Assembly: GCA_016186955.1 (NCBI GenBank)
Contig: JACPKP010000002.1
Location: forward strand, 5,566 to 69,565
Source: Candidatus Daviesbacteria bacterium
GTDB lineage: Bacteria > Patescibacteriota > Microgenomatia > Daviesbacterales > UBA10151
Length of the DNA stretch: 64,000 nt
Reading direction: 5' to 3'
In this document: in pieces, positions 1 to 64,000 of the stretch
Layout: every line of letters starts with the position of its first letter
Position numbering within the stretch: the stretch's first letter is position 1
Notes under the pieces: model-generated
Told to the model about the DNA's origin: nothing
Databases searched by the model: none
The model's input: the letters and a program-made list of their open reading frames with translations, nothing else
Program-made: the position numbers and the translations under genes

Positions 1-1734
1 TTGCCCTGCAGGTCTTCCTGGGCTTTCTTGCGCAGATCAGAGGTAAGGGAAGCTAACAGTTTTTTCTGGTCTTCAGTTGTAACAACAGTCACATCCTTGC
101 TTATCCCACCCGAAAAAGCATTGTCTGATTTAGCGCTGTAAGACGAAGTTGGTTGGTCTTTAATGGCCAGTTCGGAGCCTGCCGGCAGATTACTATCAGG
201 CCCGATTTTTACAGCTGTGACATTACCCGCCTGCTTGCCAAATGCGATACCTCCTTCAACAGCGGAAGATGAAGCAACACTAACTGATGAGTCCAAAGTA
301 AATGCCAAACCATGGGCATCCGTCAAAATTGTACCCTGTGAGAATGTTTTGGGTGCAGATGTTTTGTTATAAATTAAAATATTACCTCTGGCAGGATCCC
401 CGATCTGCTTTTTACCGGAAGCAGTCCCCTTCAAAGACCCTGTCACCGTAGTTTCAACCACCTTTCCCGGGATAGTTTTTTCTGCTTCATTAATCTGGCT
501 AAGCCCAGGGTCAGCCACCACAGTTGATTCCTTTTCCAGCACCCGTAAATCAATGAAAACCGTCACTTTACTTTTTGGTAAAAAAAGGAAGGCTGCAACA
601 ATCAGCATAAGCGCCAAAACTGGAAAAATTATGGCATATTTGGTAAAAAATAACGGTAATTTTTTTGCCGGGAAAAAAGGTAAGGCCAAATATTTTTGAA
701 TTTTTTGGAAAATAGAAGATGGGTAAATATCAACCCTGTTTGCAGGTAAATAACGCTCCCTGCCTTCTCCGGGCAAATTAAACTCCGGCCTCCGTCCATC
801 ACCAAAAGACTCCTCATCTGAGATATCCCCCACCACAAAATTTAAATCCTGCACCGGGTTTGATTTTTTCGCTTCATGCCCTTTAAGTTGGATGTCAGTT
901 GCATGAAATGACAGATGTGGATTAATCTCAGCAGCGCCGGCCAAACAGACCGACATTGAACCGGTTTCCGGTTCCAGTATCTCAATTTTCGGGAGGTGTA
1001 AAAAAGGCAACTGCGACATCCAAGGGAAAGATGAAAGCTCATCCTTGAATTTTTCAGCAGACCCGCCTGTCTGTCTGCCCTGTCTGCCATCAGGCAGGGC
1101 GTCAGGCAGTTCGTCAGATCCGGATAACTTTTGGCTGCCTGTTTGGATATTGTGGATCAAGATCTTAGAGGGAAGTACTTCAATATCTTCAAATGTTAAA
1201 AGGGCTTTTTCTATATCTTCAGGCAAATTGCCAGACCTTTTTTGTTCCTTTGTGGCAACAATTTTCCCGGCCTTGATAACACTCACTGTTAACGGATCTG
1301 CCACTTCTACCAAAACCGCCGTCAAGGGAATCCCGTGAAGTTTTTGCAGATAATGGGCAATTGCCTGTACAGTTGAAACATACGCCATAGGAGCCAAACC
1401 AAGGTCTTTAACCATCTGTTTTAATGTTTTAAGGCATTCGGGTTTTAGGCTGTCATCCACCAACCATGACTGCGGGACACCAAACAGGATTTTTTCAGGT
1501 TCAGGCTGAAAATCAGCCAAGGCTGTATCCAGGGCAAGATTAGCAGCCTGGGTTAACTTTTCACCGGAAGCATATTTTTCCGTACTTTCTGAAATAACCT
1601 GGAGCCTATTGCCTGCAATACCCCAAAGCATGGCTTCAACTCTTTCAGGACCGATATTTAAGGCGAAAAAATACTTATCTGTTGAGGGTTTTTTTGAAAA
1701 AGGCAGGAGGTTGGACAGGTTACTCAGTAAACTC
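1..1734 (-). CDS. Partial CDS (C-terminus runs off the window): FtsA/PilM-like actin-fold ATPase N-domain fused to a TM helix and a long Ser/Thr/Gly-rich extracytoplasmic domain
   Basis: Hand translation of the minus strand from the ATG at 1732-1734 gives an uninterrupted ORF to position 1 (MSLLSNLSNLLPFSKKPSTDKYFFALNIGPERVEAMLWGIAGNRLQ...). Not in the ORF track because it lacks an in-window stop. Actin-like fold motifs are followed by a hydrophobic segment LPLFFTKYAIIFPVLALMLIVAAFLFL. Confidence 0.5.
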
Positions 1735-1812
1735 ATATAGAAAATCAGCCTGCTTAAAACAAGCCTCTGGGTTTATATTAACATACTCTGCAAAAATGGT
1801 ATACTTCTTGCT

Positions 1813-3201
1813 GTGAAATCTTCTAAAGTTAGGCAAAAATATTTTGATTTTTTTACAAAAAAAGGGCACAAATTAACGCCTTCTTCCTCCATTATTCCGT
1901 CTGACCCCACCACCCTTTTTACATCCGCTGGCATGCAACCCATGATCCCCTATCTTTTGGGTGAGGCCCATCCCCAGGGCAAAAGGATAGTCAACTCCCA
2001 AAAGTGTTTCCGCTCCCAGGACATTATGGAGGTTGGAGACAACCGCCATACCACTTTTTTTGAGATGCTGGGCAACTGGTCTTTTGGGGACTATTTTAAA
2101 AAAGAGCAGCTGGGTTGGGTTTTTGAATTTTTAACAAAGGATTTAGGGCTTGATCCCAACAAGCTTTATGTGACTGCATTTGAGGGCAACGGGCAGATCC
2201 CCAAAGATAGGGAGACAGTAGAGATCTGGCAGGAGCTTTTTAAAACTGCAGGGATTGAGGCAAAATTAAATGAGAGAATTTTTCTCTACGGCGCTGCCAA
2301 AAACTGGTGGACCAGGGCGGATTCTCCGGAATCTATGCCTGAGGGTGAACCGGGCGGGCCTGACTCTGAAGTGTTTTATCTGTTTGACCAGATTACCCAT
2401 GACCCAAAGTTTGGCAAAAAGTGCCATCCGAATTGTGATTGCGGCAGGTTTTTGGAAATTGCCAACTCGGTTTTTATGCAGTACCAGAAAAAAGATAAAG
2501 GTTTTATAGAACTTCCCCAAAAAAATGTTGATTTCGGCGGGGGTCTGGAGAGGTTGGTAGCAGCTTGTCAAAACCAACCTGATATTTTCAAAATAGACCT
2601 GTTTTGGCCTATTATTGAAAAGCTTAAAGAGGATCTCCGGGTTGAATATGGTGATGGTCAAAATTCCACAGCCTCACTGAGGGTTATTGCAGACCATATC
2701 AAAGCTGCCACATTTTTAATCAAGGATGGGGTTACACCTTCCAATAAGATGCAGGGGTATGTTTTAAGAAGGTTGCTCCGCCGCTGTGCTGTAAAAATCC
2801 ATGCATTACCGCAAGGCCGTCCTGCACGAAGTGCGGACGGGAGTCTAAATGACTCCCGGGCCTGGGAGGCTAATGATATATTACCTAAACTGGTAGACCC
2901 TATCATTGATATATACCAAGAAACGGATTACTTCCAAACAGGGGATTGGGATCAGATCAGACAAACTATCGCAGAAGAACTAATTAAATTCAAGCAAACA
3001 TTAAAAAGAGGTTTGAGACAAATTAAAAAGATTGACAAAGTCACGGGCAAAAATGCATTTGATCTTTACCAAAGTTATGGCTTTCCTTTTGAACTCATCG
3101 AGGAGCTGTTTTTAGAAAAAGGGCAAAAAGTAAGCAGGGAGGAGTTTGACAAAGAGTTTAAAAAACACCAAGAGTTATCCCATCAGGGTTCTTTTTTGTA
3201 A
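1813..3201 (+). CDS. alaS: Alanyl-tRNA synthetase, catalytic/tRNA-recognition core only (462 aa, no editing or C-Ala domains)
   Basis: N-terminus KYFDFFTKKGHKLTPSSSIIPSDPTTLFTSAGMQP and later FEMLGNWSFGDYFK match class II AlaRS motifs. The stop is followed by an unrelated minus-strand gene. Confidence 0.85.
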   Translation: MKSSKVRQKYFDFFTKKGHKLTPSSSIIPSDPTTLFTSAGMQPMIPYLLGEAHPQGKRIVNSQKCFRSQDIMEVGDNRHTTFFEMLGNWSFGDYFKKEQLGWVFEFLTKDLGLDPNKLYVTAFEGNGQIPKDRETVEIWQELFKTAGIEAKLNERIFLYGAAKNWWTRADSPESMPEGEPGGPDSEVFYLFDQITHDPKFGKKCHPNCDCGRFLEIANSVFMQYQKKDKGFIELPQKNVDFGGGLERLVAACQNQPDIFKIDLFWPIIEKLKEDLRVEYGDGQNSTASLRVIADHIKAATFLIKDGVTPSNKMQGYVLRRLLRRCAVKIHALPQGRPARSADGSLNDSRAWEANDILPKLVDPIIDIYQETDYFQTGDWDQIRQTIAEELIKFKQTLKRGLRQIKKIDKVTGKNAFDLYQSYGFPFELIEELFLEKGQKVSREEFDKEFKKHQELSHQGSFL

Positions 3202-3280
3202 GGTTCTCTCATAATCACATGCCCTACAACTTTTAGTAAACTCATGCATTCTCCCAACCCTTCATCAGTCAAGAATTGTT

Positions 3281-3712
3281 TTAAAGGCCAATCCTGTACT
3301 CCCTGCCTCCCCATTCACCTAAATCAGCAAAACAATCCAATTTTGGTCTTTTTAGCGCTGGCTCAATATAGAACTTGCCAGAACCCCTATATAATTTATT
3401 GAAATATCTTGCGTAGGTATTTGGATAAATTTCTCCACGAGGAAATTTCTTCCAGATACCAAAATGAAAAACCCAAGTTTCGTTGTCTCTTTTGGGCGAA
3501 GGCACACTTTCTGTCCCCAATGCAAAAGCGCTGTCATATCTGTTATTTCTCAATACCATCCCCCAGTCTAATTTAAAAAGCCGCCAAAACTCTTGTAAGC
3601 TCCACGGGCTAGTCTTTTGCCGCCAAAACTCTGCAACAACCTTATCCCCATCCTCTTCCCTCCATTTGATTGCCCTTTCAAAAAGTTCTGTAAAAAACTC
3701 TTGTTCCCGCAT
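3281..3712 (-). CDS. Hypothetical Trp-rich protein
   Basis: 143-aa ORF with coding-like composition. No recognisable motif. Confidence 0.35.
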   Translation of the reverse strand: MREQEFFTELFERAIKWREEDGDKVVAEFWRQKTSPWSLQEFWRLFKLDWGMVLRNNRYDSAFALGTESVPSPKRDNETWVFHFGIWKKFPRGEIYPNTYARYFNKLYRGSGKFYIEPALKRPKLDCFADLGEWGGREYRIGL

Positions 3713-3755
3713 ATCTACATCGGATTATAACAATTAAATTACCAGAAACAAGAGG

Positions 3756-4034
3756 TCATATTTTCTTACGCCCTTTTGGGAGGAAGATTGTCAATAAATC
3801 TTTTATCATACCCAGGGAATTTTTAGCTAAAAATGCCAGTATCGAGGCAATAACTATTTTCGAAGGCAAATCCACCCTTCTGGCGACATACTCTGTTTCT
3901 TCCATAATCTTATCTGCTTTCTTCAGCCCCCGTTTGATGGTAAAAAAAATCGCTAAAAGGATTAAAGCAATTACTGCAAAAATTACAATCCATAAGGAAA
4001 CAAGTATGACCAGTAGCGATTCTAAAATACCCAT
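3756..4034 (-). CDS. Small membrane protein
   Basis: 92 aa with a strongly hydrophobic N-terminal helix followed by a charged helical region. Confidence 0.4.
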   Translation of the reverse strand: MGILESLLVILVSLWIVIFAVIALILLAIFFTIKRGLKKADKIMEETEYVARRVDLPSKIVIASILAFLAKNSLGMIKDLLTIFLPKGRKKI

Positions 4035-4072
4035 ATTTTTATCATAACTTTTTCTTTTTCACTTTGCACTTT

Positions 4073-4711
4073 TCACTTTCTGACAAACACTGTCCTGTCA
4101 ATTTTTGTCATCTGCCCAAATTTGCCTGTTGCAATAACAGATACTATATTCGCTGAAGATGAAAGCTTGATCTCTTCCTGAAAATGGCCCTCTTTGTCAA
4201 CACCTATCTCCTGGTTGTTAACCAAAACCTTATTATCAGGGTCGGTATTGCCCGCAACCATCACTGCGGGGATCTCAACAGATTGGCCTTCTGTTGGGCT
4301 GGTAACTGCTAAGTTAGGTGAACCGACAAACTGCCTGTACTCCAACCAAAGATAGGTAAAAAAACCTAAAATAATTAAAGTCAAAGTAAGCCACACCACC
4401 CTGGATGGGGTGATACGGAACCTGTTTTCACTAATCGGCTTGGAAAAACTCTCCAGCACTACCGGAGGATGTTTTCTGCCCTCAAAATCCCGTCTGAAAA
4501 CCGCCAGCAGTTTTGAAGCATCCAGACCAAGAAATTTGCCATAATTTTTAATAAACCCCTGTATAAAAGTTGCTGGAGGGAGCTTGGAGTAATCACTCTC
4601 CTCCAGGGCTTGTAATAGCTCTTTTCTGATCTTGGTGGTTTTCTCAACGTTTTCTAGGGTAAGCAGTTTATTTTCCCTGGTTTCTCTCAAAATCTGCCCA
4701 ACAGTTCTCAT
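4073..4711 (-). CDS. RodZ-like HTH (XRE-family) membrane protein
   Basis: N-terminal HTH LTLENVEKTTKIRKELLQALEESDYSKLPPATFIQGFIKNYGKFLGLD resembles the RodZ N-domain. A central TM helix and a C-terminal DUF4115-like region follow. Confidence 0.55.
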   Translation of the reverse strand: MRTVGQILRETRENKLLTLENVEKTTKIRKELLQALEESDYSKLPPATFIQGFIKNYGKFLGLDASKLLAVFRRDFEGRKHPPVVLESFSKPISENRFRITPSRVVWLTLTLIILGFFTYLWLEYRQFVGSPNLAVTSPTEGQSVEIPAVMVAGNTDPDNKVLVNNQEIGVDKEGHFQEEIKLSSSANIVSVIATGKFGQMTKIDRTVFVRK

Positions 4712-4774
4712 TAAAATGAATTATACCAGTTTTCACTCCTGCTCCAACACTTAAGTCTTAACTTATACAAAATA

Positions 4775-4803
4775 TTGCAATACCTATTTTTATAGGGTAT
4801 AAT
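4775..4803 (+). promoter_or_regulatory. Sigma70-like promoter (TTGCAA-17 nt-TATAAT) upstream of the 1065-aa ORF
   Basis: TTGCAA at 4775-4780, 17-nt spacer, TATAAT at 4798-4803, ATG at 4818. Confidence 0.4.
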
Positions 4804-4817
4804 CCTTTTTTGCAAAT

Positions 4818-7800
4818 ATGGACAAAGAGAAAAACACATCGTGGCATAAAATCTTCTTTTATGAATCCGAGCTGAAAAAGTCTTGGGGCATCAAACACTA
4901 TATTCAGGATTTCAAAATACCTATCTTTGATAGCTACAAACAAGCAGTCAAACTGCCAGTTGTTGACGCAGAACAACCCAATGAAAACATCCCGGAACCA
5001 AACGAAGAAATCATCAACAGAAGAAAAGAGATTACAAGGAAGATATCTGAGCAGCAGGAGATAGCCAGACAGGCAATATTTATAGCCAGATCAAAAGGTA
5101 TGCTTGATGAAGAATATACAAAACATAAAGAAGCCTTAATCAAAATTGCCCTTGAGGACCAGTTCCCAAGGATAAGAAGAGAAGCAGCGGTACAATTGAC
5201 GTTTCTTGCTAATTCCGAGTCTGATGGAGAACTCGTCAGGCATATGGCTACTTTAACCCGCAGAATTATCCGCCAAAAAGGGCAAATAGCTAAACTTAGC
5301 ACTGAACAGTCTTTGGCTGTCAGAACCAGCTGTTCTTTAAGTGATTCTTACGCCCAAAGGTCTGCAGTCCAGCTGGCAACCGCAGAGGTTTTAGATCCCA
5401 GGATCAGAAAACTGGTCTTAACAAGACTGCTGAAAGCAGGTATTTTTGACGGTTACAGTGGTGTGTCAAAGTTTATCAGTAATCACATTTTTAGAGACAG
5501 CAGAGATATCCAATGGGACAGGCTAAAACCCTTCACAACTTTATACTCCCACCCAAGCAAAGGGCTCCGCGTTTCAGCCCTTAGATCAATCGAAAAGAAA
5601 ATGGAAAATACCGGTCTTTGGCTGGCAGATGGTATCACCAGCTACCGGGATAAAACACCAAATATCCCTGAGGAAGCATTTTTACAAATACTCATCGCTT
5701 CCGAAGAAAGCGACCTACCAATCAAAAGGTTTGACTTATTATTTCAACTGGCAAATAAAAACCGGGCTATTTTAGAAGAATTAACCCTCCTTATTACATC
5801 TTTCCTGGAAGAAAAAGGTATCCGGGAAAATAATTTTTACGGCTATTCCTGGGTTTTGCGCGCACTTTTGCATAATAACCCAAAACCAGAATCATTACCT
5901 CTCCTGCTTAGCTGCCTTAAGAGATCGCTTTTTCTGTTAAAACAAACGCATGACAACCGGGATGACTGTCTTAAATTCTTAATTTCTCTATATGACCCGT
6001 CAGGGAAAAAATCTATTACAGCACGGAGAAATTACTACGGTATTGAGTGGCCATTACCAAGGGATACAAAACCACCTGCTCTTAAGATAATTAATCAAAC
6101 TTTAGACAAGCATATACTTGAGCTTGTACAAAAAATTCTGCCTAAAAAGGGTTTAAAACCTGAAAACATTGTGCAGATTAGTTCTGTTTGGGGTGGCATG
6201 GAACCTTTTTTGATCTATGTATCTAAACTAAAAAGCTGCAACTCAACATTCTACCAAGACATCATAAGCCTTATGGGTAAAGTCATAGCCCATACAGATC
6301 CTCCTACTTTCAAGGCATGGAAAAAGTGGCGTTATAACCTAAAGAATAAAAAAGTCAAAGAACAGGTTGGGTTTTTGGAAAGTGAAAGTCTAGACGCATA
6401 TGCAAATGATTATATGCTGAATGCTTCAGACATACTAAACAACAATTTACCTGAATTGATAACTAAAACCAAGGTTATTTTTGAGCAGTTTTTATCCTGC
6501 CCTGAAAAGTTTGTGCCAGAATCTGTTTCAAGTCAACTGGCATGTTTTCTGGCAGAGTATCGACCTTCAGACAGTAACTTTGAGTACATGGCAAAAATTG
6601 AAATATCGCGGAAAGAAGAATTACTCGGGGTTTTTACTAAATATATTACCTTAAAAGGTGACCTTGAACTTGCAAAACGTGCTGAAAAAAGTATTCAGGA
6701 GCTAAATGCATCGGCAGCCCAAAAAAGGGTGGCTATGGGAAAAGCCGGATTCTCTCACCTTAAAACAACCGGACAGATCCATGCTGAGATTGAAAGAATT
6801 AGGAAACGGTTGGGCGCTGAAAATGAAATTAAGGTGAAAAACCTTGCTGCAAACGGTGTTATTAAAAAATATGTACAAGCCAAAAACCATCTGGAGTATT
6901 TAAATTCCAAAAACATTCAACCATCAAGCGAAGATTTAGCTAATCTTTCATTGCTTCAAAACCAACTTATTAACACCCTGGGTAACGGGTTTGAAAATCT
7001 GCTGAGGGATTATCAAAGCATAGCTTTCTTGACTGCCAACCTGCCAAAGGATATCGACCCTCAACTGGCAAGCTTCTTAGAGAGGTATGCATTAACAAAG
7101 CCTTCGCATCAAAAAAGGATTGGGGTTGTAGAAGTTTTGATCCGGGAAAAACTCAGGGAGTTAGTTGACGATTTAGAGTATTGCTATCAAAGAAGATTTA
7201 TAAAACCCATACTGGATTCAGATGATAAAGAAGTCTACAAAACCATAAAAAATTTGAAGATACAAAAAGAGCTGTTTTCTTTGCTTGCTGCAAATCCTTC
7301 GACTTTATCTGTAGCACAGTTTACAGAAAAATTAGAGTTTGTTAAAAAACAGTTAAGTGAATTTAATGAGTTAGACGAAAAACTGGCATCTATTCAGGAA
7401 AGCCTGAGAAAAGAAAACCCCGGGCAAGATAACCACTTACTTTTTGTATTTACTGACAATCCACTGGTATGCCTCACTGTGGGAAAATATCCTGAGGGAG
7501 CTGTTTCATGCCAGAGCTACTGGCAGAGCAGTACAACTTTAGCAGCCTACCCAGCTGATGCAATGACCAAGCTATGCCTTTTGATCGACAAAAATAATCT
7601 GCCAGAAGATGTGGCCGAAAAACTGACCTGTGCAACAACCAATGAAGAAAAGTTAGAAATATTCAATAATAATACTTATGCTTTTTTAGAAGCAATGATC
7701 GCCAGAAGAGTCACTAAAATTGTCCGTGATGACCAAAGCCAGGAAGCCTGCATATTCCTTGAGCCGGTTTATACAAGCCATAATCAAACACTAATGACTA

Positions 7801-8015
7801 AACATTTGAACAAGTTTGCTTTAGGTTTTCTTAACCCTAAAACAGGTTTGAATTTGGTACGCGGCGGAGGAAATATGCAAGTTAAAGTCGCATCCAGCCG
7901 CAATCAATACCAATATGAGGATGGTGAAAAAGGTGGTCCCCAAAATGGGGGGATAGGTACTAAAGAAGGAGAATATACTATGCCTGCCCAATACTTACAA
8001 GCTATAGATTTTTGA
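4818..8015 (+). CDS. Large (1065 aa) HEAT/PBS-lyase-like repeat protein of unknown function
   Basis: Repeated motifs such as FPRIRREAAVQLTFL, AQRSAVQLATAEVLDPRIRK and LRVSALRSIEK. No catalytic motifs recognised. Confidence 0.5.
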   Translation: MDKEKNTSWHKIFFYESELKKSWGIKHYIQDFKIPIFDSYKQAVKLPVVDAEQPNENIPEPNEEIINRRKEITRKISEQQEIARQAIFIARSKGMLDEEYTKHKEALIKIALEDQFPRIRREAAVQLTFLANSESDGELVRHMATLTRRIIRQKGQIAKLSTEQSLAVRTSCSLSDSYAQRSAVQLATAEVLDPRIRKLVLTRLLKAGIFDGYSGVSKFISNHIFRDSRDIQWDRLKPFTTLYSHPSKGLRVSALRSIEKKMENTGLWLADGITSYRDKTPNIPEEAFLQILIASEESDLPIKRFDLLFQLANKNRAILEELTLLITSFLEEKGIRENNFYGYSWVLRALLHNNPKPESLPLLLSCLKRSLFLLKQTHDNRDDCLKFLISLYDPSGKKSITARRNYYGIEWPLPRDTKPPALKIINQTLDKHILELVQKILPKKGLKPENIVQISSVWGGMEPFLIYVSKLKSCNSTFYQDIISLMGKVIAHTDPPTFKAWKKWRYNLKNKKVKEQVGFLESESLDAYANDYMLNASDILNNNLPELITKTKVIFEQFLSCPEKFVPESVSSQLACFLAEYRPSDSNFEYMAKIEISRKEELLGVFTKYITLKGDLELAKRAEKSIQELNASAAQKRVAMGKAGFSHLKTTGQIHAEIERIRKRLGAENEIKVKNLAANGVIKKYVQAKNHLEYLNSKNIQPSSEDLANLSLLQNQLINTLGNGFENLLRDYQSIAFLTANLPKDIDPQLASFLERYALTKPSHQKRIGVVEVLIREKLRELVDDLEYCYQRRFIKPILDSDDKEVYKTIKNLKIQKELFSLLAANPSTLSVAQFTEKLEFVKKQLSEFNELDEKLASIQESLRKENPGQDNHLLFVFTDNPLVCLTVGKYPEGAVSCQSYWQSSTTLAAYPADAMTKLCLLIDKNNLPEDVAEKLTCATTNEEKLEIFNNNTYAFLEAMIARRVTKIVRDDQSQEACIFLEPVYTSHNQTLMTKHLNKFALGFLNPKTGLNLVRGGGNMQVKVASSRNQYQYEDGEKGGPQNGGIGTKEGEYTMPAQYLQAIDF

Positions 8016-8053
8016 CTTTAATAAATTTTTGTGTTAAAACATAGCAGATTTAC

Positions 8054-9184
8054 ATGTCTAACAAGGAATTAAATCATAATTTCCAACTTGACCCGCTGCT
8101 TTGGGATCTGAACCTGCGCATCCCCGGCCCCACCCCCTGTCCTCCCCAGGTTTTAAAAGCGATGAGCCATCCGATGGTCAATCACAGAAGCGCTAATTAT
8201 TTCATACCGCTGGCAAGAAGTATTTCACAGGATTTACAAATTTTTTTCAAAACAAAAAATGAGGTGATGGTGCCGACAAGTTCTGGCACCGGGGGAATGG
8301 AAGCTGCTGTTGTAAACCTTCTCTCCCCCGGAGACAAAGTTTTGGGTGTATCAATGGGCTATTTCGGCGACAGGCTTGCCAGGATAGCCAAAGCATTCGG
8401 TGCGGATGTCAGGTTGATGCAGGTTGAATGGGGCAAAGCAGCTGATCCTGATAGTATCAAAAAGGAGCTGAAAAAATACAGCTCAATCAAGGCAGTGCTT
8501 ATCACCCATAATGAAACGTCAACAGGCGTGACAAACGACCTTAAGGCAGTTGCAAAAGTAGCCAAGGGGTTTGACAAACTGCTGATTGTAGATGCTGTTT
8601 CAAGCATCCCGGGAATAGATATGGAGATGGACAAATGGGGTATCGATTCTGTCTGTACTGCATCACAAAAAGGCTGGATGACACCCCCTGGTTTGGCTTT
8701 CGTTGCTTTAAGCAAAACAGGCTGGAAGGCATATAAAACTTCCAAGATGAGTAAGTATTATTTCAACTTAGGGCGGTTTATTGACTATGAAAACCCGGGC
8801 AATATACCCCAAACTCCTGCTGTCTCGCTGTATTTTGCCTTAAATGTTGCACTCAAGGTTTTAAAAAAAGAGGGACATGACAATCTCATTGCCCGGCACA
8901 AAAAACTTGCCAAAAAAGTCCGCGACGGGGCTAAAAACATGGGCCTTGAGCTGGTAGCTGATGAAGCTCACGCCTCAGACACCGTCACTGCCATCTATAT
9001 CCCGGAAAAGATTGGTGCAGGACATGTGATCAGGGAATTGGAAAAAAGAAAAGTGGTGGTGGCAGGTGGTATGGGTGCACTGGCAGGGAAAATCATCCGG
9101 ATCGGGCATATGGGTTATGTAAACGATAAAGAGATAGATGAAACCTTAAAAACCTTAGAGGAATCAATTAAGAATTTTAGCTAA
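8054..9184 (+). CDS. Class V PLP-dependent aminotransferase (serine-pyruvate/alanine-glyoxylate/phosphoserine aminotransferase family)
   Basis: SSGTGGMEAAVVNLLSPGDKVL and the lysine-region SQKGWMTPPGLAFVALS match the AGXT/SGAT family. Confidence 0.75.
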   Translation: MSNKELNHNFQLDPLLWDLNLRIPGPTPCPPQVLKAMSHPMVNHRSANYFIPLARSISQDLQIFFKTKNEVMVPTSSGTGGMEAAVVNLLSPGDKVLGVSMGYFGDRLARIAKAFGADVRLMQVEWGKAADPDSIKKELKKYSSIKAVLITHNETSTGVTNDLKAVAKVAKGFDKLLIVDAVSSIPGIDMEMDKWGIDSVCTASQKGWMTPPGLAFVALSKTGWKAYKTSKMSKYYFNLGRFIDYENPGNIPQTPAVSLYFALNVALKVLKKEGHDNLIARHKKLAKKVRDGAKNMGLELVADEAHASDTVTAIYIPEKIGAGHVIRELEKRKVVVAGGMGALAGKIIRIGHMGYVNDKEIDETLKTLEESIKNFS

Positions 9185-9390
9185 ATTCTTGAAGAACGTC
9201 GCCCGGTACGTCTGCCACTCAAACTCTTGTGTGATTCAAGTCTGTCACTTCTATGTTCTCCTAATATTCGGTAATAATTAGGGATTCCGGCATCTTGCAA
9301 CTTTCCATGCATCTCTAAATCGTCATAAAATGGATATTCTTTAAAAAATAAGGTATAGACTGTATTCAAAACTGCATCTTTAAAAAGCAT
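9181..9390 (-). CDS. Small hypothetical ORF (possibly a gene fragment)
   Basis: 69-aa ORF overlapping the aminotransferase stop. Upstream, a 37-codon protein-like ORF lies in a different frame. Confidence 0.2.
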   Translation of the reverse strand: MLFKDAVLNTVYTLFFKEYPFYDDLEMHGKLQDAGIPNYYRILGEHRSDRLESHKSLSGRRTGRRSSRI

Positions 9391-9935
9391 TCTTCCACTT
9401 ATTAAATCTTTACGATTTGTTTCAACTCTTTTGTTTTGGCGTAAATCCTACCTTCTTTAGCCAATCTTTGATAATATAAACCATCATCCTTTTGTGATTC
9501 GCTGCCAAAACTCATGAGGCAATCATAAGACACGCGTCTATTAAAGTCAATAGACCCAATGTCAACTGTAACTAGTTAGTATTTCCCAGTAAACTGTCAT
9601 CCTGAGCGTAGCGAAGGATATATATTTCATTATATTCTTCGGCTTTCAGCCTCAAAAGAGGACGCCTTTTGATCCTATAACGCTTTTGATCCTATAATCA
9701 ACCAACCGCCCCTTCCCTGCTCATAGCTAGTAGCCTGTTTAACTCAACTGACTACTACCATAAAGAGTATGTGTCAACGTAACCCACCCCCCAGGTGTAT
9801 TAGCTTGGCACCCTATCTTTTTTAACAATTTTAACCACTTGAAAGGTGGCGCTGCTGGAAAAAACTGAGTTAATACAAATTACTTACTGGAGATAACTGA
9901 ATAGTTACTGTCAACTCTATAGATCTGATCTTAAT

Positions 9936-12083
9936 TTATCGTGTAGTAGTACCAAGTTGTGAAGCATTTCCATCACCTTGACCATCAAAATACTCCTCTG
10001 CATTTCTGATTAATACATCCCTGGGTTTTGACCCTTCACCGTGACCAATAATACCAGCGCCTTCAAGCTCATCTATGATCCTGGCAGCCCTGGCGTATCC
10101 CACTTTAAGCCTTCTTTGCAAAAGCGAGGCTGAAGCACGGTCGTACTGACAGACAGTCCTTAAAGCTTCTTCAAACAACTCATCCTGCCCGTCCCCGCCT
10201 GTATTGGCTCCCATCCCCCGGCCAATTCTGCCAATCGGCATCTCTGTCACTTCAGCGGTATATTGGGGCGCCACACCCAACTCTTTCAAATATTTCACCA
10301 GGTTATTGGTCTCAGCATCTGTCACCAAAACACCCTGTATACGCATTGGTTTTGCAGCATCAGGCGGTAAAAACAGCATATCCCCTCTTCCTAAAAGCTT
10401 TTCTGCACCGGGCTGGTCAATAATAACCCTTGAGTCGATCATTGATGAAACATTGAATGCAATCCTGCAGGGAATATTGGCCTTCATCAAACCTGTTATA
10501 ACATCCACCGAAGGCCGTTGTGTTGCCAATATTAGATGTATACCTGTTGCCCTGGCAAGCTGGGCTAAACGGGTAATTGCATCTTCAATTTCAACAGGGG
10601 CAAACATCATCAGGTCTGCCAACTCATCAATGAAGATGGCAATATAAGGCAGAACCTGAAACCCGCTCATTTCGTTGTACCCTGCAATATTCCGCACTCC
10701 AACAGACTGGAAAAGCTTATATCGCCTATCCATCTCCGCCATCGCCCATTTTAGGGCAGACAATATTTTTTCCGGTTCAACTATCACCGGCGCCAGCAGG
10801 TGCGGAATACCATTGTATTGTGTCAACTCCACCCGCTTGGGGTCAATCAAGATTAATTTCATCTCTGCAGGAGAGTTGCGGAACAGCAGGGCGGTAATCC
10901 ACTGGTGGATCAAAATGGATTTTCCGGAGCCGGTTGTACCTGCTACTAAAACATGGGGCATCCTGTCAATATCAACCGTAACCGGATTTGAACCGGTGTC
11001 TTTCCCCAAAGTCACAGCCAGTTTTGACTTATTTTTCTTCATCTCTTCTGAAGCCAAAACAGACTTTAATGTCACTATCTCCAGGGTATGGTTGGGTACT
11101 TCAATCCCTACCAATGATTTACCGGGGATAGGGGCCTCAATCCTGACCGTCCCTGTCCTGGTCGCCAGAGACAAAGCAATATCATGCTGCAAATTGGCAA
11201 TTTTGGCAATTTTGGTGCCAGATGCAATCTCAAGGGCGTATTGGGTGACGGCCGGTCCGCCGTTTACTTCAGCAACTCTTGCCTGGATCCCGAAAGAATC
11301 CAGGGTTTTTTCTATAATGGCTGCGTTTCTCTTAACATCACCCCTGTTGGCAGGAGCGCCGCCTTTATCGGATAACAAATTATACGGGGGGTATCTCCAA
11401 ACCCGTGTTTGGCCTGCCATATTGGCAACCAAGGTGTCTGCCATAACATTCTCCTTTGGTGTTTTTTCAACCGGCTTATATTTTGACCTTTGGTCTTCAA
11501 TTCCGGAAACCTTTAGCGCGCCTTTTACTTCAAACGTTTCCTTTCTTCTGATCACTCCAAAAATTTTTCCCATGAATTTTCCAAGCGCTGCCAGTGATGC
11601 AAAAACTTGAGTAATAAAGTGCAGCGCCTGGGTCAGGTTAGTATTGAGAAAAACAACAAACCCGACTAAAAAAATTCCCAGCAGAAAAACCAACGCACCC
11701 GGGGCAGTCAGCAGGTTTTTTAATTCCTCCCAAACTGTCTGGCCCAAAACCCCGCCGGCCTGAATGCTAAAAATAGCAAAGACCCCCATTAAAGATACCA
11801 TCATGGTGACAAGCCCCAATAAAACATTTGTTTGTGCAAACTGCCACCTGACTCTTTGCAGCACCAGCGAGCAAAGCAGGAAAACTACCGGGGCAAGGAA
11901 TGCCATCAACCCTAAATTGGATATCAAAAATTCCCGCCAAAACGACAGGGCAGAAGCACGGGTTATAAAGGATACTGCTGAAAGGCCTGCCAGGACCAGG
12001 GAGATTATTGAGCCAACAGCCACAACTGTTTTTTGGCGGAGTTTGAGTTTGGGTATCGAGTAGATAGATCTTCGTCTAGGCAT
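9936..12083 (-). CDS. ftsK: DNA translocase FtsK/SpoIIIE
   Basis: N-terminal TM helices, Walker A VLVAGTTGSGKS and a C-terminal gamma-domain-like wHTH (RASASLLQRRLKVGYARAARIIDELE). The ATG at 12081-12083 (MPRRRSIY...) is preferred over the TTG-initiated track start at 12137. Confidence 0.9.
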   Translation of the reverse strand: MPRRRSIYSIPKLKLRQKTVVAVGSIISLVLAGLSAVSFITRASALSFWREFLISNLGLMAFLAPVVFLLCSLVLQRVRWQFAQTNVLLGLVTMMVSLMGVFAIFSIQAGGVLGQTVWEELKNLLTAPGALVFLLGIFLVGFVVFLNTNLTQALHFITQVFASLAALGKFMGKIFGVIRRKETFEVKGALKVSGIEDQRSKYKPVEKTPKENVMADTLVANMAGQTRVWRYPPYNLLSDKGGAPANRGDVKRNAAIIEKTLDSFGIQARVAEVNGGPAVTQYALEIASGTKIAKIANLQHDIALSLATRTGTVRIEAPIPGKSLVGIEVPNHTLEIVTLKSVLASEEMKKNKSKLAVTLGKDTGSNPVTVDIDRMPHVLVAGTTGSGKSILIHQWITALLFRNSPAEMKLILIDPKRVELTQYNGIPHLLAPVIVEPEKILSALKWAMAEMDRRYKLFQSVGVRNIAGYNEMSGFQVLPYIAIFIDELADLMMFAPVEIEDAITRLAQLARATGIHLILATQRPSVDVITGLMKANIPCRIAFNVSSMIDSRVIIDQPGAEKLLGRGDMLFLPPDAAKPMRIQGVLVTDAETNNLVKYLKELGVAPQYTAEVTEMPIGRIGRGMGANTGGDGQDELFEEALRTVCQYDRASASLLQRRLKVGYARAARIIDELEGAGIIGHGEGSKPRDVLIRNAEEYFDGQGDGNASQLGTTTR

Positions 12084-12091
12084 TTTAAAAA

Positions 12092-12200
12092 ATTCGAAAT
12101 ACGAAATACGAAACAAATTCAAATATTTAATTTGCAAATAAATTAAAATTTTTGAATTTAGAATTTAATCATAGTTTCGAGTTTCGATATTCAAATTTCG
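12092..12200. repeat. AT-rich palindromic element (CGAAAT family), intergenic copy upstream of ftsK
   Basis: Left arm cgaaatacgaaatacgaaac and right arm gtttcgagtttcgatattcaaatttcg form an imperfect inverted repeat. A second copy lies inside lepA. Confidence 0.55.
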
Positions 12201-12236
12201 TAATTATATACTAATTATACCATACCCACTATGGGC

Positions 12237-13961
12237 TTAAACCTCCACCACTGTCGTTAAAATAAGCGGGCTTCTTTTGGTTTCCCCATAGAAAAACTTT
12301 TCCAGCTGCTCCTCAATCTGATGCCTGGTATAACGCCAGTCGATGGGAGCTTCACCCCTGCCTTTAAGACAGTTCCTGGCAATGCTTTTAGCCTTTTCAA
12401 TCAACTCCTCTGATTCCTGTTCAAATACAAAACCTCTAGTTATAATATCCGGTTCGCCAGCCACCTGACCGCTTTGCTGCTCAACCGGCACTATGACCAC
12501 AACCACCCCTTCTTCACTCATCACCTGCCTGTCGCGCAATACAATACTGCCCACATCCCCCACCCCTAAACCGTCAACATAAACATTGGATACCGGAATA
12601 AAACCCTCCATTTTGACATTATCTCTCCTGATATTAATAACCTGTCCATCCTGGGCCATTAAAACCTGGTCTTCCCGGTAACCCATACCCTGGGCCATCC
12701 TTGAGAAAGATTTCATATGCCTGAAGGTTCCCCCAATTGGCAGGATATATTTTGGTTTGGCCAAATTTACCATCAATTTTAACTCTTCTGCGGCTGCATG
12801 GCCTGATACATGTAAATCCGAGAGCATGGCGGAATAATAAACATCACACCCGAGTTTGGTAAGTGTATCTATCAAGGCGCTTTGTGCTGACTCAGTGCTG
12901 GGTATCGGGTCAGCGCTGAAAACTACTGAATCTTTTTTACGGAGAGTGACAAATTTATGGTCACTATTGGCAGCCCGGGACAGGGCAGAACCTGGTTGCC
13001 CCTGCGAGCCTGCAATAAGCACCATCAACTTATTATCATGGAAGCGTTTTATTTCTTCCTGAGCTATTACCAAACCCGGCGGTACATCAAGATAACCTAA
13101 ATCCCTTGCCACCTGGAAATTATTTTCCACAGACCTACCTGCTAAAGCTAATCTGCGGCCTGACTTGACACAAACATTGATCGCCTGTTGGATCCTGGTA
13201 ACGTTGGATGATGTCATTGTGATCAATACTTTCCCCTCTGTCTCTTTCTCTACGGAGGCAAAAGTATTCTCAATGGTTTTCTCCGATAGTGTATAACCCT
13301 GTTTCTCCACCCTGAGGCAATCAATGGCCATAAACACCACACCGCTCTCTCCCACCCTTGCCACACTGCCAACATCAGTTACCTGGCCGTTGACAGGGGT
13401 CCAGTCCATTTTAAAATCAGCCTGATGGATAATAGTCCCGACCGGAGTTGATAAAACAATCCCTGTAGAATCCGGTATGGAATGAGAAACCTGATAGAAT
13501 GAAGCGCTAAAAACTCCCAACTGCAGTTTATCTTTTAAACCCACTACCCTGATTTTATCCTTCGGCAGCCTATGTTCGGTAAATTTTGCCCTGATCATGC
13601 CACAAGTCAGTTTCTGTGAATAAATAGGCACCTCACCAAGCTGGGGCCAGATGTATGGCAGACTGCCTATATGGTCATCATGCGCATGGGTTATTAAAAT
13701 CCCCCGTATTTTATGCTTTTTATCTTTTAAATAGGTGATATCCGGGATAACCAAGTCTATCCCAAGCATGCCTTCGTCAGGAAAACCAACTCCGCAATCA
13801 ATGATAACAATATCATTCTCGTATTCATAAACATACATATTTTTAGTAACATCACCCACCCCACCAAGCGGTATTAACTTTAAAATTTTGTTGCCGGAAA
13901 AAGCCGGTGTACCCTTGACCGGTCCATTAAATTGTTTGGGCCTGAAACTTTTTATTTTCAT
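12237..13961 (-). CDS. rnj: Ribonuclease J (beta-CASP metallo-beta-lactamase)
   Basis: Motif ILITHAHDDHIGSLPYIW (HxHxDH) and RNase J-like overall length and order. Confidence 0.9.
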   Translation of the reverse strand: MKIKSFRPKQFNGPVKGTPAFSGNKILKLIPLGGVGDVTKNMYVYEYENDIVIIDCGVGFPDEGMLGIDLVIPDITYLKDKKHKIRGILITHAHDDHIGSLPYIWPQLGEVPIYSQKLTCGMIRAKFTEHRLPKDKIRVVGLKDKLQLGVFSASFYQVSHSIPDSTGIVLSTPVGTIIHQADFKMDWTPVNGQVTDVGSVARVGESGVVFMAIDCLRVEKQGYTLSEKTIENTFASVEKETEGKVLITMTSSNVTRIQQAINVCVKSGRRLALAGRSVENNFQVARDLGYLDVPPGLVIAQEEIKRFHDNKLMVLIAGSQGQPGSALSRAANSDHKFVTLRKKDSVVFSADPIPSTESAQSALIDTLTKLGCDVYYSAMLSDLHVSGHAAAEELKLMVNLAKPKYILPIGGTFRHMKSFSRMAQGMGYREDQVLMAQDGQVINIRRDNVKMEGFIPVSNVYVDGLGVGDVGSIVLRDRQVMSEEGVVVVIVPVEQQSGQVAGEPDIITRGFVFEQESEELIEKAKSIARNCLKGRGEAPIDWRYTRHQIEEQLEKFFYGETKRSPLILTTVVEV

Positions 13962-14995
13962 AGTGATAAATACTCGCCTAAATTAGCGCTGTTAACAATA
14001 AAAGGGCCTCTTTGGCCCTCTACTATTTTTTTTGCTAATTTACGCACTAGCGCGTCTATATTCCTGCCCAAAGACCTGATTCCTCCGTCAAATCCCAACG
14101 GACGTACAATTGCCGGCCATGTTTGAGGGTCAACTTGTATCAGCTTACCGTCTATACCTGAACGGTCAAGCGCCTGCGGTAAAAGATATTCCCTGCCAAT
14201 GGTTATTTTTTGCTCATCCGAATAAAACGGCATCTCTAAAACTTCAATCCTGTCCATTACAGCTGTGGCAATATTGCCTATATTGTTGGCTGTCGCTATA
14301 AAAAGCACCTGGGATAGGTTAAAAGGAAAGCCAACATAATGGTCAAAAAAAGCCATATTTTGTTCAGGGTCTAACAGTTCAACCAGGACTCCCATAATAT
14401 CATTCCTGGCCTCCTCAGTTACCCTATCTAACTCATCCAGTAAAATAACCGGGTTTAAAACCCCTGCCCTTTTTAGGGATTTCATAATCAATCCGGGTTC
14501 AGCTTCCGCTTTAATCCTTGACTCACCCCTCAGCTGCAACGCGCTCCCTAACCCTCCAAAAGGTATCCTGATAATCGGCCTGCCTAAACTTTCCGCTATT
14601 GAAAAAGCCAGTGAAGTTTTGCCTGATCCTACCAACCCGACAAACCCCAATATTGGCTCTCTCGGTAATTGCCCTTTTTGTTTATTTAAAATCAATACTG
14701 ATAAATATTCAAGTATCCGCTCTTTAATGGGCTCGAGGCCATAGTGGTTTTTATCCAATATTTGTTTGGCCCTTTGCAGGTCAAGGATATCCTGGACGCT
14801 TTTTTCCCAGGGAAGGTCACAGATAAAGTTTATATAATTTATCGTCCTGTCTGTTTCAGGACCAAATTGGTTTGCCCGTAAGCTGATGTCAACATGCGAT
14901 AATTCATCCTGTAATCTCCCCAGTACGTCTTGCGGCAGTTGTGATGTTGAAATTCTCTGTTTTAATTTCCCTATTAAATCATTATTGTTTACCAT
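13958..14995 (-). CDS. Lon-like AAA+ ATPase module lacking a protease domain
   Basis: HYGLEPIKERILEYLSV...GFVGLVGSGKTSLAFSIAESLGRP...LLDELDR...VLVELLDPEQNMAFFDHY...FIATANN..AVMDRIEVL aligns to the Lon AAA+/alpha domains. The ORF ends where the Lon protease domain would begin and overlaps the rnj start (ATGA). Confidence 0.7.
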   Translation of the reverse strand: MVNNNDLIGKLKQRISTSQLPQDVLGRLQDELSHVDISLRANQFGPETDRTINYINFICDLPWEKSVQDILDLQRAKQILDKNHYGLEPIKERILEYLSVLILNKQKGQLPREPILGFVGLVGSGKTSLAFSIAESLGRPIIRIPFGGLGSALQLRGESRIKAEAEPGLIMKSLKRAGVLNPVILLDELDRVTEEARNDIMGVLVELLDPEQNMAFFDHYVGFPFNLSQVLFIATANNIGNIATAVMDRIEVLEMPFYSDEQKITIGREYLLPQALDRSGIDGKLIQVDPQTWPAIVRPLGFDGGIRSLGRNIDALVRKLAKKIVEGQRGPFIVNSANLGEYLSL

Positions 14996-15068
14996 TCACC
15001 CTTTTAGTATATCTTACCCTATGGAGAAAAAATATCCCATGATACTCAAGTGGAGTCAATTGCTTCTT

Positions 15069-17465
15069 TCATCTACCAAAATCCCTGCGGCCCGGCCTGC
15101 CTCTTGTAGAACCTCTGGGGCTAAACCCTCTGTCATTTCCTCCAAAGCCGCCTCTGCCTCTATCCCGGAATCCGCTTCCTCCGGGTCTGCCGCCACCAAA
15201 ACCTCTCCTTTGGAAACCTCCTGCCGGACGGCCGCCGCCTCCTGAATACCCGCTTCCTTCCCCTCGCCCCACTGAAGACCCATCGAAGCGGCCAAAACCG
15301 GAGGAGCGTGAAGGCCTGCCTTCAGATTCTACCTTCCGGTCATCACCAAACAACATTGAAAGGGCAATTTTCCCTTGCGGGTCAACATCAGTCACGCGCA
15401 CATGTACAACCTGCCCTTCTGACACTATATCCTCAGGCCGTTCCACCCGCCCCGGCGCCATCTGTGAAACATGGACCAAACCGTCTTTGCCGGGTAAAAT
15501 TTCAACAAAAGCCCCGAACGGTGCAATCCTGACAACTTTACCATCGAATTCTTCTCCGGGTTTGACTTCTTTAAACATGCCTTCAACAGCTTCCATGGCT
15601 TTTGCGATAGACTCTTCATCCGTAGAGGAGATCATCACAGTTCCGTCATCCTCGATATCAATTTGCGCCCCTGTTTTGGCAATAATCCCGTTAATATTTT
15701 TACCTCCGGGACCGATCAACATGCCAATCTCTTCAGGTTTGATATGGGTTATCTTAATTTTAGGGGCGTACACACTAATCTTGATTTCTTTTGGCATCAC
15801 TTGAGCCATTCTTTCCAAAATAAACTCCCTGGCAGCTTTACCCTGACGCAGCGCTTCTTTGATAATGTCAAAGGTTAACCCATGTAATTTTGTGTCCATC
15901 TGGATACCGGTAATCCCGTTTTTGGTGCCGGCCACTTTAAAATCCATCTCCCCGTAAAAATCTTCCACCGCCTGCATATCCGTTATAACCTGAAATCCCT
16001 GTCCTGAGCCTTTTTTAATATTATGATCTGTTATAAGACCCATGGCGATACCTGCCACCGGTTCTACAGGCACACCCGCATCTAGCATTGCCAAAGTTGA
16101 GGCGCAAATTGCAGCTTGCGAGGTAGAGGCGTTAGCCCCCAAAACTTCCGAAACTACCCTGATTGCATAAGGAAAATCCTGGATTGAAGGGATCACACTC
16201 TCTAAAGATATCTCCCCTAAATTACCGTGGCCGATATCACGCCTGTTGGGCGAACCAATCCTTTTAACCTCTCCCGATGCAAAAGGATTAATACTCATAT
16301 TGTAATAATGCATAAAACGCTTGGAGCTTTCACCCTCCATACCTTCAAGGGTTTGGCCGACAGAGAGCGGGCCCAGTGTGGCAACTGAAAGCAGCTGGGA
16401 TCCTCCACGCTGGAACAGTGCGCTGCCATGAGCTCTCGGCAGAATGCCTATCTCCATATTAATCTCCCGTACCTCTTCCATACCTCTCCCGTCTACCCTT
16501 TTGCTTTTATTTAAGATTGTATCGTTCATTATCTCTTTGGCAACTTTGTCAAAAACCGCAACGACCTGGATCGCTGTCAATGTATCTGCATGCAGGGCGA
16601 TGATTTCGTCTTTGATGATATCACCGGTTAAGTCATGCCAGGTTTTATCTTTATCAAACAGGGCTGCTTCAATCCTCTCTTTGATATCTTTCCTAACCTG
16701 GGTCAAGAGCTTAACATCAATTTCTTCGGCTACATTAACAAATGTCTGTTTTTCTTTTCCTGCAGCTTTGGCAAATTCTGAAATTAAATCAATTACCGGC
16801 TGGGAAGCTGTATGGGCTTTCTTGATAGCATCAAATATAACCTCCTCTTTAACCTGTTTAGCCTCAGCTTCAATCATTGTTACCAGGTCTTTGCCGGAGG
16901 CAACCAACAGGTTAAAATTCAGGTTTTCAAAATCACTCAAATTCGGGTTAATCACAACCTCTCCATTGAGTTCTCCCACCCTTGTTAAACTGATCGGACC
17001 TGCCCAAGGCACGGAAGAGATGGACAACGCTGCAGCAGTACCGATCAACCCCAACTCAACAGGGTCGTTGATACCATCATAAGATAACACTGTGACAATA
17101 ACCTGGACTTCATCCCTGAAGTCTTTGGGGAAAAGCGGCCTGATGGAACGGTCAATGGCCCGGCCTGACAAGATTGATTTTTCAGACGGCCTGCCTTCTC
17201 TTTTGATAAATTTTTGAGGAGTAATACGCCCTGAGGCATAGTGTTTTTCCACATATTCTACAGAAAGCGGGAAATAGCCCGGATCCTCAGTGATAGGCTG
17301 GGTTGAAACCGTAGCCAATACTACTGTTTCACCCCATGTAGCCAAAACAGCAGCATCAGCCTGCAAAGCAAACTTGCCTGTTTCAAGTTTAAGAGTACGG
17401 CCGTTTAAGTCCATCTCCTTAGTAATAAACGAAGTTTTCTGCTTCGCAGTAACTTTATCTTTCAT
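15069..17465 (-). CDS. pnp: Polynucleotide phosphorylase with a C-terminal Arg/Gly-rich tail
   Basis: Two RNase PH-like domains, then KH and S1 (GKVVRIAPFGAFVEILPGKDGLVHVSQM), then an ~80-aa RGG/GRG-rich tail. Confidence 0.95.
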   Translation of the reverse strand: MKDKVTAKQKTSFITKEMDLNGRTLKLETGKFALQADAAVLATWGETVVLATVSTQPITEDPGYFPLSVEYVEKHYASGRITPQKFIKREGRPSEKSILSGRAIDRSIRPLFPKDFRDEVQVIVTVLSYDGINDPVELGLIGTAAALSISSVPWAGPISLTRVGELNGEVVINPNLSDFENLNFNLLVASGKDLVTMIEAEAKQVKEEVIFDAIKKAHTASQPVIDLISEFAKAAGKEKQTFVNVAEEIDVKLLTQVRKDIKERIEAALFDKDKTWHDLTGDIIKDEIIALHADTLTAIQVVAVFDKVAKEIMNDTILNKSKRVDGRGMEEVREINMEIGILPRAHGSALFQRGGSQLLSVATLGPLSVGQTLEGMEGESSKRFMHYYNMSINPFASGEVKRIGSPNRRDIGHGNLGEISLESVIPSIQDFPYAIRVVSEVLGANASTSQAAICASTLAMLDAGVPVEPVAGIAMGLITDHNIKKGSGQGFQVITDMQAVEDFYGEMDFKVAGTKNGITGIQMDTKLHGLTFDIIKEALRQGKAAREFILERMAQVMPKEIKISVYAPKIKITHIKPEEIGMLIGPGGKNINGIIAKTGAQIDIEDDGTVMISSTDEESIAKAMEAVEGMFKEVKPGEEFDGKVVRIAPFGAFVEILPGKDGLVHVSQMAPGRVERPEDIVSEGQVVHVRVTDVDPQGKIALSMLFGDDRKVESEGRPSRSSGFGRFDGSSVGRGEGSGYSGGGGRPAGGFQRRGFGGGRPGGSGFRDRGRGGFGGNDRGFSPRGSTRGRPGRRDFGR

Positions 17466-17489
17466 AAGAGAGTTTACTCATCTTTCATA

Positions 17490-17531
17490 AATAGTTCATG
17501 AAAAAACAAAACATATCTTCTATGAACTATT
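17490..17531 (-). promoter_or_regulatory. Stem-loop in the rpsO-pnp intergenic leader (candidate RNase III/autoregulatory hairpin)
   Basis: A 10-bp inverted repeat aatagttcat ... atgaactatt flanks a 22-nt loop and sits between rpsO and pnp, the classical position of the pnp leader hairpin. Confidence 0.4.
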
Positions 17532-17669
17532 CACTAAGAACCAATAACTGATTCTTGGGTGTTTGGAAACTGTGGAAGAGAGAATTAGTCAAATACTAAC
17601 TGCCTCTTTGCAATCCCCAAACCACCTACTAAAAACAAGTATATCACAACCGATAGTGATGTGCAAGCG

Positions 17670-17939
17670 CTATCTTGCCAGACCCAACTTCTCTATAACC
17701 ATCTTATACCTATCCGCATCTTTTTTCAGCAGATATTGCAAAAGCCTTCTTCTTTTGTTCACCATCGAAAGTAACCCTCTTCTGGAATGGACATCATGGG
17801 TGTGTTCCTGTAAATGCTCTGTGAGGTTTTTGATCTGCTCCGTCAAAAGCGCTGCCTGGACTTCCGGGGAGCCTGTATCACCTTTGTGAGTGGCAAACTG
17901 GTCTATAATTTTTTGCTTGCTTTTCGGGTCAAGTGGCAT
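17670..17939 (-). CDS. rpsO: 30S ribosomal protein S15
   Basis: 89 aa; [32 protein letters not shown] is characteristic of S15. It sits directly upstream of pnp, the conserved operon arrangement. Confidence 0.9.
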
Positions 17940-18032
17940 CTTTACTTTCCGGACAACCTTGGTGCCAAAACGATGTCCTTATGTATTACTTTGGAATCTT
18001 ACCAGAAATTTGAAAATTATGCAAGGGTGCAG

Positions 18033-18061
18033 TTGACAAACTTGGCAGTTGAACCTATAAT
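18033..18061 (+). promoter_or_regulatory. Consensus sigma70 promoter (TTGACA-17 nt-TATAAT)
   Basis: TTGACA at 18033-18038, 17-nt spacer, TATAAT at 18056-18061, ATG at 18078. Confidence 0.45.
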
Positions 18062-18077
18062 TCCGTTTTAGAAACTT

Positions 18078-19655
18078 ATGTTAAGAATTGAAGGCTTGGA
18101 AGCGGTAGAATATCTGGAGAAAGCCCGCGGGACTATCCACAAAGAGGATACGGTTTTCAACCTGCCCTATCTTTCTAAAATGCTGGAGCTTGAGGCTTTA
18201 TTCCTCCAAAGGACCATGCAAAGCGGCCTCCCGGAAATTGCAGGGATCGCCATTGATGCAACCGGGTTTCCGGAGATTAACGGGTGGCGGGCGGACCTGT
18301 CCAAAATAATGGAGCAGTTCAATAACTTGAGGGGGAAACGGGAGCTTGAGCTTAGACCATTCCGGCAGCAGCTGCTGAATGCCTCTCCTGACGGCATAAT
18401 CTCAGCAGGCGCTAACCTAGCTGTAAAGCTCACTGAGGATATTCCGCTGATCCAGGCTTTCAGCGGGACTGACGACACCTTCAAAAAGGCGGTAAGTTCA
18501 GAAAAAGAACCAGGTTTGCCATTTTCCAAAAAAACAAGTTTCCCCGGGCTGCTGTTTACTGCTACCCCTTCTGACCCCCATAGGCTCAACCAAGGCCTTC
18601 TCAAATATTCCAAAAGTCTGGAATATGCTTTTAAGCTGGTTCCTGTTTTTAGGGAAGAGACTGTTTTATTTTGTGCCGGAATTTATTCCGGCAGGGTTAA
18701 TTTTTTAAACCGGCTGGATAAAAATCAAGGCTTGGCAAGCCCTCTAAGTAAACCTGAACAGCCAAACACACCCCAATATCTACCAGACTATTCAACCGCT
18801 TTTGAAAAAAACGTGCTGGGCTATGAACAATCCATACAACATGCCCTGCTTAATTTTGATGCTGCCAGGTTCAGCAGCAGCCAGGTTGATCAATATCTTG
18901 ATGCCCTTGCCCAGCTAAATAAATTAATAGCCAAATCTAAAAAATTCATGGATGCTGCCTTAAATTGTGATTACCAGACCAAAGAGGAGATAAACAGTTC
19001 AATTTTGGAAATTGCCGGAAAGACAAACGATATTTACTCCTCTTTGGATAATGATGAGCTGAGGAGCAGCTTGCAGCTTGCCATGGGTGGAAGCCTGGAT
19101 GCAGCCTACGGGCAGCCTAAACCGGAGCTGCAGCCGGCTCAAAACCTTGCCTTAAGAGCTCCCCGCCCGGTAGATCAAAAAGAGAATTTAAAATACAGCG
19201 CCAGGCAAAGGCTCCGGGAAATTCTGGAGGAGGTAAAAAAAGAGCCTGCAAATGATAAAACATCCAAAACTCTGCTTGATAAAGCTTTAGAAAATTATGG
19301 TTTTATAGAAAGCCTGGTAAATGAACCCGCCTTCAAAAATTACATTAATTTTATCAACCATAACCATAAATTCCGGGTTGTGCTTGCAGGCGGAGGTTTA
19401 TGTCCTTGGAGAATAGACTTGGGCAGCAAGAGCATTTATGTCGAGGGCTGCGGCGGTAGAAAAATATTTGAACAGGGTAATTCAGAGTATATAACTCATT
19501 TTTTGACTGTCGGTCGATTTGGAGATCCTACGCTGCTGGTGAGTAGAGAAAACCTTCAGGATTGGTGGAACAAGGATGGTGATTACTGTTATGTAAATGC
19601 TTTAGGGAAGATAACAAAAGAAAAACTAGTCAAAACAATACTAAACAAGCTTTAG
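18078..19655 (+). CDS. Orphan 525-aa hypothetical protein (GC-richer than its surroundings)
   Basis: Long ORF with coding-like composition and no recognisable motif. Its GC content is visibly higher than flanking housekeeping genes. Confidence 0.5.
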   Translation: MLRIEGLEAVEYLEKARGTIHKEDTVFNLPYLSKMLELEALFLQRTMQSGLPEIAGIAIDATGFPEINGWRADLSKIMEQFNNLRGKRELELRPFRQQLLNASPDGIISAGANLAVKLTEDIPLIQAFSGTDDTFKKAVSSEKEPGLPFSKKTSFPGLLFTATPSDPHRLNQGLLKYSKSLEYAFKLVPVFREETVLFCAGIYSGRVNFLNRLDKNQGLASPLSKPEQPNTPQYLPDYSTAFEKNVLGYEQSIQHALLNFDAARFSSSQVDQYLDALAQLNKLIAKSKKFMDAALNCDYQTKEEINSSILEIAGKTNDIYSSLDNDELRSSLQLAMGGSLDAAYGQPKPELQPAQNLALRAPRPVDQKENLKYSARQRLREILEEVKKEPANDKTSKTLLDKALENYGFIESLVNEPAFKNYINFINHNHKFRVVLAGGGLCPWRIDLGSKSIYVEGCGGRKIFEQGNSEYITHFLTVGRFGDPTLLVSRENLQDWWNKDGDYCYVNALGKITKEKLVKTILNKL

Positions 19656-19665
19656 AAATTAAATA

Positions 19666-20790
19666 CTATCCTCCGCCTCTATAAATTTTAGGTGTCAGCC
19701 AGTCTGGCGTTGGGGTCCCCCCATCTGGTGAGGCCGTTGCTGCGAATTCCCCGGACGGTACCTCCTCCGGTGATGGTACATCCTGTTGCGGTTGTATGTT
19801 TGTTGCCCCGATTTTTTTTTGGACTTGTTCTGTTTGAGGCTGTTGCGGTTGCTGCCCGGCTGGCGGTGAGCCTGCCGGATCCGCTGGCGGCGTTACGGGA
19901 ATCTGGAAGACTTTACTCAAGTCAAAGCCCTGCACAGCAGGTTCCTGCTGGGGTGGTTCGCTATACTGGATAGGGCTTGCATGCCCGCTAGCAGGCTGAA
20001 CAGGAGTTTGCACGGGTTGCGGAGTCTGCACGCTTTGGCCCTGCACCCTCCCGCCTGCCTGCATCGCCTGCCCTAGAGAAATAAACGTATCCGCAGTTAG
20101 GTTGTTTGTCAAATTGCCGGTTGCATCATAGATCCCTGTCAGGATATTTGTTGCAATATCCCCATCCAGGTTCAAACCCAAACCAGGAATAAGCTGTATC
20201 ATCATCTCGGAGATGGAATTGGTTGCAGGATCCACTATATTTACAGAACCAAAATTGGAGTTGAGGGATGAGTTATCAATATTTATAAGCGGGATATTTT
20301 GAAAACTCTGGATGTTTTGCTGGTAAACTGCACCAAGTTGGTTGGGCTGACCGGCGCCTATTGTAAAAATCATGTTGTAAGCGCCGCCCTGATATTTTGG
20401 GGTAATATGAACCGGCTCAAACCTCTGGCCGGGCACAACATGAAAAACCAGATTTAAGTTGGCGCCCTCAGGGTACCAGTCCAGCTTCTCAAGCGCAGGG
20501 ATCTTCCCTGAAGAATCCACCACGCCTTCCAACATCAAAGTTAAATCACCGCCGCCCTTAGGCAGTTCATTTGCCACATCCCCAACTCCATATAAATTAG
20601 TGTGTGAAACCCTGATTGTATCCTGTGTCACTAATGCCGCCCTTTTACCCGACTGTTGCAAAGAAAGCATCAGGGACAACGCAGCAGCCAGCTTATCCAC
20701 AGTAATTTTGGTAGGAAGAAAGATCAATATGTTTGAGGCTGAGGAAACCTGGTTTTTTAAATCTCCAAGCTGTAAGTCATATTTAGACAT
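19666..20790 (-). CDS. Hypothetical protein, possibly a degenerate DHH/DHHA1-like pseudo-phosphoesterase, with a Pro/Gln-rich C-terminal tail
   Basis: N-terminus ILIFLPTKITVDKLAAALSLMLSL resembles the NrnA-type motif I but lacks the His/Asp residues. The C-terminal 120 aa are low-complexity P/Q-rich. The gene is GC-rich. Confidence 0.35.
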   Translation of the reverse strand: MSKYDLQLGDLKNQVSSASNILIFLPTKITVDKLAAALSLMLSLQQSGKRAALVTQDTIRVSHTNLYGVGDVANELPKGGGDLTLMLEGVVDSSGKIPALEKLDWYPEGANLNLVFHVVPGQRFEPVHITPKYQGGAYNMIFTIGAGQPNQLGAVYQQNIQSFQNIPLINIDNSSLNSNFGSVNIVDPATNSISEMMIQLIPGLGLNLDGDIATNILTGIYDATGNLTNNLTADTFISLGQAMQAGGRVQGQSVQTPQPVQTPVQPASGHASPIQYSEPPQQEPAVQGFDLSKVFQIPVTPPADPAGSPPAGQQPQQPQTEQVQKKIGATNIQPQQDVPSPEEVPSGEFAATASPDGGTPTPDWLTPKIYRGGG

Positions 20791-20839
20791 ATTTTGTGCA
20801 ATTTTACACCTTTTTTAAAATGGGTGCAAGCCTGAAAAA

Positions 20840-21043
20840 TCAAATGGGATCAAAGAAGTGGCGGAATAAAGGTACATAAAGATTATCCATCTCTATTTTT
20901 TCCTCAGGCGTCAATGGACCTTGTTTATAATGGAGCTCCCCGTAGCGGGCCATTGCTTGGGAATAATTTTCCCCGTCAAACAGGTCATTATAGGTAAAGG
21001 TGAGTAGTGCACTGCCCAAATCCTGTTCCGGGCTTTTTGGCAT
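20840..21043 (-). CDS. Small hypothetical protein
   Basis: 67-aa ORF with no recognisable motif. Confidence 0.25.
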   Translation of the reverse strand: MPKSPEQDLGSALLTFTYNDLFDGENYSQAMARYGELHYKQGPLTPEEKIEMDNLYVPLFRHFFDPI

Positions 21044-21128
21044 ACAAACAGTATATTACCACAAATTTTTTCTTTGTCAACCTTGATATGACCAAGGCCT
21101 ATTCAGTCTATAAAAGAGGATTTTGAGA

Positions 21129-21467
21129 TTACCCGCAAGGCCAGTCATGTCTTTTTCTTCCTTCTATGAATTTATCTATTATTACTTGATGCCGTCTATA
21201 TAATTCAAGCTCCTCTCCAAAATTGGCCTTTTGCTCTTCACTTGGATGAGGAAATGCAGTTTCAAATTGACCTATGGTAAAAACTTCTGTTATTTCATCA
21301 TGGGATTTAGGTTGATCTATTTTTAACAGATTTTCAATACTTGGATGTTCCATGCAGTGAACATATTGTTCACTATAAACCGTTCTCTCTTCTGCCACAT
21401 GATATTTTCTTACAAATTCTTCTGAATTTGGGCAGATCTGAATTTCAGGCAAAGACATGCTTAACAT
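21129..21467 (-). CDS. Hypothetical protein
   Basis: 112-aa ORF immediately downstream of the duplicated infB-end repeat. Confidence 0.3.
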   Translation of the reverse strand: MLSMSLPEIQICPNSEEFVRKYHVAEERTVYSEQYVHCMEHPSIENLLKIDQPKSHDEITEVFTIGQFETAFPHPSEEQKANFGEELELYRRHQVIIDKFIEGRKRHDWPCG

Positions 21468-21487
21468 TATAACACAGGTTTCAACTT

Positions 21488-21537
21488 ATAATGTTCTAAA
21501 ACTTTGGACTAAATCCCCAATCTGGAAATCAACCTGA
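21488..21537. repeat. Direct repeat: synonymous-variant duplicate of the last 16 codons plus stop of infB, bounding the AbiE-like cassette
   Basis: The minus strand reads QVDFQIGDLVQSFRTL*, identical at protein level to the true infB end at 22404-22453. The two copies differ at 6 of ~50 nt, all synonymous, with TAA versus TAG stops. Confidence 0.7.
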
Positions 21538-21546
21538 TATTTTCAT

Positions 21547-22203
21547 TTACTTGACTAATTTGCCTCCAATTTTTTTTGCTAAATTCCGGAAATAATCTTT
21601 TAGCTCATCTAAAGTCAGCGGCAAAATCATCTTAGGAAGATACTCAAAAGACTCTACTTTTAAAAAACTTGAAGCGATGACTAGTGGGTCAGTTTTTATT
21701 CCAAATTTTTTCTGTACTCCTCCTATTAAATCCCAAATTGTAAATCTTTTTAAAAGAAAATAAAGGTCAACAAAATCTTTAACTTCTGCCCTTTGCTCTG
21801 TCATCAATAACTTATTGGCAGCAATATCAAATAAACTGTCAACCTTAACCCCATCTTTTACAATTAAAGGCTCAAGTCTTTTATAAGGATAAAACGCAAA
21901 ATCTACCTTGACTGCATTTTGTTTAGGGAAAGTTAAAATATAAACTTGAGTTTCTTCAGCCGGGACATACTCAATTTTAAAGTGGTATTTATTTTTTAAA
22001 AGATTTAATTTTGTTAATATAGTTTGAGAGTCGAATTCCTGTTCTGAAAAAAAATCCAGGTCAACTGAAATGCGGTGGTTAAGGTAATACAAAGATAAGG
22101 CAGTCCCGCCGGAAAAATAAAAATTAGCGCTAAGAAATGGATCCACTGCAAATTCAGAAAGTAACAATTTTTGCTCAGAAGAAATAATAGTTATTTTCCC
22201 CAT
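21547..22203 (-). CDS. AbiEii/DUF1814-family nucleotidyltransferase (type IV toxin/abortive-infection toxin)
   Basis: FYFSGGTALSLYYLNHRISVDLDFF matches the AbiEii NTase motif GGTALS...RxSxDxDF. Size 218 aa. Confidence 0.7.
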   Translation of the reverse strand: MGKITIISSEQKLLLSEFAVDPFLSANFYFSGGTALSLYYLNHRISVDLDFFSEQEFDSQTILTKLNLLKNKYHFKIEYVPAEETQVYILTFPKQNAVKVDFAFYPYKRLEPLIVKDGVKVDSLFDIAANKLLMTEQRAEVKDFVDLYFLLKRFTIWDLIGGVQKKFGIKTDPLVIASSFLKVESFEYLPKMILPLTLDELKDYFRNLAKKIGGKLVK

Positions 22204-22391
22204 ATTAGAAGCTGAAATAATCTCTTTCTGAGGGGTAAGAGGTGTAATTTACCCCAATGCTTTTTAACTTCCTCCAGTTTTATCCTCTTATTACCCTCTC
22301 TGCCATAGTTAATTAATCTTTCAAGCAGTAAGATTCTGCCTGATTCGGTTTTTTGAAGTTTTTTTTGGTCATAATCCCAAATTAGAGCCAT
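22191..22391 (-). CDS. Small ORF overlapping the AbiEii start; candidate cognate antitoxin or fragment
   Basis: 66 aa, 13-nt overlap with the toxin gene in typical TA arrangement. No wHTH recognised. Confidence 0.35.
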   Translation of the reverse strand: MALIWDYDQKKLQKTESGRILLLERLINYGREGNKRIKLEEVKKHWGKLHLLPLRKRLFQLLIWGK

Positions 22392-22403
22392 ATTTTTATT
22401 ATA

Positions 22404-23933
22404 CTATAACGTCCTGAAACTCTGCACTAAATCCCCGATCTGGAAATCAACCTGGGGCTCAAATATCATCCCGCATTCATCCCCCTTTTCAACCTTCACT
22501 ATCTCTTCCTTAACTTTTTTAATGGATTTTATCTTCATCTCTCCTATAACCTTATCTCCACGCACAACCCTTGCCTTTGGCCCTTTTGAAATATTACCGT
22601 CTAAAACCTTACATCCTGCAATCCGCTCGTTTTTGCCATACGGAAATTCTGCCACAATCTGCGCAGTCCCAAAAACCTCCTCAATCGCCCCCACTTTTAA
22701 CATCTCCTCCACTACCTGTTTTAACTCATCAATCAACTCATAAATTATTGTGTAAGTCCTGACTAAAACATGCTCATTTTCTGCAATCTTTTGGGCGGTC
22801 GGGACAACAATACTGTTAAAACCTATCACAATTGACCTAGTTGAGGCAGCAAGTTTTATATCTGATTCCATAATCCCACCTGTCCCTGAAGATATTACCT
22901 TGACATGCTCACCCCCAGTATTAAATCCCTTGAGCGCTTCCTCTATCGCTTCCAACGAACCCTGTTTATCAGCTTTTATCACCACATTCAAAGTTGTGGT
23001 ATCAGCCTGCCTCAATTTATCAATTAAAGATCTGGTTTCACTTGACTCTTGACTCTTGACTCTTGACTCTTCCCCCAGAGCTGCCCCCACCTCAGGCACA
23101 ATTTCCAAACCCAAAACTTCAACCGGTGTTGAGGGGCCGGCGCTGTCAACAGGTTTGCCGGCAAAATCAAACATCCCCCTGATCTTACTTTTAACTCCGC
23201 CCAGCGCTATCTGGTCGCCTTTTCTTAAAGTTCCACTGCGCACCAATATTGTTGCAATCGGGCCTTTAAATTTATCCAGGTTCGCTTCAATTACCACTCC
23301 CACAGGTAAGGCCAGCGGGTCACCTTTGATCTCGTTTAACTCCGCCACCAACAAAATCATCTCCAAAAGTTTATCCACTCCTACCCCTGTTTTTGCTGAA
23401 ACAGGCACAACCGGCACATCCCCTCCATACTCTTCCACCAAAACCTTTTGGTCAGACAATTGTTTTTTAATTTTTTCAGTCTGGACCTTAATATCAATCC
23501 CCGGCAGGTCAATTTTGTTTAAAGCCACTATCATGGAGACTTTAGCTTCCTGGATATGTTTTATAGCTTCCACTGTCTGAGGCATCACCCCATCATCTAA
23601 AGCTACAACCAATACAGCAATATCCGCAACTTTTGCACCTCTTGATCTCATTTTTTCAAAAGCTGCATGGCCCGGAGTATCTATAAAAGTTATCGTATCT
23701 TCCTCATCACTTTTGACTTTTGACTTTTGACTTTTGACTTTTACCTGGTAGGCCCCAATCGCCTGAGTAATCCCACCATGTTCTTTGGCTGCAACAGAAG
23801 ATTTCCTGATAAAATCGAGCAGGGAAGTTTTTCCATGGTCAACATGGCCAAGTATTGTGACTATCGGCGGTCTGGTTTGCTCTGCCATATTTTTTATTTT
23901 TACTACCCTCAAACAAGTTGAGAGATTTCTCAC
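22404..23933 (-). CDS. infB: Translation initiation factor IF-2 (short form starting at the G domain)
   Basis: GHVDHGKTSLLD, DTPGH and NKID G-motifs with downstream IF2 domains. The likely true start is the internal MAEQTRPP. Contains two heptanucleotide-repeat tracts. Confidence 0.9.
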   Translation of the reverse strand: MRNLSTCLRVVKIKNMAEQTRPPIVTILGHVDHGKTSLLDFIRKSSVAAKEHGGITQAIGAYQVKVKSQKSKVKSDEEDTITFIDTPGHAAFEKMRSRGAKVADIAVLVVALDDGVMPQTVEAIKHIQEAKVSMIVALNKIDLPGIDIKVQTEKIKKQLSDQKVLVEEYGGDVPVVPVSAKTGVGVDKLLEMILLVAELNEIKGDPLALPVGVVIEANLDKFKGPIATILVRSGTLRKGDQIALGGVKSKIRGMFDFAGKPVDSAGPSTPVEVLGLEIVPEVGAALGEESRVKSQESSETRSLIDKLRQADTTTLNVVIKADKQGSLEAIEEALKGFNTGGEHVKVISSGTGGIMESDIKLAASTRSIVIGFNSIVVPTAQKIAENEHVLVRTYTIIYELIDELKQVVEEMLKVGAIEEVFGTAQIVAEFPYGKNERIAGCKVLDGNISKGPKARVVRGDKVIGEMKIKSIKKVKEEIVKVEKGDECGMIFEPQVDFQIGDLVQSFRTL

Positions 23934-24017
23934 TTTATTCGAAATGACAACAATGAATCTGAAAAAATAAGGATTAGAAACTAAGAATTAAAGTGTTGCA
24001 AAAAAATCATAAACTTT

Positions 24018-25385
24018 TCATTCTTTTTTCTTTTCACTTACTTGGTCAGTCTCTTTCATATCCTCTTCTGCATCAGCTACAGCCTCTGCCTGTTCTTGTT
24101 CAACAGGTTCTGCCTGAACCTCACCTGCCTCTTCTTTTACAGCCTCATCAATATCCTTTTCCACCTGTTCAACTACTTTTTCCGGCTTCACCCCGGAGGT
24201 GTTGTCTGCCGGCTTTTCTTTTTTCTCATGAGTGCCTTTCTCTTTTGTTTTTTTCGGCTTTTTTCCTTTTTCCTTTTTTTCATCCTTCTTGCCCTTTGCA
24301 TTTTTATCCGCTGGCTCCTTTGACTCTTTTGCTGCCTCTTTTTCCCCACTTTCTTCCTGGACTCTAGACTCTTGCGTGCCCGCTGAAGCTTCGGCGGAAG
24401 CGGGCAACTTGTCACTGCTTTCGCCACTACCCTCGATATCAATCTTCCATCCGGTTAATTTTGCAGCCAACCGGACGTTTTGCCCGCCTTTGCCTATCGC
24501 CAAAGACAGCTGGTTGTCAGGCAGTTTTACTTTCGCCTCTCTGGCCTCTTCATTCAAAGTAACCTGTATGTCTTTCGCCGGGGAAAGGGCAGCAGCAATA
24601 AACCTGGCCGGGTCCTCTGAAAAAGAGATAATATCAATCTTTTCTTCTCCCAACTCGTTAATAACCGCCTGAACCCTAACTCCTTTTTGTCCTACTAAAC
24701 TGCCCACCGGATCCACTCCGTCCTGATGTGACAAAACAGCCACTTTGCTTCTCCCCCCAGCTTCCCTGGCAACTTCCTTGATTTCAACCGCGCCTGATTG
24801 GATTTCAGGCACTTCCAAAGCAAAAAGCCCTTTTACCAGCGCCGGATCTGTACGCGATACAACCACCTCAGGACCCCTGCCACCTTCCCTGATCTCTTTG
24901 ATAAAAACTTTCAAGCGTTGGTTTGGGGAATAAAACTCATCCCTGGTCTGTTCTGATGGTGGCATAATCCCCTCAGCTCTCCCCAAATCTACAAAATAAG
25001 TATTGCCTTCATGCCTCTGTATTGAACCTGAAATAACAGTCCCAACTTTTTGGGCATATTCATCTATAATCGCTCCTTTTTCTGCTTCATGCAGTTTTTG
25101 GGCAATCACCTGTTTGGCTGTCTGGGCTGCAATCCTGGCAAACCCGGGCGGTGTAACATTAACATCCCCCCTAAATATTCCTATTTCACCGGAGGCAGGG
25201 TTAATTTTGGCGATTAATGTATCAAAATCATCAGGGATGGGTTCGTTTCTGTATGAAAGGTCTTTCCTGTATGCGGCAAGCGCTGCCTGTTCAATGGCAT
25301 CTATGATAACCTGGGTATCAACCCCTTTTTCAGAGGCGATCTGGTTAATGGCAGCTGCAAATTCTGTCCTTGCTTGTAAGGCCAT
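24018..25385 (-). CDS. nusA: Transcription termination/antitermination factor NusA with a Lys/Glu-rich tail
   Basis: S1 and KH regions (GQKGVRVQAVINELGEEKID, LAIGKGGQNVRLAAKLTGWKIDI) in the classical nusA-infB arrangement. Confidence 0.9.
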   Translation of the reverse strand: MALQARTEFAAAINQIASEKGVDTQVIIDAIEQAALAAYRKDLSYRNEPIPDDFDTLIAKINPASGEIGIFRGDVNVTPPGFARIAAQTAKQVIAQKLHEAEKGAIIDEYAQKVGTVISGSIQRHEGNTYFVDLGRAEGIMPPSEQTRDEFYSPNQRLKVFIKEIREGGRGPEVVVSRTDPALVKGLFALEVPEIQSGAVEIKEVAREAGGRSKVAVLSHQDGVDPVGSLVGQKGVRVQAVINELGEEKIDIISFSEDPARFIAAALSPAKDIQVTLNEEAREAKVKLPDNQLSLAIGKGGQNVRLAAKLTGWKIDIEGSGESSDKLPASAEASAGTQESRVQEESGEKEAAKESKEPADKNAKGKKDEKKEKGKKPKKTKEKGTHEKKEKPADNTSGVKPEKVVEQVEKDIDEAVKEEAGEVQAEPVEQEQAEAVADAEEDMKETDQVSEKKKE

Positions 25386-25465
25386 ATAAATTTAAAGGTG
25401 GGACAAGCCCACCCTAATACAGTTGATATTGTAATCTCAAAACAACCCAAAAGTCAACCCTTAGG

Positions 25466-25500
25466 CAGAAAAAAGCCCCCCGCCAACCGGCAGGGGGCAA
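25466..25500 (-). terminator. Rho-independent terminator downstream of the cold-shock-domain gene
   Basis: The minus strand reads gccccctgccggttggcggggggcttttttctgcc: a GC stem followed by a T6 run. Confidence 0.5.
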
Positions 25501-25520
25501 AGACACCTGGAACCTGAACG

Positions 25521-25931
25521 TCAACCGGCCTGCTGCTGGACCAGCTTCTGACTAGGAAACCTGAATTTCGCCATCAAGTGCCACAAGGCATCGACGGCGT
25601 TTTCATGGACCTCCAAGTAAGCCCAACCAACCGCTCTTGAATCACCGTTGGCTGAAACAACCCGAACAAACACCACCCGCGGGGAGACACCCCCATCCAG
25701 AGCTTGCTGTTCGTTTGGTGAGACGACCTCACCTACTTTTGGATAATCCCATCCGAAAACCCCGGATTCAAGATCCACCCGGGGAACCCGGACAGCTTCA
25801 AGCCGGAAGTAAACATCCCTTCCGCCGGAATCAGGGACTATGAAACCATAGCCCCGATCCTCCCTGTAGAACTTCACGGTCCCTGTCTCAGCCACTCGAA
25901 AAACCTCCCAATGTTTCTTTCCAGATGCCAT
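25521..25931 (-). CDS. Cold-shock-domain protein with a C-terminal extension (GC-rich gene)
   Basis: GTVKFYREDRGYGFI matches the CSD RNP1 region. The gene is markedly GC-richer than its neighbours. Confidence 0.55.
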   Translation of the reverse strand: MASGKKHWEVFRVAETGTVKFYREDRGYGFIVPDSGGRDVYFRLEAVRVPRVDLESGVFGWDYPKVGEVVSPNEQQALDGGVSPRVVFVRVVSANGDSRAVGWAYLEVHENAVDALWHLMAKFRFPSQKLVQQQAG

Positions 25932-26031
25932 TGCACGAAGACAATCACAAACCGCTTAAGGTTTGCCACCATCTTTTGATGCGGGGGAATTGTAACACAA
26001 ACAGAATCAAGATGTCAAACTATGAGCTACC

Positions 26032-26451
26032 CTAAACTTTAATTACAAATGTACTTGCTATTTTGTCATGCAACCCCTGCTTTTTAGCATCAAATGCTAT
26101 CATTAAATACCCTATGCCCAAAATAATTCCGGAGATCATCTTCCCTATTATCTCCCTTAAGAAAAAGGTCATCAGTGTCGGTGTCTTACCCGACACATCA
26201 ACAACCTTGATATTCATAATTTTCTTACCAATAGTTTGGGTCTGAGACTGCTGGTAGAAAACATAATAGCCTATGCCAAGCCCCAGCTGTATGATCATAC
26301 CCAAAAATCCAAGCTTAATGCTGGTAAGAACCAACATCAGTAAAAAACTCACCACACCTACAATGAGGGCGTCGATAATTGCTGCCACAAACCTGATCCA
26401 AAAACCTGCATAATTCAAACTAATCACCTCCCTTTGACATACTGTTTTCAA
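26032..26451 (-). CDS. RDD-family membrane protein
   Basis: Motifs AGFWIRFVAAIIDALIV and a C-terminal GLHDKIASTFVIK (RDD-like). Confidence 0.65.
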   Translation of the reverse strand: MKTVCQREVISLNYAGFWIRFVAAIIDALIVGVVSFLLMLVLTSIKLGFLGMIIQLGLGIGYYVFYQQSQTQTIGKKIMNIKVVDVSGKTPTLMTFFLREIIGKMISGIILGIGYLMIAFDAKKQGLHDKIASTFVIKV

Positions 26452-26471
26452 CAGCGTAACATAAATCTACT

Positions 26472-27530
26472 ATGGAAGAAAATAGCAACCAACCCGACTG
26501 GTCCATTTCTGAGCTTTACGAAAAAAGTTGGGAGATAATCAAAAAAAATAAAGTACTTTGGGTTTTTGGGATGGCGCTGGCTGGGGCAGGATCATCCTTC
26601 AGCTCTTTTAGCAACTCTTCTTCCAATTTCAAAGATCTAATCAACCCTTCTTCCAGCCCCTTGGCTTCCCCTGCTTCAAACCAGATCAGCCAGGTGCTGG
26701 GTGCAGCGGCCTCAAACCCGAACTTACCCGACATAGGGCAAATTATCTTAATTCTCCCCTGGTACTTATATTTAATTTTAGGCAATATGGCGCCAATCCT
26801 CGCAAGCATCCCCTGGTACTTATATTTAATTTTAGGCCTGGAAATATTAGCCTTGGTTATTCTGGGTTATACCATCAGTATAATTTATAGTGTCTGGTCA
26901 CACGCCTCCTTAATACAGGGCGTGCAGAAAGCCCTGGGCAGTGAAAAACTAACCATAGCCGACACCTCTGAAAAGGCATTTCCAGCCATTAAGTCCTTAG
27001 CATTTTTAAGTATTGTACCAAGCTTTGTTATTGTTGGTGTGGGAATAGTCATGTCCGCAGTTTTTATATTCTTGCTGACGCTTGGCGGCGCTGTATTTAA
27101 AATTATAGCCGGGCTTTTACTGGCAGTTTGGGTTATCTTTTTCCTGCTGGCTCTTATTATGCTCTCTTTAACCTTGATCTGGTCTTACAGGGAAGTCATC
27201 CTCAGGCAAAAACCGGCCATGGAAGCGTTCAAAAGAGGCTACTATCTTGCCAAGAAAAAGCTTTGGTCAATGCTTTTGCTGGGTCTTGTCAATACCATTT
27301 TATCTGCAGTTGTCACAGGTATTCCAATTGTTGTAGCTTTTGGTGTTGTAGTAGGCGGCTTTCTTAGCTTAAGCGCCTTCAAGGATTTGGCTGTGGTTCT
27401 GATTATATTAGGAACCATCCTCTTCTTTGTGGTCATTATCGGGCTAACATTGCTTGGAGGAATCTTGAATGCCTTCAAAACTTCTGTCTGGACAATTGCT
27501 TATAACAAAATAGCCAAAAAATATGGATAA
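26472..27530 (+). CDS. Polytopic membrane protein with an internal in-frame 28-bp direct repeat
   Basis: Multiple hydrophobic helices. PWYLYLILG is encoded twice by identical 28-bp repeats at 26756-26783 and 26810-26837. Confidence 0.45.
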   Translation: MEENSNQPDWSISELYEKSWEIIKKNKVLWVFGMALAGAGSSFSSFSNSSSNFKDLINPSSSPLASPASNQISQVLGAAASNPNLPDIGQIILILPWYLYLILGNMAPILASIPWYLYLILGLEILALVILGYTISIIYSVWSHASLIQGVQKALGSEKLTIADTSEKAFPAIKSLAFLSIVPSFVIVGVGIVMSAVFIFLLTLGGAVFKIIAGLLLAVWVIFFLLALIMLSLTLIWSYREVILRQKPAMEAFKRGYYLAKKKLWSMLLLGLVNTILSAVVTGIPIVVAFGVVVGGFLSLSAFKDLAVVLIILGTILFFVVIIGLTLLGGILNAFKTSVWTIAYNKIAKKYG

Positions 27531-28143
27531 CAACAGAAATGCATCGTTTGGATTGCGGTTTTTAGCCACTATCACTGAATTTTTTATTTTTCTGAGCATG
27601 CATTTATTGTTTTGGTTTTTTCTTATTCAAAGCAGTTCAATTTCCCAATTTTTTTATAATTTCATTTTATACTTGGTTGTCTTGGCGCTATCCCCTTTAG
27701 GTCTTTTGCACAGTCTTTTGTTCACATACTACCTGGGGGGGACTATAGGCAAGCTGGTTACCGGACTGAAAGTGGTAGATCGTTTAGGGCAACGTTTGAA
27801 TTTTAAAAGGGTTTTTTTCAGGCAAACCATCGGCTACCAGTTTTCATCCCTGGTATTTGGGCTGGGTTTTTTGTCTATCTTAAAATATGAAAATAAACTG
27901 GCTTGGCATGATAAGGCATCAGGTTCAAAAGTAATTGTTGCAAAAAATCTCTGGATGTTGTCTGCAGTTTTGGCGGTTATATTTTTCGTCTTCAACCTTT
28001 ACCTTGCTGTGTCTGTTTTGGATAAGGCATTCACAAGCCCGCTGCCCGGAGAAATATCAGAAATGTTTAAATCTGTTGGAAAATCTCAAATCCCTGCAGA
28101 AGAATCCACTCCCTCCGCCTTACCCAAACTCCGTGTTGACTAA
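27523..28143 (+). CDS. RDD-family membrane protein
   Basis: YYLGGTIGKLVTGLKVVD...LAWHDKASGSKVIV is RDD-like. Confidence 0.6.
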   Translation: MDNNRNASFGLRFLATITEFFIFLSMHLLFWFFLIQSSSISQFFYNFILYLVVLALSPLGLLHSLLFTYYLGGTIGKLVTGLKVVDRLGQRLNFKRVFFRQTIGYQFSSLVFGLGFLSILKYENKLAWHDKASGSKVIVAKNLWMLSAVLAVIFFVFNLYLAVSVLDKAFTSPLPGEISEMFKSVGKSQIPAEESTPSALPKLRVD

Positions 28144-28158
28144 CTCCCAACCTCCAAC

Positions 28159-29070
28159 TCAAAACCAGCTCTTTTTTTTACCTAAACTTTGGGCTAACTG
28201 CTCATAAAGCTGTTTTTCTTTACTGGTTAAATTTTTGGGCACCTCTACTTTAACCCTCACATAATGGTCGCCGCTTCCACCTTTAAGGGTTGGCACACCT
28301 TTACCTTTGACCCTAACCAGGGAACCTGGCTGGGTTGCAGGAGGTATCCTCAGTTTGACTTTTCCATGGATAGTTTTAACTTCAATAGTGTCTCCCAAAA
28401 CCGCTTGCGGCACTGGAATTGTCTCCTCTGTAAAAATATCCGCGCCTTCTCTGTGAAAGAAAGGGTGGCGCCTGACCCGGAAAACTATATCCACATCCCC
28501 AAAACGCATCCTGGTGCCCTCATCAACCCCGGCCGGGATTTTAATAGTCATCCTCTCTTTCGCCATCCTTCCCTGGTTGCCTTCTACTCTTTGTATCTCT
28601 ATCTCTTTTGTTACGCCATGGACTGCCTCATCAAAAGTCAAATCCATCTGGTAAGTCTGCCTTCTCCTAAAACCCCTGCTAAACTCTGCCCCAAATCCGC
28701 TCATCCCAAAGATCTGCTCAAAAAGTTCAAAAGGGTCAGCAAAACCCTCACCCTGACCACTCGATGAAGACCAGCTATAGCTAAAACCGCCGTTGCCAAA
28801 AGGATTGAAACCGCCCTCAAAAGGATTGCCAGCCCGCTGGCCGCCTCCGCCGGGGGCAAACGCGCTATGCCCAAACTGGTCATAAGTTTTTCTCTTCCCC
28901 GGGTCTGATAAAACCTGATAAGCTTCAGACACCTCCTTGAATCTCTCTGCAGCCCCGGCGGTTTTATCCACATCAGGGTGATGCTGCCTGGCCAGTTTTC
29001 TGTAAGCAGATTTAATCTCCGCCTCAGAAGCAGACTTACCAACACCTAGAATTTCGTAATAATCACTCAT
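28159..29070 (-). CDS. J-domain co-chaperone (DnaJ class B/CbpA-like, no zinc finger)
   Basis: DYYEILGV...HHPDVDK (HPD) J-domain, a G/F-rich region and C-terminal substrate-binding domains. No CxxCxGxG repeats. Confidence 0.8.
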
Positions 29071-29849
29071 ACCCCTAACTCTCCTTTGCTAAACTGTCTT
29101 ATTGTATATCTTTCAATCCTTCTTTTTGGCTCCAAAACCATGCTGCCAAACATCTGCTTAATAAGTTCCAAAATTTCTATTTTCTCAGGACTTTCTGAAG
29201 ATAAAACCGCTGTTTCATTTCTGGTTATTGCATCCTTTAAATCACCACTAAATCCTGTCAGCCCTCTGCCGACAGAAAAAAAGTGGCCGTCGCTGCTGCC
29301 TATTGCCGCTCCGAGTTGTTTGGGAAAATCCCTATAAAATTTTTGTGCAGATTTGTTTGCCCCGATAAAAATATTATCCAAAATCCCTGCATTAAAAATT
29401 TCAAACCCGTCAAAATAGACCATTGAATCCTGGCTGTTGGTTGCCCTTAAAATATCCTGCTTTGTTATTGACCGGGTTAGACGGTACATCGGATGGGGAG
29501 CAACAGCCAACCCATCCTGTTTGTGGATTTCTTTTATGGTCCATTCTAGATTTTTACCGCTTGGTATATCATTTTTAAGATACAATCCAACCAGATGGCC
29601 TTCTGATGTGGTAATTTCAGATCCTACTATTACCTCCAGGTCATATCCCATCCTGCGGCAGTAATTTTTTGCATAAATTGCAGGCCCGGTAACCTCGTGG
29701 TCTGTAATGGCTAAAACATTCAGGTTCAAATTACGCGCTGCCAGATCAATTACACTTTTAGGGTCCATCCTACCATCAGACCTACTGGTATGCATATGTA
29801 AATCTGCAAATTTTATATTAGGTAAAACTTTGCCAATAATCTCTCGCAT
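29067..29849 (-). CDS. PHP-domain metal-dependent phosphoesterase
   Basis: [12 protein letters not shown] and ITDHEV histidine motifs typical of the PHP family. Confidence 0.65.
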
Positions 29850-30707
29850 TTAACCTCTCTTAATTCTTTGGACTTTGTCACTTTCGAAAAGTTTTTTCCG
29901 TTGTTTTTCGATTTCTCTAATGTGCTCTTCTACTGGCAGATTTTCTGGCATGGTTCCACCAATATCTTTAATAGCTTGTCTTACCTTTTTACCTACTACA
30001 AAATGAGTTTGATTAGCTTTATCTCCATTAGAAATTTGGTCCTTAACTAATTTTTCATCAGTTTGGGTAATTCTGAATAGGTTTGCAGCTAATTCTGTAG
30101 TACCAGCTCTATCTAAAATATCATCCTTACCGATACCCTTTTTATGCTGTATCTGTTTGTTCCTGAGTCCATATAAACCTAAGTAGCCTGCGTTATTAAA
30201 TTTTCCAAAATTAGTAACGCCTGATTTTTGTGCAGTCACAAACAATTTTTTGTTATTATCTCTAACTTCACCTCTGACAAATAGCCTCTTCTCGTTTCCA
30301 TTTAAAGATTCAAAAATTTCCTGGCGTCTAGCCTGGATTGCAAAATAAGTCTGAGCTCGGGCAATCGCTTCCTTAGCAGGATCCCCATTTTGTGCTATAA
30401 GATAACATGCATAACGCGATAGCTTATAATCCTCAATTGCCCTGATTACTTGTTTGGGGCTTCCCGCCGCGATATGTATCATTTTGTTGATATCAACAAA
30501 ATGATATTCTATTTTTTGTTTACTCTTATTACAGGCTTCTTGCGCTTTTAAAATAACCCCCTTAAAATTCCTCCATTCTGAATATTCCAGAAGCGGCATC
30601 AATGCCCGTGCTTCCCAGTACTCAAAACCATTTTCATCATTTTTTTTAATATCCTCAAAATTTTTATGGGGGGTGTTGATCATCATAAGTGAATCTTGCT
30701 TAGCCAT
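29850..30707 (-). CDS. dinD: DNA-damage-inducible protein D homologue
   Basis: Extended colinear similarity to E. coli DinD: WEARALMPLLEYSEWRNF, LSRYACYLIAQNGDPAKEAIARAQTYFAIQARRQE, GTTELAANLFRITQTDEKL, HFVVGKKVRQAIKDIGGTMPE. Confidence 0.8.
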   Translation of the reverse strand: MAKQDSLMMINTPHKNFEDIKKNDENGFEYWEARALMPLLEYSEWRNFKGVILKAQEACNKSKQKIEYHFVDINKMIHIAAGSPKQVIRAIEDYKLSRYACYLIAQNGDPAKEAIARAQTYFAIQARRQEIFESLNGNEKRLFVRGEVRDNNKKLFVTAQKSGVTNFGKFNNAGYLGLYGLRNKQIQHKKGIGKDDILDRAGTTELAANLFRITQTDEKLVKDQISNGDKANQTHFVVGKKVRQAIKDIGGTMPENLPVEEHIREIEKQRKKLFESDKVQRIKRG

Positions 30708-31296
30708 ATTTAGTTGCTTTTAACACAACATACCCTTCCTTGTTTGCTATTATCTCATGAGAGGAAAAATATTTTTCAAATAGTCGTTTGACAAATGGTT
30801 TCATTCTTGATTGTATAACCCAATAAACATGACCATTTTCCTTTAAATGATCCACACATGCTTTGGTTGCCTCCTCTAAATATTCATTACCTAAATGCTG
30901 CGCAGGATTTGATAGTATCAAATCATATTTTCTATGTGCTTCAGCGCTAAAATTGTCGCTTAAGCATACCTTAATATTTTCAAGCTTATTCAGCTTTGCA
31001 TTTTCTTTTGCTAAATTAATGACTCTTAAATTGACATCAAACAAGTGAGTAACTCCTTTTGTATTTAGTTTCGCAGCTACAAAACCAATTATTCCTGTTC
31101 CACAACCTAAATCAGCAACTGATGATCCATTATTAATTTCCATCATCTCAATCAGCAACCTGCTCCCTAAATCTAGACCATGTTTAGAAAACACACCTGG
31201 TTTGGTGCGGAATTTAATTTCAAATCCCCGTAAATTTGCTGTAACAAGACTGTCATTCCTGGCTTGACCAGGAATCCAGATATCAGATTTCTTCAT
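30700..31296 (-). CDS. Class I SAM-dependent methyltransferase (MTS/RsmC-like small-domain methyltransferase)
   Basis: VADLGCGTGIIG (motif I) and ILSNPAQH (NPPY-like motif IV). Confidence 0.7.
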   Translation of the reverse strand: MKKSDIWIPGQARNDSLVTANLRGFEIKFRTKPGVFSKHGLDLGSRLLIEMMEINNGSSVADLGCGTGIIGFVAAKLNTKGVTHLFDVNLRVINLAKENAKLNKLENIKVCLSDNFSAEAHRKYDLILSNPAQHLGNEYLEEATKACVDHLKENGHVYWVIQSRMKPFVKRLFEKYFSSHEIIANKEGYVVLKATKYG

Positions 31297-31561
31297 ATAA
31301 ATCTTTCCATTTTGGATTTTGTTTTTCTATTAACTCTAATTTCCAATTTCTCTTCCATTTTTTTAATTGTTTTTCCCTCAATATTGCTTGCCCCACATCT
31401 TCCGTTTGTTCAAAATATACTAATATATGAATCCCATATTTCTCTGTAAATCCCTTTACCAATTCATTTTTATGTTCCCATTACCCTTCTTTGTAAATCA
31501 TTTGTCACACCAATATACAAAGTCCCATTTCTTTGGCTAGCCAGGATGTAAATGTAATACA
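31296..31561 (-). pseudogene. GIY-YIG nuclease-family gene disrupted by a 1-nt frameshift
   Basis: The minus strand from the ATG at 31559-31561 reads MYYIYILASQRNGTLYIGVTNDLQRRVMGT*. The +1 frame continues HKNELVKGFTEKYGIHILVYFEQTEDVGQAILREKQLKKWKRNWKLELIEKQNPKW. A C-run at ~31477-31479 is the likely indel site. Confidence 0.55.
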
Positions 31562-31669
31562 TTTTTCTAGATCCCTGCTTTCGCAGGGATGACAGTTACA
31601 TTTTGCCTTAAAAGAACAAAAAACCCCGGTTGCCCGAGGCATGACTAGTTACGAGAAACTAGTTACCAG

Positions 31670-33649
31670 TTACTGGCTTTTTTCTTCCACTACTTCTCCC
31701 TCAACAGCCTCGTCCGTCGAAGCCTTGGCGGAGTCGGACTCATCCTTTTTCTTTGCTGTTTTTTCCGGCTCCTCTGACCCGCTGGCTTCTGAGTCTTTCT
31801 GAGCCTCTTCTGAATTTTGTGTTTCTTCCGACTTCTGACCTCCGGCATCTGACTTCTGATCTTGATACATTGCTGCCCCTACTTTTTGCAAAACCTCCCC
31901 CAACGCATCCGCTTTGGCTTTTACATCCTCAACAGTCCCGGTATCTTTTATGCTTTTTAGCTCTGAAACTTTTTGCTCAACATCGGTCCTTATATCCGCC
32001 GGAACTTTTTCTCCCGCATCTTTTAAGCTCTTTTCAGCAGTATAAATTAAAGTATCAGCCTGATTTCTAACCTCTATCTCTTTCTTTTTCTTTTTATCTT
32101 CCTCAGCATGAGCTTCGGCCTCTTTGGTCATCCTTTCCACTTCGGTTTTATCAAGCCCTGTTGAACCGGTGATGGTAATTTTTTGCTCTTTGCCGGTGGC
32201 TTTATCTTTGGCGGAGACATTCAAAATCCCGTTAGCGTCAATATCAAATGTCACCTCAACTTGAGGCACACCCCTGGGCGCTGGAGGAATACCATCTAAA
32301 ATAAACCTACCCAAAGATTTGTTATCTGCTGCCATCTGCCGCTCACCCTGCAAAACATTAATCTCAACTGAAGTCTGGTTGTCTGCAGCTGTTGAGAAAA
32401 CCTCGGATTTAGAAGTAGGAATGGTAGTATTCCTGTTAATAAGCGGGGTAGAAACACTGCCTAAAGTTTCAATGCCTAAAGTCAATGGTGTCACATCCAA
32501 AAGCAAAACATCCTTTACTTCTCCACCTAACACCCCTCCCTGGATTGCAGCGCCGATCGCCACCACCTCATCCGGATTTATACCTTTGTGGGGTTCCTTG
32601 CCAAAAAATTCAGTAACAGCTTTTTGCACAGCCGGCATTCTTGTCATACCGCCTACTAAAACCACCTCATCTACTTTGGATGTTTCGATCTTAGCGTCTT
32701 TGATAGCGTTTTTTACCGCGTCAAAGGATTTATTAATCAACTCTTGCACCAAAGATTCCAGCTTCGCCCTGGTTAACTTCATCTCCAGATGCTTCGGACC
32801 GGATGAGTCTGCAGTTACAAAAGGTATGGAGATATCAGTTTCCTGGGATGAGGACAGTTCAATCTTTGCTTTCTCAGCCGCGTCGCGGAGCCTTTGCAAA
32901 GCCTGCCTGTCGCCTTTTAAGTCTATCCCCTCTTTCTTTTTAAAATCATCCGCTAAAAAATCAATAATTTTCTGGTCAAAGTCATCACCACCCAAATGGG
33001 TATCGCCGTTGGTGGATTTAACCTCAAAAACCCCCTCGCCCAAATCCAAAATTGAGATATCAAAAGTCCCGCCGCCTAAATCATAAACTGCAATGGTATG
33101 GGCGCCGGCTTTATCCAGCCCATAAGCTAGCGCCGCAGCAGTGGGTTCATTAATAATTCTTTTAACATCCAACCCGGCAATCTCTCCTGCTTGTTTGGTC
33201 GCCTGGCGCTGGGCATCATCAAAATAAGCCGGGACAGTGATAACTGCATCTGTCACTTTTTCACCCAAATAACTCTCTGCATCAGCTTTAATTTTTCCTA
33301 AAATCATGGCAGAAATTTCCTGGGGAGTATATTCATGGCTCTCTACGTCCACCACAGCCATACCATTTTTACCTGATTTAATTTCATAAGGCAGCCACTC
33401 CATATCCCTTTTGACCTCAGGATCAGCAAACTTCCGCCCCATCAGCCTTTTTACAGAAAATATTGTCTCTTTAGGGTTAACCACAGCCTGCCTTTTTGCC
33501 ACTCTTCCCACAATATTTTTAACAGGGTTGACAACAGAGGGGATAATATTTTCCCCCTCAGCAGAGTGGATGACTTTGGGTTTTCCACCCTCCATCACCG
33601 CCACTGCGCTATTTGTTGTACCAAGATCTATACCAATTATTTTACTCAT
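31670..33649 (-). CDS. dnaK: Chaperone DnaK (Hsp70)
   Basis: [14 protein letters not shown] and [12 protein letters not shown], with an acidic C-terminus. The preferred start is the internal [10 protein letters not shown] rather than the longer track ORF. Confidence 0.95.
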
Positions 33650-33650
33650 A

Positions 33651-33833
33651 TTATTTTTCCTCCTTTTCTGTTTCAGTATAAAGTTCCACTTTGCCACATT
33701 TAGGACATTTTAAGGCAATAATTTTTGTTCGCTCGTCACCTTCACCCATCCATGACATATTCGCAACTTCCTGGATTAATCTATCAACTAGCTTACCTTT
33801 CTCCATCTCACTTTGATCATTTGGACATTTCAT
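33651..33833 (-). CDS. Small zinc-ribbon protein between grpE and dnaK
   Basis: CPNDQSEM...CPKCGKVE is a CxxD...CxxC pair. 60 aa. Confidence 0.35.
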
Positions 33834-33841
33834 TTTTTATT

Positions 33842-33917
33842 TTGTCATTGCGAGCGATTAGCGTGGCAATCTCGTTTAACAAGATCCTCACGTCGGATGC
33901 ACTCCTCAGGATGACAT
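33842..33917. repeat. GC-type palindromic element (GTCATTGCGAGCG family), intergenic copy
   Basis: tgtcattgcgagcgattagcgtggcaatctcg ... cgtcggatgcactcctcaggatgaca. The arms match elements inside uvrD and at 9595. Confidence 0.5.
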
Positions 33918-34409
33918 TTCCTTCCTCCCTACTACTACCTTAGCTGGCCTCAGCACTTTTCCATTTAAATTATAACCCTTTTCTGCAACTTCTAATATTT
34001 TATCATATTCCCCTTCACGCATATCTACAGCTTCATGTAAGCTTGGATCAAACCTTGTCCCGAGCGAAGTCGAGGGATCTATTTCAATTTCCTCCAAACC
34101 CTCATCCTTCAAAACCTGTTGGAACTGTTTAACCGCAAGCTCCATCCCTTTATACCATCCAGAGGCTTTTTCTTCTTCACTTGCCCCTTCCATAGCCTTC
34201 TCCAAATGGTCCAATACAGCCAAAAGCTTCCTGATTAACTCAGTTGTTGCCCAGTTTGTCAACTCAGATCTCCCCTCAGCCACTCTTTTTTCTAAATTCT
34301 GATAATCAGCCACTGCCCTTTTTAATTGATTCTGCAGATTATCAAAATCCTGCTTTAATTTTTCAAAGTCATCTTTGCTGACCATATTTTCATTTTTCTG
34401 TTTTTTCAT
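33906..34409 (-). CDS. grpE: Nucleotide exchange factor GrpE
   Basis: A coiled-coil N-region followed by VADYQNLEKRVAEGRSELTNWATTELIRKLLAVLDHLEKA. Confidence 0.85.
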   Translation of the reverse strand: MKKQKNENMVSKDDFEKLKQDFDNLQNQLKRAVADYQNLEKRVAEGRSELTNWATTELIRKLLAVLDHLEKAMEGASEEEKASGWYKGMELAVKQFQQVLKDEGLEEIEIDPSTSLGTRFDPSLHEAVDMREGEYDKILEVAEKGYNLNGKVLRPAKVVVGRKEMSS

Positions 34410-34528
34410 AGTTATAACTTAAATCGCAAAACGCAAATCTTAAATCTACATCTAAAATTTAAAAACTTTATAGATTTAATTTTTTAGTTGTAGTTTTGAC
34501 TTTTAACATTTGAGTTTTGAGATCGTTC

Positions 34529-35260
34529 CTACCAGGAACGTAATGCTTGCTCTACCAAATTACTGGTATACCTGACATAAGGCAGGACTACAGGAAAGTT
34601 CAGCCTGGCAGGGCCTATCACCCCCACCACCCCTTCTTTTCCATTCCTTGCCCCAAACTTACAAAACACAAAACTGGTTGGCGCTAAATCCGCATACCCC
34701 AGATCTTCCCCAAACAAGACGTGTAGCGGATCCTGCCCGACTGCCTGGCCTATTATCTGCTTTAAGGTTGGGTACTCATCAAAAAGCGACAGTACAAACC
34801 TGGCAACATCAATGTCTTCAAATTCAGGCCAATCTAAAATATTGGCTGCCCCGGCATAAAACATCTCTCCCTCATCATCAACTGCCAAAGCTAGGATCTG
34901 CAGACGGTGTGCCAAACCCCGGACAGCTTCTTTCAAAAGCCTATTTTCCTTAAACCGCTGCTGCCATAAATTTTCCTTGATGGAAACTTCAGCCGATACA
35001 GGCAGTTCCTTTTCCTTCATCAAATCAGAGATATAAACCCGAAAACCCATGGAAGTAGGAATCCTCCCCGCAGAAGTATGGGGCTGCTTCAAAAAACCCA
35101 TTGTAGTCAAATGCACCATCTCGTTGCGGATTGTAGCAGGGGAAACGCCTAAGCTTGCATGCTTTTCGATAAGTTCTGAACCAATCGGTTCGCCACCTTT
35201 AACATACAATTCAACAACAGCTTTAAGTAAATCTTTTTGCCTACTAGTCAAGTCTGTCAT
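34529..35260 (-). CDS. hrcA: Heat-inducible transcription repressor HrcA
   Basis: LTSRQKDLLKAVVELYVKGGEPIGSELI...ATIRNEMVHLTTMGFLKQPHTSAGRIPT matches the HrcA N-terminal wHTH. Sits upstream of grpE-dnaK. Confidence 0.85.
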   Translation of the reverse strand: MTDLTSRQKDLLKAVVELYVKGGEPIGSELIEKHASLGVSPATIRNEMVHLTTMGFLKQPHTSAGRIPTSMGFRVYISDLMKEKELPVSAEVSIKENLWQQRFKENRLLKEAVRGLAHRLQILALAVDDEGEMFYAGAANILDWPEFEDIDVARFVLSLFDEYPTLKQIIGQAVGQDPLHVLFGEDLGYADLAPTSFVFCKFGARNGKEGVVGVIGPARLNFPVVLPYVRYTSNLVEQALRSW

Positions 35261-35272
35261 AATTCTCTTTGG

Positions 35273-35299
35273 TTAGCAGTAAGATACCACGAGTGCTAA
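35273..35299. promoter_or_regulatory. CIRCE operator (HrcA binding site)
   Basis: TTAGCAGTA-N9-GAGTGCTAA versus the consensus TTAGCACTC-N9-GAGTGCTAA, immediately upstream of hrcA. Confidence 0.7.
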
Positions 35300-35302
35300 A
35301 AA

Positions 35303-36346
35303 ATGTCAAGACCCTTTTTGGGATATACTAAATTTGTGGCGCATACTTACAAGGAGTCCGGCATTGATTATGAGGCAATGGATAAGCTTAAAAACGCCGC
35401 TTTAAACTATTCAGGCAACCGTCAAAATTTAATTGAATTTCCCAATTTTTATTTAGTTGATATCCTGGAAGGTTTGGGCAGCTTAAACAAACTTGCAGAC
35501 ACTATCTACCAAAAAACCCAACAGGATTATTATTTTCAAGTTGGCTGGGGTAATGCTGCCTCGGTTTTAAATGATTTGGCAGTCACCGGTGCAACACCGT
35601 TAACAATCAAATTGTTCATCGCTGCAGGCCATGCCAATTGGTTTAAAAATCAAGATTGCTGGCAGAACTTAATAGCAGGATTTGGTGAAGCTGCAAAATT
35701 TGCATCCTGCAGCTGGAATGGTGGTGAGACACAAACTCTTCCCGGTTTAATCCAGGAGGATTCTTTTATACTGGCAGGTTCCGCAACAGGCATTATTAAA
35801 CCCAAACGCCAAATCCTGGAAGAGAAAAAAATCAGGCCCGGCGATAGGATAATTTTATGTGAAAGCTCCGGCATCCATACCAACGGGATAACATTTATCA
35901 GGAAAAATTTCCCGGATGACCTGGAGGTCTATACTGAAGCGGTTAAAAATAAAACCCTCATTTATCTCCCCTTCATTAATAAATTGCTCGCTGATAAAGT
36001 TGACATCCATTATGTTTCCCATATTACCGGCCACGGATGGAGAAAATTGATGAGGCCGAAGAGACCGTTTACTTATGTTTTAGAAGATATCCCCAAACCG
36101 CAGCTGATTTTCCAAAAAATCCGGGAAAAAAGCGCTATGGATGATAGACAGATGTATGCGGATTTTAACATGGGTGCGGGATTGGCGATCTATGCACCTT
36201 CCTCCTCGGTTGATAGGATTTTGAAAATTGCACAGAGCCAATCGGTTGCGGCTTTTGATGCAGGTTTTGTGGAGAAAGGTCCCAGAAAAGTCATCATAAA
36301 ACCAATTCATGTTGAATTTGATGGTGCAGATCTTAATATAAGATGA
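35303..36346 (+). CDS. AIR-synthase-related (PurM-like) protein
   Basis: Colinear similarity to PurM: DILEGLGSL, GGETQTLPG, VSHITGHGW and YADFNMGAGLAI are PurM-like. 347 aa. Confidence 0.6.
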   Translation: MSRPFLGYTKFVAHTYKESGIDYEAMDKLKNAALNYSGNRQNLIEFPNFYLVDILEGLGSLNKLADTIYQKTQQDYYFQVGWGNAASVLNDLAVTGATPLTIKLFIAAGHANWFKNQDCWQNLIAGFGEAAKFASCSWNGGETQTLPGLIQEDSFILAGSATGIIKPKRQILEEKKIRPGDRIILCESSGIHTNGITFIRKNFPDDLEVYTEAVKNKTLIYLPFINKLLADKVDIHYVSHITGHGWRKLMRPKRPFTYVLEDIPKPQLIFQKIREKSAMDDRQMYADFNMGAGLAIYAPSSSVDRILKIAQSQSVAAFDAGFVEKGPRKVIIKPIHVEFDGADLNIR

Positions 36347-36354
36347 CCCCTAAG

Positions 36355-36918
36355 TTAAATCATACCCAAAACAGATTCTGCAACATCCGGCAGATGAGTA
36401 CAGCTTTCTTCATTATCAATTGGTCCTGAAAAATGCCCCATGTTGTGTTTAATAATTACCTTTGCACCAAGTTTTTGTTTAAACTCTTCTGCATATTTTA
36501 AATCAACATACGGGTCATTGTCAGAATTTATTGCCACAAAATAGCGGGCTTTATTTTTTATTTTTTCAAAATTGACAGGAGCGGTAAAAAAATTTTTAAC
36601 CTCCGGAAATCCCAAGTCATCTGTAAATCCCGCGACAAGGACTGCTCCGTCAATTTTTTCGTTATCTTTCAATTGCTCCAAAAACCTAAGGATTGTTATA
36701 CATCCCAAACTGTGTCCGATAAGAAAAAGGCTACCATCAGTTTTGCCGGTCACATCTTTTAGTTTAGTCAGCCATAAAGATTGTTTAGGAAAATCAGTTT
36801 CAGGCATTTCGGGGACTGAAACCTCAAACCCTTTTTCTTCAAGCTCTTGTTTGGTTTTGGGGTACCAGCAATAGTCAGGATCCCCTCCCCAGCAATGGAC
36901 AATTACAACTTTTTTCAT
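36355..36918 (-). CDS. Alpha/beta serine hydrolase (YdeN/RBBP9-like)
   Basis: GHSLGC nucleophile elbow (GxSxG). 187 aa. Confidence 0.65.
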   Translation of the reverse strand: MKKVVIVHCWGGDPDYCWYPKTKQELEEKGFEVSVPEMPETDFPKQSLWLTKLKDVTGKTDGSLFLIGHSLGCITILRFLEQLKDNEKIDGAVLVAGFTDDLGFPEVKNFFTAPVNFEKIKNKARYFVAINSDNDPYVDLKYAEEFKQKLGAKVIIKHNMGHFSGPIDNEESCTHLPDVAESVLGMI

Positions 36919-36962
36919 AATCCAATTCTACACCATAAACTGTTTTAGGATATAATCTCTCT

Positions 36963-37334
36963 ATGAATTTTGAAAAACTTTTGAAAAAATTAAAAGCTTT
37001 AAACTTGCCCAGAGATGAATTTGTGGTTGTGTCTTCGGGATCTATGGCAGTACGCGGAATAAGGGATGCCAGGGATCTGGATATATTAGTCACAGATAAA
37101 CTTTGGAGCTCTCTGTCTGAAAAATATCCTATCAAAAACGAGAACGGAATTGACAAAATTGAGGTTCATAGTAAGGATATCGAAATTTTAGGCGCTGGTT
37201 CAATATTTAGAGATTCTTCCATTGCTTCTTTAGAAGAAATTTTCAGATCCGCGGATATATTCGATGGTATCCGCTATATAAATTTGGAGCTTTTAAAAAA
37301 ATTCAAACAAAAATGGGCAGGGAAAAAGATTTGA
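36963..37334 (+). CDS. Minimal nucleotidyltransferase-fold protein
   Basis: VVSSGSMAVRGIRDARDLDILV fits the NTase hG[GS]x9-13DhD motif. Confidence 0.4.
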   Translation: MNFEKLLKKLKALNLPRDEFVVVSSGSMAVRGIRDARDLDILVTDKLWSSLSEKYPIKNENGIDKIEVHSKDIEILGAGSIFRDSSIASLEEIFRSADIFDGIRYINLELLKKFKQKWAGKKI

Positions 37335-37386
37335 GGGATATAGAATTAATTGATAAATATTTGTTAGAAAATAATGAGGGCTAACC

Positions 37387-37968
37387 ATGGATATAGCCCA
37401 GTTAATTTCAGAGGGAACTTTTAACAGGCCTTACAGAAAATACACTCTTAAATCTTCGCTTAACCCGGCAATAGCGTTTGCGATGAACCATCTTGGGGGT
37501 CTTGATGACAAAGATCGTATTTTAGATCCCTGTTGTGGATCAGCGACAATCTTGATTGAACGCCAATTATTAAAACCAGCATCTTGCATTGGTGTGGATA
37601 TTGATTCACAGGCATTGGATTGCGCCAAAGAAAATATTCAAACCGCAAAACTCACTATTCAATTAAAACACGGTAACATTCAAGACCAAAAATTTCCTGA
37701 CGGTTATTTCACAAAAATTATTTCCAACTTGCCTTATGGAATCCATTCGGGTTCCAGGGAGAAAAACATCGAACTGTATAGATTCTTAGCACAAATCTGT
37801 GAAAAATGGCTTAAACAGGACGGTAAAGCAATTTTGCTTACTACCTCTAAGAAGATTTTATGGAATGCTTTTGCAGATAAAAAATCAATGCAATTTATAG
37901 ATGAAATTCAAATCCCCTACGATAAACTGAACCGCTCAATATTTATCTACCAAAAAATTAACTCTTAA
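37387..37968 (+). CDS. UPF0020/RlmL-type N6-adenine or N2-guanine RNA methyltransferase
   Basis: ILDPCCGSATILIE (motif I) and ISNLPYG (NPPY-type catalytic motif). Confidence 0.65.
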   Translation: MDIAQLISEGTFNRPYRKYTLKSSLNPAIAFAMNHLGGLDDKDRILDPCCGSATILIERQLLKPASCIGVDIDSQALDCAKENIQTAKLTIQLKHGNIQDQKFPDGYFTKIISNLPYGIHSGSREKNIELYRFLAQICEKWLKQDGKAILLTTSKKILWNAFADKKSMQFIDEIQIPYDKLNRSIFIYQKINS

Positions 37969-38005
37969 GGATCGTTAGAAATATCCCCAGGAAGATTTCA
38001 ATAGT

Positions 38006-38380
38006 TTATGCCATGTAGCAGCATTTTCTTACTAAAAGCAGTTGCGGCTTAATTTTCATAATAAACTGATGGGGAAGTCTTTGCTCTATTGCAATATCAT
38101 GTTCATCCCTAGACCCTAAAGATTTTCTCCATCTTGGGGTAAACGATAGATCGCTTATATTTCCGCTTTGCAAAATTCCCCTCCAAAATTCTATAAAAAC
38201 AAAGTCTATCTCTGGTTTGGGTAATTTAAATTCTGTTAACCTTTCATAAACATCCGTCGTAAATATATCTGCTGCTGAAAAGAAAGCTGCACCAGGATAT
38301 CTTTGGCCCATAAGTAAAGTATATCCCTGCAATTTTGCCATGTTTTGGGGGATCTTATCTAAACCATCTGAACTTACCAT
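38006..38380 (-). CDS. Hypothetical protein (possibly N-terminally frameshifted)
   Basis: 124-aa ORF. A protein-like 50-codon ORF (MNELISRAIVNAQTLSEIRSS...) lies just upstream in another frame. Confidence 0.3.
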   Translation of the reverse strand: MVSSDGLDKIPQNMAKLQGYTLLMGQRYPGAAFFSAADIFTTDVYERLTEFKLPKPEIDFVFIEFWRGILQSGNISDLSFTPRWRKSLGSRDEHDIAIEQRLPHQFIMKIKPQLLLVRKCCYMA

Positions 38381-38519
38381 CCCGGAAATAAATCCAATCC
38401 TTGCTTTGCCGTTTGCTTTTATATTTGAGGTAAGCCCTAATAGAGCTTCTTATCTCAGACAATGTCTGAGCATTTACAATAGCCCGGGATATCAACTCAT
38501 TCATGGAGGTATTATAGCA

Positions 38520-40445
38520 TTAACTTTTCAAAATAGATAAAAATGCTTCTTGGGGAATCTCTACCCTTCCTATCATCTTCATCTTCTTTTTCCCCTTCTT
38601 TTGTTTTTCCAACAACTTATCTTTCCTAGTCCTGTCACCCCCATAAAGTTTAGCTGTCACATCTTTCCTAAAAGGTGAGATTGTCTCCCTGGCGATAATT
38701 GTTCCCCCTATTGCAGCCTGGATTGCTACCGCAAAATTCTGACGGGGCAGAACCTCTTTTAATTTTTCTACCATCCGCCGGCCAACGGATTCAGCCTTCG
38801 GCCTGACCACTACTGTTGTTAGTGCATCCACTTTTTCCCTTCCCACTAAAATATCAACCTTTACGGCGTCTACCTCCCTAAAATCTAAAAATTCCCAATC
38901 CAATGATGCAAACCCGCTTGAGACTGATTTTAATTTATCGTAAAAATCCGTAATCATCTCTGACAGGGGCATCTCATAAAAAAGTTCTACCTGAAATCCG
39001 AAGTGAGTCATATTCAAAAATTTCCCCCGCCTTTCCTGCACCAACTCCATCACCAAACCGATAAAATTATTGGGTGCAAAAACTTTTAAACTGACCCAAG
39101 GTTCTTTCAGGTTTCTCATATTACTCAAATCCAATTCAGCCGGATTATTAATAAGCTGCTCACCAACCATATATGCTACTGACGGCACAGTTGCTAAAAG
39201 GTTAACTCCGAATTCTGCAGACAGTCTTTGCTGCACAACTTCTGCATGTAGCAGCCCCAAAAATCCGCATCTGAAACCTGAGCCCAAAGCAGCTGATTGT
39301 TCCTGTTCAAAGATAAAAGCCGGGTCATTTAATTCAAATTTAGACAGCGCCTCTTTCAGCTCAAAATATTCTGATGCCTCAATCGGATAGAACCCCACAA
39401 ACACCATTGGTTTTACAGTTTTGTATCCGGGCAATGGTACAACTTTTGAAACATCGCCATTAATCCATTCTTCCAACTTTTCACTTTTCACTTTACGCTT
39501 TAAGCTTGTTATAGTGTCACCTACATAAACCAGATCCGGCTCTTTAATCCCTGTTGCAATATACCCTATCTCCCCGCTTTGTAGGCTTTCACAAGACACC
39601 AGTTGTGGTGAAAAATAACCCACTTCCAAAATTTGCCCTTCTGCTTTTGTCCCCAAAAAATAAATTGGGGATTGCTCTTTTGGCGTCTCACCATCAAATA
39701 TTCTAACTTGGGCAATTACACCCTTATAAGGATCAAAAAATGAATCAAAAATCAGAGCCCGAAGGTGTGAACCTATGACACCCGACGGGTAGTTTAGGTT
39801 GACACCCTTACTCCCAGGTGGTGGAACACGTTCAATAATCCTTCCCAAAATCTCCTCAACACCTTGCCCTGTTTTACCGGATGCAAGTAAAATTTCCTCC
39901 CCTGAAAACCCGAAAGTTGCAACTAATTCTTTTTTACATTTTTCCACATCAGCATTTGGCAAATCTATTTTATTTATAACAGGTATCAGAGTTAGGTTTT
40001 GCTCCAATGCGGATAAACCATGCGCCAATGTCTGTGCCTGAATCCCCTGCGTGGCATCCACCAAAAGCACTGCCCCCTCAACTGCAGCTAAAGCCCTGGA
40101 AACCTCATAAGAAAAATCAACATGCCCGGGAGTATCGATCAGATTCAAAATATACTCTCCTGAATCTGGAAACTCGAAATTCGAAGCACGAATATCGAAA
40201 TTTTGATCATTCGCATTTTGATAATTAGAATTTGTTTCGGATTTCGGATTTCGATATTCGTATTTTAGTCTTACTGGCGCAAGCTTGATAGTAATACCTC
40301 GCTCACGCTCAAGCGCCAAAGAATCCAACAACTGGGGTTTCATTTTGTCAGGCGCAACAGTGTGGCAGATCTCCAAAAACCTGTCAGCTAGAGTTGATTT
40401 GCCATGGTCAACGTGGGCAATAATCGAGAAGTTCCTAATATTCAT
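38520..40445 (-). CDS. lepA: Elongation factor 4 (LepA) carrying an in-frame ~30-aa insertion encoded by a palindromic element
   Basis: IAHVDHGKSTLADR, DTPGHVDF, NKIDL and the LepA C-terminal domain. The insertion NPKSETNSNYQNANDQNFDIRASNFEFPDSG lies between the G1 and G3 regions and coincides with the palindromic repeat. Confidence 0.95.
   Translation of the reverse strand: MNIRNFSIIAHVDHGKSTLADRFLEICHTVAPDKMKPQLLDSLALERERGITIKLAPVRLKYEYRNPKSETNSNYQNANDQNFDIRASNFEFPDSGEYILNLIDTPGHVDFSYEVSRALAAVEGAVLLVDATQGIQAQTLAHGLSALEQNLTLIPVINKIDLPNADVEKCKKELVATFGFSGEEILLASGKTGQGVEEILGRIIERVPPPGSKGVNLNYPSGVIGSHLRALIFDSFFDPYKGVIAQVRIFDGETPKEQSPIYFLGTKAEGQILEVGYFSPQLVSCESLQSGEIGYIATGIKEPDLVYVGDTITSLKRKVKSEKLEEWINGDVSKVVPLPGYKTVKPMVFVGFYPIEASEYFELKEALSKFELNDPAFIFEQEQSAALGSGFRCGFLGLLHAEVVQQRLSAEFGVNLLATVPSVAYMVGEQLINNPAELDLSNMRNLKEPWVSLKVFAPNNFIGLVMELVQERRGKFLNMTHFGFQVELFYEMPLSEMITDFYDKLKSVSSGFASLDWEFLDFREVDAVKVDILVGREKVDALTTVVVRPKAESVGRRMVEKLKEVLPRQNFAVAIQAAIGGTIIARETISPFRKDVTAKLYGGDRTRKDKLLEKQKKGKKKMKMIGRVEIPQEAFLSILKS
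40165..40270. repeat. AT-rich palindromic element (CGAAAT family), copy inserted in-frame within lepA
   Basis: aaactcgaaattcgaagcacgaatatcgaaatttt ... gtttcggatttcggatttcgatattcgtatttt. The arms are reverse complements and match the intergenic copy at 12092-12200. Confidence 0.6.
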
Positions 40446-42070
40446 GTTTCTCCCACTACTTCTTTTGGGGTTACTTTAAGTTTGGTACGCCCAATCTTTT
40501 TCACCAATTCGGCATAAGTGTAAAGCTCTTTAATTTTTAACAACCAGACCAAAATTATATATACGATCAACCCAAAACATGAAGCAATTACTGTTAATAT
40601 AATTAAATTCACTGTCCTGGTAGTATCAAAAACCAATTGATCCAATTGTTTGATCGGTATATAAAGCGCAACAGCGGCAACAGCTGCAGAAACAAGCATC
40701 TTAAAAGCCGGCATCAGTAAACTGTACAAATTAAAACCGCCCACCCTTTTATGAAGAAAAGAAAAAAGCAGGACCAAAGACAGGTTTGAAGAGACAGAAT
40801 AAGAGATCCCCAAACCCCAAACCGGAAGATGCATCACGTTTATAAAAAGCAGGCTCAATAAAATATTAACCGCCACACTTATAATAGAAACTATAACGGG
40901 TGTTTTAGTATCCTTTAAGGCATAAAAAGCCCTGACTAAAAGCAACACAACAGATTGACTGACTAAACCAAGCGACAAAAAGGCAACTGTCCAACCTGTC
41001 AAAACTGTATCCTCCCAGCTGAAGCGGGCGGCGCCGAAAACCAGCCTTACCAACGGAATCCGCAGAATAATCAGTATCGCGCTCACAGGCAAAACCAAAA
41101 ATAAGATCTGATGCATGGTCGTCAAGAGGGTGATCTTAAATGCGGGAGATTCGTTCCTTGATTGCTCTCTTGATAAAACAGGCAATGCTGCTTGGGCAAT
41201 TGTTGCACCAAAAAGTCCAATCGGCGCTGTCTGCAAATGCTGGGCTACAGTCAGCAGGGATACCGAAGAATAGGAGATAACTGACGATAATGCGATTGCC
41301 ACAACATCATTTATCTGCTCTGCTATCAAACCTATATTCCTTATACTCATCAGCCGGAAAATCTCTTTGACGCCTTTATTTAAAAAATCAAAAGAAAGTT
41401 GATACTTAAACCCCAAAGATTTAATAAGGGGCACCTGGATCAATACATGTAACACCGCTCCTATTAAAACTCCAAAAGCAGGCCCATAAATACCGAAAAA
41501 TTGTGATAAAACAGTGATCCCTAAAATAATACCGACGTTATAAAAAAACGGGGCCAGGGCCGGTACAATAAACCTCTGGTAAGATTGCCCTACCGCTATA
41601 AAAAAAGAGCCTATTATCAAAAACAGCTGTGACAGTAATATTATCTTGGTCAACTGGTCTGTCACCTCTTTTTGGTGGCCGGAAAAACCAGGAATCAACA
41701 GGCTATTGAGGGGGACAACAAAGATAAAAGCTATAAGCGCCACCAGGCCAAAAACCAGCAGTGACAGGTTCAAAATATTTGAAGCGAATTCAAACGCCTG
41801 CCTTGGCCCCTTTTGGTGGAGGTATTCAGTAAAAATAGGTATGAACGCAACCGAGAGAGAGCCAAAAATTAAAAGTTGAAATATCAGGTCAGGCAGTTTA
41901 AAGGCTGCAAAAAAAATTGCTGATTGTGTTGTATCAAAATTATGGAATAATAATCTGTCTTTGATTAATCCTAAAAATTTAGAGGCAAAAATAGCAACCA
42001 TCAAAACCATCGCCCCTGAAAGGATACTGTTTTGCCTGGCTGCTAAAATAGAAAGAAAAGATTTTACCAT
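40442..42070 (-). CDS. murJ: Lipid II flippase MurJ (MviN)
   Basis: About 14 predicted TM helices. The N-terminus ASKFLGLIKDRLLFHNFDTTQSAIFFAAFKLPDLIFQLLIFGSLSVAFIPIF is typical of MurJ. Confidence 0.8.
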   Translation of the reverse strand: MVKSFLSILAARQNSILSGAMVLMVAIFASKFLGLIKDRLLFHNFDTTQSAIFFAAFKLPDLIFQLLIFGSLSVAFIPIFTEYLHQKGPRQAFEFASNILNLSLLVFGLVALIAFIFVVPLNSLLIPGFSGHQKEVTDQLTKIILLSQLFLIIGSFFIAVGQSYQRFIVPALAPFFYNVGIILGITVLSQFFGIYGPAFGVLIGAVLHVLIQVPLIKSLGFKYQLSFDFLNKGVKEIFRLMSIRNIGLIAEQINDVVAIALSSVISYSSVSLLTVAQHLQTAPIGLFGATIAQAALPVLSREQSRNESPAFKITLLTTMHQILFLVLPVSAILIILRIPLVRLVFGAARFSWEDTVLTGWTVAFLSLGLVSQSVVLLLVRAFYALKDTKTPVIVSIISVAVNILLSLLFINVMHLPVWGLGISYSVSSNLSLVLLFSFLHKRVGGFNLYSLLMPAFKMLVSAAVAAVALYIPIKQLDQLVFDTTRTVNLIILTVIASCFGLIVYIILVWLLKIKELYTYAELVKKIGRTKLKVTPKEVVGET

Positions 42071-42136
42071 CAGCTAAATTTTATGATATTATACAGGAGT
42101 TTGCCAAATAGCTTTAAGTTTGATAAAATACTCCCT

Positions 42137-42385
42137 ATGCCAATCATTAAATCAGCTATCAAAAAGGTACGCAAAGATAAAAAACGCACTATGCATAATA
42201 AAAAAAATAAGGAAACCATAAAGGGTTTAATCAAAAAGATGCGCAAAACACCAACTGCAAAAAATTTACAACAGGTTAGTAGCTCCCTGGATAAAGCTGC
42301 CAAAACCCATCTTATACACCCCAATAAATCTTCACGGCTTAAAAGCAGGCTTGCACATTTAATGACAACATCCGGTTTTCGGTAG
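42137..42385 (+). CDS. rpsT: 30S ribosomal protein S20
   Basis: MPIIKSAIKKVRKDKKRTMHNKKNKE with internal start and a basic helical protein of S20 size. Confidence 0.85.
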   Translation: MPIIKSAIKKVRKDKKRTMHNKKNKETIKGLIKKMRKTPTAKNLQQVSSSLDKAAKTHLIHPNKSSRLKSRLAHLMTTSGFR

Positions 42386-42467
42386 ACTTAAATAAGACTA
42401 CACCAGGCTGATTGCCACTTGGGTTTTACCCTAACTTGTTTTACAATAATCCTAATCTCACTAAATT

Positions 42468-43034
42468 ATGGCTAAGCCTGTCCAGAAAAATACGCCTAGA
42501 GTTAACTTGAACCTTTTGTACCCGCAGGGTATTGCCCAAAAACTTCCCATCCGCTTTTTGAGATGGCTGTTATCATATGGCCGCTTCATTGTTGTTGCAG
42601 TAGAGATATTCGTGCTGGCCGCATTCGCTTTCCGTTTTAAACTGGATGCTGATCTGACCAACCTTAAAGAACAGATTAACGAAAAAGTGCCTTTTATTGA
42701 AAGCCTATCAGCTGACGAGGCAAGGATCAAACAGACACAACAAAGGTTAGCTATTATTAAAAACGTCTATGCATTTTCCGGTTCATGGCAAGGCATTTTA
42801 TCCAAAATTAGTGCACAAATTCCAATTACTGCCAAGCTAACTAGTATAAATTCGGAAAAAAACGATAGTGGAGTTTTGCAATTTAAGTTAAATGCTCAAA
42901 CAACCAATATTAGTGATGTTGCTCTATTGTTAAAAGGGCTCAGGGAGGACAAGGAATTGAAAGATATCAACTTGTCCAATATAAGCTTTGAGCAAGGGTA
43001 TATATTATTTAGTATAACAGGGAGTATTAAATGA
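42468..43034 (+). CDS. PilN-like type IV pilus assembly protein
   Basis: Cytoplasmic N-tail, one TM helix (FIVVAVEIFVLAAFAFRF), a coiled-coil and a small periplasmic domain. The next gene is PilO-like. Confidence 0.5.
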   Translation: MAKPVQKNTPRVNLNLLYPQGIAQKLPIRFLRWLLSYGRFIVVAVEIFVLAAFAFRFKLDADLTNLKEQINEKVPFIESLSADEARIKQTQQRLAIIKNVYAFSGSWQGILSKISAQIPITAKLTSINSEKNDSGVLQFKLNAQTTNISDVALLLKGLREDKELKDINLSNISFEQGYILFSITGSIK

Positions 43035-43633
43035 ACCCACGGTATTCAAGATATTACATATTTGTAAAACCTATTTTTAAAAATAAGGTTGTCAAAAGTT
43101 ATGGGTATTTTATTTTTAGCCTCATCACTATCACTATTTTTGCTTTATTAGCAATCCGGCCAACTTTAAACACTATTGTCTCACTTCAAAAAAGTATTGC
43201 TGAACAACAAGGGATTTTGAAGCAATTGGATACAAAAACAGCCAATCTATCTGCAGGAAAACAAAATCTGGACAATCTGGATCCAGATGCAAAAAACAAA
43301 CTTTCAAGCTTACTCCCTGATTATACTTCCTTACCAAAATTAATTGACAACTTAACTACACTTGCTGTCCAAAACGAAGCTTCTATATCCGGATTACAAT
43401 TTCAACCTGTAGATCTCTTAGGTGCGCCGAAAACCCTTAGCAAAGATGCAAAACCCGAAGAGATAGAGTTTACATTAAACAGCCAAGGTTCGTATGAAAA
43501 TCTTTCCTTGTTTTTAAATTCCATTGTCACCACCAACCGCTTGATTAATATAAACTCAGTCAATTTTAATAAACCTCTTGATAGTCCTTTGAGCATGTCA
43601 ATAAATGCGGTAGCTTATTTTCTTAGGAATTAA
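43031..43633 (+). CDS. PilO-like type IV pilus assembly protein
   Basis: TM helix, a coiled-coil (QKSIAEQQGILKQLDTKTANLSAGKQNLDNL) and a C-terminal domain. Overlaps the PilN-like gene by 4 nt. Confidence 0.45.
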   Translation: MNPRYSRYYIFVKPIFKNKVVKSYGYFIFSLITITIFALLAIRPTLNTIVSLQKSIAEQQGILKQLDTKTANLSAGKQNLDNLDPDAKNKLSSLLPDYTSLPKLIDNLTTLAVQNEASISGLQFQPVDLLGAPKTLSKDAKPEEIEFTLNSQGSYENLSLFLNSIVTTNRLININSVNFNKPLDSPLSMSINAVAYFLRN

Positions 43634-43647
43634 TACTTTTAAGGTTT

Positions 43648-43908
43648 ATGAACAGGAAAGAACTGATTATAGTCTTTGCAATTACTTTTATAGTAGTCGC
43701 CATATGGATCATTTCAGATGCTTATCGCAATACTAAACCTTCTATACCGCCTGACCCTAAATTACAAAAAATTATGGATCCTGTTGACCCAAACTTTGAT
43801 GAAGAAACCATCAAGGCTATCAAAAACCCACCGGTGATACAAGTTCCGGTTATTACCAACCCGCAACCAAGCGAACAACCGGCAACGGGATCTGCTATTC
43901 CACAATGA
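43648..43908 (+). CDS. Small single-TM Pro-rich protein
   Basis: 86 aa with an N-terminal TM helix and a Pro-rich tail, overlapping the next gene. Confidence 0.3.
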   Translation: MNRKELIIVFAITFIVVAIWIISDAYRNTKPSIPPDPKLQKIMDPVDPNFDEETIKAIKNPPVIQVPVITNPQPSEQPATGSAIPQ

Positions 43909-44831
43909 AAATTCCAACATTATTGGGCTTGGCATTGCTGACAGTTGCAGTTGTTTTAGGCATCATCATTTTCTTTTATAAACAAAAGGTCCAAAAAGAA
44001 TTGGAACTTATTTTAATGCCTAAAAAAATCCAGGTGGCCAACATTACTGAATCTTCGGCAACAATAACCTGGCAAACATATACACCAGCGCTGGAGTCGG
44101 TGGTATACGGGGTTGATACAAATTTAGACCAGGCGCAAAATGATGACCGCAATCAAAATAACCAGGAGTTGCGTTTGACACATTTTGTAACCTTAAAAAA
44201 CCTGCAACCTGACAAAACCTACTATTTTAAGATACAAGGGCCACAATTCCTTTATCCAAACCAACCATTATCCTTTAAAACAGGCAAGGAAATCACAGCA
44301 GATACTACCCTAACCCCTCTGCGCGGAAGCGTTGTCGACCAAAGCCTGAACCCGGTTGACGAAGCTTTGGTGTTTCTAAAAATTACCGGAGCAGCTGAAC
44401 TGGCAGGTTTTACTACAACAGCAGGCAATTTTATAATCCCTTTAAAAGGCTTATACAAGCAGGATTTGGCAGGACAGTTTACACCCGAATTAATGCAGGA
44501 GGTTATTTTGACTGTATCCCGGGCAAATCTGGAGTCTTCTGCTGTGATAATTTTACCTCCGGTAAACCACTCCCTACCTCCAATTATACTGGGCGAAAAC
44601 CAGGATTTAAGGCATGAGATAGCAGCTTCCACTGCCCCAATTGCAACTATCTCCGCACAGCTGAAAAAGTTTGATTTAAACAATGACGGACAGTTGAATG
44701 CACTTGATGTATCAATTATGATTGACAATATTTCAAAAAAACAAAAATTAAAACAGGCTGATGTAAATGGGGACAGGAAAATTGACCAAAAAGATTTAGA
44801 CCTGCTGGAAAAAGCCCTCCAGTCGCTTTAA
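43905..44831 (+). CDS. Membrane-anchored protein with an FN3-like domain and a C-terminal dockerin-like Ca-binding repeat pair
   Basis: N-terminal TM, then ITWQTYTPALESVVYGVDTNL...TYYFKI (FN3/PAP-N-like), then DLNNDGQLNALDVSIM...DVNGDRKIDQKDLDLL (dockerin type I / EF-hand-like repeats). Confidence 0.5.
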   Translation: MKIPTLLGLALLTVAVVLGIIIFFYKQKVQKELELILMPKKIQVANITESSATITWQTYTPALESVVYGVDTNLDQAQNDDRNQNNQELRLTHFVTLKNLQPDKTYYFKIQGPQFLYPNQPLSFKTGKEITADTTLTPLRGSVVDQSLNPVDEALVFLKITGAAELAGFTTTAGNFIIPLKGLYKQDLAGQFTPELMQEVILTVSRANLESSAVIILPPVNHSLPPIILGENQDLRHEIAASTAPIATISAQLKKFDLNNDGQLNALDVSIMIDNISKKQKLKQADVNGDRKIDQKDLDLLEKALQSL

Positions 44832-44863
44832 AACCCATAGTCATTTGACTTCTCGTTTTAATT
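44811..44863 (+). repeat. Direct repeat 1 (gene-end plus promoter segment), with TTGACT-17-TATTAT promoter
   Basis: aagccctccagtcgctttaaaacccatagtcatttgac matches 46493-46528. -35 TTGACT at 44835-44840 and -10 TATTAT at 44858-44863. Confidence 0.6.
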
Positions 44864-44990
44864 CTGTTATTATCACCCTGCATTTATGTTTAAATGCTCT
44901 GCTCTTTCTTGAGCAGACAGCACTTTGAAAATTTGTGGAACAAAGTGAAGGAGGGATTTTTTAACCTATCGTTATCCGTCTGATCCGCCT

Positions 44991-46328
44991 TTGGTGGATC
45001 GTTCAGTCTCTAAATCAGGAGGAGTGATGAAAATCAGGCTAGTACTGACAGCAACCCTTGTGGTTGCCTACGCACTGTTTAATATGGCTTACGGGCCATT
45101 TCGCACAAACGTGCAGGCTCGTATGGCTACTGGTCAGGTCTCTAATGACCCCGCCACAGCAGCGCTTGCCCGCGCTGCTGCACAAAACGACCTGCTGATT
45201 ACTTGGGTTAGCGGAATACTGGTGGCGTTGTTGGTCCTTATCTGGATCACAGTGCTTCCAACACTTCTGCGGTTACTCAGAGACAACGGCAACGGTAAGA
45301 TACACATCATCGCCCTCGTGGTGATGCTGTTTGTCTTACCTTCCCTCGCCTGCGCCCCCTACAAAAAGGACCTCCTTGAGGAAATCGCTCCAAACGAGAC
45401 GGCTTTCCTGGTACCTCTTGAGGATACCAAAGACTCGCAAGCTCAGTTTCAAAGCGTGCAGTACCTCAATGAGAAAAAGGTAGCAGGCAAGAGGGTGACT
45501 ATCCCCCAGAGAGACTTGCATAAGGGCTATATGCCCTGGGAACTCGAATACATTCCAACCATGAAGGTCATTAAGGTTGACCGTACACCTGCAGTCCGTG
45601 AGTGGACCAAGGCTACGGATTCGGGCACGAGTGCCAACAACCAGGCCTTTAGGGTGGAATCAAACGAGTCCATCGATTTTTGGATCGGAGGTGTCGCAAG
45701 CGCCTCTATCAAGGAGGAAGACGCGGCAACCTTTTTGTACAACTTCCCCAATAAGCCTTTAGCCCAGGTTATGGACAGCAATGTCCGCAACATGGTGCAA
45801 AAGATCTTGTTCAATGAGTTCGGTATCCGGTCTCTTGACCAGGGAAGGCAGGACAAGAAGGTCATTTTTTCGTATACCGAGGAACAAGTCCGCGCTGCCT
45901 TTAAACCGCTCGGCCTCACTATTGATTACGTCGGCGGCAGTGAGGGTATGACTTACGCTGATCCCAAAATCCAGGAAGGGATCAATACGGTTTTCGCGGC
46001 ACAGTTGGAGAAATCCAGGCAGGAAGCGTTAAAACGGGCGCAGGAAGAGACAAACCTCAAGGATATCTCCGTCGCTGAAACCGCAAAGCGCAAAGTTGAG
46101 CTTGATGCCGACGCGAACGCTTATCGCACAAGGACTGAAGCGATAGCTTCGGCGGATGCCTTAAGGTTGAGAGGCGAACAACTCGATAAACACCCAAGTC
46201 TGGTTGACTTTGAAGTTGCCCAGCGCTACAAGGGTGATGTACCCGAAACTGTCGTTGACGGTGGTGGTGGCAACTTACCCGGGTTTTTCTTAAACCCTGG
46301 TCGCCGCACAACTCCTGTACAACGCTAG
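44991..46328 (+). CDS. SPFH/band-7 (stomatin/HflK-like) membrane protein, GC-rich gene
   Basis: Two or three N-terminal TM helices, then a band-7-like core (FLYNFPNKPLAQVMDSNVRNMVQKILFNEFGIRSLDQGRQ) and an Ala/Glu/Arg-rich coiled-coil (LEKSRQEALKRAQEE...AYRTRTEAIASADALRLRGE). Confidence 0.5.
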   Translation: MVDRSVSKSGGVMKIRLVLTATLVVAYALFNMAYGPFRTNVQARMATGQVSNDPATAALARAAAQNDLLITWVSGILVALLVLIWITVLPTLLRLLRDNGNGKIHIIALVVMLFVLPSLACAPYKKDLLEEIAPNETAFLVPLEDTKDSQAQFQSVQYLNEKKVAGKRVTIPQRDLHKGYMPWELEYIPTMKVIKVDRTPAVREWTKATDSGTSANNQAFRVESNESIDFWIGGVASASIKEEDAATFLYNFPNKPLAQVMDSNVRNMVQKILFNEFGIRSLDQGRQDKKVIFSYTEEQVRAAFKPLGLTIDYVGGSEGMTYADPKIQEGINTVFAAQLEKSRQEALKRAQEETNLKDISVAETAKRKVELDADANAYRTRTEAIASADALRLRGEQLDKHPSLVDFEVAQRYKGDVPETVVDGGGGNLPGFFLNPGRRTTPVQR

Positions 46329-46336
46329 TTCCACAA

Positions 46337-46452
46337 CTTTCTGCCGGTTAGCCTCAAGCTAACCCTAAAGCCACACAGGCGTGGCTTGATGGGACAGCCT
46401 CAAGGCTGACAGGCAGTTGGGCCCCGATGTAACAGTCGGGGCCTTTTTTTGC
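46337..46452 (+). terminator. ~110-bp structured element (three hairpins plus a GC stem/T7 intrinsic terminator), copy 1
   Basis: Hairpins ggttagc-ctcaa-gctaacc, gccac-acagg-cgtggc and cagcc-tcaa-ggctg, then gggccccgatgtaacagtcggggcc followed by TTTTTTT. Near-identical copy at 47659-47771. Confidence 0.65.
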
Positions 46453-46492
46453 CTGCCTGCAGAAATGAATCAAAAAGATATGGGCCTGTTAC

Positions 46493-46553
46493 AAAGCCCT
46501 CCAGTCGCTTTAAAAACCCATAGTTTGACAAATTATAAAATCTGTGCTAGAAT
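46493..46553 (+). repeat. Direct repeat 2 with a consensus sigma70 promoter (TTGACA-17-TAGAAT)
   Basis: aagccctccagtcgctttaaaaacccatagtttgac. TTGACA at 46525-46530, 17-nt spacer, TAGAAT at 46548-46553. Confidence 0.6.
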
Positions 46554-46721
46554 CCCAAGTGACAAAAGTTTTCAACTTTTGCAGCACATTAAAAATTTGA
46601 GGGCTATTCAGTCTATCAGTTGGGAAGCGCAAAGTATATCAAGCCTTTGGTGTATTTTGTGCTTCTCATCTGAGAGCTGGCAGACAGCAGCCATGGATGC
46701 TGACTTATCAAAAGGAGGAGG

Positions 46722-47074
46722 CTGTGAAAGCCGTCTTAGGAACAATCGGCGTGGTTCTTGGAGCGCTTTTAGTGCTCCTGGCGCTCACCTGGATGGCCCA
46801 GGGGAGCAATTTTTTCCTGTACAAGGTGTTCGCACATCAGTACGCGGTTGTAGAACGCGAGGTGTACGAAGGTACACCGAGCTACAATCAGGGGATGATT
46901 CAGGAGCTGCAGAACATGCAGCGCGAGTACCTGAAGGCTCCTGAGGATAGCAAACCGGCGCTGCGCAAGATCATTTTGCGTCGGTCGGATGCGTATCCGA
47001 ACAAGGATAGGATGCCTGCGGATCTGCAGGCTTTTATCGCTCAGCTTGAGCGCGAAGAGCGCTCTGCACGCTGA
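46722..47074 (+). CDS. Small single-TM protein (GTG start after AAAGGAGG RBS), GC-rich
   Basis: aaaggaggaggct followed by GTG AAA GCC... gives VKAVLGTIGVVLGALLVLLALTWMAQ... The longer track ORF from 46697 lacks an RBS. Confidence 0.4.
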
Positions 47075-47091
47075 CGAAAAAGGAGTAGCGA

Positions 47092-47643
47092 GTGAAGTCT
47101 CGTTTTAAACTCGTGCGGTTAGTAGCCGTAGCAGCTGTTTTGGTAACGGCAGTCTGGGGCTGCGCCCCAGCGCCTACGCCCACAAGTGACCAACAGCAGA
47201 CCCGGCAGCAGGACAAGCTGCTGGAAGAAGGTACCCGGCAGACCGGGATGCCCAACATCGTCAACTTCCGGGAACGGAAGATGATGAAGGACATCCTGGA
47301 ACTGCGTGACCAGGAAGGCTTGGTCACGTTCACCTACCTGGAGAATCTTTCTCCGATAGTGGTTCCGGGTAAAACCGCGCTGGGCGGAAAGTTGACGTTC
47401 CTTGGCGAGTCGGTTGGTTACGGGTTGCCGTATGCAACCCAATATACCAACCCGCAGAGGGTCATAAACCCCTACACGTCGGCGATAACCACCCTGCCCC
47501 AGGCTGACCCGAATGGGCTCTTCTCGCCGGCTTCGGCCGAGGGGACCTGGGTGATCCTGAAGGATCCGGGCAGCAATAAAACCGGGGTGGTTTACGTTGA
47601 ACCCCGGATTGTGGTTTCACCCTTCAAGTATCAACCAGACTGA
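47092..47643 (+). CDS. Lipoprotein (lipobox LVTAVWGC), GC-rich
   Basis: Signal peptide MKSRFKLVRLVAVAAVLVTAVWG followed by Cys. AAAAGGAG RBS upstream. Confidence 0.5.
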   Translation: MKSRFKLVRLVAVAAVLVTAVWGCAPAPTPTSDQQQTRQQDKLLEEGTRQTGMPNIVNFRERKMMKDILELRDQEGLVTFTYLENLSPIVVPGKTALGGKLTFLGESVGYGLPYATQYTNPQRVINPYTSAITTLPQADPNGLFSPASAEGTWVILKDPGSNKTGVVYVEPRIVVSPFKYQPD

Positions 47644-47658
47644 CTCTCGAATTCAATC

Positions 47659-47771
47659 GTTCTGCCGGTTAGTCTCAAGCTAACCCTAAAGCCACACAGG
47701 CGTGGCTTGATGGGACAGCCTCAAGGCTGACAGACAGTGGCCCCGATGTAAAAGTCGGGGCCTTTTTTTGC
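47659..47771 (+). terminator. ~110-bp structured element plus intrinsic terminator, copy 2
   Basis: Same three hairpins and ggccccgatgtaaaagtcggggcc followed by TTTTTTT. Confidence 0.65.
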
Positions 47772-47787
47772 CCAAAAAATCCCGCCC

Positions 47788-47818
47788 TAAAAAGGGCGGG
47801 ATTTGGATAATTACCTGG
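47788..47818 (-). terminator. Intrinsic terminator for the minus-strand DUF378 gene (bidirectional hairpin)
   Basis: atcccgccctaaaaagggcgggat is a 9-bp GC stem. On the minus strand it is followed by TTTTTTGGG. Confidence 0.5.
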
Positions 47819-47827
47819 AAACTAAAA

Positions 47828-48079
47828 TTATTTTTTAGCGCCGCAGATTTTGCAATCCTGCATGTGTGTAAACCCCAAATATACCGCTGCAACCCCCACC
47901 AGAATATACACCAGTTTTTCCAACCCCAATGAACCAAAAATAGCGCTTACCAAATTAAAATCAAAAAGCCCCATTAAACCCCAATTGAGCGCGCCAACTA
48001 ACACCAGCGTAAATACCACCATATGTAGCATTTTGTTATTCATACTCCTCACCTCCCTCTTGATATACATTGTACTCAT
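47828..48079 (-). CDS. DUF378-family small membrane protein
   Basis: VVFTLVLVGALNWGLMGLFDFNLVSAIFG matches the DUF378 signature (GALNWGLVGLF.FDLVAAIFG). Confidence 0.55.
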   Translation of the reverse strand: MSTMYIKREVRSMNNKMLHMVVFTLVLVGALNWGLMGLFDFNLVSAIFGSLGLEKLVYILVGVAAVYLGFTHMQDCKICGAKK

Positions 48080-48738
48080 ACTTTGATTATTTTTTCTACA
48101 AGCATTGTCAGCCCCAACTTATCCCCTATCAATCCGTTTTTTATTTTAAAATCAGTTTCCAGCGCTTCTTTATACAAAAAGGTAATTTTTTCCAGTCTAA
48201 AATTTTTTTTCTGAAGCTCAATTTTTTTAGCTATAAATGGGGGAAGTTTTTTTACAGGCAAAATTAACCTTCTCAACATATAAAAAATCATTGTCAAAAC
48301 ATACTGCCCACCCCATTCTTCAAGATAATTTTCCAGCTGCCCAAAAGCGCCGCCTTTTTTTTCTGCCAGCATATCCAAAAATGGAAATATATTAGTTTCA
48401 CCCTTTTCTTCAAATAAAATTACCTGGGGTTTGGAAGATGCCGTTGATTTTAAAATTTCACTTGAGGCGGTAAGTTTTTTATTTGACTTTAAGACAACAG
48501 TTAAATTTTCATCCTCGGGTAGCCCGGTTAATTTAAAACCGGGATCAAAACCCTCCAATATCACCAGGCGTTTATCGGAAAAAAGCTGGGGAGTTGCAAT
48601 TGCAGCCAGAACCTGCCCCAATCCCACATCCTTACAATTGAGCTCAGTAATAGATATTTGGTCAAATCCTTTTTTAATAGCGGAAAGTTTATGCGATAGC
48701 GCAGACAAACCACTGCCATGCATGATTATTAAATTCAT
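48076..48738 (-). CDS. holA: DNA polymerase III delta subunit-like protein
   Basis: AAA-lid-like clamp-loader delta architecture; N-region MNLIIMHGSGLSALSHKLSAIKK and C-terminal helical domain. Weak motif match. Confidence 0.4.
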   Translation of the reverse strand: MNLIIMHGSGLSALSHKLSAIKKGFDQISITELNCKDVGLGQVLAAIATPQLFSDKRLVILEGFDPGFKLTGLPEDENLTVVLKSNKKLTASSEILKSTASSKPQVILFEEKGETNIFPFLDMLAEKKGGAFGQLENYLEEWGGQYVLTMIFYMLRRLILPVKKLPPFIAKKIELQKKNFRLEKITFLYKEALETDFKIKNGLIGDKLGLTMLVEKIIKV

Positions 48739-48765
48739 GAAAGAATTATACCAACAATAATCCTG

Positions 48766-49815
48766 TTAGGGAATTTTTGTAACATAAACCATCAGGTAAC
48801 TACTGTCCGAAAGCTGCACTACCGCCGGGTCTTTAAGAACGCCTGTTTCAAAACCTGAGTTATGGTTTATGCTTAAGCGCACACCCTCTTCGGCTACCCA
48901 ATCTTTTCCATCCTTTGAAAAAAAAGATACAATTGTTTTATTGCCAAAACCATACGCCCTATATCCTCCTAACGCAGGAATAAGATTGGCTACTATGTAT
49001 CCCTTCCCATCTTTTATGAATTCCTTGTATTCTTTTTGGGTAAAGGATATTCCATCCTGTGAGACGGCGTACCATCCCTTTTCCGACCCACCTCCTCCGG
49101 CAAAGAGATGCCAACCAGAAGAAGTTTGCAAAATAGAAGGATCAAGTACAGCTTTTCCTGCACCGGAAAACGCTATCCCCATTTTGGTAAAATTGATGCC
49201 GTCTATTCCTTCGGCATAGTAGGTTCGAGGACCCAAACCGTCTTCAGGGTCAGATGTCACATACAACCTAAAAGTACCATCCTCTAATATTTGGACGTCG
49301 GGATCAACTGCAGCAGCCATCCCCCCTTCAAACCCGGTCAAACTAAGTTTTTTAAAAACCCAGCTTTTCCCATTGTCATCAGAAATAGCTACTGCCGATT
49401 TATTTTGCTCATCAGCCACTGTCCAACCGACATAATAAAGATAGATCCTACCGTTTTTGTCAACGGTTAAATCAGGAACATCCCCCTGGTCAGTAATCAC
49501 TTGGTTGGTCCTGGTGAAATTTAACCCGTCTGTTGAAGTGGCCGACATCAGACGCATTGACCAGGGACCGTTTGCGCCCGGCCCCGTAGTTTTACCAACT
49601 GGCGGGGTAAATTCGGCAGCTTTTTGCTTATGTTTTTCACCTCCTTGTTGGTTTACCGCTTCTTGCAAAGATGACGGGTGTTGGATTCGCGGGGTTTCCT
49701 GTTTTTGGGCTATCAAAAACCCCACCGCTCCTGCAGCAAAGAAAGCTACAGTTATAACTGTTACTAAAAATATGGCAAACCCTTTTTGGGTTATAGCCTC
49801 ATTGTTAATACTCAT
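48766..49815 (-). CDS. Membrane-anchored beta-propeller protein (sialidase/GH32-43-like fold)
   Basis: N-terminal TM, repeated DG..W/DGT.RLY blade-like motifs (SDDNGKSWV, LEDGTFRLYVTSD, SQDGISF, SKDGKDWV). Confidence 0.45.
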   Translation of the reverse strand: MSINNEAITQKGFAIFLVTVITVAFFAAGAVGFLIAQKQETPRIQHPSSLQEAVNQQGGEKHKQKAAEFTPPVGKTTGPGANGPWSMRLMSATSTDGLNFTRTNQVITDQGDVPDLTVDKNGRIYLYYVGWTVADEQNKSAVAISDDNGKSWVFKKLSLTGFEGGMAAAVDPDVQILEDGTFRLYVTSDPEDGLGPRTYYAEGIDGINFTKMGIAFSGAGKAVLDPSILQTSSGWHLFAGGGGSEKGWYAVSQDGISFTQKEYKEFIKDGKGYIVANLIPALGGYRAYGFGNKTIVSFFSKDGKDWVAEEGVRLSINHNSGFETGVLKDPAVVQLSDSSYLMVYVTKIP

Positions 49816-50183
49816 TTGACAGGAGGCGGAGTTCCAACCGACGGATTTTCTTGACCTTCCCGCCTGGGTGCAGGACTACCCGACCCTATGCCTGATGCAT
49901 TGGGGCCTTGGTTAGATCCTTTCGGAGGCCCCAGGTTTTCCCTTGGTTGTCGGTCATCAGTTGTACCTTCTTTAGATTGTATCCCAAAAGGAGATTGGTT
50001 TTGCCCTTTGGGAATTGTTACCCTGCCTAAGTAAAACCCGACTCCCCCGGCAACAATAAGCCCAATCATAACCCAAGTCACTATTAATGCTTTGGCTGCT
50101 GTTGACAAATTATCCACCTCCTCTACTATTAAAAAGTCGCATAATATATGCCTTTGGTATGCTGGCCGTAGTACATAAACCAC
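49812..50183 (-). CDS. Small membrane protein with a Pro/Gly-rich tail
   Basis: Hydrophobic helix VTWVMIGLIVAGGVGFYLG, then a low-complexity tail. The true start may be internal. Confidence 0.25.
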   Translation of the reverse strand: MVYVLRPAYQRHILCDFLIVEEVDNLSTAAKALIVTWVMIGLIVAGGVGFYLGRVTIPKGQNQSPFGIQSKEGTTDDRQPRENLGPPKGSNQGPNASGIGSGSPAPRREGQENPSVGTPPPVK

Positions 50184-51070
50184 TTGCCGTTTATTTTCAT
50201 AATTGTCGGATCACCGGGGGGATTGGGAGAAAATTTAGCCATTGGATCCTCCTTATCTGTTGTAAAGTCAAAAATCGGCTGGGAAAAAATCCCATCTTTG
50301 TAAACAACATGGAAAACACCGGCATAACTCCAAATGTAAACCCTTAATTCTCCATTGTCCCATTTAACCCATTCGGCGCCATCGACAGCTCCAAGCAGCG
50401 TTTCATTTCTTGAATCAATAGCCAACCCTTTCTTTTCAAAAGTTAACCCGTCTTTTGAAGTCGCCCAAAAATAAATGCCGGTTGTTTGGTTCGGAACCTT
50501 GTCTGCGGTTTTAAAAACTTCATTGATGACGCCTCGGTAAAGCATAATGAAAATACCATCATCCAACCTGTATGTCCCCTGGGCGCCTATATTATCTAAT
50601 GTAAACCCCAGTTCGCTATTCGTAACCCTCACGCCCGGCTCATCCGTCCAAGTTAAGCCGTCTTTGGAAACAGCGCTTTTTATAATTCCTGCATTTTGGA
50701 AATACATCCTCCATGTACCGTCAGCCAGCTTAACTACATCAGGAAAAGTCACCATTTCTTTGCGGATTCCTCCTTCCTTTGTCCAATTAATACCGTTTGT
50801 TGAAGTTGAGGAATAAATTTCTAAATTATTTCCGGGAACTTCCGGTTCAACGGAATAATACATCCTGTATTTATCATCACCGATGTCAACCACTTCCGCA
50901 TCGGCATATCCCCCCGCAATTGCCACTCCACCTTCTTTCCACCCAGACTTCTTATCTTGTACAGTTTCCACTTTTTCTGTTTGGGGCGAAGATTTTGGCA
51001 CTACGGATTGTTTTAGAAAACCTAAGAGCAAAAAGGCAGTAACAATTGCAATAACTACAATTATTATCAC
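50129..51070 (-). CDS. Membrane-anchored beta-propeller protein, paralogue of 48766-49815
   Basis: Same architecture and blade motifs (STNGINWTKEGG, LADGTWRMYF, SKDGLTWTDE, SKDGLTFEKKG). Confidence 0.45.
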   Translation of the reverse strand: MIIIVVIAIVTAFLLLGFLKQSVVPKSSPQTEKVETVQDKKSGWKEGGVAIAGGYADAEVVDIGDDKYRMYYSVEPEVPGNNLEIYSSTSTNGINWTKEGGIRKEMVTFPDVVKLADGTWRMYFQNAGIIKSAVSKDGLTWTDEPGVRVTNSELGFTLDNIGAQGTYRLDDGIFIMLYRGVINEVFKTADKVPNQTTGIYFWATSKDGLTFEKKGLAIDSRNETLLGAVDGAEWVKWDNGELRVYIWSYAGVFHVVYKDGIFSQPIFDFTTDKEDPMAKFSPNPPGDPTIMKINGKWFMYYGQHTKGIYYATF

Positions 51071-51180
51071 CAGTGGGGCAGACCCCTTCGACTCGTTCCA
51101 AACCCTTCGGGCAGGACTTTTTTCTATTACTTTTTAAGTATAGCAAATAATATTAGATGTCTATATCCTATGAACGAAGA

Positions 51181-52347
51181 CTATTTCTCAAGCTCCCCTT
51201 TGATAAACTCTTTAATAATTGAAAAATCATTACCAGGCGGTATTAAAACGTATGCTCCTCCATAATCGGCAGCAGGAGGATTGATTAATATTGATTTTCC
51301 AGTCCCCAAATCCCCTAACACTAAACTTTTAACCCCATCAACATCTTTGACCAACTTATAAAAATCCAGAAACCTTTCCAGCGGAATATCTGTCTCAAAG
51401 CTCTTCCCGAAAGTTTTAATAAGTTCGCTTATTTTTTGCGGATTAGTCAATGTTTGTATTGACAAAACCTTATCCCTAAAAGACTGCAGGACCAGTTGCT
51501 GCCTGCGGGAACGGGCAAAATCAGACCCTTCACTGTTTGTCCCCATCCTTGAACGCACAAATTTTAAAGCCTCTGCACCGTCCATATGTTGGATACCCTG
51601 CTCAAAATGGATGTGTTCAAAACGGCATCCAAAATCAGCAGCGCTGGTTGCAATTTTTTCCTGTAAGTCCACCAAGACTTTGTTTTTGCCTGGTTTTAAA
51701 TTCAGGGACGGGGCATTTAAATCCTGTATCTGGCCTGCAGAAAGTTCAACGTCTTTTTCTACCAACCCGCAAAGTTCGTCTTCTTTGCCTTCAATAGGGT
51801 AGTTGAAGTCATCAAAAGTTTTAGGGATTTTAACATCGATACCTTCCACAAGGTCAATGGCCCTGGCAAAGCCACTAAAATCAAGCCTCACCCCGTAATG
51901 GATGGGAACACCTAATATGTCATCAATCTTATCTTCGGCAAACTTCAAACCATTACCCTCGTTTTTAGGGCTAAGGCCTATTTCATAAGCGGCATTGACT
52001 TTAGCGGATATTGAAGAAAGCCATAAATCCCTTGGCACGGATATTAAAATTACCTGGTGGGTTTTAAGGTGATAGGACGCTATGATCATAGAATCTGTCA
52101 ACTGTGCGCCTGCATGGGTTCCGCCTGCAATACCAAGCAATAAAACATTAACCCGATCATTGGTGGATTTGAGGCCGCTGTTTGAAAAAACAAACTGAAA
52201 GACTGAAGATGTTGAGGTTAAAATAGACCAAACAACAACACAGCCAATTATTATTGAAACCGCAACCAGGAGTTTTTCAAATTTTTTTGCAAAAAAACCA
52301 CTGGTCTGGGTTTGTTGTAGTTTTAGTTTTTTTAGTTTAAAATCCAC
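51181..52347 (-). CDS. LytR-CpsA-Psr (LCP) family cell-wall polymer transferase
   Basis: VNVLLLGIAGG...DSMIIASYHLKTHQVILISVPRDLWL is the LCP core motif, with an N-terminal TM. Confidence 0.75.
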   Translation of the reverse strand: MDFKLKKLKLQQTQTSGFFAKKFEKLLVAVSIIIGCVVVWSILTSTSSVFQFVFSNSGLKSTNDRVNVLLLGIAGGTHAGAQLTDSMIIASYHLKTHQVILISVPRDLWLSSISAKVNAAYEIGLSPKNEGNGLKFAEDKIDDILGVPIHYGVRLDFSGFARAIDLVEGIDVKIPKTFDDFNYPIEGKEDELCGLVEKDVELSAGQIQDLNAPSLNLKPGKNKVLVDLQEKIATSAADFGCRFEHIHFEQGIQHMDGAEALKFVRSRMGTNSEGSDFARSRRQQLVLQSFRDKVLSIQTLTNPQKISELIKTFGKSFETDIPLERFLDFYKLVKDVDGVKSLVLGDLGTGKSILINPPAADYGGAYVLIPPGNDFSIIKEFIKGELEK

Positions 52348-53008
52348 TGCACTCCTTGATAATTTTTAGGAATTCCTGAGGGTCCAGAGAAGATTTTCCA
52401 ATCAGCAGCCCGCTGATATTCTCCTGGTTTACAAAATCTTTGCAGTTTGCGCTGGTAGCGCTCCCGCCGTATAAAACTTCCAAGTCTTGACCATACTTGT
52501 CTTTCAAGGCCTTGGCAATTAGGTTAGCATTTTCAGGTGTATCAGGATTACCTGTGCCTATGGCAAAAACAGGCTCATAGGCTGCTAGTTTACATTTACC
52601 AGGTATAGGCACATCCGATCCCTGGACACAAACCAAGGGTATGATATCATGCGCTATGGCTTCATCCACTTTTTTTGCAACCATCTCATCCGTTTCATGA
52701 AAATTTTGTCTTCTTTCCGAGTGGCCTAAGATAGCCAAATCCACAAATTGCTTTAATATTGAGGCTGCCTCCTCACCTGTATAAGCGCCTTCCTCAAAAG
52801 GTGACAGGTCCTGGGATCCCACGAGCATTTGATAATTTCCCACCTTAATTTTTTTTGCCACCTCTTCCAGGGAACTAAATGTGGGACAAACCACGACTTT
52901 CAAGTTTTCCCCCTTTACCAACTTAGGCCCCACCTGCTCCACCCATTCCAAAACCTCCATCAAATTCTTATTGGATTTGAAATTAGCAATAATCCACAAA
53001 TGCTTCAT
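52337..53008 (-). CDS. tpiA: Triosephosphate isomerase
   Basis: ANFK, GHSERR, AYEPVFAIGTG and YGGS motifs. Confidence 0.9.
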   Translation of the reverse strand: MKHLWIIANFKSNKNLMEVLEWVEQVGPKLVKGENLKVVVCPTFSSLEEVAKKIKVGNYQMLVGSQDLSPFEEGAYTGEEAASILKQFVDLAILGHSERRQNFHETDEMVAKKVDEAIAHDIIPLVCVQGSDVPIPGKCKLAAYEPVFAIGTGNPDTPENANLIAKALKDKYGQDLEVLYGGSATSANCKDFVNQENISGLLIGKSSLDPQEFLKIIKECSGF

Positions 53009-53209
53009 AATTTTAAATTTAAAATTTTTAATTTGAACTGAAATTTAAATTTTTAAAATTAAACAAATGAAAATTCATTGAAAATTGAGAATTCGAAGTT
53101 CATTTATGAACTTCTCCAATCCATCCATACTTTTTCAAGTCTATCAGAATAAGTAGTCACCTTGCCATAAGGAATTTTTTTACAATCTGAATAATCTTTT
53201 GTTTAAAGT

Positions 53210-53467
53210 TCAGCTGGTGAGCAGCTTAATTAGTTCTGCTTTAGGAGTAACTCCAATTTTTCTTGCTATCTCCTTGCCGTCTTTTTCTATGATATATGTC
53301 GGTATACTCATCACCCCATACTGTGAGGCTTTTTGGGGATTTTCATCAACATTGATTTTTTCCACCTCAATCTTATCCCCCAATTCCTTTTCAATCTCCT
53401 CAATAACAGGGTTCATTATTTTACATGGCCCGCACCAAGGAGCCCAAAAATCTAAAAGCTTAACCAT
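53210..53467 (-). CDS. trxA: Thioredoxin
   Basis: WAPWCGPCK active site. 85 aa. Confidence 0.85.
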   Translation of the reverse strand: MVKLLDFWAPWCGPCKIMNPVIEEIEKELGDKIEVEKINVDENPQKASQYGVMSIPTYIIEKDGKEIARKIGVTPKAELIKLLTS

Positions 53468-53549
53468 ATTGGATAAAGATCATAACATGAAAAAAGAGAA
53501 CTGGAAAGTGGCATTTAATGAAACAGGCCCTTGCTTAGTAATGTTCTTT

Positions 53550-53912
53550 CTAAATCTGAATGTCTGGAAAGGAGTTTTTGATAAATGCTTTTATCTCTTT
53601 CAGATAACCTCCATGTCGTCTATCTATTTCTTGTCCATCCTCCATAGTGATGAACGTGGGTACACCTATAATATCAAACTGCTGCTTGATTGACTCAACA
53701 AAATGATGATTATTATCAGGATCTATATTAATCTCTTCATAAATTATTCCATTTGGTTCTAAAACCTCTTGTTTAAGTTTTTCAATAATGGGCTTCATCC
53801 CTGTACATGGTCCGCACCAATCTGCATAAAAATCTAACAGTTTTCTCTCCATAAAATTATAGCTCTCTAATACGTAATCTTGCTTCCGTGATATTTTCTT
53901 CTGCCTGTTCAA
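53550..53912 (-). CDS. Thioredoxin-like protein
   Basis: WCGPC active site. 120 aa. Confidence 0.7.
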   Translation of the reverse strand: MNRQKKISRKQDYVLESYNFMERKLLDFYADWCGPCTGMKPIIEKLKQEVLEPNGIIYEEINIDPDNNHHFVESIKQQFDIIGVPTFITMEDGQEIDRRHGGYLKEIKAFIKNSFPDIQI

Positions 53913-54046
53913 ACCGCTTTACCAATTCAGGGAGTCTATTTAACATAATTTTTTTGAATTTTCTTAAATCTTCCAACTCTTGCCTCTCTTTTCCATCCAG
54001 TGGTTCTGTTTCTAACATTAGGTATAAAGATATACCATTTTTTGTG

Positions 54047-54075
54047 CTTTGTCAAACATACAGTGTGGTGTTATA
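54047..54075 (+). promoter_or_regulatory. Sigma70-like promoter (TTGTCA-17-TATAAT) upstream of uvrD
   Basis: TTGTCA at 54047-54052, TATAAT at 54070-54075, ATG at 54114. Confidence 0.35.
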
Positions 54076-54113
54076 ATTTTTCTTCGATCGAAGCGGAGCA
54101 GTACATTGTTTAT

Positions 54114-56162
54114 ATGCCCAATTTACTTGATGATTTAAACCCTATCCAACAGAAAGCAGTCCAAACCACAGAGGGTCCGACCCTAATCCTGGCTGGAGCA
54201 GGTTCAGGAAAAACGCGGGTTTTAACTTATAAAGTGGCTTTTCTAATCTCCGAGAAAAAAATCCAACCGGAAAATATTTTAGTTGTGACTTTCACCAACA
54301 AAGCCAGCGGCGAAATGAAAAATCGCATCCTCAATTTGCTCTCCAACAACCAACAACCAGTAACCAGTAACCAACCTGTGATGGGTACATTCCATTCCAT
54401 CTGCGCCAAAATCCTGCGCCGCGAAGGCCACAATATCGGCCTTAGTATTTCCTTTACAATCTACGATGAAAACGACGCCATGGATGCGGTAAAACTTGCC
54501 ATGGGTAATTTAAACATAGCCACCAAACAGGTAAATCCGGGCGCTGTCAGACATACAATTTCCGGCGCCAAAAATGAACTGGTTTCCGAACTTGAATATC
54601 CCCAATATGCCCGCGGTTTTTTCCAGGAAACTGCCGCTAAAATTTATCTGGAATATCAAAAAATCTTAAGGGAAAACCAGGCATTGGATTTTGATGATCT
54701 ACTCATGAAAACTATCCAGCTTTTTCAGACCGTTCCAATAGTCCTCACCCGTTACCAAAACCAATTTAAATATGTTTTGGTTGATGAATACCAAGACACC
54801 AACGCTGCCCAATACCAGTTAATTAAACTCCTGGTTCAAAGATACAGGAATATATGTGTAGTTGGTGATGCTTCCCAGGCAATTTATGGTTTCAGGGGAG
54901 CAGATTTTCGCAACATTGTTAATTTCCAAAAAGACTATCCGGAAACTAAAGTGTTTAACCTGGAGCAAAATTACCGTTCAACCCAAATTATTTTGGATGT
55001 AGCCCAGGCCGTAATTTCTGAAAATAAACTTCACCCAATTCTAAAACTTTGGACAGAAAAAAAAGTGGGTCCCAAAATTGCCGTCTATCAGGCTAGATCT
55101 GAAGTGGATGAGGCTGTCTTTATTTTAGATGAGATCAGGAAGTTTGCGAGGGGTGGCGGAGGACGGGGAGCCCCATCAACCGCCCGCATCCTGAGTGACC
55201 GAAGGGAGTCGAATGAGAGGACGTCGGATGGGGCTGTCCTCCGACAGGACCCCGAGCAAAATACATTAACCCTTGCTGATTTTGCAATTTTGTACAGAAC
55301 CAATGCCCAATCCCGGGCAATTGAAGAAGTTTTCCTGAAGGCTGGCGTACCTTATAGACTGGTTGGTGGCGTCCAGTTTTATGAGAGAAGAGAGATCAAA
55401 GATGTTTTGGCTTATCTTAGATTAGCAGCAAATCCCAAGGACTCTGTTGCCAAAAAAAGGATCGAAAAATTAGGCAAAGGCCGCGCCCAAAAATTTTATG
55501 AACTGGCAGACGTCATTGCGAGCGGAGCGAAGCAATTTCAAAAAAACGAGATTGCCACGTCCTCCGATGTCCATCGGAGTCCTCGCAATGACGGATACCA
55601 CACTTTACAGCTCATGGACTTAATCCTAGAAAAAACAGGCTATTTAGAATATCTTGATGACGGGACAGAACAGGGCAGGTCCAGAATTGAAAATGTTAAA
55701 GAACTCCGTTCTGTGGCGGAACAATTTCCCAATTTAGTACAGTTTTTAGAAAATGTAGCTTTAGTACAGGATAATTACCATCCAGACCAACAATCAACAA
55801 CCAACACCCAACTACCAACTGACGCAGTGACTTTAATGACCTTACATGCCTCCAAAGGTCTGGAATTCCCCACAGTTTTTATTGTTGGCATGGAGGAAGG
55901 TTTATTCCCTCATTCCAGATCTATGCTAAACTCCAATGAAATGGAAGAGGAAAGAAGGCTGGCTTATGTGGGAATTACCAGGGCAAAACAACAACTTTAC
56001 CTAACCTATACCAGGACCAGGCTTTATTTTGGCACCAGGTCTAATAATTTAGTTTCCAGATTTTTAGGTTCGATTCCTGAAAATTTACTGGATCAAAAAT
56101 TTTCTTCAAAACTTATTGACCCCGATCTAATCGGGGTTGACGAAGATGATTGGCTTAATTAA
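54114..56162 (+). CDS. uvrD: ATP-dependent DNA helicase UvrD/PcrA carrying two in-frame palindromic-element insertions
   Basis: Walker A AGAGSGKTRVLT, motif TFTNKA, QDTN and LEQNYRS. The preferred start is MPNLLDDLNPIQ. Inserts are GGGGRGAPSTARILSDRRESNERTSDGAVLRQDPEQ and DVIASGAKQFQKNEIATSSDVHRSPRNDG. Confidence 0.9.
   Translation: MPNLLDDLNPIQQKAVQTTEGPTLILAGAGSGKTRVLTYKVAFLISEKKIQPENILVVTFTNKASGEMKNRILNLLSNNQQPVTSNQPVMGTFHSICAKILRREGHNIGLSISFTIYDENDAMDAVKLAMGNLNIATKQVNPGAVRHTISGAKNELVSELEYPQYARGFFQETAAKIYLEYQKILRENQALDFDDLLMKTIQLFQTVPIVLTRYQNQFKYVLVDEYQDTNAAQYQLIKLLVQRYRNICVVGDASQAIYGFRGADFRNIVNFQKDYPETKVFNLEQNYRSTQIILDVAQAVISENKLHPILKLWTEKKVGPKIAVYQARSEVDEAVFILDEIRKFARGGGGRGAPSTARILSDRRESNERTSDGAVLRQDPEQNTLTLADFAILYRTNAQSRAIEEVFLKAGVPYRLVGGVQFYERREIKDVLAYLRLAANPKDSVAKKRIEKLGKGRAQKFYELADVIASGAKQFQKNEIATSSDVHRSPRNDGYHTLQLMDLILEKTGYLEYLDDGTEQGRSRIENVKELRSVAEQFPNLVQFLENVALVQDNYHPDQQSTTNTQLPTDAVTLMTLHASKGLEFPTVFIVGMEEGLFPHSRSMLNSNEMEEERRLAYVGITRAKQQLYLTYTRTRLYFGTRSNNLVSRFLGSIPENLLDQKFSSKLIDPDLIGVDEDDWLN
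55141..55245. repeat. GC-rich palindromic element inserted in-frame in uvrD (copy A)
   Basis: Inverted repeats catcctgagtgac / gtcctccgacaggac and tcggatg...cctccga. GC-rich against AT-rich flanking codons. Confidence 0.55.
55510..55593. repeat. GTCATTGCGAGCG-family palindromic element inserted in-frame in uvrD (copy B)
   Basis: cgtcattgcgagcggagcgaagcaatttc...gagattgccacgtcctccgatgtccatcggagtcctcgcaatgacg has perfect outer 12-bp inverted termini and nested inner palindromes. Confidence 0.65.
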
Positions 56163-56178
56163 TATTAGCTAAAAATCA

Positions 56179-56928
56179 ATGGATCAACTACTGGGAGCCG
56201 TATTGGTTTTTATCTCCACACTAACAGGCCAGCGTATCCTGGGGGTTGCAACTCAAGATCTAGAACCTTTTGTCCAAGAAGTTCTGGAGATCTCCCAACC
56301 GATTAAAACAGAGTCCCGGTTTGAAGAAAAACTCTCCACCCAATCTGCCACTATTTCCAAAAAAACTGTTTATAAGGATGACCCGGAAACTGAAGCCGGA
56401 ATAGATACTGTGCTGGATGAAGGAGCAAATGGCAAAAAAATTATTACCTACAAAATAACCTACTACCATGCCAACACCTCGGATGGTGGCACTGAGCGTA
56501 GCCGAAGTGACTCCTCCGAGGTGAAACAGAAAAAAGAAGAATATTCCCGCGAGCTTGTCTCTATCCAAACTATTGACCCTCAAGACAAAATCATCTCAAG
56601 AGGCACTAAAATTGTCTGGCATACCTTAGACACCCCTGAAGGCCCAATACAATACTGGAAAAAAATGCGGGTTTACGCCACTCATTATGATTCCAGGTGT
56701 CCGGGGTGTAATGAGTGGACAGCTATCGGCATGAGAGCTGGCAAAGGTGTGATAGCTGTTGATCCAGCTGTAATCAAAATGAAATCCAAAGTTTACATAC
56801 CGGGATATGGTCAAGCAATAGCCGGAGATACTGGAGGAGCCATCAAAGGAAACATTATTGATCTAGGCTTCGACGACGCCCGCACCGCGGGTTGGACCGC
56901 CCATTTTATAGATATTTACCTACTCTAA
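56179..56928 (+). CDS. G5-like plus 3D-domain protein (peptidoglycan-associated)
   Basis: C-terminal VIAVDPAVIKMKSKVYIPGYGQAIAGDTGGAIKGNIIDL is a 3D-domain signature. Upstream KKIITYKITY is G5-like. Confidence 0.6.
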   Translation: MDQLLGAVLVFISTLTGQRILGVATQDLEPFVQEVLEISQPIKTESRFEEKLSTQSATISKKTVYKDDPETEAGIDTVLDEGANGKKIITYKITYYHANTSDGGTERSRSDSSEVKQKKEEYSRELVSIQTIDPQDKIISRGTKIVWHTLDTPEGPIQYWKKMRVYATHYDSRCPGCNEWTAIGMRAGKGVIAVDPAVIKMKSKVYIPGYGQAIAGDTGGAIKGNIIDLGFDDARTAGWTAHFIDIYLL

Positions 56929-57594
56929 GAATTTAAAGGTAAAAAGAATTTTGTTAAAAAGTTTAAGTTCTGCTTCTGGAATTTCGCCTATTATTCTTTC
57001 TTCATCATACCTTATCTTCGTATTAGTTTTTAGTTCATAAATAGTCATTATGTAAAACTGTTTATTTTGTTCAATAACAAAATCCATATATTTTTGTGGA
57101 ATAGTCCCACCAACCCTCCCTAGCTCACCTGTTATCTTTTTAGCATCTAAACCATTAATTTTGATGTCTTCCACCTTGTCTATCGTTGGACAATCACCCT
57201 TACAATTTAACGGGTTATTTTCCGAAACAGCAATGTAAATTTGTTTATCAACCAATACGTATGCAGGATCTTGTGTCTCCAAAGAAATATTTTGTGGATA
57301 TTTTAGTAAATAATTGTATTTTGCATTTTTATATGTTTTCCACCCTGCAGTTTCATCTGCTGAAGATGCCTGGGGTTCTGGGGAAGTTTGATCAGGGGTT
57401 AAAACTAGAGGTGGGGCAGATACAGGAAATTTCGGTTTACTCAAAATAATATATCCTGCAATTCCCCCAGCGATCAAGATCAAAGCCAAAATAACAGCCA
57501 CCACTGTCACAAACCCCGCCTGCCAGCAGGCAAGGCCTTTTTGTTTACACTGAGCGGACTTGTGGTGAGCGGAGTCGAACCAGTCGGAGTGCAT
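56920..57594 (-). CDS. Secreted/membrane-anchored hypothetical protein
   Basis: N-terminal TM VTVVAVILALILIAGGIAGYII. No other motif. Confidence 0.35.
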   Translation of the reverse strand: MHSDWFDSAHHKSAQCKQKGLACWQAGFVTVVAVILALILIAGGIAGYIILSKPKFPVSAPPLVLTPDQTSPEPQASSADETAGWKTYKNAKYNYLLKYPQNISLETQDPAYVLVDKQIYIAVSENNPLNCKGDCPTIDKVEDIKINGLDAKKITGELGRVGGTIPQKYMDFVIEQNKQFYIMTIYELKTNTKIRYDEERIIGEIPEAELKLFNKILFTFKFLE

Positions 57595-57603
57595 AAATTA
57601 ATG

Positions 57604-58230
57604 TCAATTAAACGGAACTATCCCTATCTTTGTTAATTTTTCTATGTTTAAATCAATTTCATACTCATTTAAAAACTTAGGTTTGATAACAAAATCCATC
57701 CCTCCTAAAAACCTTATTTTGTCAGAGCCTTTCCAAATAAGCTTCATTATAGGCATAGCATTGTAGCTGATTTTGGAAATTAAAATATACTCCTTTCCGC
57801 CGGAAAAATTACTTCCGTCTGATTTAAACAGATATAAATCTCCGCCATCAGGCGGTTGGACTTGTAGATAAAAATATTTTCCGTCTGGCGACCAGTTATT
57901 AATTTTTAGATCCATCCATGTGTCGGCATCGGCCCGTCCTGCCAACACGGTTTTTCCATTTTTTCCCGTTTTATCTGAGATAACCACCGACCTTATAAAA
58001 CTATCTCCTTCACCAGAGTTTTTGATCATGATCTTCCGCTGCCCATCCGGTGAAAGTGCTTCACTTATAATAATTTCTTTTGTTGAAGGAATTAAACTTT
58101 TCATTTCCTCTTGTTGTAAGTCTGGAAGAAATTGCTGCCCATTTTGATAAACCCAAAATACTCCCCCGCCGATAATCGAGACAATTAAAATTACAACCAA
58201 GATTAAAATTGGCGCAAATCCTTTTTGCAT
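57604..58230 (-). CDS. Membrane-anchored hypothetical protein (paralogous N-terminus with the next gene)
   Basis: MQKGFAPILILVVILIVSIIGG. WSPDGKYFYL is a beta-propeller-like fragment. Confidence 0.35.
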   Translation of the reverse strand: MQKGFAPILILVVILIVSIIGGGVFWVYQNGQQFLPDLQQEEMKSLIPSTKEIIISEALSPDGQRKIMIKNSGEGDSFIRSVVISDKTGKNGKTVLAGRADADTWMDLKINNWSPDGKYFYLQVQPPDGGDLYLFKSDGSNFSGGKEYILISKISYNAMPIMKLIWKGSDKIRFLGGMDFVIKPKFLNEYEIDLNIEKLTKIGIVPFN

Positions 58231-58998
58231 TTATTTTGTAAATTTGAAGTCTGCGAGGATTTTTTCACCATCTGTTTTTGCTGCAGAATCGGTAAAAACC
58301 TTAAAAAGGTACATCTTCCCGTCTTTAGAAAGAAGCATTAATCTTGGTTTCCCCGGCTGGTAATAAACCACCGCAGATTTTGACACCCTGCCGCTTATTG
58401 TTGCTTCGTCCTTTGGAAAAACATGCACATTGGTTGCGACATCAAAATCACCCCATAAAAAAGGATAATACCAATAGCGTTTATACCAACCTTGCTCATC
58501 TAAACCATCCAGATTTTCAAAAACCCAAACTGTAAAAGGAGCATTTTCAAAAGATTTATCCCGGCCCAAAACAACCATCGCTTCCAGAACTTTCCCCGGC
58601 TCGTATCCGATATACCCGCTGAAGTTTTTCCTAAAATCCCCATTCCCCCTTTTGTTGAATTCAGACTCTTTGTCCTCCATTGCTTCCAGCGGGGAGGAAT
58701 ATTTTAACTCAAAATCCGAACTTTTACTTGTGTAAGTTTTTTCTTCCGTTTTTTGGATGGCTTCAGAAGGTTTAGGGTTTAAAAAAGTTTTCGAAAGAAA
58801 TCCGGGGTTTGGTGGCGCGGGAGTTTGTAAAAGTTTTCCTTTATCGACATCCAGATTTACCTGTTTCACCGGATCTTTAGTCTGGTCCGGTTTTGTATTT
58901 TTAAAGATAACCACACCGGAAATTACGGAGAGAGCCAGCGCTGCAAGCAAAATAACCAGAGGGGCAGAACCTCTTTGCATAAATTTATGATACCACAA
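58231..58998 (-). CDS. Membrane-anchored hypothetical protein
   Basis: MQRGSAPLVILLAALALSVISGVVIF signal anchor. Confidence 0.35.
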   Translation of the reverse strand: MWYHKFMQRGSAPLVILLAALALSVISGVVIFKNTKPDQTKDPVKQVNLDVDKGKLLQTPAPPNPGFLSKTFLNPKPSEAIQKTEEKTYTSKSSDFELKYSSPLEAMEDKESEFNKRGNGDFRKNFSGYIGYEPGKVLEAMVVLGRDKSFENAPFTVWVFENLDGLDEQGWYKRYWYYPFLWGDFDVATNVHVFPKDEATISGRVSKSAVVYYQPGKPRLMLLSKDGKMYLFKVFTDSAAKTDGEKILADFKFTK

Positions 58999-59000
58999 AT

Positions 59001-59642
59001 TCAGGAGCCCTGCCCAAAATGGATTCCGGAAATCATCTCCTCGACCTTAGAAGAATAGTCATCTTTGCTTGAGGCAGGAGAGTTATCCGAAGAAACCCTA
59101 TGTGTGATATCCAATAAAAGTGTTGGTGCACACCACTGGTATTTGGTATAACCGGTGATTGAAATCTTAGAGCGGATCACTTTTTTGCCCCCCAAATCAA
59201 CTTCCGTGCCTTGACATTTAGCATTATTACCAACCAAAATAGTTATCGGTTTTTGTGCTCTACCACAAACCACATCTTTAAAATCAGCGCTGTTGAGAGG
59301 GTCAAGTTCAATATTTTTTGAATTGCTGCATGTCAAAAGCCCCCAGTTTTTTGGATAAAAAATTTCAAATCCTTCCCCTTTGTAGCTTTTCATACCGGAA
59401 GATGTTATTTCACCTGGTTTGGCAGGTGTTTGCGGGGAAGGTGAAGGCGGTTTTGCATCAAAACCGCTTGCTGCAGGTTTGGGAGAATCAGATTGCTTTT
59501 GCAAAGTTGCAGTTTGACGACCCCCAAACCCTTTGACAAAATAAAGTATGGTTCCTGAAATAATAGCCAACAGAATCAATAAAACTGACCCTGTAACCAA
59601 TAAAACCTTTGCTCTCTCATCCATAGCCTGTAATTTTACCAC
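59001..59642 (-). CDS. Membrane-anchored hypothetical protein
   Basis: N-terminal TM, then a Pro/Ser-rich linker and a globular domain with 4 Cys. Confidence 0.35.
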   Translation of the reverse strand: MVKLQAMDERAKVLLVTGSVLLILLAIISGTILYFVKGFGGRQTATLQKQSDSPKPAASGFDAKPPSPSPQTPAKPGEITSSGMKSYKGEGFEIFYPKNWGLLTCSNSKNIELDPLNSADFKDVVCGRAQKPITILVGNNAKCQGTEVDLGGKKVIRSKISITGYTKYQWCAPTLLLDITHRVSSDNSPASSKDDYSSKVEEMISGIHFGQGS

Positions 59643-59663
59643 AAATTGGGTTAAAATGACAGC

Positions 59664-60689
59664 ATGGATTTACGGAAAATCACCAATGCACAAAAGTCTG
59701 AATATAATAAACTAGTTACTCATGTCAGCCAGAGCTATGAGTGGGGGGAATTCAGAAAAAGTTTAGGGCTAACTCTTTTACGGTACGGAATTTTTAAAAA
59801 AGATAAACTCACAACAGTGTTTCAGCTAACTCTCCATAAAATACCACTGACAAAACAATTTGTTGGTTACCTGCCAAAAGGGCCATTGCCCGATAAAGAA
59901 TTGGCTCAGGCATTGGAAATAATCGGCAAGGAACATTCATGCGCATTCATTAAAGTTGAACCAGACATCCTTGCTAAGACTCCCCCCTCCCCGGTATATC
60001 CTGCTTTTCTGTCTTCGCCTAAACCTTTATTTACCAAATATAACTATATTTTGGACCTCACCCCTGCTACAGAAGAGCTTTTAAAAAAGATGCATCAAAA
60101 AACCAGATATAATATCAAACTGGCCCAAAAAAAAGGTGTGGTTGTTGAAGAAAGAACTGATGATAAAGCCTTTGAAATATATTTAAAACTGTATTTTGAG
60201 ACAACCCAAAGACAAAATTATCATGGACACAATACCAACTACCACCAAAAGGTCTGGCAGATTCTAAAAAAGATAGGCATGGCAAGGCTTTTGATCGCAT
60301 TTTATAAACCTCCAAACTCCAAAACCCGAATCCCGCTTTCAGCCTGGATGCTGCTAAATTTTAAGGATACTTTATATTACCCGTATGGTGGATCTTCTTT
60401 AAAACATAAAGAAGTTATGGCAAATAATTTAGTCGCTTGGGAAGCCATCAGATTGGGTAAAAAAATGGGCCTTAAAAAATTTGACATGTGGGGGGCATTA
60501 CCCCCAGACGCTCCACTAAACCATCCCTGGCAAGGTTTTAACAAGTTTAAGGCCGGGTTTGGGGGTGAACTGGTTGAATATCTTGGCACATACGACCTTA
60601 TTTTTATTGATTTCCTTTATTGGGCTTTTACGACAGTAGATAAATTAACATCTCTTAAGGTGTTCCTCTTGAGATTGCTACACAAATAG
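59664..60689 (+). CDS. FemAB-family peptidoglycan interpeptide-bridge aminoacyltransferase
   Basis: TRYNIKLAQKKGVVVEE and the overall GNAT-like duplication typical of FemX/FemAB (PF02388-like). Confidence 0.6.
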   Translation: MDLRKITNAQKSEYNKLVTHVSQSYEWGEFRKSLGLTLLRYGIFKKDKLTTVFQLTLHKIPLTKQFVGYLPKGPLPDKELAQALEIIGKEHSCAFIKVEPDILAKTPPSPVYPAFLSSPKPLFTKYNYILDLTPATEELLKKMHQKTRYNIKLAQKKGVVVEERTDDKAFEIYLKLYFETTQRQNYHGHNTNYHQKVWQILKKIGMARLLIAFYKPPNSKTRIPLSAWMLLNFKDTLYYPYGGSSLKHKEVMANNLVAWEAIRLGKKMGLKKFDMWGALPPDAPLNHPWQGFNKFKAGFGGELVEYLGTYDLIFIDFLYWAFTTVDKLTSLKVFLLRLLHK

Positions 60690-60691
60690 CT

Positions 60692-61192
60692 ATGGCTGAT
60701 CCGATACTACTGGCAACATTTATTACTATAACCTTATGCTGTATCGGATTATCCTGGTTTGCCGGGTCTGATGCACCGTATGTTGCAACAAAAATGGATA
60801 ATATTAAAGATATCCTTAAACGGGCAGGAACGGGGAAAAACAAAATATTTTATGAATTGGGCTCAGGGGACGGCAGGGTTGTAATTGAGGCTGCAAAACT
60901 AGGCGCTCGGGCAAACGGGGTCGAGCAATCATGGATTAGGGTCTGGTATTCAAGATATAAAGCCAGGCAGTTAAGATTAAATGCCGTTTTTTTCCATGGC
61001 AATATTTTTGACAGAAGTTATTTCCCTGCGGACATTGTTTATATCTATCTTCTTTCCAATGCAGTCCAAAGACTTGAGGGAAAACTAAAGAAAGAGCTGA
61101 AACAAGGCTCAATAGTAATTACCCAAACTTATCATTTCAAAAAATGGAGGCCTTTTAAAAAAGCGGGTGATTTTTGGCTTTACAAAGTATGA
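60692..61192 (+). CDS. Small class I SAM-dependent methyltransferase with an N-terminal TM anchor
   Basis: FYELGSGDGRVVIEAAKLG is motif I. Confidence 0.55.
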   Translation: MADPILLATFITITLCCIGLSWFAGSDAPYVATKMDNIKDILKRAGTGKNKIFYELGSGDGRVVIEAAKLGARANGVEQSWIRVWYSRYKARQLRLNAVFFHGNIFDRSYFPADIVYIYLLSNAVQRLEGKLKKELKQGSIVITQTYHFKKWRPFKKAGDFWLYKV

Positions 61193-61233
61193 GGGCATTT
61201 CGTGTATTGACAATTAGGTAGTGTTTTTTTATA

Positions 61234-62328
61234 TTGAGTTGTAATGATTCATTGCAGTCGTTACGCAAGATGGGTCAGGTTTTTCCTTTAGGGCTATCGT
61301 TTGATGATGTCCTGCTCATTCCTCAACACTCTGGAATCAAGAGTCGTTCTCTCGTAGATTTAACAACCCAACTTACACCCTCTGTAAGCCTCAAACTACC
61401 AATTTTGAGTACAAATATGACAGATGTCACAGGTGTAGAAATGGCTATTGCGTTAGGCAAATTAGGCGGGATGGGCATTTTACCCCGCTTTGAAAATCCA
61501 AAAGTTCAGGCAGATATGGTTAAACAGGTTAAAAAAAATGAAGTTTCTGTAGCTGCTGCAGTTGGCTGCAAGGAAGGGTTTTTGGACAGGGCGGAAAAAT
61601 TAGCCAAAGCCGGCGTGGATATATTACTTCTTGATATAGCCCATGGCCATATGCAACAAGCTTTGGATGCCACAAAAAAAATAAAAAATAAGTTTGGTCA
61701 AAAGATCGGTCTTATCTCCGGTGCAATTGCAACTTATGCTGGGGCAAATGATCTATACCAAGCAGGCGCTGATTGTGTCAGGGTTGGTGTTGGCCCAGGC
61801 AGCATCTGCACAACCAGGATAGTAACAGGGGTAGGCATCCCACAAATTACAGCAATTACGGAAGCCTCCAAGGCTGCAAAAAAATGGAAAAGGACAATCC
61901 TAGCTGATGGAGGCATTAAAAATTCTGGTGATATAGCAAAAGCTCTGGCAGCAGGAGCTTCTGCTGTATCACTGGGTAATGTATTTGCAGGGACAGATGA
62001 AGCTCCTGGAAAAATAGTTATCAGGAAAGGCAAAAAGTATAAAATTTACAGGGGGTCTACCTCTATTGAATCTAAAAATGACCACCAAAAAAAGCTTTCA
62101 GATTTATCAAATAACTACCTTCATCATATTGAAGGCGTTGAAGGATTAGTCCCCTTTAAAGGTCCTGTCCAAAATTTGGTTTTGCAGTTTGTAGCAAATT
62201 TAAAATCCTCATTTTCATATGTTGGGGCAAAGAATTTAAGACAGTTCCACCGATATGCAAAATTTATCAGAGTTACTTCTTTGGGGTTGAGGGAAAACGG
62301 CCCGCATGATATTTTGACTCAAGATTAA
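61234..62328 (+). CDS. IMP dehydrogenase/GMP reductase-family protein lacking the CBS subdomain
   Basis: [10 protein letters not shown], the catalytic loop [12 protein letters not shown] and [21 protein letters not shown] 364-aa product implies no CBS pair. Confidence 0.8.
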
Positions 62329-62919
62329 TTATTTTGGCAAAGCTATCACAATTAACCTTTTCTGGTCGAATGTGCCATCACAAGTATACAAAGTCAATCT
62401 GTTGCTGTCTGATATGACTGCATCAATATCAGCAGGCGTTACTTTTCTTTTTGCATTTACTAAATAACTATACTCTTTTTCATTTGTCTGTATTTTTATC
62501 TCATCCCCAATATTTATTTTTTTCAAACCCCCAAATAAATATTCCCTATTATGGGCATACAAAATAACATTCCCTTTCCCTGGTGTTTTCGACGTTGTCA
62601 GCCAGGACACCGCATCATCATACAAAGTCCACTGGTTATTTTTAATAGCGCCTGTAGCAATTGGTAGTTGCAAACCAATGGATTTTATTGAAATTAAAGT
62701 TGGTGGATAAACCGCCTCAATAATTTTAGCTGACTGGGTAGCAATTACGGTTGCATTTTTTACCGGCAGGGCATTTTGAACCTCTTTAACATCTTTATAG
62801 GAAACTTTCTGATGAAAATCGAATAAATTGTTTGGGAAAACTCTAACTAAAATAAGGGCTACTATTAGACCTGTCATGCCAAACATCAAAACTTGCAGAA
62901 AAATTTCAATCTTCGGCAT
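62329..62919 (-). CDS. Sortase-family transpeptidase
   Basis: N-terminal TM, a His-containing ILYAHN motif and the catalytic LTLYTCD (TLxTC) motif. Confidence 0.7.
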   Translation of the reverse strand: MPKIEIFLQVLMFGMTGLIVALILVRVFPNNLFDFHQKVSYKDVKEVQNALPVKNATVIATQSAKIIEAVYPPTLISIKSIGLQLPIATGAIKNNQWTLYDDAVSWLTTSKTPGKGNVILYAHNREYLFGGLKKINIGDEIKIQTNEKEYSYLVNAKRKVTPADIDAVISDSNRLTLYTCDGTFDQKRLIVIALPK

Positions 62920-63199
62920 TACTGCGGACCGTTCTCAATGCCCAAATTAAAACAATTATCCCCCCAAAAAAGACAACAGCCCATTTGGCAATATCTTTTT
63001 CGGCGCCTGTTGAACCTAATACTTTTGTTTCCCCTAAAACTTGTTTCGCGCTTCCGCTTGCAGGTTTGATAGTAGGTTGGGCAGAAGCAGTTGCTGAAGC
63101 TGAGGCAGCAGCTGTAGGGGTAGGTGTCACAGCAAAAACAGCAGGCGCAAACACAAACATTACTACAGCAATATAACCTATCATGAACATCTTTTTCAT
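62906..63199 (-). CDS. Small secreted protein with a C-terminal sorting-signal-like segment (candidate sortase substrate)
   Basis: Signal peptide, an Ala/Thr/Pro-rich region, then VLGSTG followed by the hydrophobic WAVVFFGGIIVLIWAL and RTVR. Overlaps the sortase gene start. Confidence 0.45.
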   Translation of the reverse strand: MKKMFMIGYIAVVMFVFAPAVFAVTPTPTAAASASATASAQPTIKPASGSAKQVLGETKVLGSTGAEKDIAKWAVVFFGGIIVLIWALRTVRSNAED

Positions 63200-63271
63200 A
63201 AGTATTATATTAACTTATCTAAATTATAAGAGAATTTCAATACCTTAAAATTATAATGATATAATCCATTC

Positions 63272-64000
63272 AATGAAACTTCTTCATTTTGCTGATATCC
63301 ATATTGGCATGGAAAATTATTCTAAACTTGACCCTCACACAGGTCTTTCCACCAGACTGTTGGATTTTTTAAATACTTTTGACTTTATAGTTGATACTGC
63401 CCTCTCTCAAGATGTTGATGCCTTAATTTTTGCAGGTGACGCTTATAAAACCCGTGACCCCAACCCTACCCAGCAAAGAGGTTTTGGCGAAAGGATCAAA
63501 AAAGCAGCCAAACATATGCCAGTTATACTTGTAGTTGGTAACCATGACACTCCTAATGCGCAAGGCCGGGCTAATACTTTGGATATTTATTCTGCTTTGG
63601 AAATTGAAAATGTTTGGGTCTCAAGAGTTCCCGAATATTTACAAATTCCCACCAAATCAGGCAACTTGCAAGTTGTCACCCTACCCTGGCTTCACAAAAA
63701 TGATTACCAAGAAGTAGCAGAAAAATTATTGTCCCTTTATGACAAAATAAAACCTCCGCCAGCTGGCGGACCTGCTATTTTTTTATCCCATGCTGAAGTA
63801 GAAGGCGCATCATATGGCTCAGAAAAGGGTATGGCTATTGCAAATGATGTCACCATCCCCCTATCTTTAATCCAGGACCGAAGACTCTCTTATGTAGCCT
63901 TAGGCCATATCCATAAACACCAGGTTTTATCCAAAGATCCGCCGGTTGTTTATGCTGGTTCCCCTCACAGGATTGATTTTGGTGAGGAAAAGGAAGAAAA
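63272..64000 (+). CDS. sbcD: Partial CDS (C-terminus runs off the window): SbcD/Mre11-family nuclease
   Basis: Hand-translated: MKLLHFADIHIGMENY...DALIFAGDAYKTRDP...LVVGNHD...ALGHIHKHQ are calcineurin-like phosphoesterase motifs in SbcD order. Not in the ORF track because it lacks an in-window stop. Confidence 0.8.

Follow-up and report, generated by a model that had tools for sequence, protein, structure and literature searches.

Palindromic repeats of two separate families in frame within a uvrD/pcrA-type helicase gene of Candidatus Daviesbacteria

One open reading frame spans positions 54000-56162 of the window (the whole 64-kb stretch of Candidatus Daviesbacteria DNA analysed here), and its translation places the real start codon of a uvrD/pcrA-type helicase gene at the ATG at 54114. 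The product is 100% identical to the NCBI entry 'UvrD-helicase domain-containing protein [Candidatus Daviesbacteria bacterium]' (P0001), contains the full set of UvrD/PcrA domains and matches the PcrA structure 1pjr with E = 1e-163. As stated in a preliminary description of this DNA, the frame (ORF 54114-56162, 682 aa) stays open across two palindromic segments, hereafter copy A and copy B. The features considered are listed below, with the basis of each in brackets.

54114-56162, + strand: uvrD/pcrA-type helicase gene, 682 aa, host of both inserts (ORF and translation)
55143-55260, + strand: copy A, a GC-rich palindrome of 118 nt, family F5 (fold, GC content, absence from baseline orthologues)
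55189-55213, + strand: degenerate TGTC/CCTGAG-type unit core in the apical loop of copy A (match in locus L213)
55511-55593, + strand: copy B, an 83-nt head-to-head dimer of CGTCAT-headed units, family F1 (12-nt terminal inverted repeat, fold)
55511-55539, + strand: left unit of copy B, CGTC-ATTGC-[GAGCGGAGCGAA]-GCAAT-TTC (module scan)
55548-55593, - strand: right unit of copy B, CGTC-ATTGC-[GAGGA CTCCGATG GA CATCGGAG GACGTG]-GCAAT-CTC (module scan)
55508-55786, + strand: tract of very high nucleotide identity to locus L001 (mismatch count, third codon positions)
33843-33916, no strand assigned: intergenic head-to-head dimer of a TGTC-ATTGC unit and a TGTC-ATCCT unit (sequence, blocks common with copy B)
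9595-9622, + strand: intergenic solo unit TGTC-ATCCT-[GAGCGTAGCGA]-AGGAT-ATA (module scan, fold)
31251-31278, + strand: canonical CGTC-type REP unit TGTC-ATTCCTGG-CTTGA-CCAGGAAT-CCA (module scan, sequence)
31286-31562, - strand: frameshifted GIY-YIG (Ssn-like) nuclease gene, reconstructed product of 92 aa (translations, Pfam)
31568-31594, - strand: canonical CGTC-type REP unit TGTC-ATCCCTGC-GAAA-GCAGGGAT-CTA (module scan, sequence)

Copy A, with the termini TTTGC-GAGGGGTGGCG ... CAGGACCCCGAG-CAAA, codes for residues 344-383 (FARGGGGRGAPSTARILSDRRESNERTSDGAVLRQDPEQN). Folding of 55141-55262 gives -57.1 kcal/mol for RNA (z = -3.15, none of 200 shuffles being as stable) and -30.1 kcal/mol for DNA (z = -3.56). 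It had earlier been delimited as 55141-55245; the palindrome stands, but the right end had to be moved, the stem TTTGC/GCAAA running to 55260. The core nested in its apical loop matches, at 24 of 25 nt, a TGTC-CCTGAGCGACCGAAGGGAGTCGAAGGA unit in the 3' spacer of uvrD in L213 (E = 1.2e-5 against 1.68 Mb), and its CATCCTGAG is also present in the units at 9598 and 33905; because a TGTC-type unit remnant is nested in this loop, copy A is a composite element. Its termini carry no CGTCAT or CGTC-type head. Family F5 also occurs at both insertion sites of locus L004 and at site B (defined below) of L217. A second F5 copy in the window was sought with TTGCGRGGGGTG at up to two mismatches and discarded, nine matches being found against 8.5 expected.

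Copy B codes for residues 467-493 (VIASGAKQFQKNEIATSSDVHRSPRND). The termini CGTCATTGCGAG and CTCGCAATGACG reported for it are exact and form a perfect 12-nt terminal inverted repeat, and its terminal 12-mer occurs three times in the window at up to one mismatch, against 0.11 expected. For positions 55508-55596 the fold energy is -40.8 kcal/mol with RNA parameters (z = -5.47) and -24.1 kcal/mol with DNA parameters (z = -5.08). By itself the left unit has no more than a 5-bp stem (z = 0.14), and the right unit has an inner hairpin of its own (-10.2 kcal/mol as DNA, z = -2.69); the stable structure of copy B is the dimer-level hairpin, which is REPIN-like. Folding, one of the checks originally suggested, places both segments far beyond shuffled sequences and bears out their strong dyad symmetry, two control stretches of uvrD giving z values of +0.14 and -1.93. 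A GC content well above that of the flanking codons, also claimed for both, holds strongly for copy A (0.653 against 0.407 in the remainder of uvrD) and only modestly for copy B (0.53). GC islands were abandoned as an element detector, 99 of them in 64 kb being too unspecific. Against Rfam, the window as a whole gave nothing at the gathering threshold, and 55050-55700 gave nothing at E <= 1.

Copy A lies at site A, a loop between the helix at residues 330-346 and the strand into motif IV (about PcrA residue 347, domain 2A), and copy B at site B, the tip of the 2B domain, which is strongly reduced in this UvrD. Neither site is covered by the alignment to PcrA and UvrD structures, and length at both naturally varies across helicases of the UvrD family. 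AlphaFold2 assigned pLDDT values below 50 to residues 347-381 (copy A) and 482-490 (copy B) and folded the neighbouring elements confidently, suggesting that the two peptides form mostly low-confidence loops at the surface. The variability of the regions harbouring the inserts, part of the earlier claim, is borne out by orthologue alignment, and their exposure is only suggested by low AlphaFold2 confidence. From the intact frames, we infer that copy A and copy B are translated as part of UvrD.

Alignment of orthologues, likewise proposed as a check, found 8 of the 42 aligned UvrD proteins (620-630 aa, baseline Daviesbacteria) empty at both sites, the remainder carrying palindromic inserts of at least six peptide/DNA repeat families at precisely sites A and B. 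These occupants are mutually unrelated in sequence and frame (VIAS.., VILS.., VIPA.., RGDAEEG.., PSRAAGRM..). A single family may take site A in one genome and site B in another, or both sites of the same protein (F1 in P0029, F2 in P0039, F4 in P0037, F5 in P0014). Turnover is visible between close relatives: at a core identity of 93-95%, P0003 carries F1, P0008 an F2 remnant and P0009, P0010 and P0018 nothing, and P0088 (F1) is 94% identical to P0108 (F5). Decayed remnants are frequent (P0008, P0095, P0004, and P0245 in TopA). Pairs of orthologues at 94-95% core identity were also tried for reading exact insertion boundaries, and abandoned: the entire linker from TTTTATGA to the TL codons differs, so neither the boundaries nor any duplication can be fixed from them.

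A near-identical copy B is present in L001, the closest relative, with 96% identity between two genomes whose uvrD genes are 82% identical. The high identity continues beyond the element: 55508-55786 shows 11 mismatches in 279 nt (3.9%) against a background of 20.4%, and third codon positions are identical at 57 of 64 sites in 55594-55786 (89%) as against 341 of 548 elsewhere (62%; Fisher p = 6e-6). The start of this tract is the exact left end of copy B, and from its sequence the tract reads as the product of recent recombination or gene conversion.

About six elements lie within the 64-kb window of this genome, in which the module scan gave 11 matches against 2.9 expected. The intergenic dimer at 33843-33916 (z = -3.93 for the minus-strand fold) supplies the stop codon (TGA) of the ORF at 33906-34409 on the minus strand, and shares with copy B a terminus of 13 nt and, internally, a reverse-complement block of 16 nt. 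Arms shared with two intergenic elements had been ascribed to copy B; this is confirmed for 33843-33916, and for 9595-9622 the likeness is confined to the unit pattern TGTCAT..GAGCG.AGCGAAG. Heads are CGTC in copy B and TGTC in the units at 33843, 33916, 9595, 31251 and 31594. At the tail, the copy B units read TTC and CTC, the 33843/33916 pair CTC and CTT, and the units at 9595, 31251 and 31594 ATA, CCA and CTA, respectively. The last two units flank the Ssn-like pseudogene, whose product matches Pfam PF01541 (E = 2.8e-15) and has at least 7968 homologues at E <= 1e-10, the best 120 of which are 69-82% identical. The unit at its 3' flank, 31251-31278, has an 8-bp stem and a 5-nt loop (z = -3.61); that at 31568-31594 has an 8-bp stem and a 4-nt loop (z = -5.28) and ends a few nucleotides upstream of the ssn-like ATG on the minus strand. 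Both have 8-bp stems (ATTCC/ATCCC), in contrast to copy B with its 5-bp ATTGC stems. The unit-gene-unit layout is intact in two loci of the Candidate Phyla Radiation (CPR), L218 and L220.

Both families extend well beyond uvrD. The copy B family was found with exact termini at a minimum of 120 loci in more than eight phyla, its hosts including Alpha-, Gamma- and Deltaproteobacteria, Bacteroidota, Chloroflexi, Planctomycetota, Cyanobacteria and Patescibacteria, and copies lie in frame within UvrA, GMP synthase (GuaA) and a penicillin-binding-protein transglycosylase; in other phyla the copies mostly end in CCAG or CTC. The copy A family comprises 88 exact-terminus copies on low-GC metagenome contigs, with up to five on one 108-kb contig. 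Its flanks mostly have a GC content of 0.35-0.50 (>= 0.55 in 7 of 84 non-redundant copies) and its elements one of 0.56-0.79, and it appears to be spread in low-GC, Microgenomates-like genomes. Of the 88 copies, 29 are enclosed by frames that stay open for 50 codons or more on each side (about 30% intragenic), and Pfam domains were recognised in 23 of 26 host ORFs tested, among them TopA (three), PolA (three), Mur ligases (four), DnaX, a RadA-like protein, TsaD, BioD-BioA (two), TrpE and others. The fixed-terminus length is a multiple of three in 17 of 24 intragenic and 23 of 50 extragenic copies, a borderline difference (p = 0.051). The search for further copies called for at the outset yielded, in other genomes and in metagenome contigs, at least 120 loci in more than eight phyla for one family and 88 copies, many of them intragenic, for the other. 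Copies in other genes and in intergenic DNA identify the uvrD segments as dispersed repeats and not native helicase sequence, as first proposed for copy B, although copy A and copy B prove to be separate families. The copy A family is a second palindrome family, apparently undescribed so far. No target-site motif or direct duplication was seen in the flanks of 90 copy A-family and 124 copy B-family elements, with ends defined to within 2-3 nt; in the 90 aligned copy A-family flanks the palindrome continues for 2-3 nt and no further, and the sequence beyond is AT-rich and heterogeneous.

As judged from its sequence, copy B belongs to the pan-bacterial superfamily of CGTC-tagged REPs (Di Nocera, De Gregorio and Rocco, 2013, BMC Genomics 14:522; PMC3733652), which includes Neisseria dRS3 and Rickettsia RPE-4 and RPE-6, the latter two equated with CGTC-4 and CGTC-1 REPs, respectively. 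Like copy B, these repeats have a CGTC (or TGTC) head followed by AT, occur in many phyla, lie in some cases in frame within genes, notably DNA-repair genes, and mostly have no transposase beside them. UvrD/REP helicases are among the REP-decorated proteins of that survey, which also records intragenic CGTC REPs in repair genes (PMC3733652). CGTC REPs are mainly head-to-head dimers able to fold into a larger hairpin, and copy B and 33843-33916 are such dimers; all 124 copy B-family elements matched elsewhere are head-out inverted dimers, by design of the search. The geometry differs, however: CGTC REPs have stems of 8-9 bp and loops of 4-5 nt, as found in the units at 31251 and 31594, whereas the uvrD units have 5-bp ATTGC/GCAAT stems with loops of 12 and 29 nt (about 12-30) and are barely stable alone, only the dimer being stable; their tails read TTC/CTC where the consensus is CCA. 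The loops of Bradyrhizobium CGTC-1 are described as being 'of different length' (PMC3733652), and this group may correspond to the copy B family. Donation of a stop codon, seen here at 33906, is reported by Di Nocera et al. (2013) for the termini of GTAG REPs and not for CGTC units. Copy A, unlike these REPs, has no CGTC tag whatsoever, and CPR/Patescibacteria hosts lie outside the coverage of that survey.

Rickettsia palindromic elements (RPEs; Ogata et al., 2000, Science 290:347) are, according to the summary in PMC10969869, palindromes of some 100-150 bp that interrupt unrelated housekeeping genes in frame; as that text presents them, they resemble the uvrD inserts in adding peptide segments compatible with the protein fold and in forming several families with a large intragenic share. 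The same text reports demonstrated expression of RPE-bearing proteins, whereas translation of the uvrD inserts is deduced from their frames, and the RPE host is an intracellular alphaproteobacterium, the present one a CPR bacterium. In-frame palindromes absent from orthologues, the behaviour that characterises RPEs, were found in UvrD, TopA, 23 F5 host ORFs, UvrA, GuaA and the penicillin-binding protein; copy A (F5) is likened to RPEs by this behaviour and not by sequence. The analogy with RPEs drawn at the outset was apt, Di Nocera et al. (2013) having tied RPE-4 and RPE-6 to CGTC-tagged REPs, and the novelty it implied is smaller than suggested, intragenic CGTC REPs in repair genes being already published (PMC3733652). 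What is new is the host group and one repeat family; the principle is known from Rickettsia and REP elements. We found no literature on such elements in CPR/Patescibacteria, which is weak evidence of absence given incomplete coverage.

Ssn nucleases, GIY-YIG enzymes specific for ssDNA, likewise have CGTCAT-headed hairpins as substrates (Chenal et al., 2025, Nat Commun 16:2388; PMC11893778). The repeat-ssn-repeat layout of the Ssn/NTS system recurs at 31251-31594, where the gene is frameshifted, and intact in L218 and L220, and both Ssn and the window product are single-domain GIY-YIG proteins of about 92-98 aa. This association was rebuilt from the window, but it is already published as the Ssn/NTS system and was not retained as new. 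Inverted units flank a GIY-YIG gene on both sides at 31251-31594 only, not at copy A or copy B; no GIY-YIG gene lay near the repeat copies fetched in the other 1.68 Mb of loci, and no F1-type flank was seen in the 18 Ssn homologues that have ORF extensions. The published SRM pattern of the Ssn system, HGTCWYN(0-2)YYVSBRHN(0-5)WNVSBRGN(0-2)RNCYNB, matched an NTS control but had no match on either strand of the window, nor did any of seven window units fit it individually. As published, Ssn cleaves ssDNA and modulates transformation, and it is not credited with inserting repeats into genes. A putative link between Ssn and copy B would consist of the shared head and grammar only, and copy A has no such link; an enzyme associated with its family was looked for and none was found. 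REPINs (Bertels and Rainey, 2011; Nunvar et al., 2010) resemble copy B in being inverted doublets that form one long hairpin, and the present elements in being non-autonomous without apparent target-site duplication, but they have GTAG-type heads and a repeat-flanked RAYT Y1 transposase and are nearly all extragenic, as against CGTC/TGTC heads and no RAYT here. Terminal inverted repeats are shared with MITEs, whose target-site duplication is not seen here. Y1 transposases were absent from the window and limited, in 1.68 Mb, to a strong IS200 match in L001 and one weak match in L094; the former, upstream of uvrD, has unrelated hairpin ends, and RAYT/IS200 was rejected as mobiliser.

We consider it likely that copy A and copy B are selfish palindromic repeats, non-autonomous, which UvrD tolerates in two of its linkers that are permissive. 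Such repeats would land in these linkers and persist because each adds a stop-free, hydrophilic stretch of whole codons that forms a flexible loop and leaves the helicase fold unbroken, and the two 'hot spots' would mostly reflect selection purging insertions elsewhere in UvrD. Since no target-site duplication is visible, spread might proceed via single-stranded hairpin intermediates, involving Ssn-type GIY-YIG ssDNA nucleases in the CGTCAT-headed class, although no report of transposition or homing of any CGTC element was found in the literature consulted, and no such event is documented here for either family. Occupied alleles could subsequently pass between relatives by homologous recombination. 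That the segments are instead native, lineage-specific low-complexity linkers, GC-rich and self-complementary by chance, is scarcely credible: length does vary at both sites among family helicases, yet exact 11- and 12-nt termini recur in other genes and intergenic DNA, in the window and elsewhere, the folds lie far past shuffles, and eight close orthologues lack the segments, so that the dispersal data in practice refute this reading. Nor is there much to commend chimeric joins, driven by repeats during assembly or binning, as the origin of the elements in uvrD. Metagenome-assembled sequences are involved, repeats break assemblies and the contigs carrying Ssn homologues are in many cases only about 1 kb long, but the frame is kept through both inserts, assemblies made independently from other samples have copy B at the same position (L001, GCA_964522265), and the same sites hold related elements in L004 and L212-L217, making an artefact extremely improbable.

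Allelic exchange in place of transposition, with old and few entries into uvrD and alleles shuffled by transformation and homologous recombination, is a possible though doubtful account, in which hairpin-specific nicking could stimulate exchange and the 'hot spots' would possibly be recombination-maintained polymorphisms. It is favoured by the 279-nt tract starting at the left end of copy B (3.9% against 20.4% divergence from L001), by different occupants in near-identical orthologues and by the modulation of transforming-DNA integration by Ssn/NTS in Neisseria (PMC11893778); it leaves unexplained the spread to TopA, PolA, Mur ligases, UvrA, GuaA and intergenic sites and the presence of one family at site A here and site B there, and it complements insertion more plausibly than it replaces it. 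Selection for function is quite unlikely: the peptides would tune UvrD through its auto-inhibitory 2B domain or partner binding, or the hairpins act as signals, in mRNA or ssDNA, that might regulate uvrD expression or mark DNA-repair genes for nuclease or recombination. DNA-metabolism hosts are indeed frequent (UvrD, TopA x3, PolA x3, DnaX, RadA-like, UvrA), yet an excess of large, linker-containing multidomain proteins is to be expected among tolerant hosts. The 96% identity of copy B where uvrD is only 82% identical could suggest constraint, but it runs about 190 nt into ordinary coding sequence and for that reason fits recombination better. Baseline orthologues work without an insert, occupants are unrelated in sequence and frame, decayed remnants are common and the insert peptides are predicted to be disordered.

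A more speculative extension, which we think improbable, is that hairpin repeats of CPR/Microgenomates are miniature homing elements, ssDNA-hairpin nucleases making the cut and an occupied, transformed allele converting the site. Ssn-like nucleases would serve the CGTCAT-headed class and another partner the copy A family, cutting at or near the element or the empty site, with repair from the occupied allele. If true, homing would account for repeated recolonisation of the two uvrD linkers by different families, for a conversion tract beginning at the edge of copy B and for about 30% of the copy A family lying in frame within housekeeping genes, and would provide a steady supply of new protein linkers in reduced genomes.

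Under the preferred reading of tolerated selfish repeats, the RPE/intragenic-REP phenomenon extends to CPR bacteria, whose tiny genomes are usually thought streamlined. Two linkers of an essential repair helicase, with at least six families and turnover at 93-95% core identity, offer a compact natural experiment on element movement, protein tolerance and the origin of linker peptides, and the occurrence of CGTCAT-headed elements alongside both an ssn-like unit and a recombination tract makes the proposed link between Ssn, hairpins and recombination testable outside Neisseria. For CPR annotation, length variation and 'hypothetical' low-complexity regions in UvrD, TopA, PolA, Mur ligases and DnaX can be repeat-derived, and peptide motifs such as VIASEAKQS...PRND are footprints of DNA repeats rather than protein domains. 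TopA provides a second gene with a series of insert presence, remnant and absence.

The source genome belongs to Candidatus Daviesbacteria (Microgenomates, CPR), and an NCBI entry under that name matches the product of 54114-56162 at 100% identity. This gene encodes a complete UvrD/PcrA-type helicase (PcrA 1pjr, E=1e-163), the reading frame of which runs open and unbroken through two palindromic segments, copy A (55143-55260) and copy B (55511-55593), as the preliminary description had reported. Its further claims of elevated GC content and strong dyad symmetry were likewise borne out. The GC fraction is 0.653 in copy A and 0.53 in copy B, against 0.407 in the remainder of uvrD. Copy A (folded as 55141-55262) reached -57.1 kcal/mol as RNA (z -3.15) and -30.1 as DNA (z -3.56), and copy B (55508-55596) -40.8 kcal/mol (z -5.47) and -24.1 (z -5.08), with 0 of 200 shuffles folding as well in each of the four tests; two control stretches of uvrD gave z +0.14 and -1.93. 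Copy B ends in a perfect 12-nt inverted repeat (CGTCATTGCGAG/CTCGCAATGACG). Copy A had been placed at 55141-55245: the palindrome is indeed there, its right limit being 15 nt further on, at 55260 (TTTGC...GCAAA).

The two positions were compared across 42 UvrD orthologues, 64-85% identical to the window protein. Eight of these, of 620-630 aa (retrieved proteins P0015, P0016, P0023, P0032, P0038, P0045, P0078, and P0114), were empty both at the place of copy A (site A) and at that of copy B (site B), and the remaining ones carried inserts of at least six recurring families.

Insert families at the two uvrD sites, with the peptide that each encodes
F1 (copy B): VIASEAKQS...PRND
F2: VILSE.SEGS...QND
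F3: VIPAKAGIQ
F4: RGDAEEGSR...EDGRRDT
F5 (copy A): RGGDKRGAPS...SDGAASRQDPEQ
F6: PSRAAGRMI..ENDKAEHEGV

Comparison at the DNA level identified the insert peptides as translations of palindromic elements. Several families occur per site, and a family found at site A of one genome may sit at site B of a second one or fill both sites of the same genome, the latter being the case for F1 in P0029, F2 in P0039, F4 in P0037, and F5 in P0014. Judged from these alignments, copies A and B are lineage-specific insertions and not native helicase sequence. On a neighbour-joining tree built from 596 well-aligned columns, the two sites being left out, occupants evidently turn over between close relatives: P0003 (F1), P0008 (F2 remnant), and P0009, P0010, and P0018 (no element) are 93-95% identical to each other, P0088 (F1) and P0108 (F5) share 94% identity, and P0021 (F2) and P0025 (F4) 88%. 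The closest relative of the window gene (protein P0002, genome locus L001; core identity 89%) has the same copy B and a diverged F4-type element at site A. Two orthologues of 978-993 aa (P0055 and P0089) match Pfam PF14890, an intein-type domain; this match seems to reveal a third kind of selfish insertion in the UvrD family.

Copy B is built of two head-out units, and further units of the same grammar lie elsewhere in the window:

Copy B, left unit: CGTC-ATTGC-[GAGCGGAGCGAA]-GCAAT-TTC
Copy B, right unit, opposite strand: CGTC-ATTGC-[loop with its own hairpin]-GCAAT-CTC
33843-33916: dimer having 13-nt and 16-nt blocks in common with copy B
9595-9622: solo unit

CGTC-tagged REPs were defined by a CGTC or TGTC head, a stem of 8-9 bp starting from AT, a loop of 4-5 nt, and a tail close to CCA; most were head-to-head dimers, a dedicated transposase was not found, Neisseria dRS3 and Rickettsia RPE-4 and RPE-6 were equated with them, and the UvrD/REP helicases of R. 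palustris and K. olearia appear in the accompanying table (Di Nocera et al., 2013; PMC3733652). Copy B resembles this class in its CGTC head, AT-initial stem, and head-to-head dimer form, but differs in its 5-bp stems and 12-30-nt loops; single units were unstable alone in a fold test, and the SRM search pattern published by Chenal et al. (2025) gave no match to copy B. Given this geometry and the unmatched pattern, copy B is classed, on sequence features, as an atypical member of the CGTC-headed superfamily. Scanning one genome per species for GTCATTGCGAG-N40-70-CTCGCAATGAC retrieved at least 120 loci, in Bradyrhizobium, Sphingomonadales, Micavibrio, Rickettsiales, Coxiellaceae, Deltaproteobacteria, Pedobacter, Mucilaginibacter, Flavobacterium, Chloroflexi, Planctomycetota, Cyanobacteria, and several Patescibacteria. 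Among the matches listed, copies were extragenic for the most part; genuine in-frame copies in low-GC genomes include those in UvrA (VIASKAKQSHSTGSANNGIATSPLAPRND), GMP synthase, and a penicillin-binding-protein transglycosylase. Copy B, earlier proposed to be a dispersed repeat, can accordingly be assigned from this distribution to a pan-bacterial repeat family. The intergenic dimer at 33843-33916 overlaps the 3' end of the ORF at 33906-34409 (- strand), whose stop is the TGA of the dimer, inside the TGTCATCCTGAG head, so that the C-terminus is rewritten by the repeat.

Two side observations concern the loops of the copy B family. At 55570-55571, the 2-nt loop of the inner hairpin of the right unit, TC in the window is GA in L001; this is the sole change there, and the two are reverse complements, as would result from inversion of the loop. 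GCGAAGC is present in the loops of F1 units, both at 55511-55539 and at many other loci of the copy B family; d(GCGAAGC) is a classic mini-hairpin of very high stability, and it may be relevant to an ssDNA form of the element.

Copy A carries none of the CGTC-superfamily tags. Its termini recur at both uvrD sites in locus L004 and at site B in L217, and a scan of metagenome contigs for GAGGGGTGGCG-N60-90-CAGGACCCCGAG returned 88 copies at 87 loci, with up to five on a single contig. The elements have a GC fraction of 0.56-0.79 in flanks mostly of 0.35-0.50 (flank GC of at least 0.55 in 7 of 84 non-redundant copies). Of the 88 copies, 29 sit in frames that stay open for 50 codons or more to both sides, and clear Pfam domains were found in 23 of the 26 host ORFs tested, these 23 being DNA topoisomerase I (three), DNA polymerase I (three), Mur ligases (four), DnaX, a RadA-like protein, TsaD, BioD-BioA (two), anthranilate synthase, two radical-SAM enzymes, PRPP synthetase, a family-2 glycosyltransferase, alanine racemase, a pyridine-nucleotide oxidoreductase, and a TPR protein. 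In TopA, five close orthologues keep the insert, another retains a stub, and more distant ones lack it; among named TopA proteins, the nearest come from Levybacteria and Patescibacteria. The length between the fixed termini is a multiple of three in 17 of 24 intragenic copies versus 23 of 50 extragenic ones (p=0.051), which is suggestive of selection preserving the frame of the former. Neither a target-site duplication nor a clear target motif was seen in 90 aligned copies. The middle of copy A (55189-55213) matches, at 24 of 25 nt, a degenerate TGTC-type unit 3' of uvrD in locus L213, making copy A a composite. No description of this frequently intragenic family was found in the literature searched, and it is apparently undescribed. 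Positions 55244-55267, at site A, and L004 3382-3405, at site B of the other genome, share a 24-nt identity (CAGGACCCCGAGCAAAATACATTA) including 9 nt (AATACATTA) that encode Asn-Thr-Leu and look like native flank; it could be a chance effect of common codons, or the element may have taken flanking sequence with it.

In the PcrA alignment, site A falls in a gap between aligned blocks near PcrA residue 347, immediately ahead of the strand into motif IV, and site B where the 2B region of these CPR helicases is much reduced, the domain limits following the PcrA structure papers. The 2B domain of Rep, UvrD, and PcrA has a regulatory role and is dispensable for helicase activity, which fits a permissive site B. 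An AlphaFold2 model based on the 42-sequence alignment (mean pLDDT 74.9) predicts the encoded peptides to be disordered: pLDDT is below 50 at residues 347-381 (copy A encodes 344-383) and, within the copy B peptide (467-493), at 482-490 in its second half; its first half prolongs helix 455-479 in the model, with dropping confidence. Survivorship probably explains the hot spots, in that an extra 25-40 residues may be harmless at these two places and nowhere else in the protein, although a site preference of the elements might also lie behind them.

Occupied alleles may have spread by homologous recombination. Overall identity between the uvrD genes of the window and L001 is 81.7%, yet 55508-55786 differs from L001 4788-5066 at 11 of 279 positions (96% identity), in a tract starting three bases before copy B and running about 190 nt beyond it; third-codon identity is 89% downstream of copy B versus 62% elsewhere (p=6e-6). 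The pattern resembles that left by recent recombination or gene conversion, with one end anchored at the edge of the element. As for the movement itself, the palindromic form, the conserved head, and the lack of target-site duplication suggest that the elements may move through ssDNA hairpins. By analogy of features tested on both copies, the uvrD inserts are filed as working like RPEs or intragenic REPs. The preliminary description was sound in observation and interpretation alike, and the RPE-like palindromes it had proposed become a CPR instance of a documented class. To that class they add an apparently undescribed, often intragenic palindrome family, an atypical CGTC-headed dimer, and a clear two-site hot spot in uvrD with rapid turnover.

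The small GIY-YIG proteins called Ssn were shown to bind the ssDNA form of CGTCAT-headed hairpins and to cleave it a few nucleotides upstream; the ssn genes typically lie between such repeats, and the pair modulates Neisseria transformation (Chenal et al., 2025; PMC11893778). The window contains the same repeat-ssn-repeat layout (31251-31594):

31286-31562 (- strand): GIY-YIG Ssn-like gene with one frameshift (Pfam E=2.8e-15)
31251-31278 and 31568-31594: inverted TGTC-headed hairpin units with canonical 8-bp stems, one on each side of the gene

The layout is intact in two CPR loci, one from Parcubacteria and one from Moranbacteria (L218, 2967-3339, with its Ssn gene at 3001-3297; L220, 2969-3323), and ORF extensions of Ssn homologues are repeat-encoded in 13 of 18. 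This association is already published and is context here, not a discovery. Shared grammar and co-occurrence are consistent with Ssn-type nucleases acting on the CGTCAT-headed class; neither a Y1 transposase nor a GIY-YIG gene adjoins copy A or copy B. The best 120 (P0121-P0240) of at least 7968 Ssn-like homologues with E<=1e-10 show 69-82% identity, although their hosts belong to widely separated phyla (Rhodocyclales, Omnitrophica, KSB1, Zixibacteria, Parcubacteria, and Moranbacteria), most on contigs of about 1 kb, which suggests frequent horizontal transfer and repeat-induced assembly breaks.

Upstream of uvrD, the window has two thioredoxin-family ORFs (53210-53467 and 53550-53912, both on the - strand) where relatives have one thioredoxin gene and a DNA_binding_1 gene. 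Between the thioredoxin gene and uvrD of L001 lies an IS200-type Y1 transposase (2596-3030) with its own subterminal hairpins (CCGCGGAC...GTCCGCGG and CCCCGCCCT...AGGGCGGGG); it has no kinship to the CGTC units and is missing from the window. Canonical units also occur in the spacer after a G5/3D gene downstream of uvrD (L213, 12720-12747) and inside the annotated 5' end of uvrD (L214, 606-633), the latter suggesting that the true start codon lies downstream of the unit.
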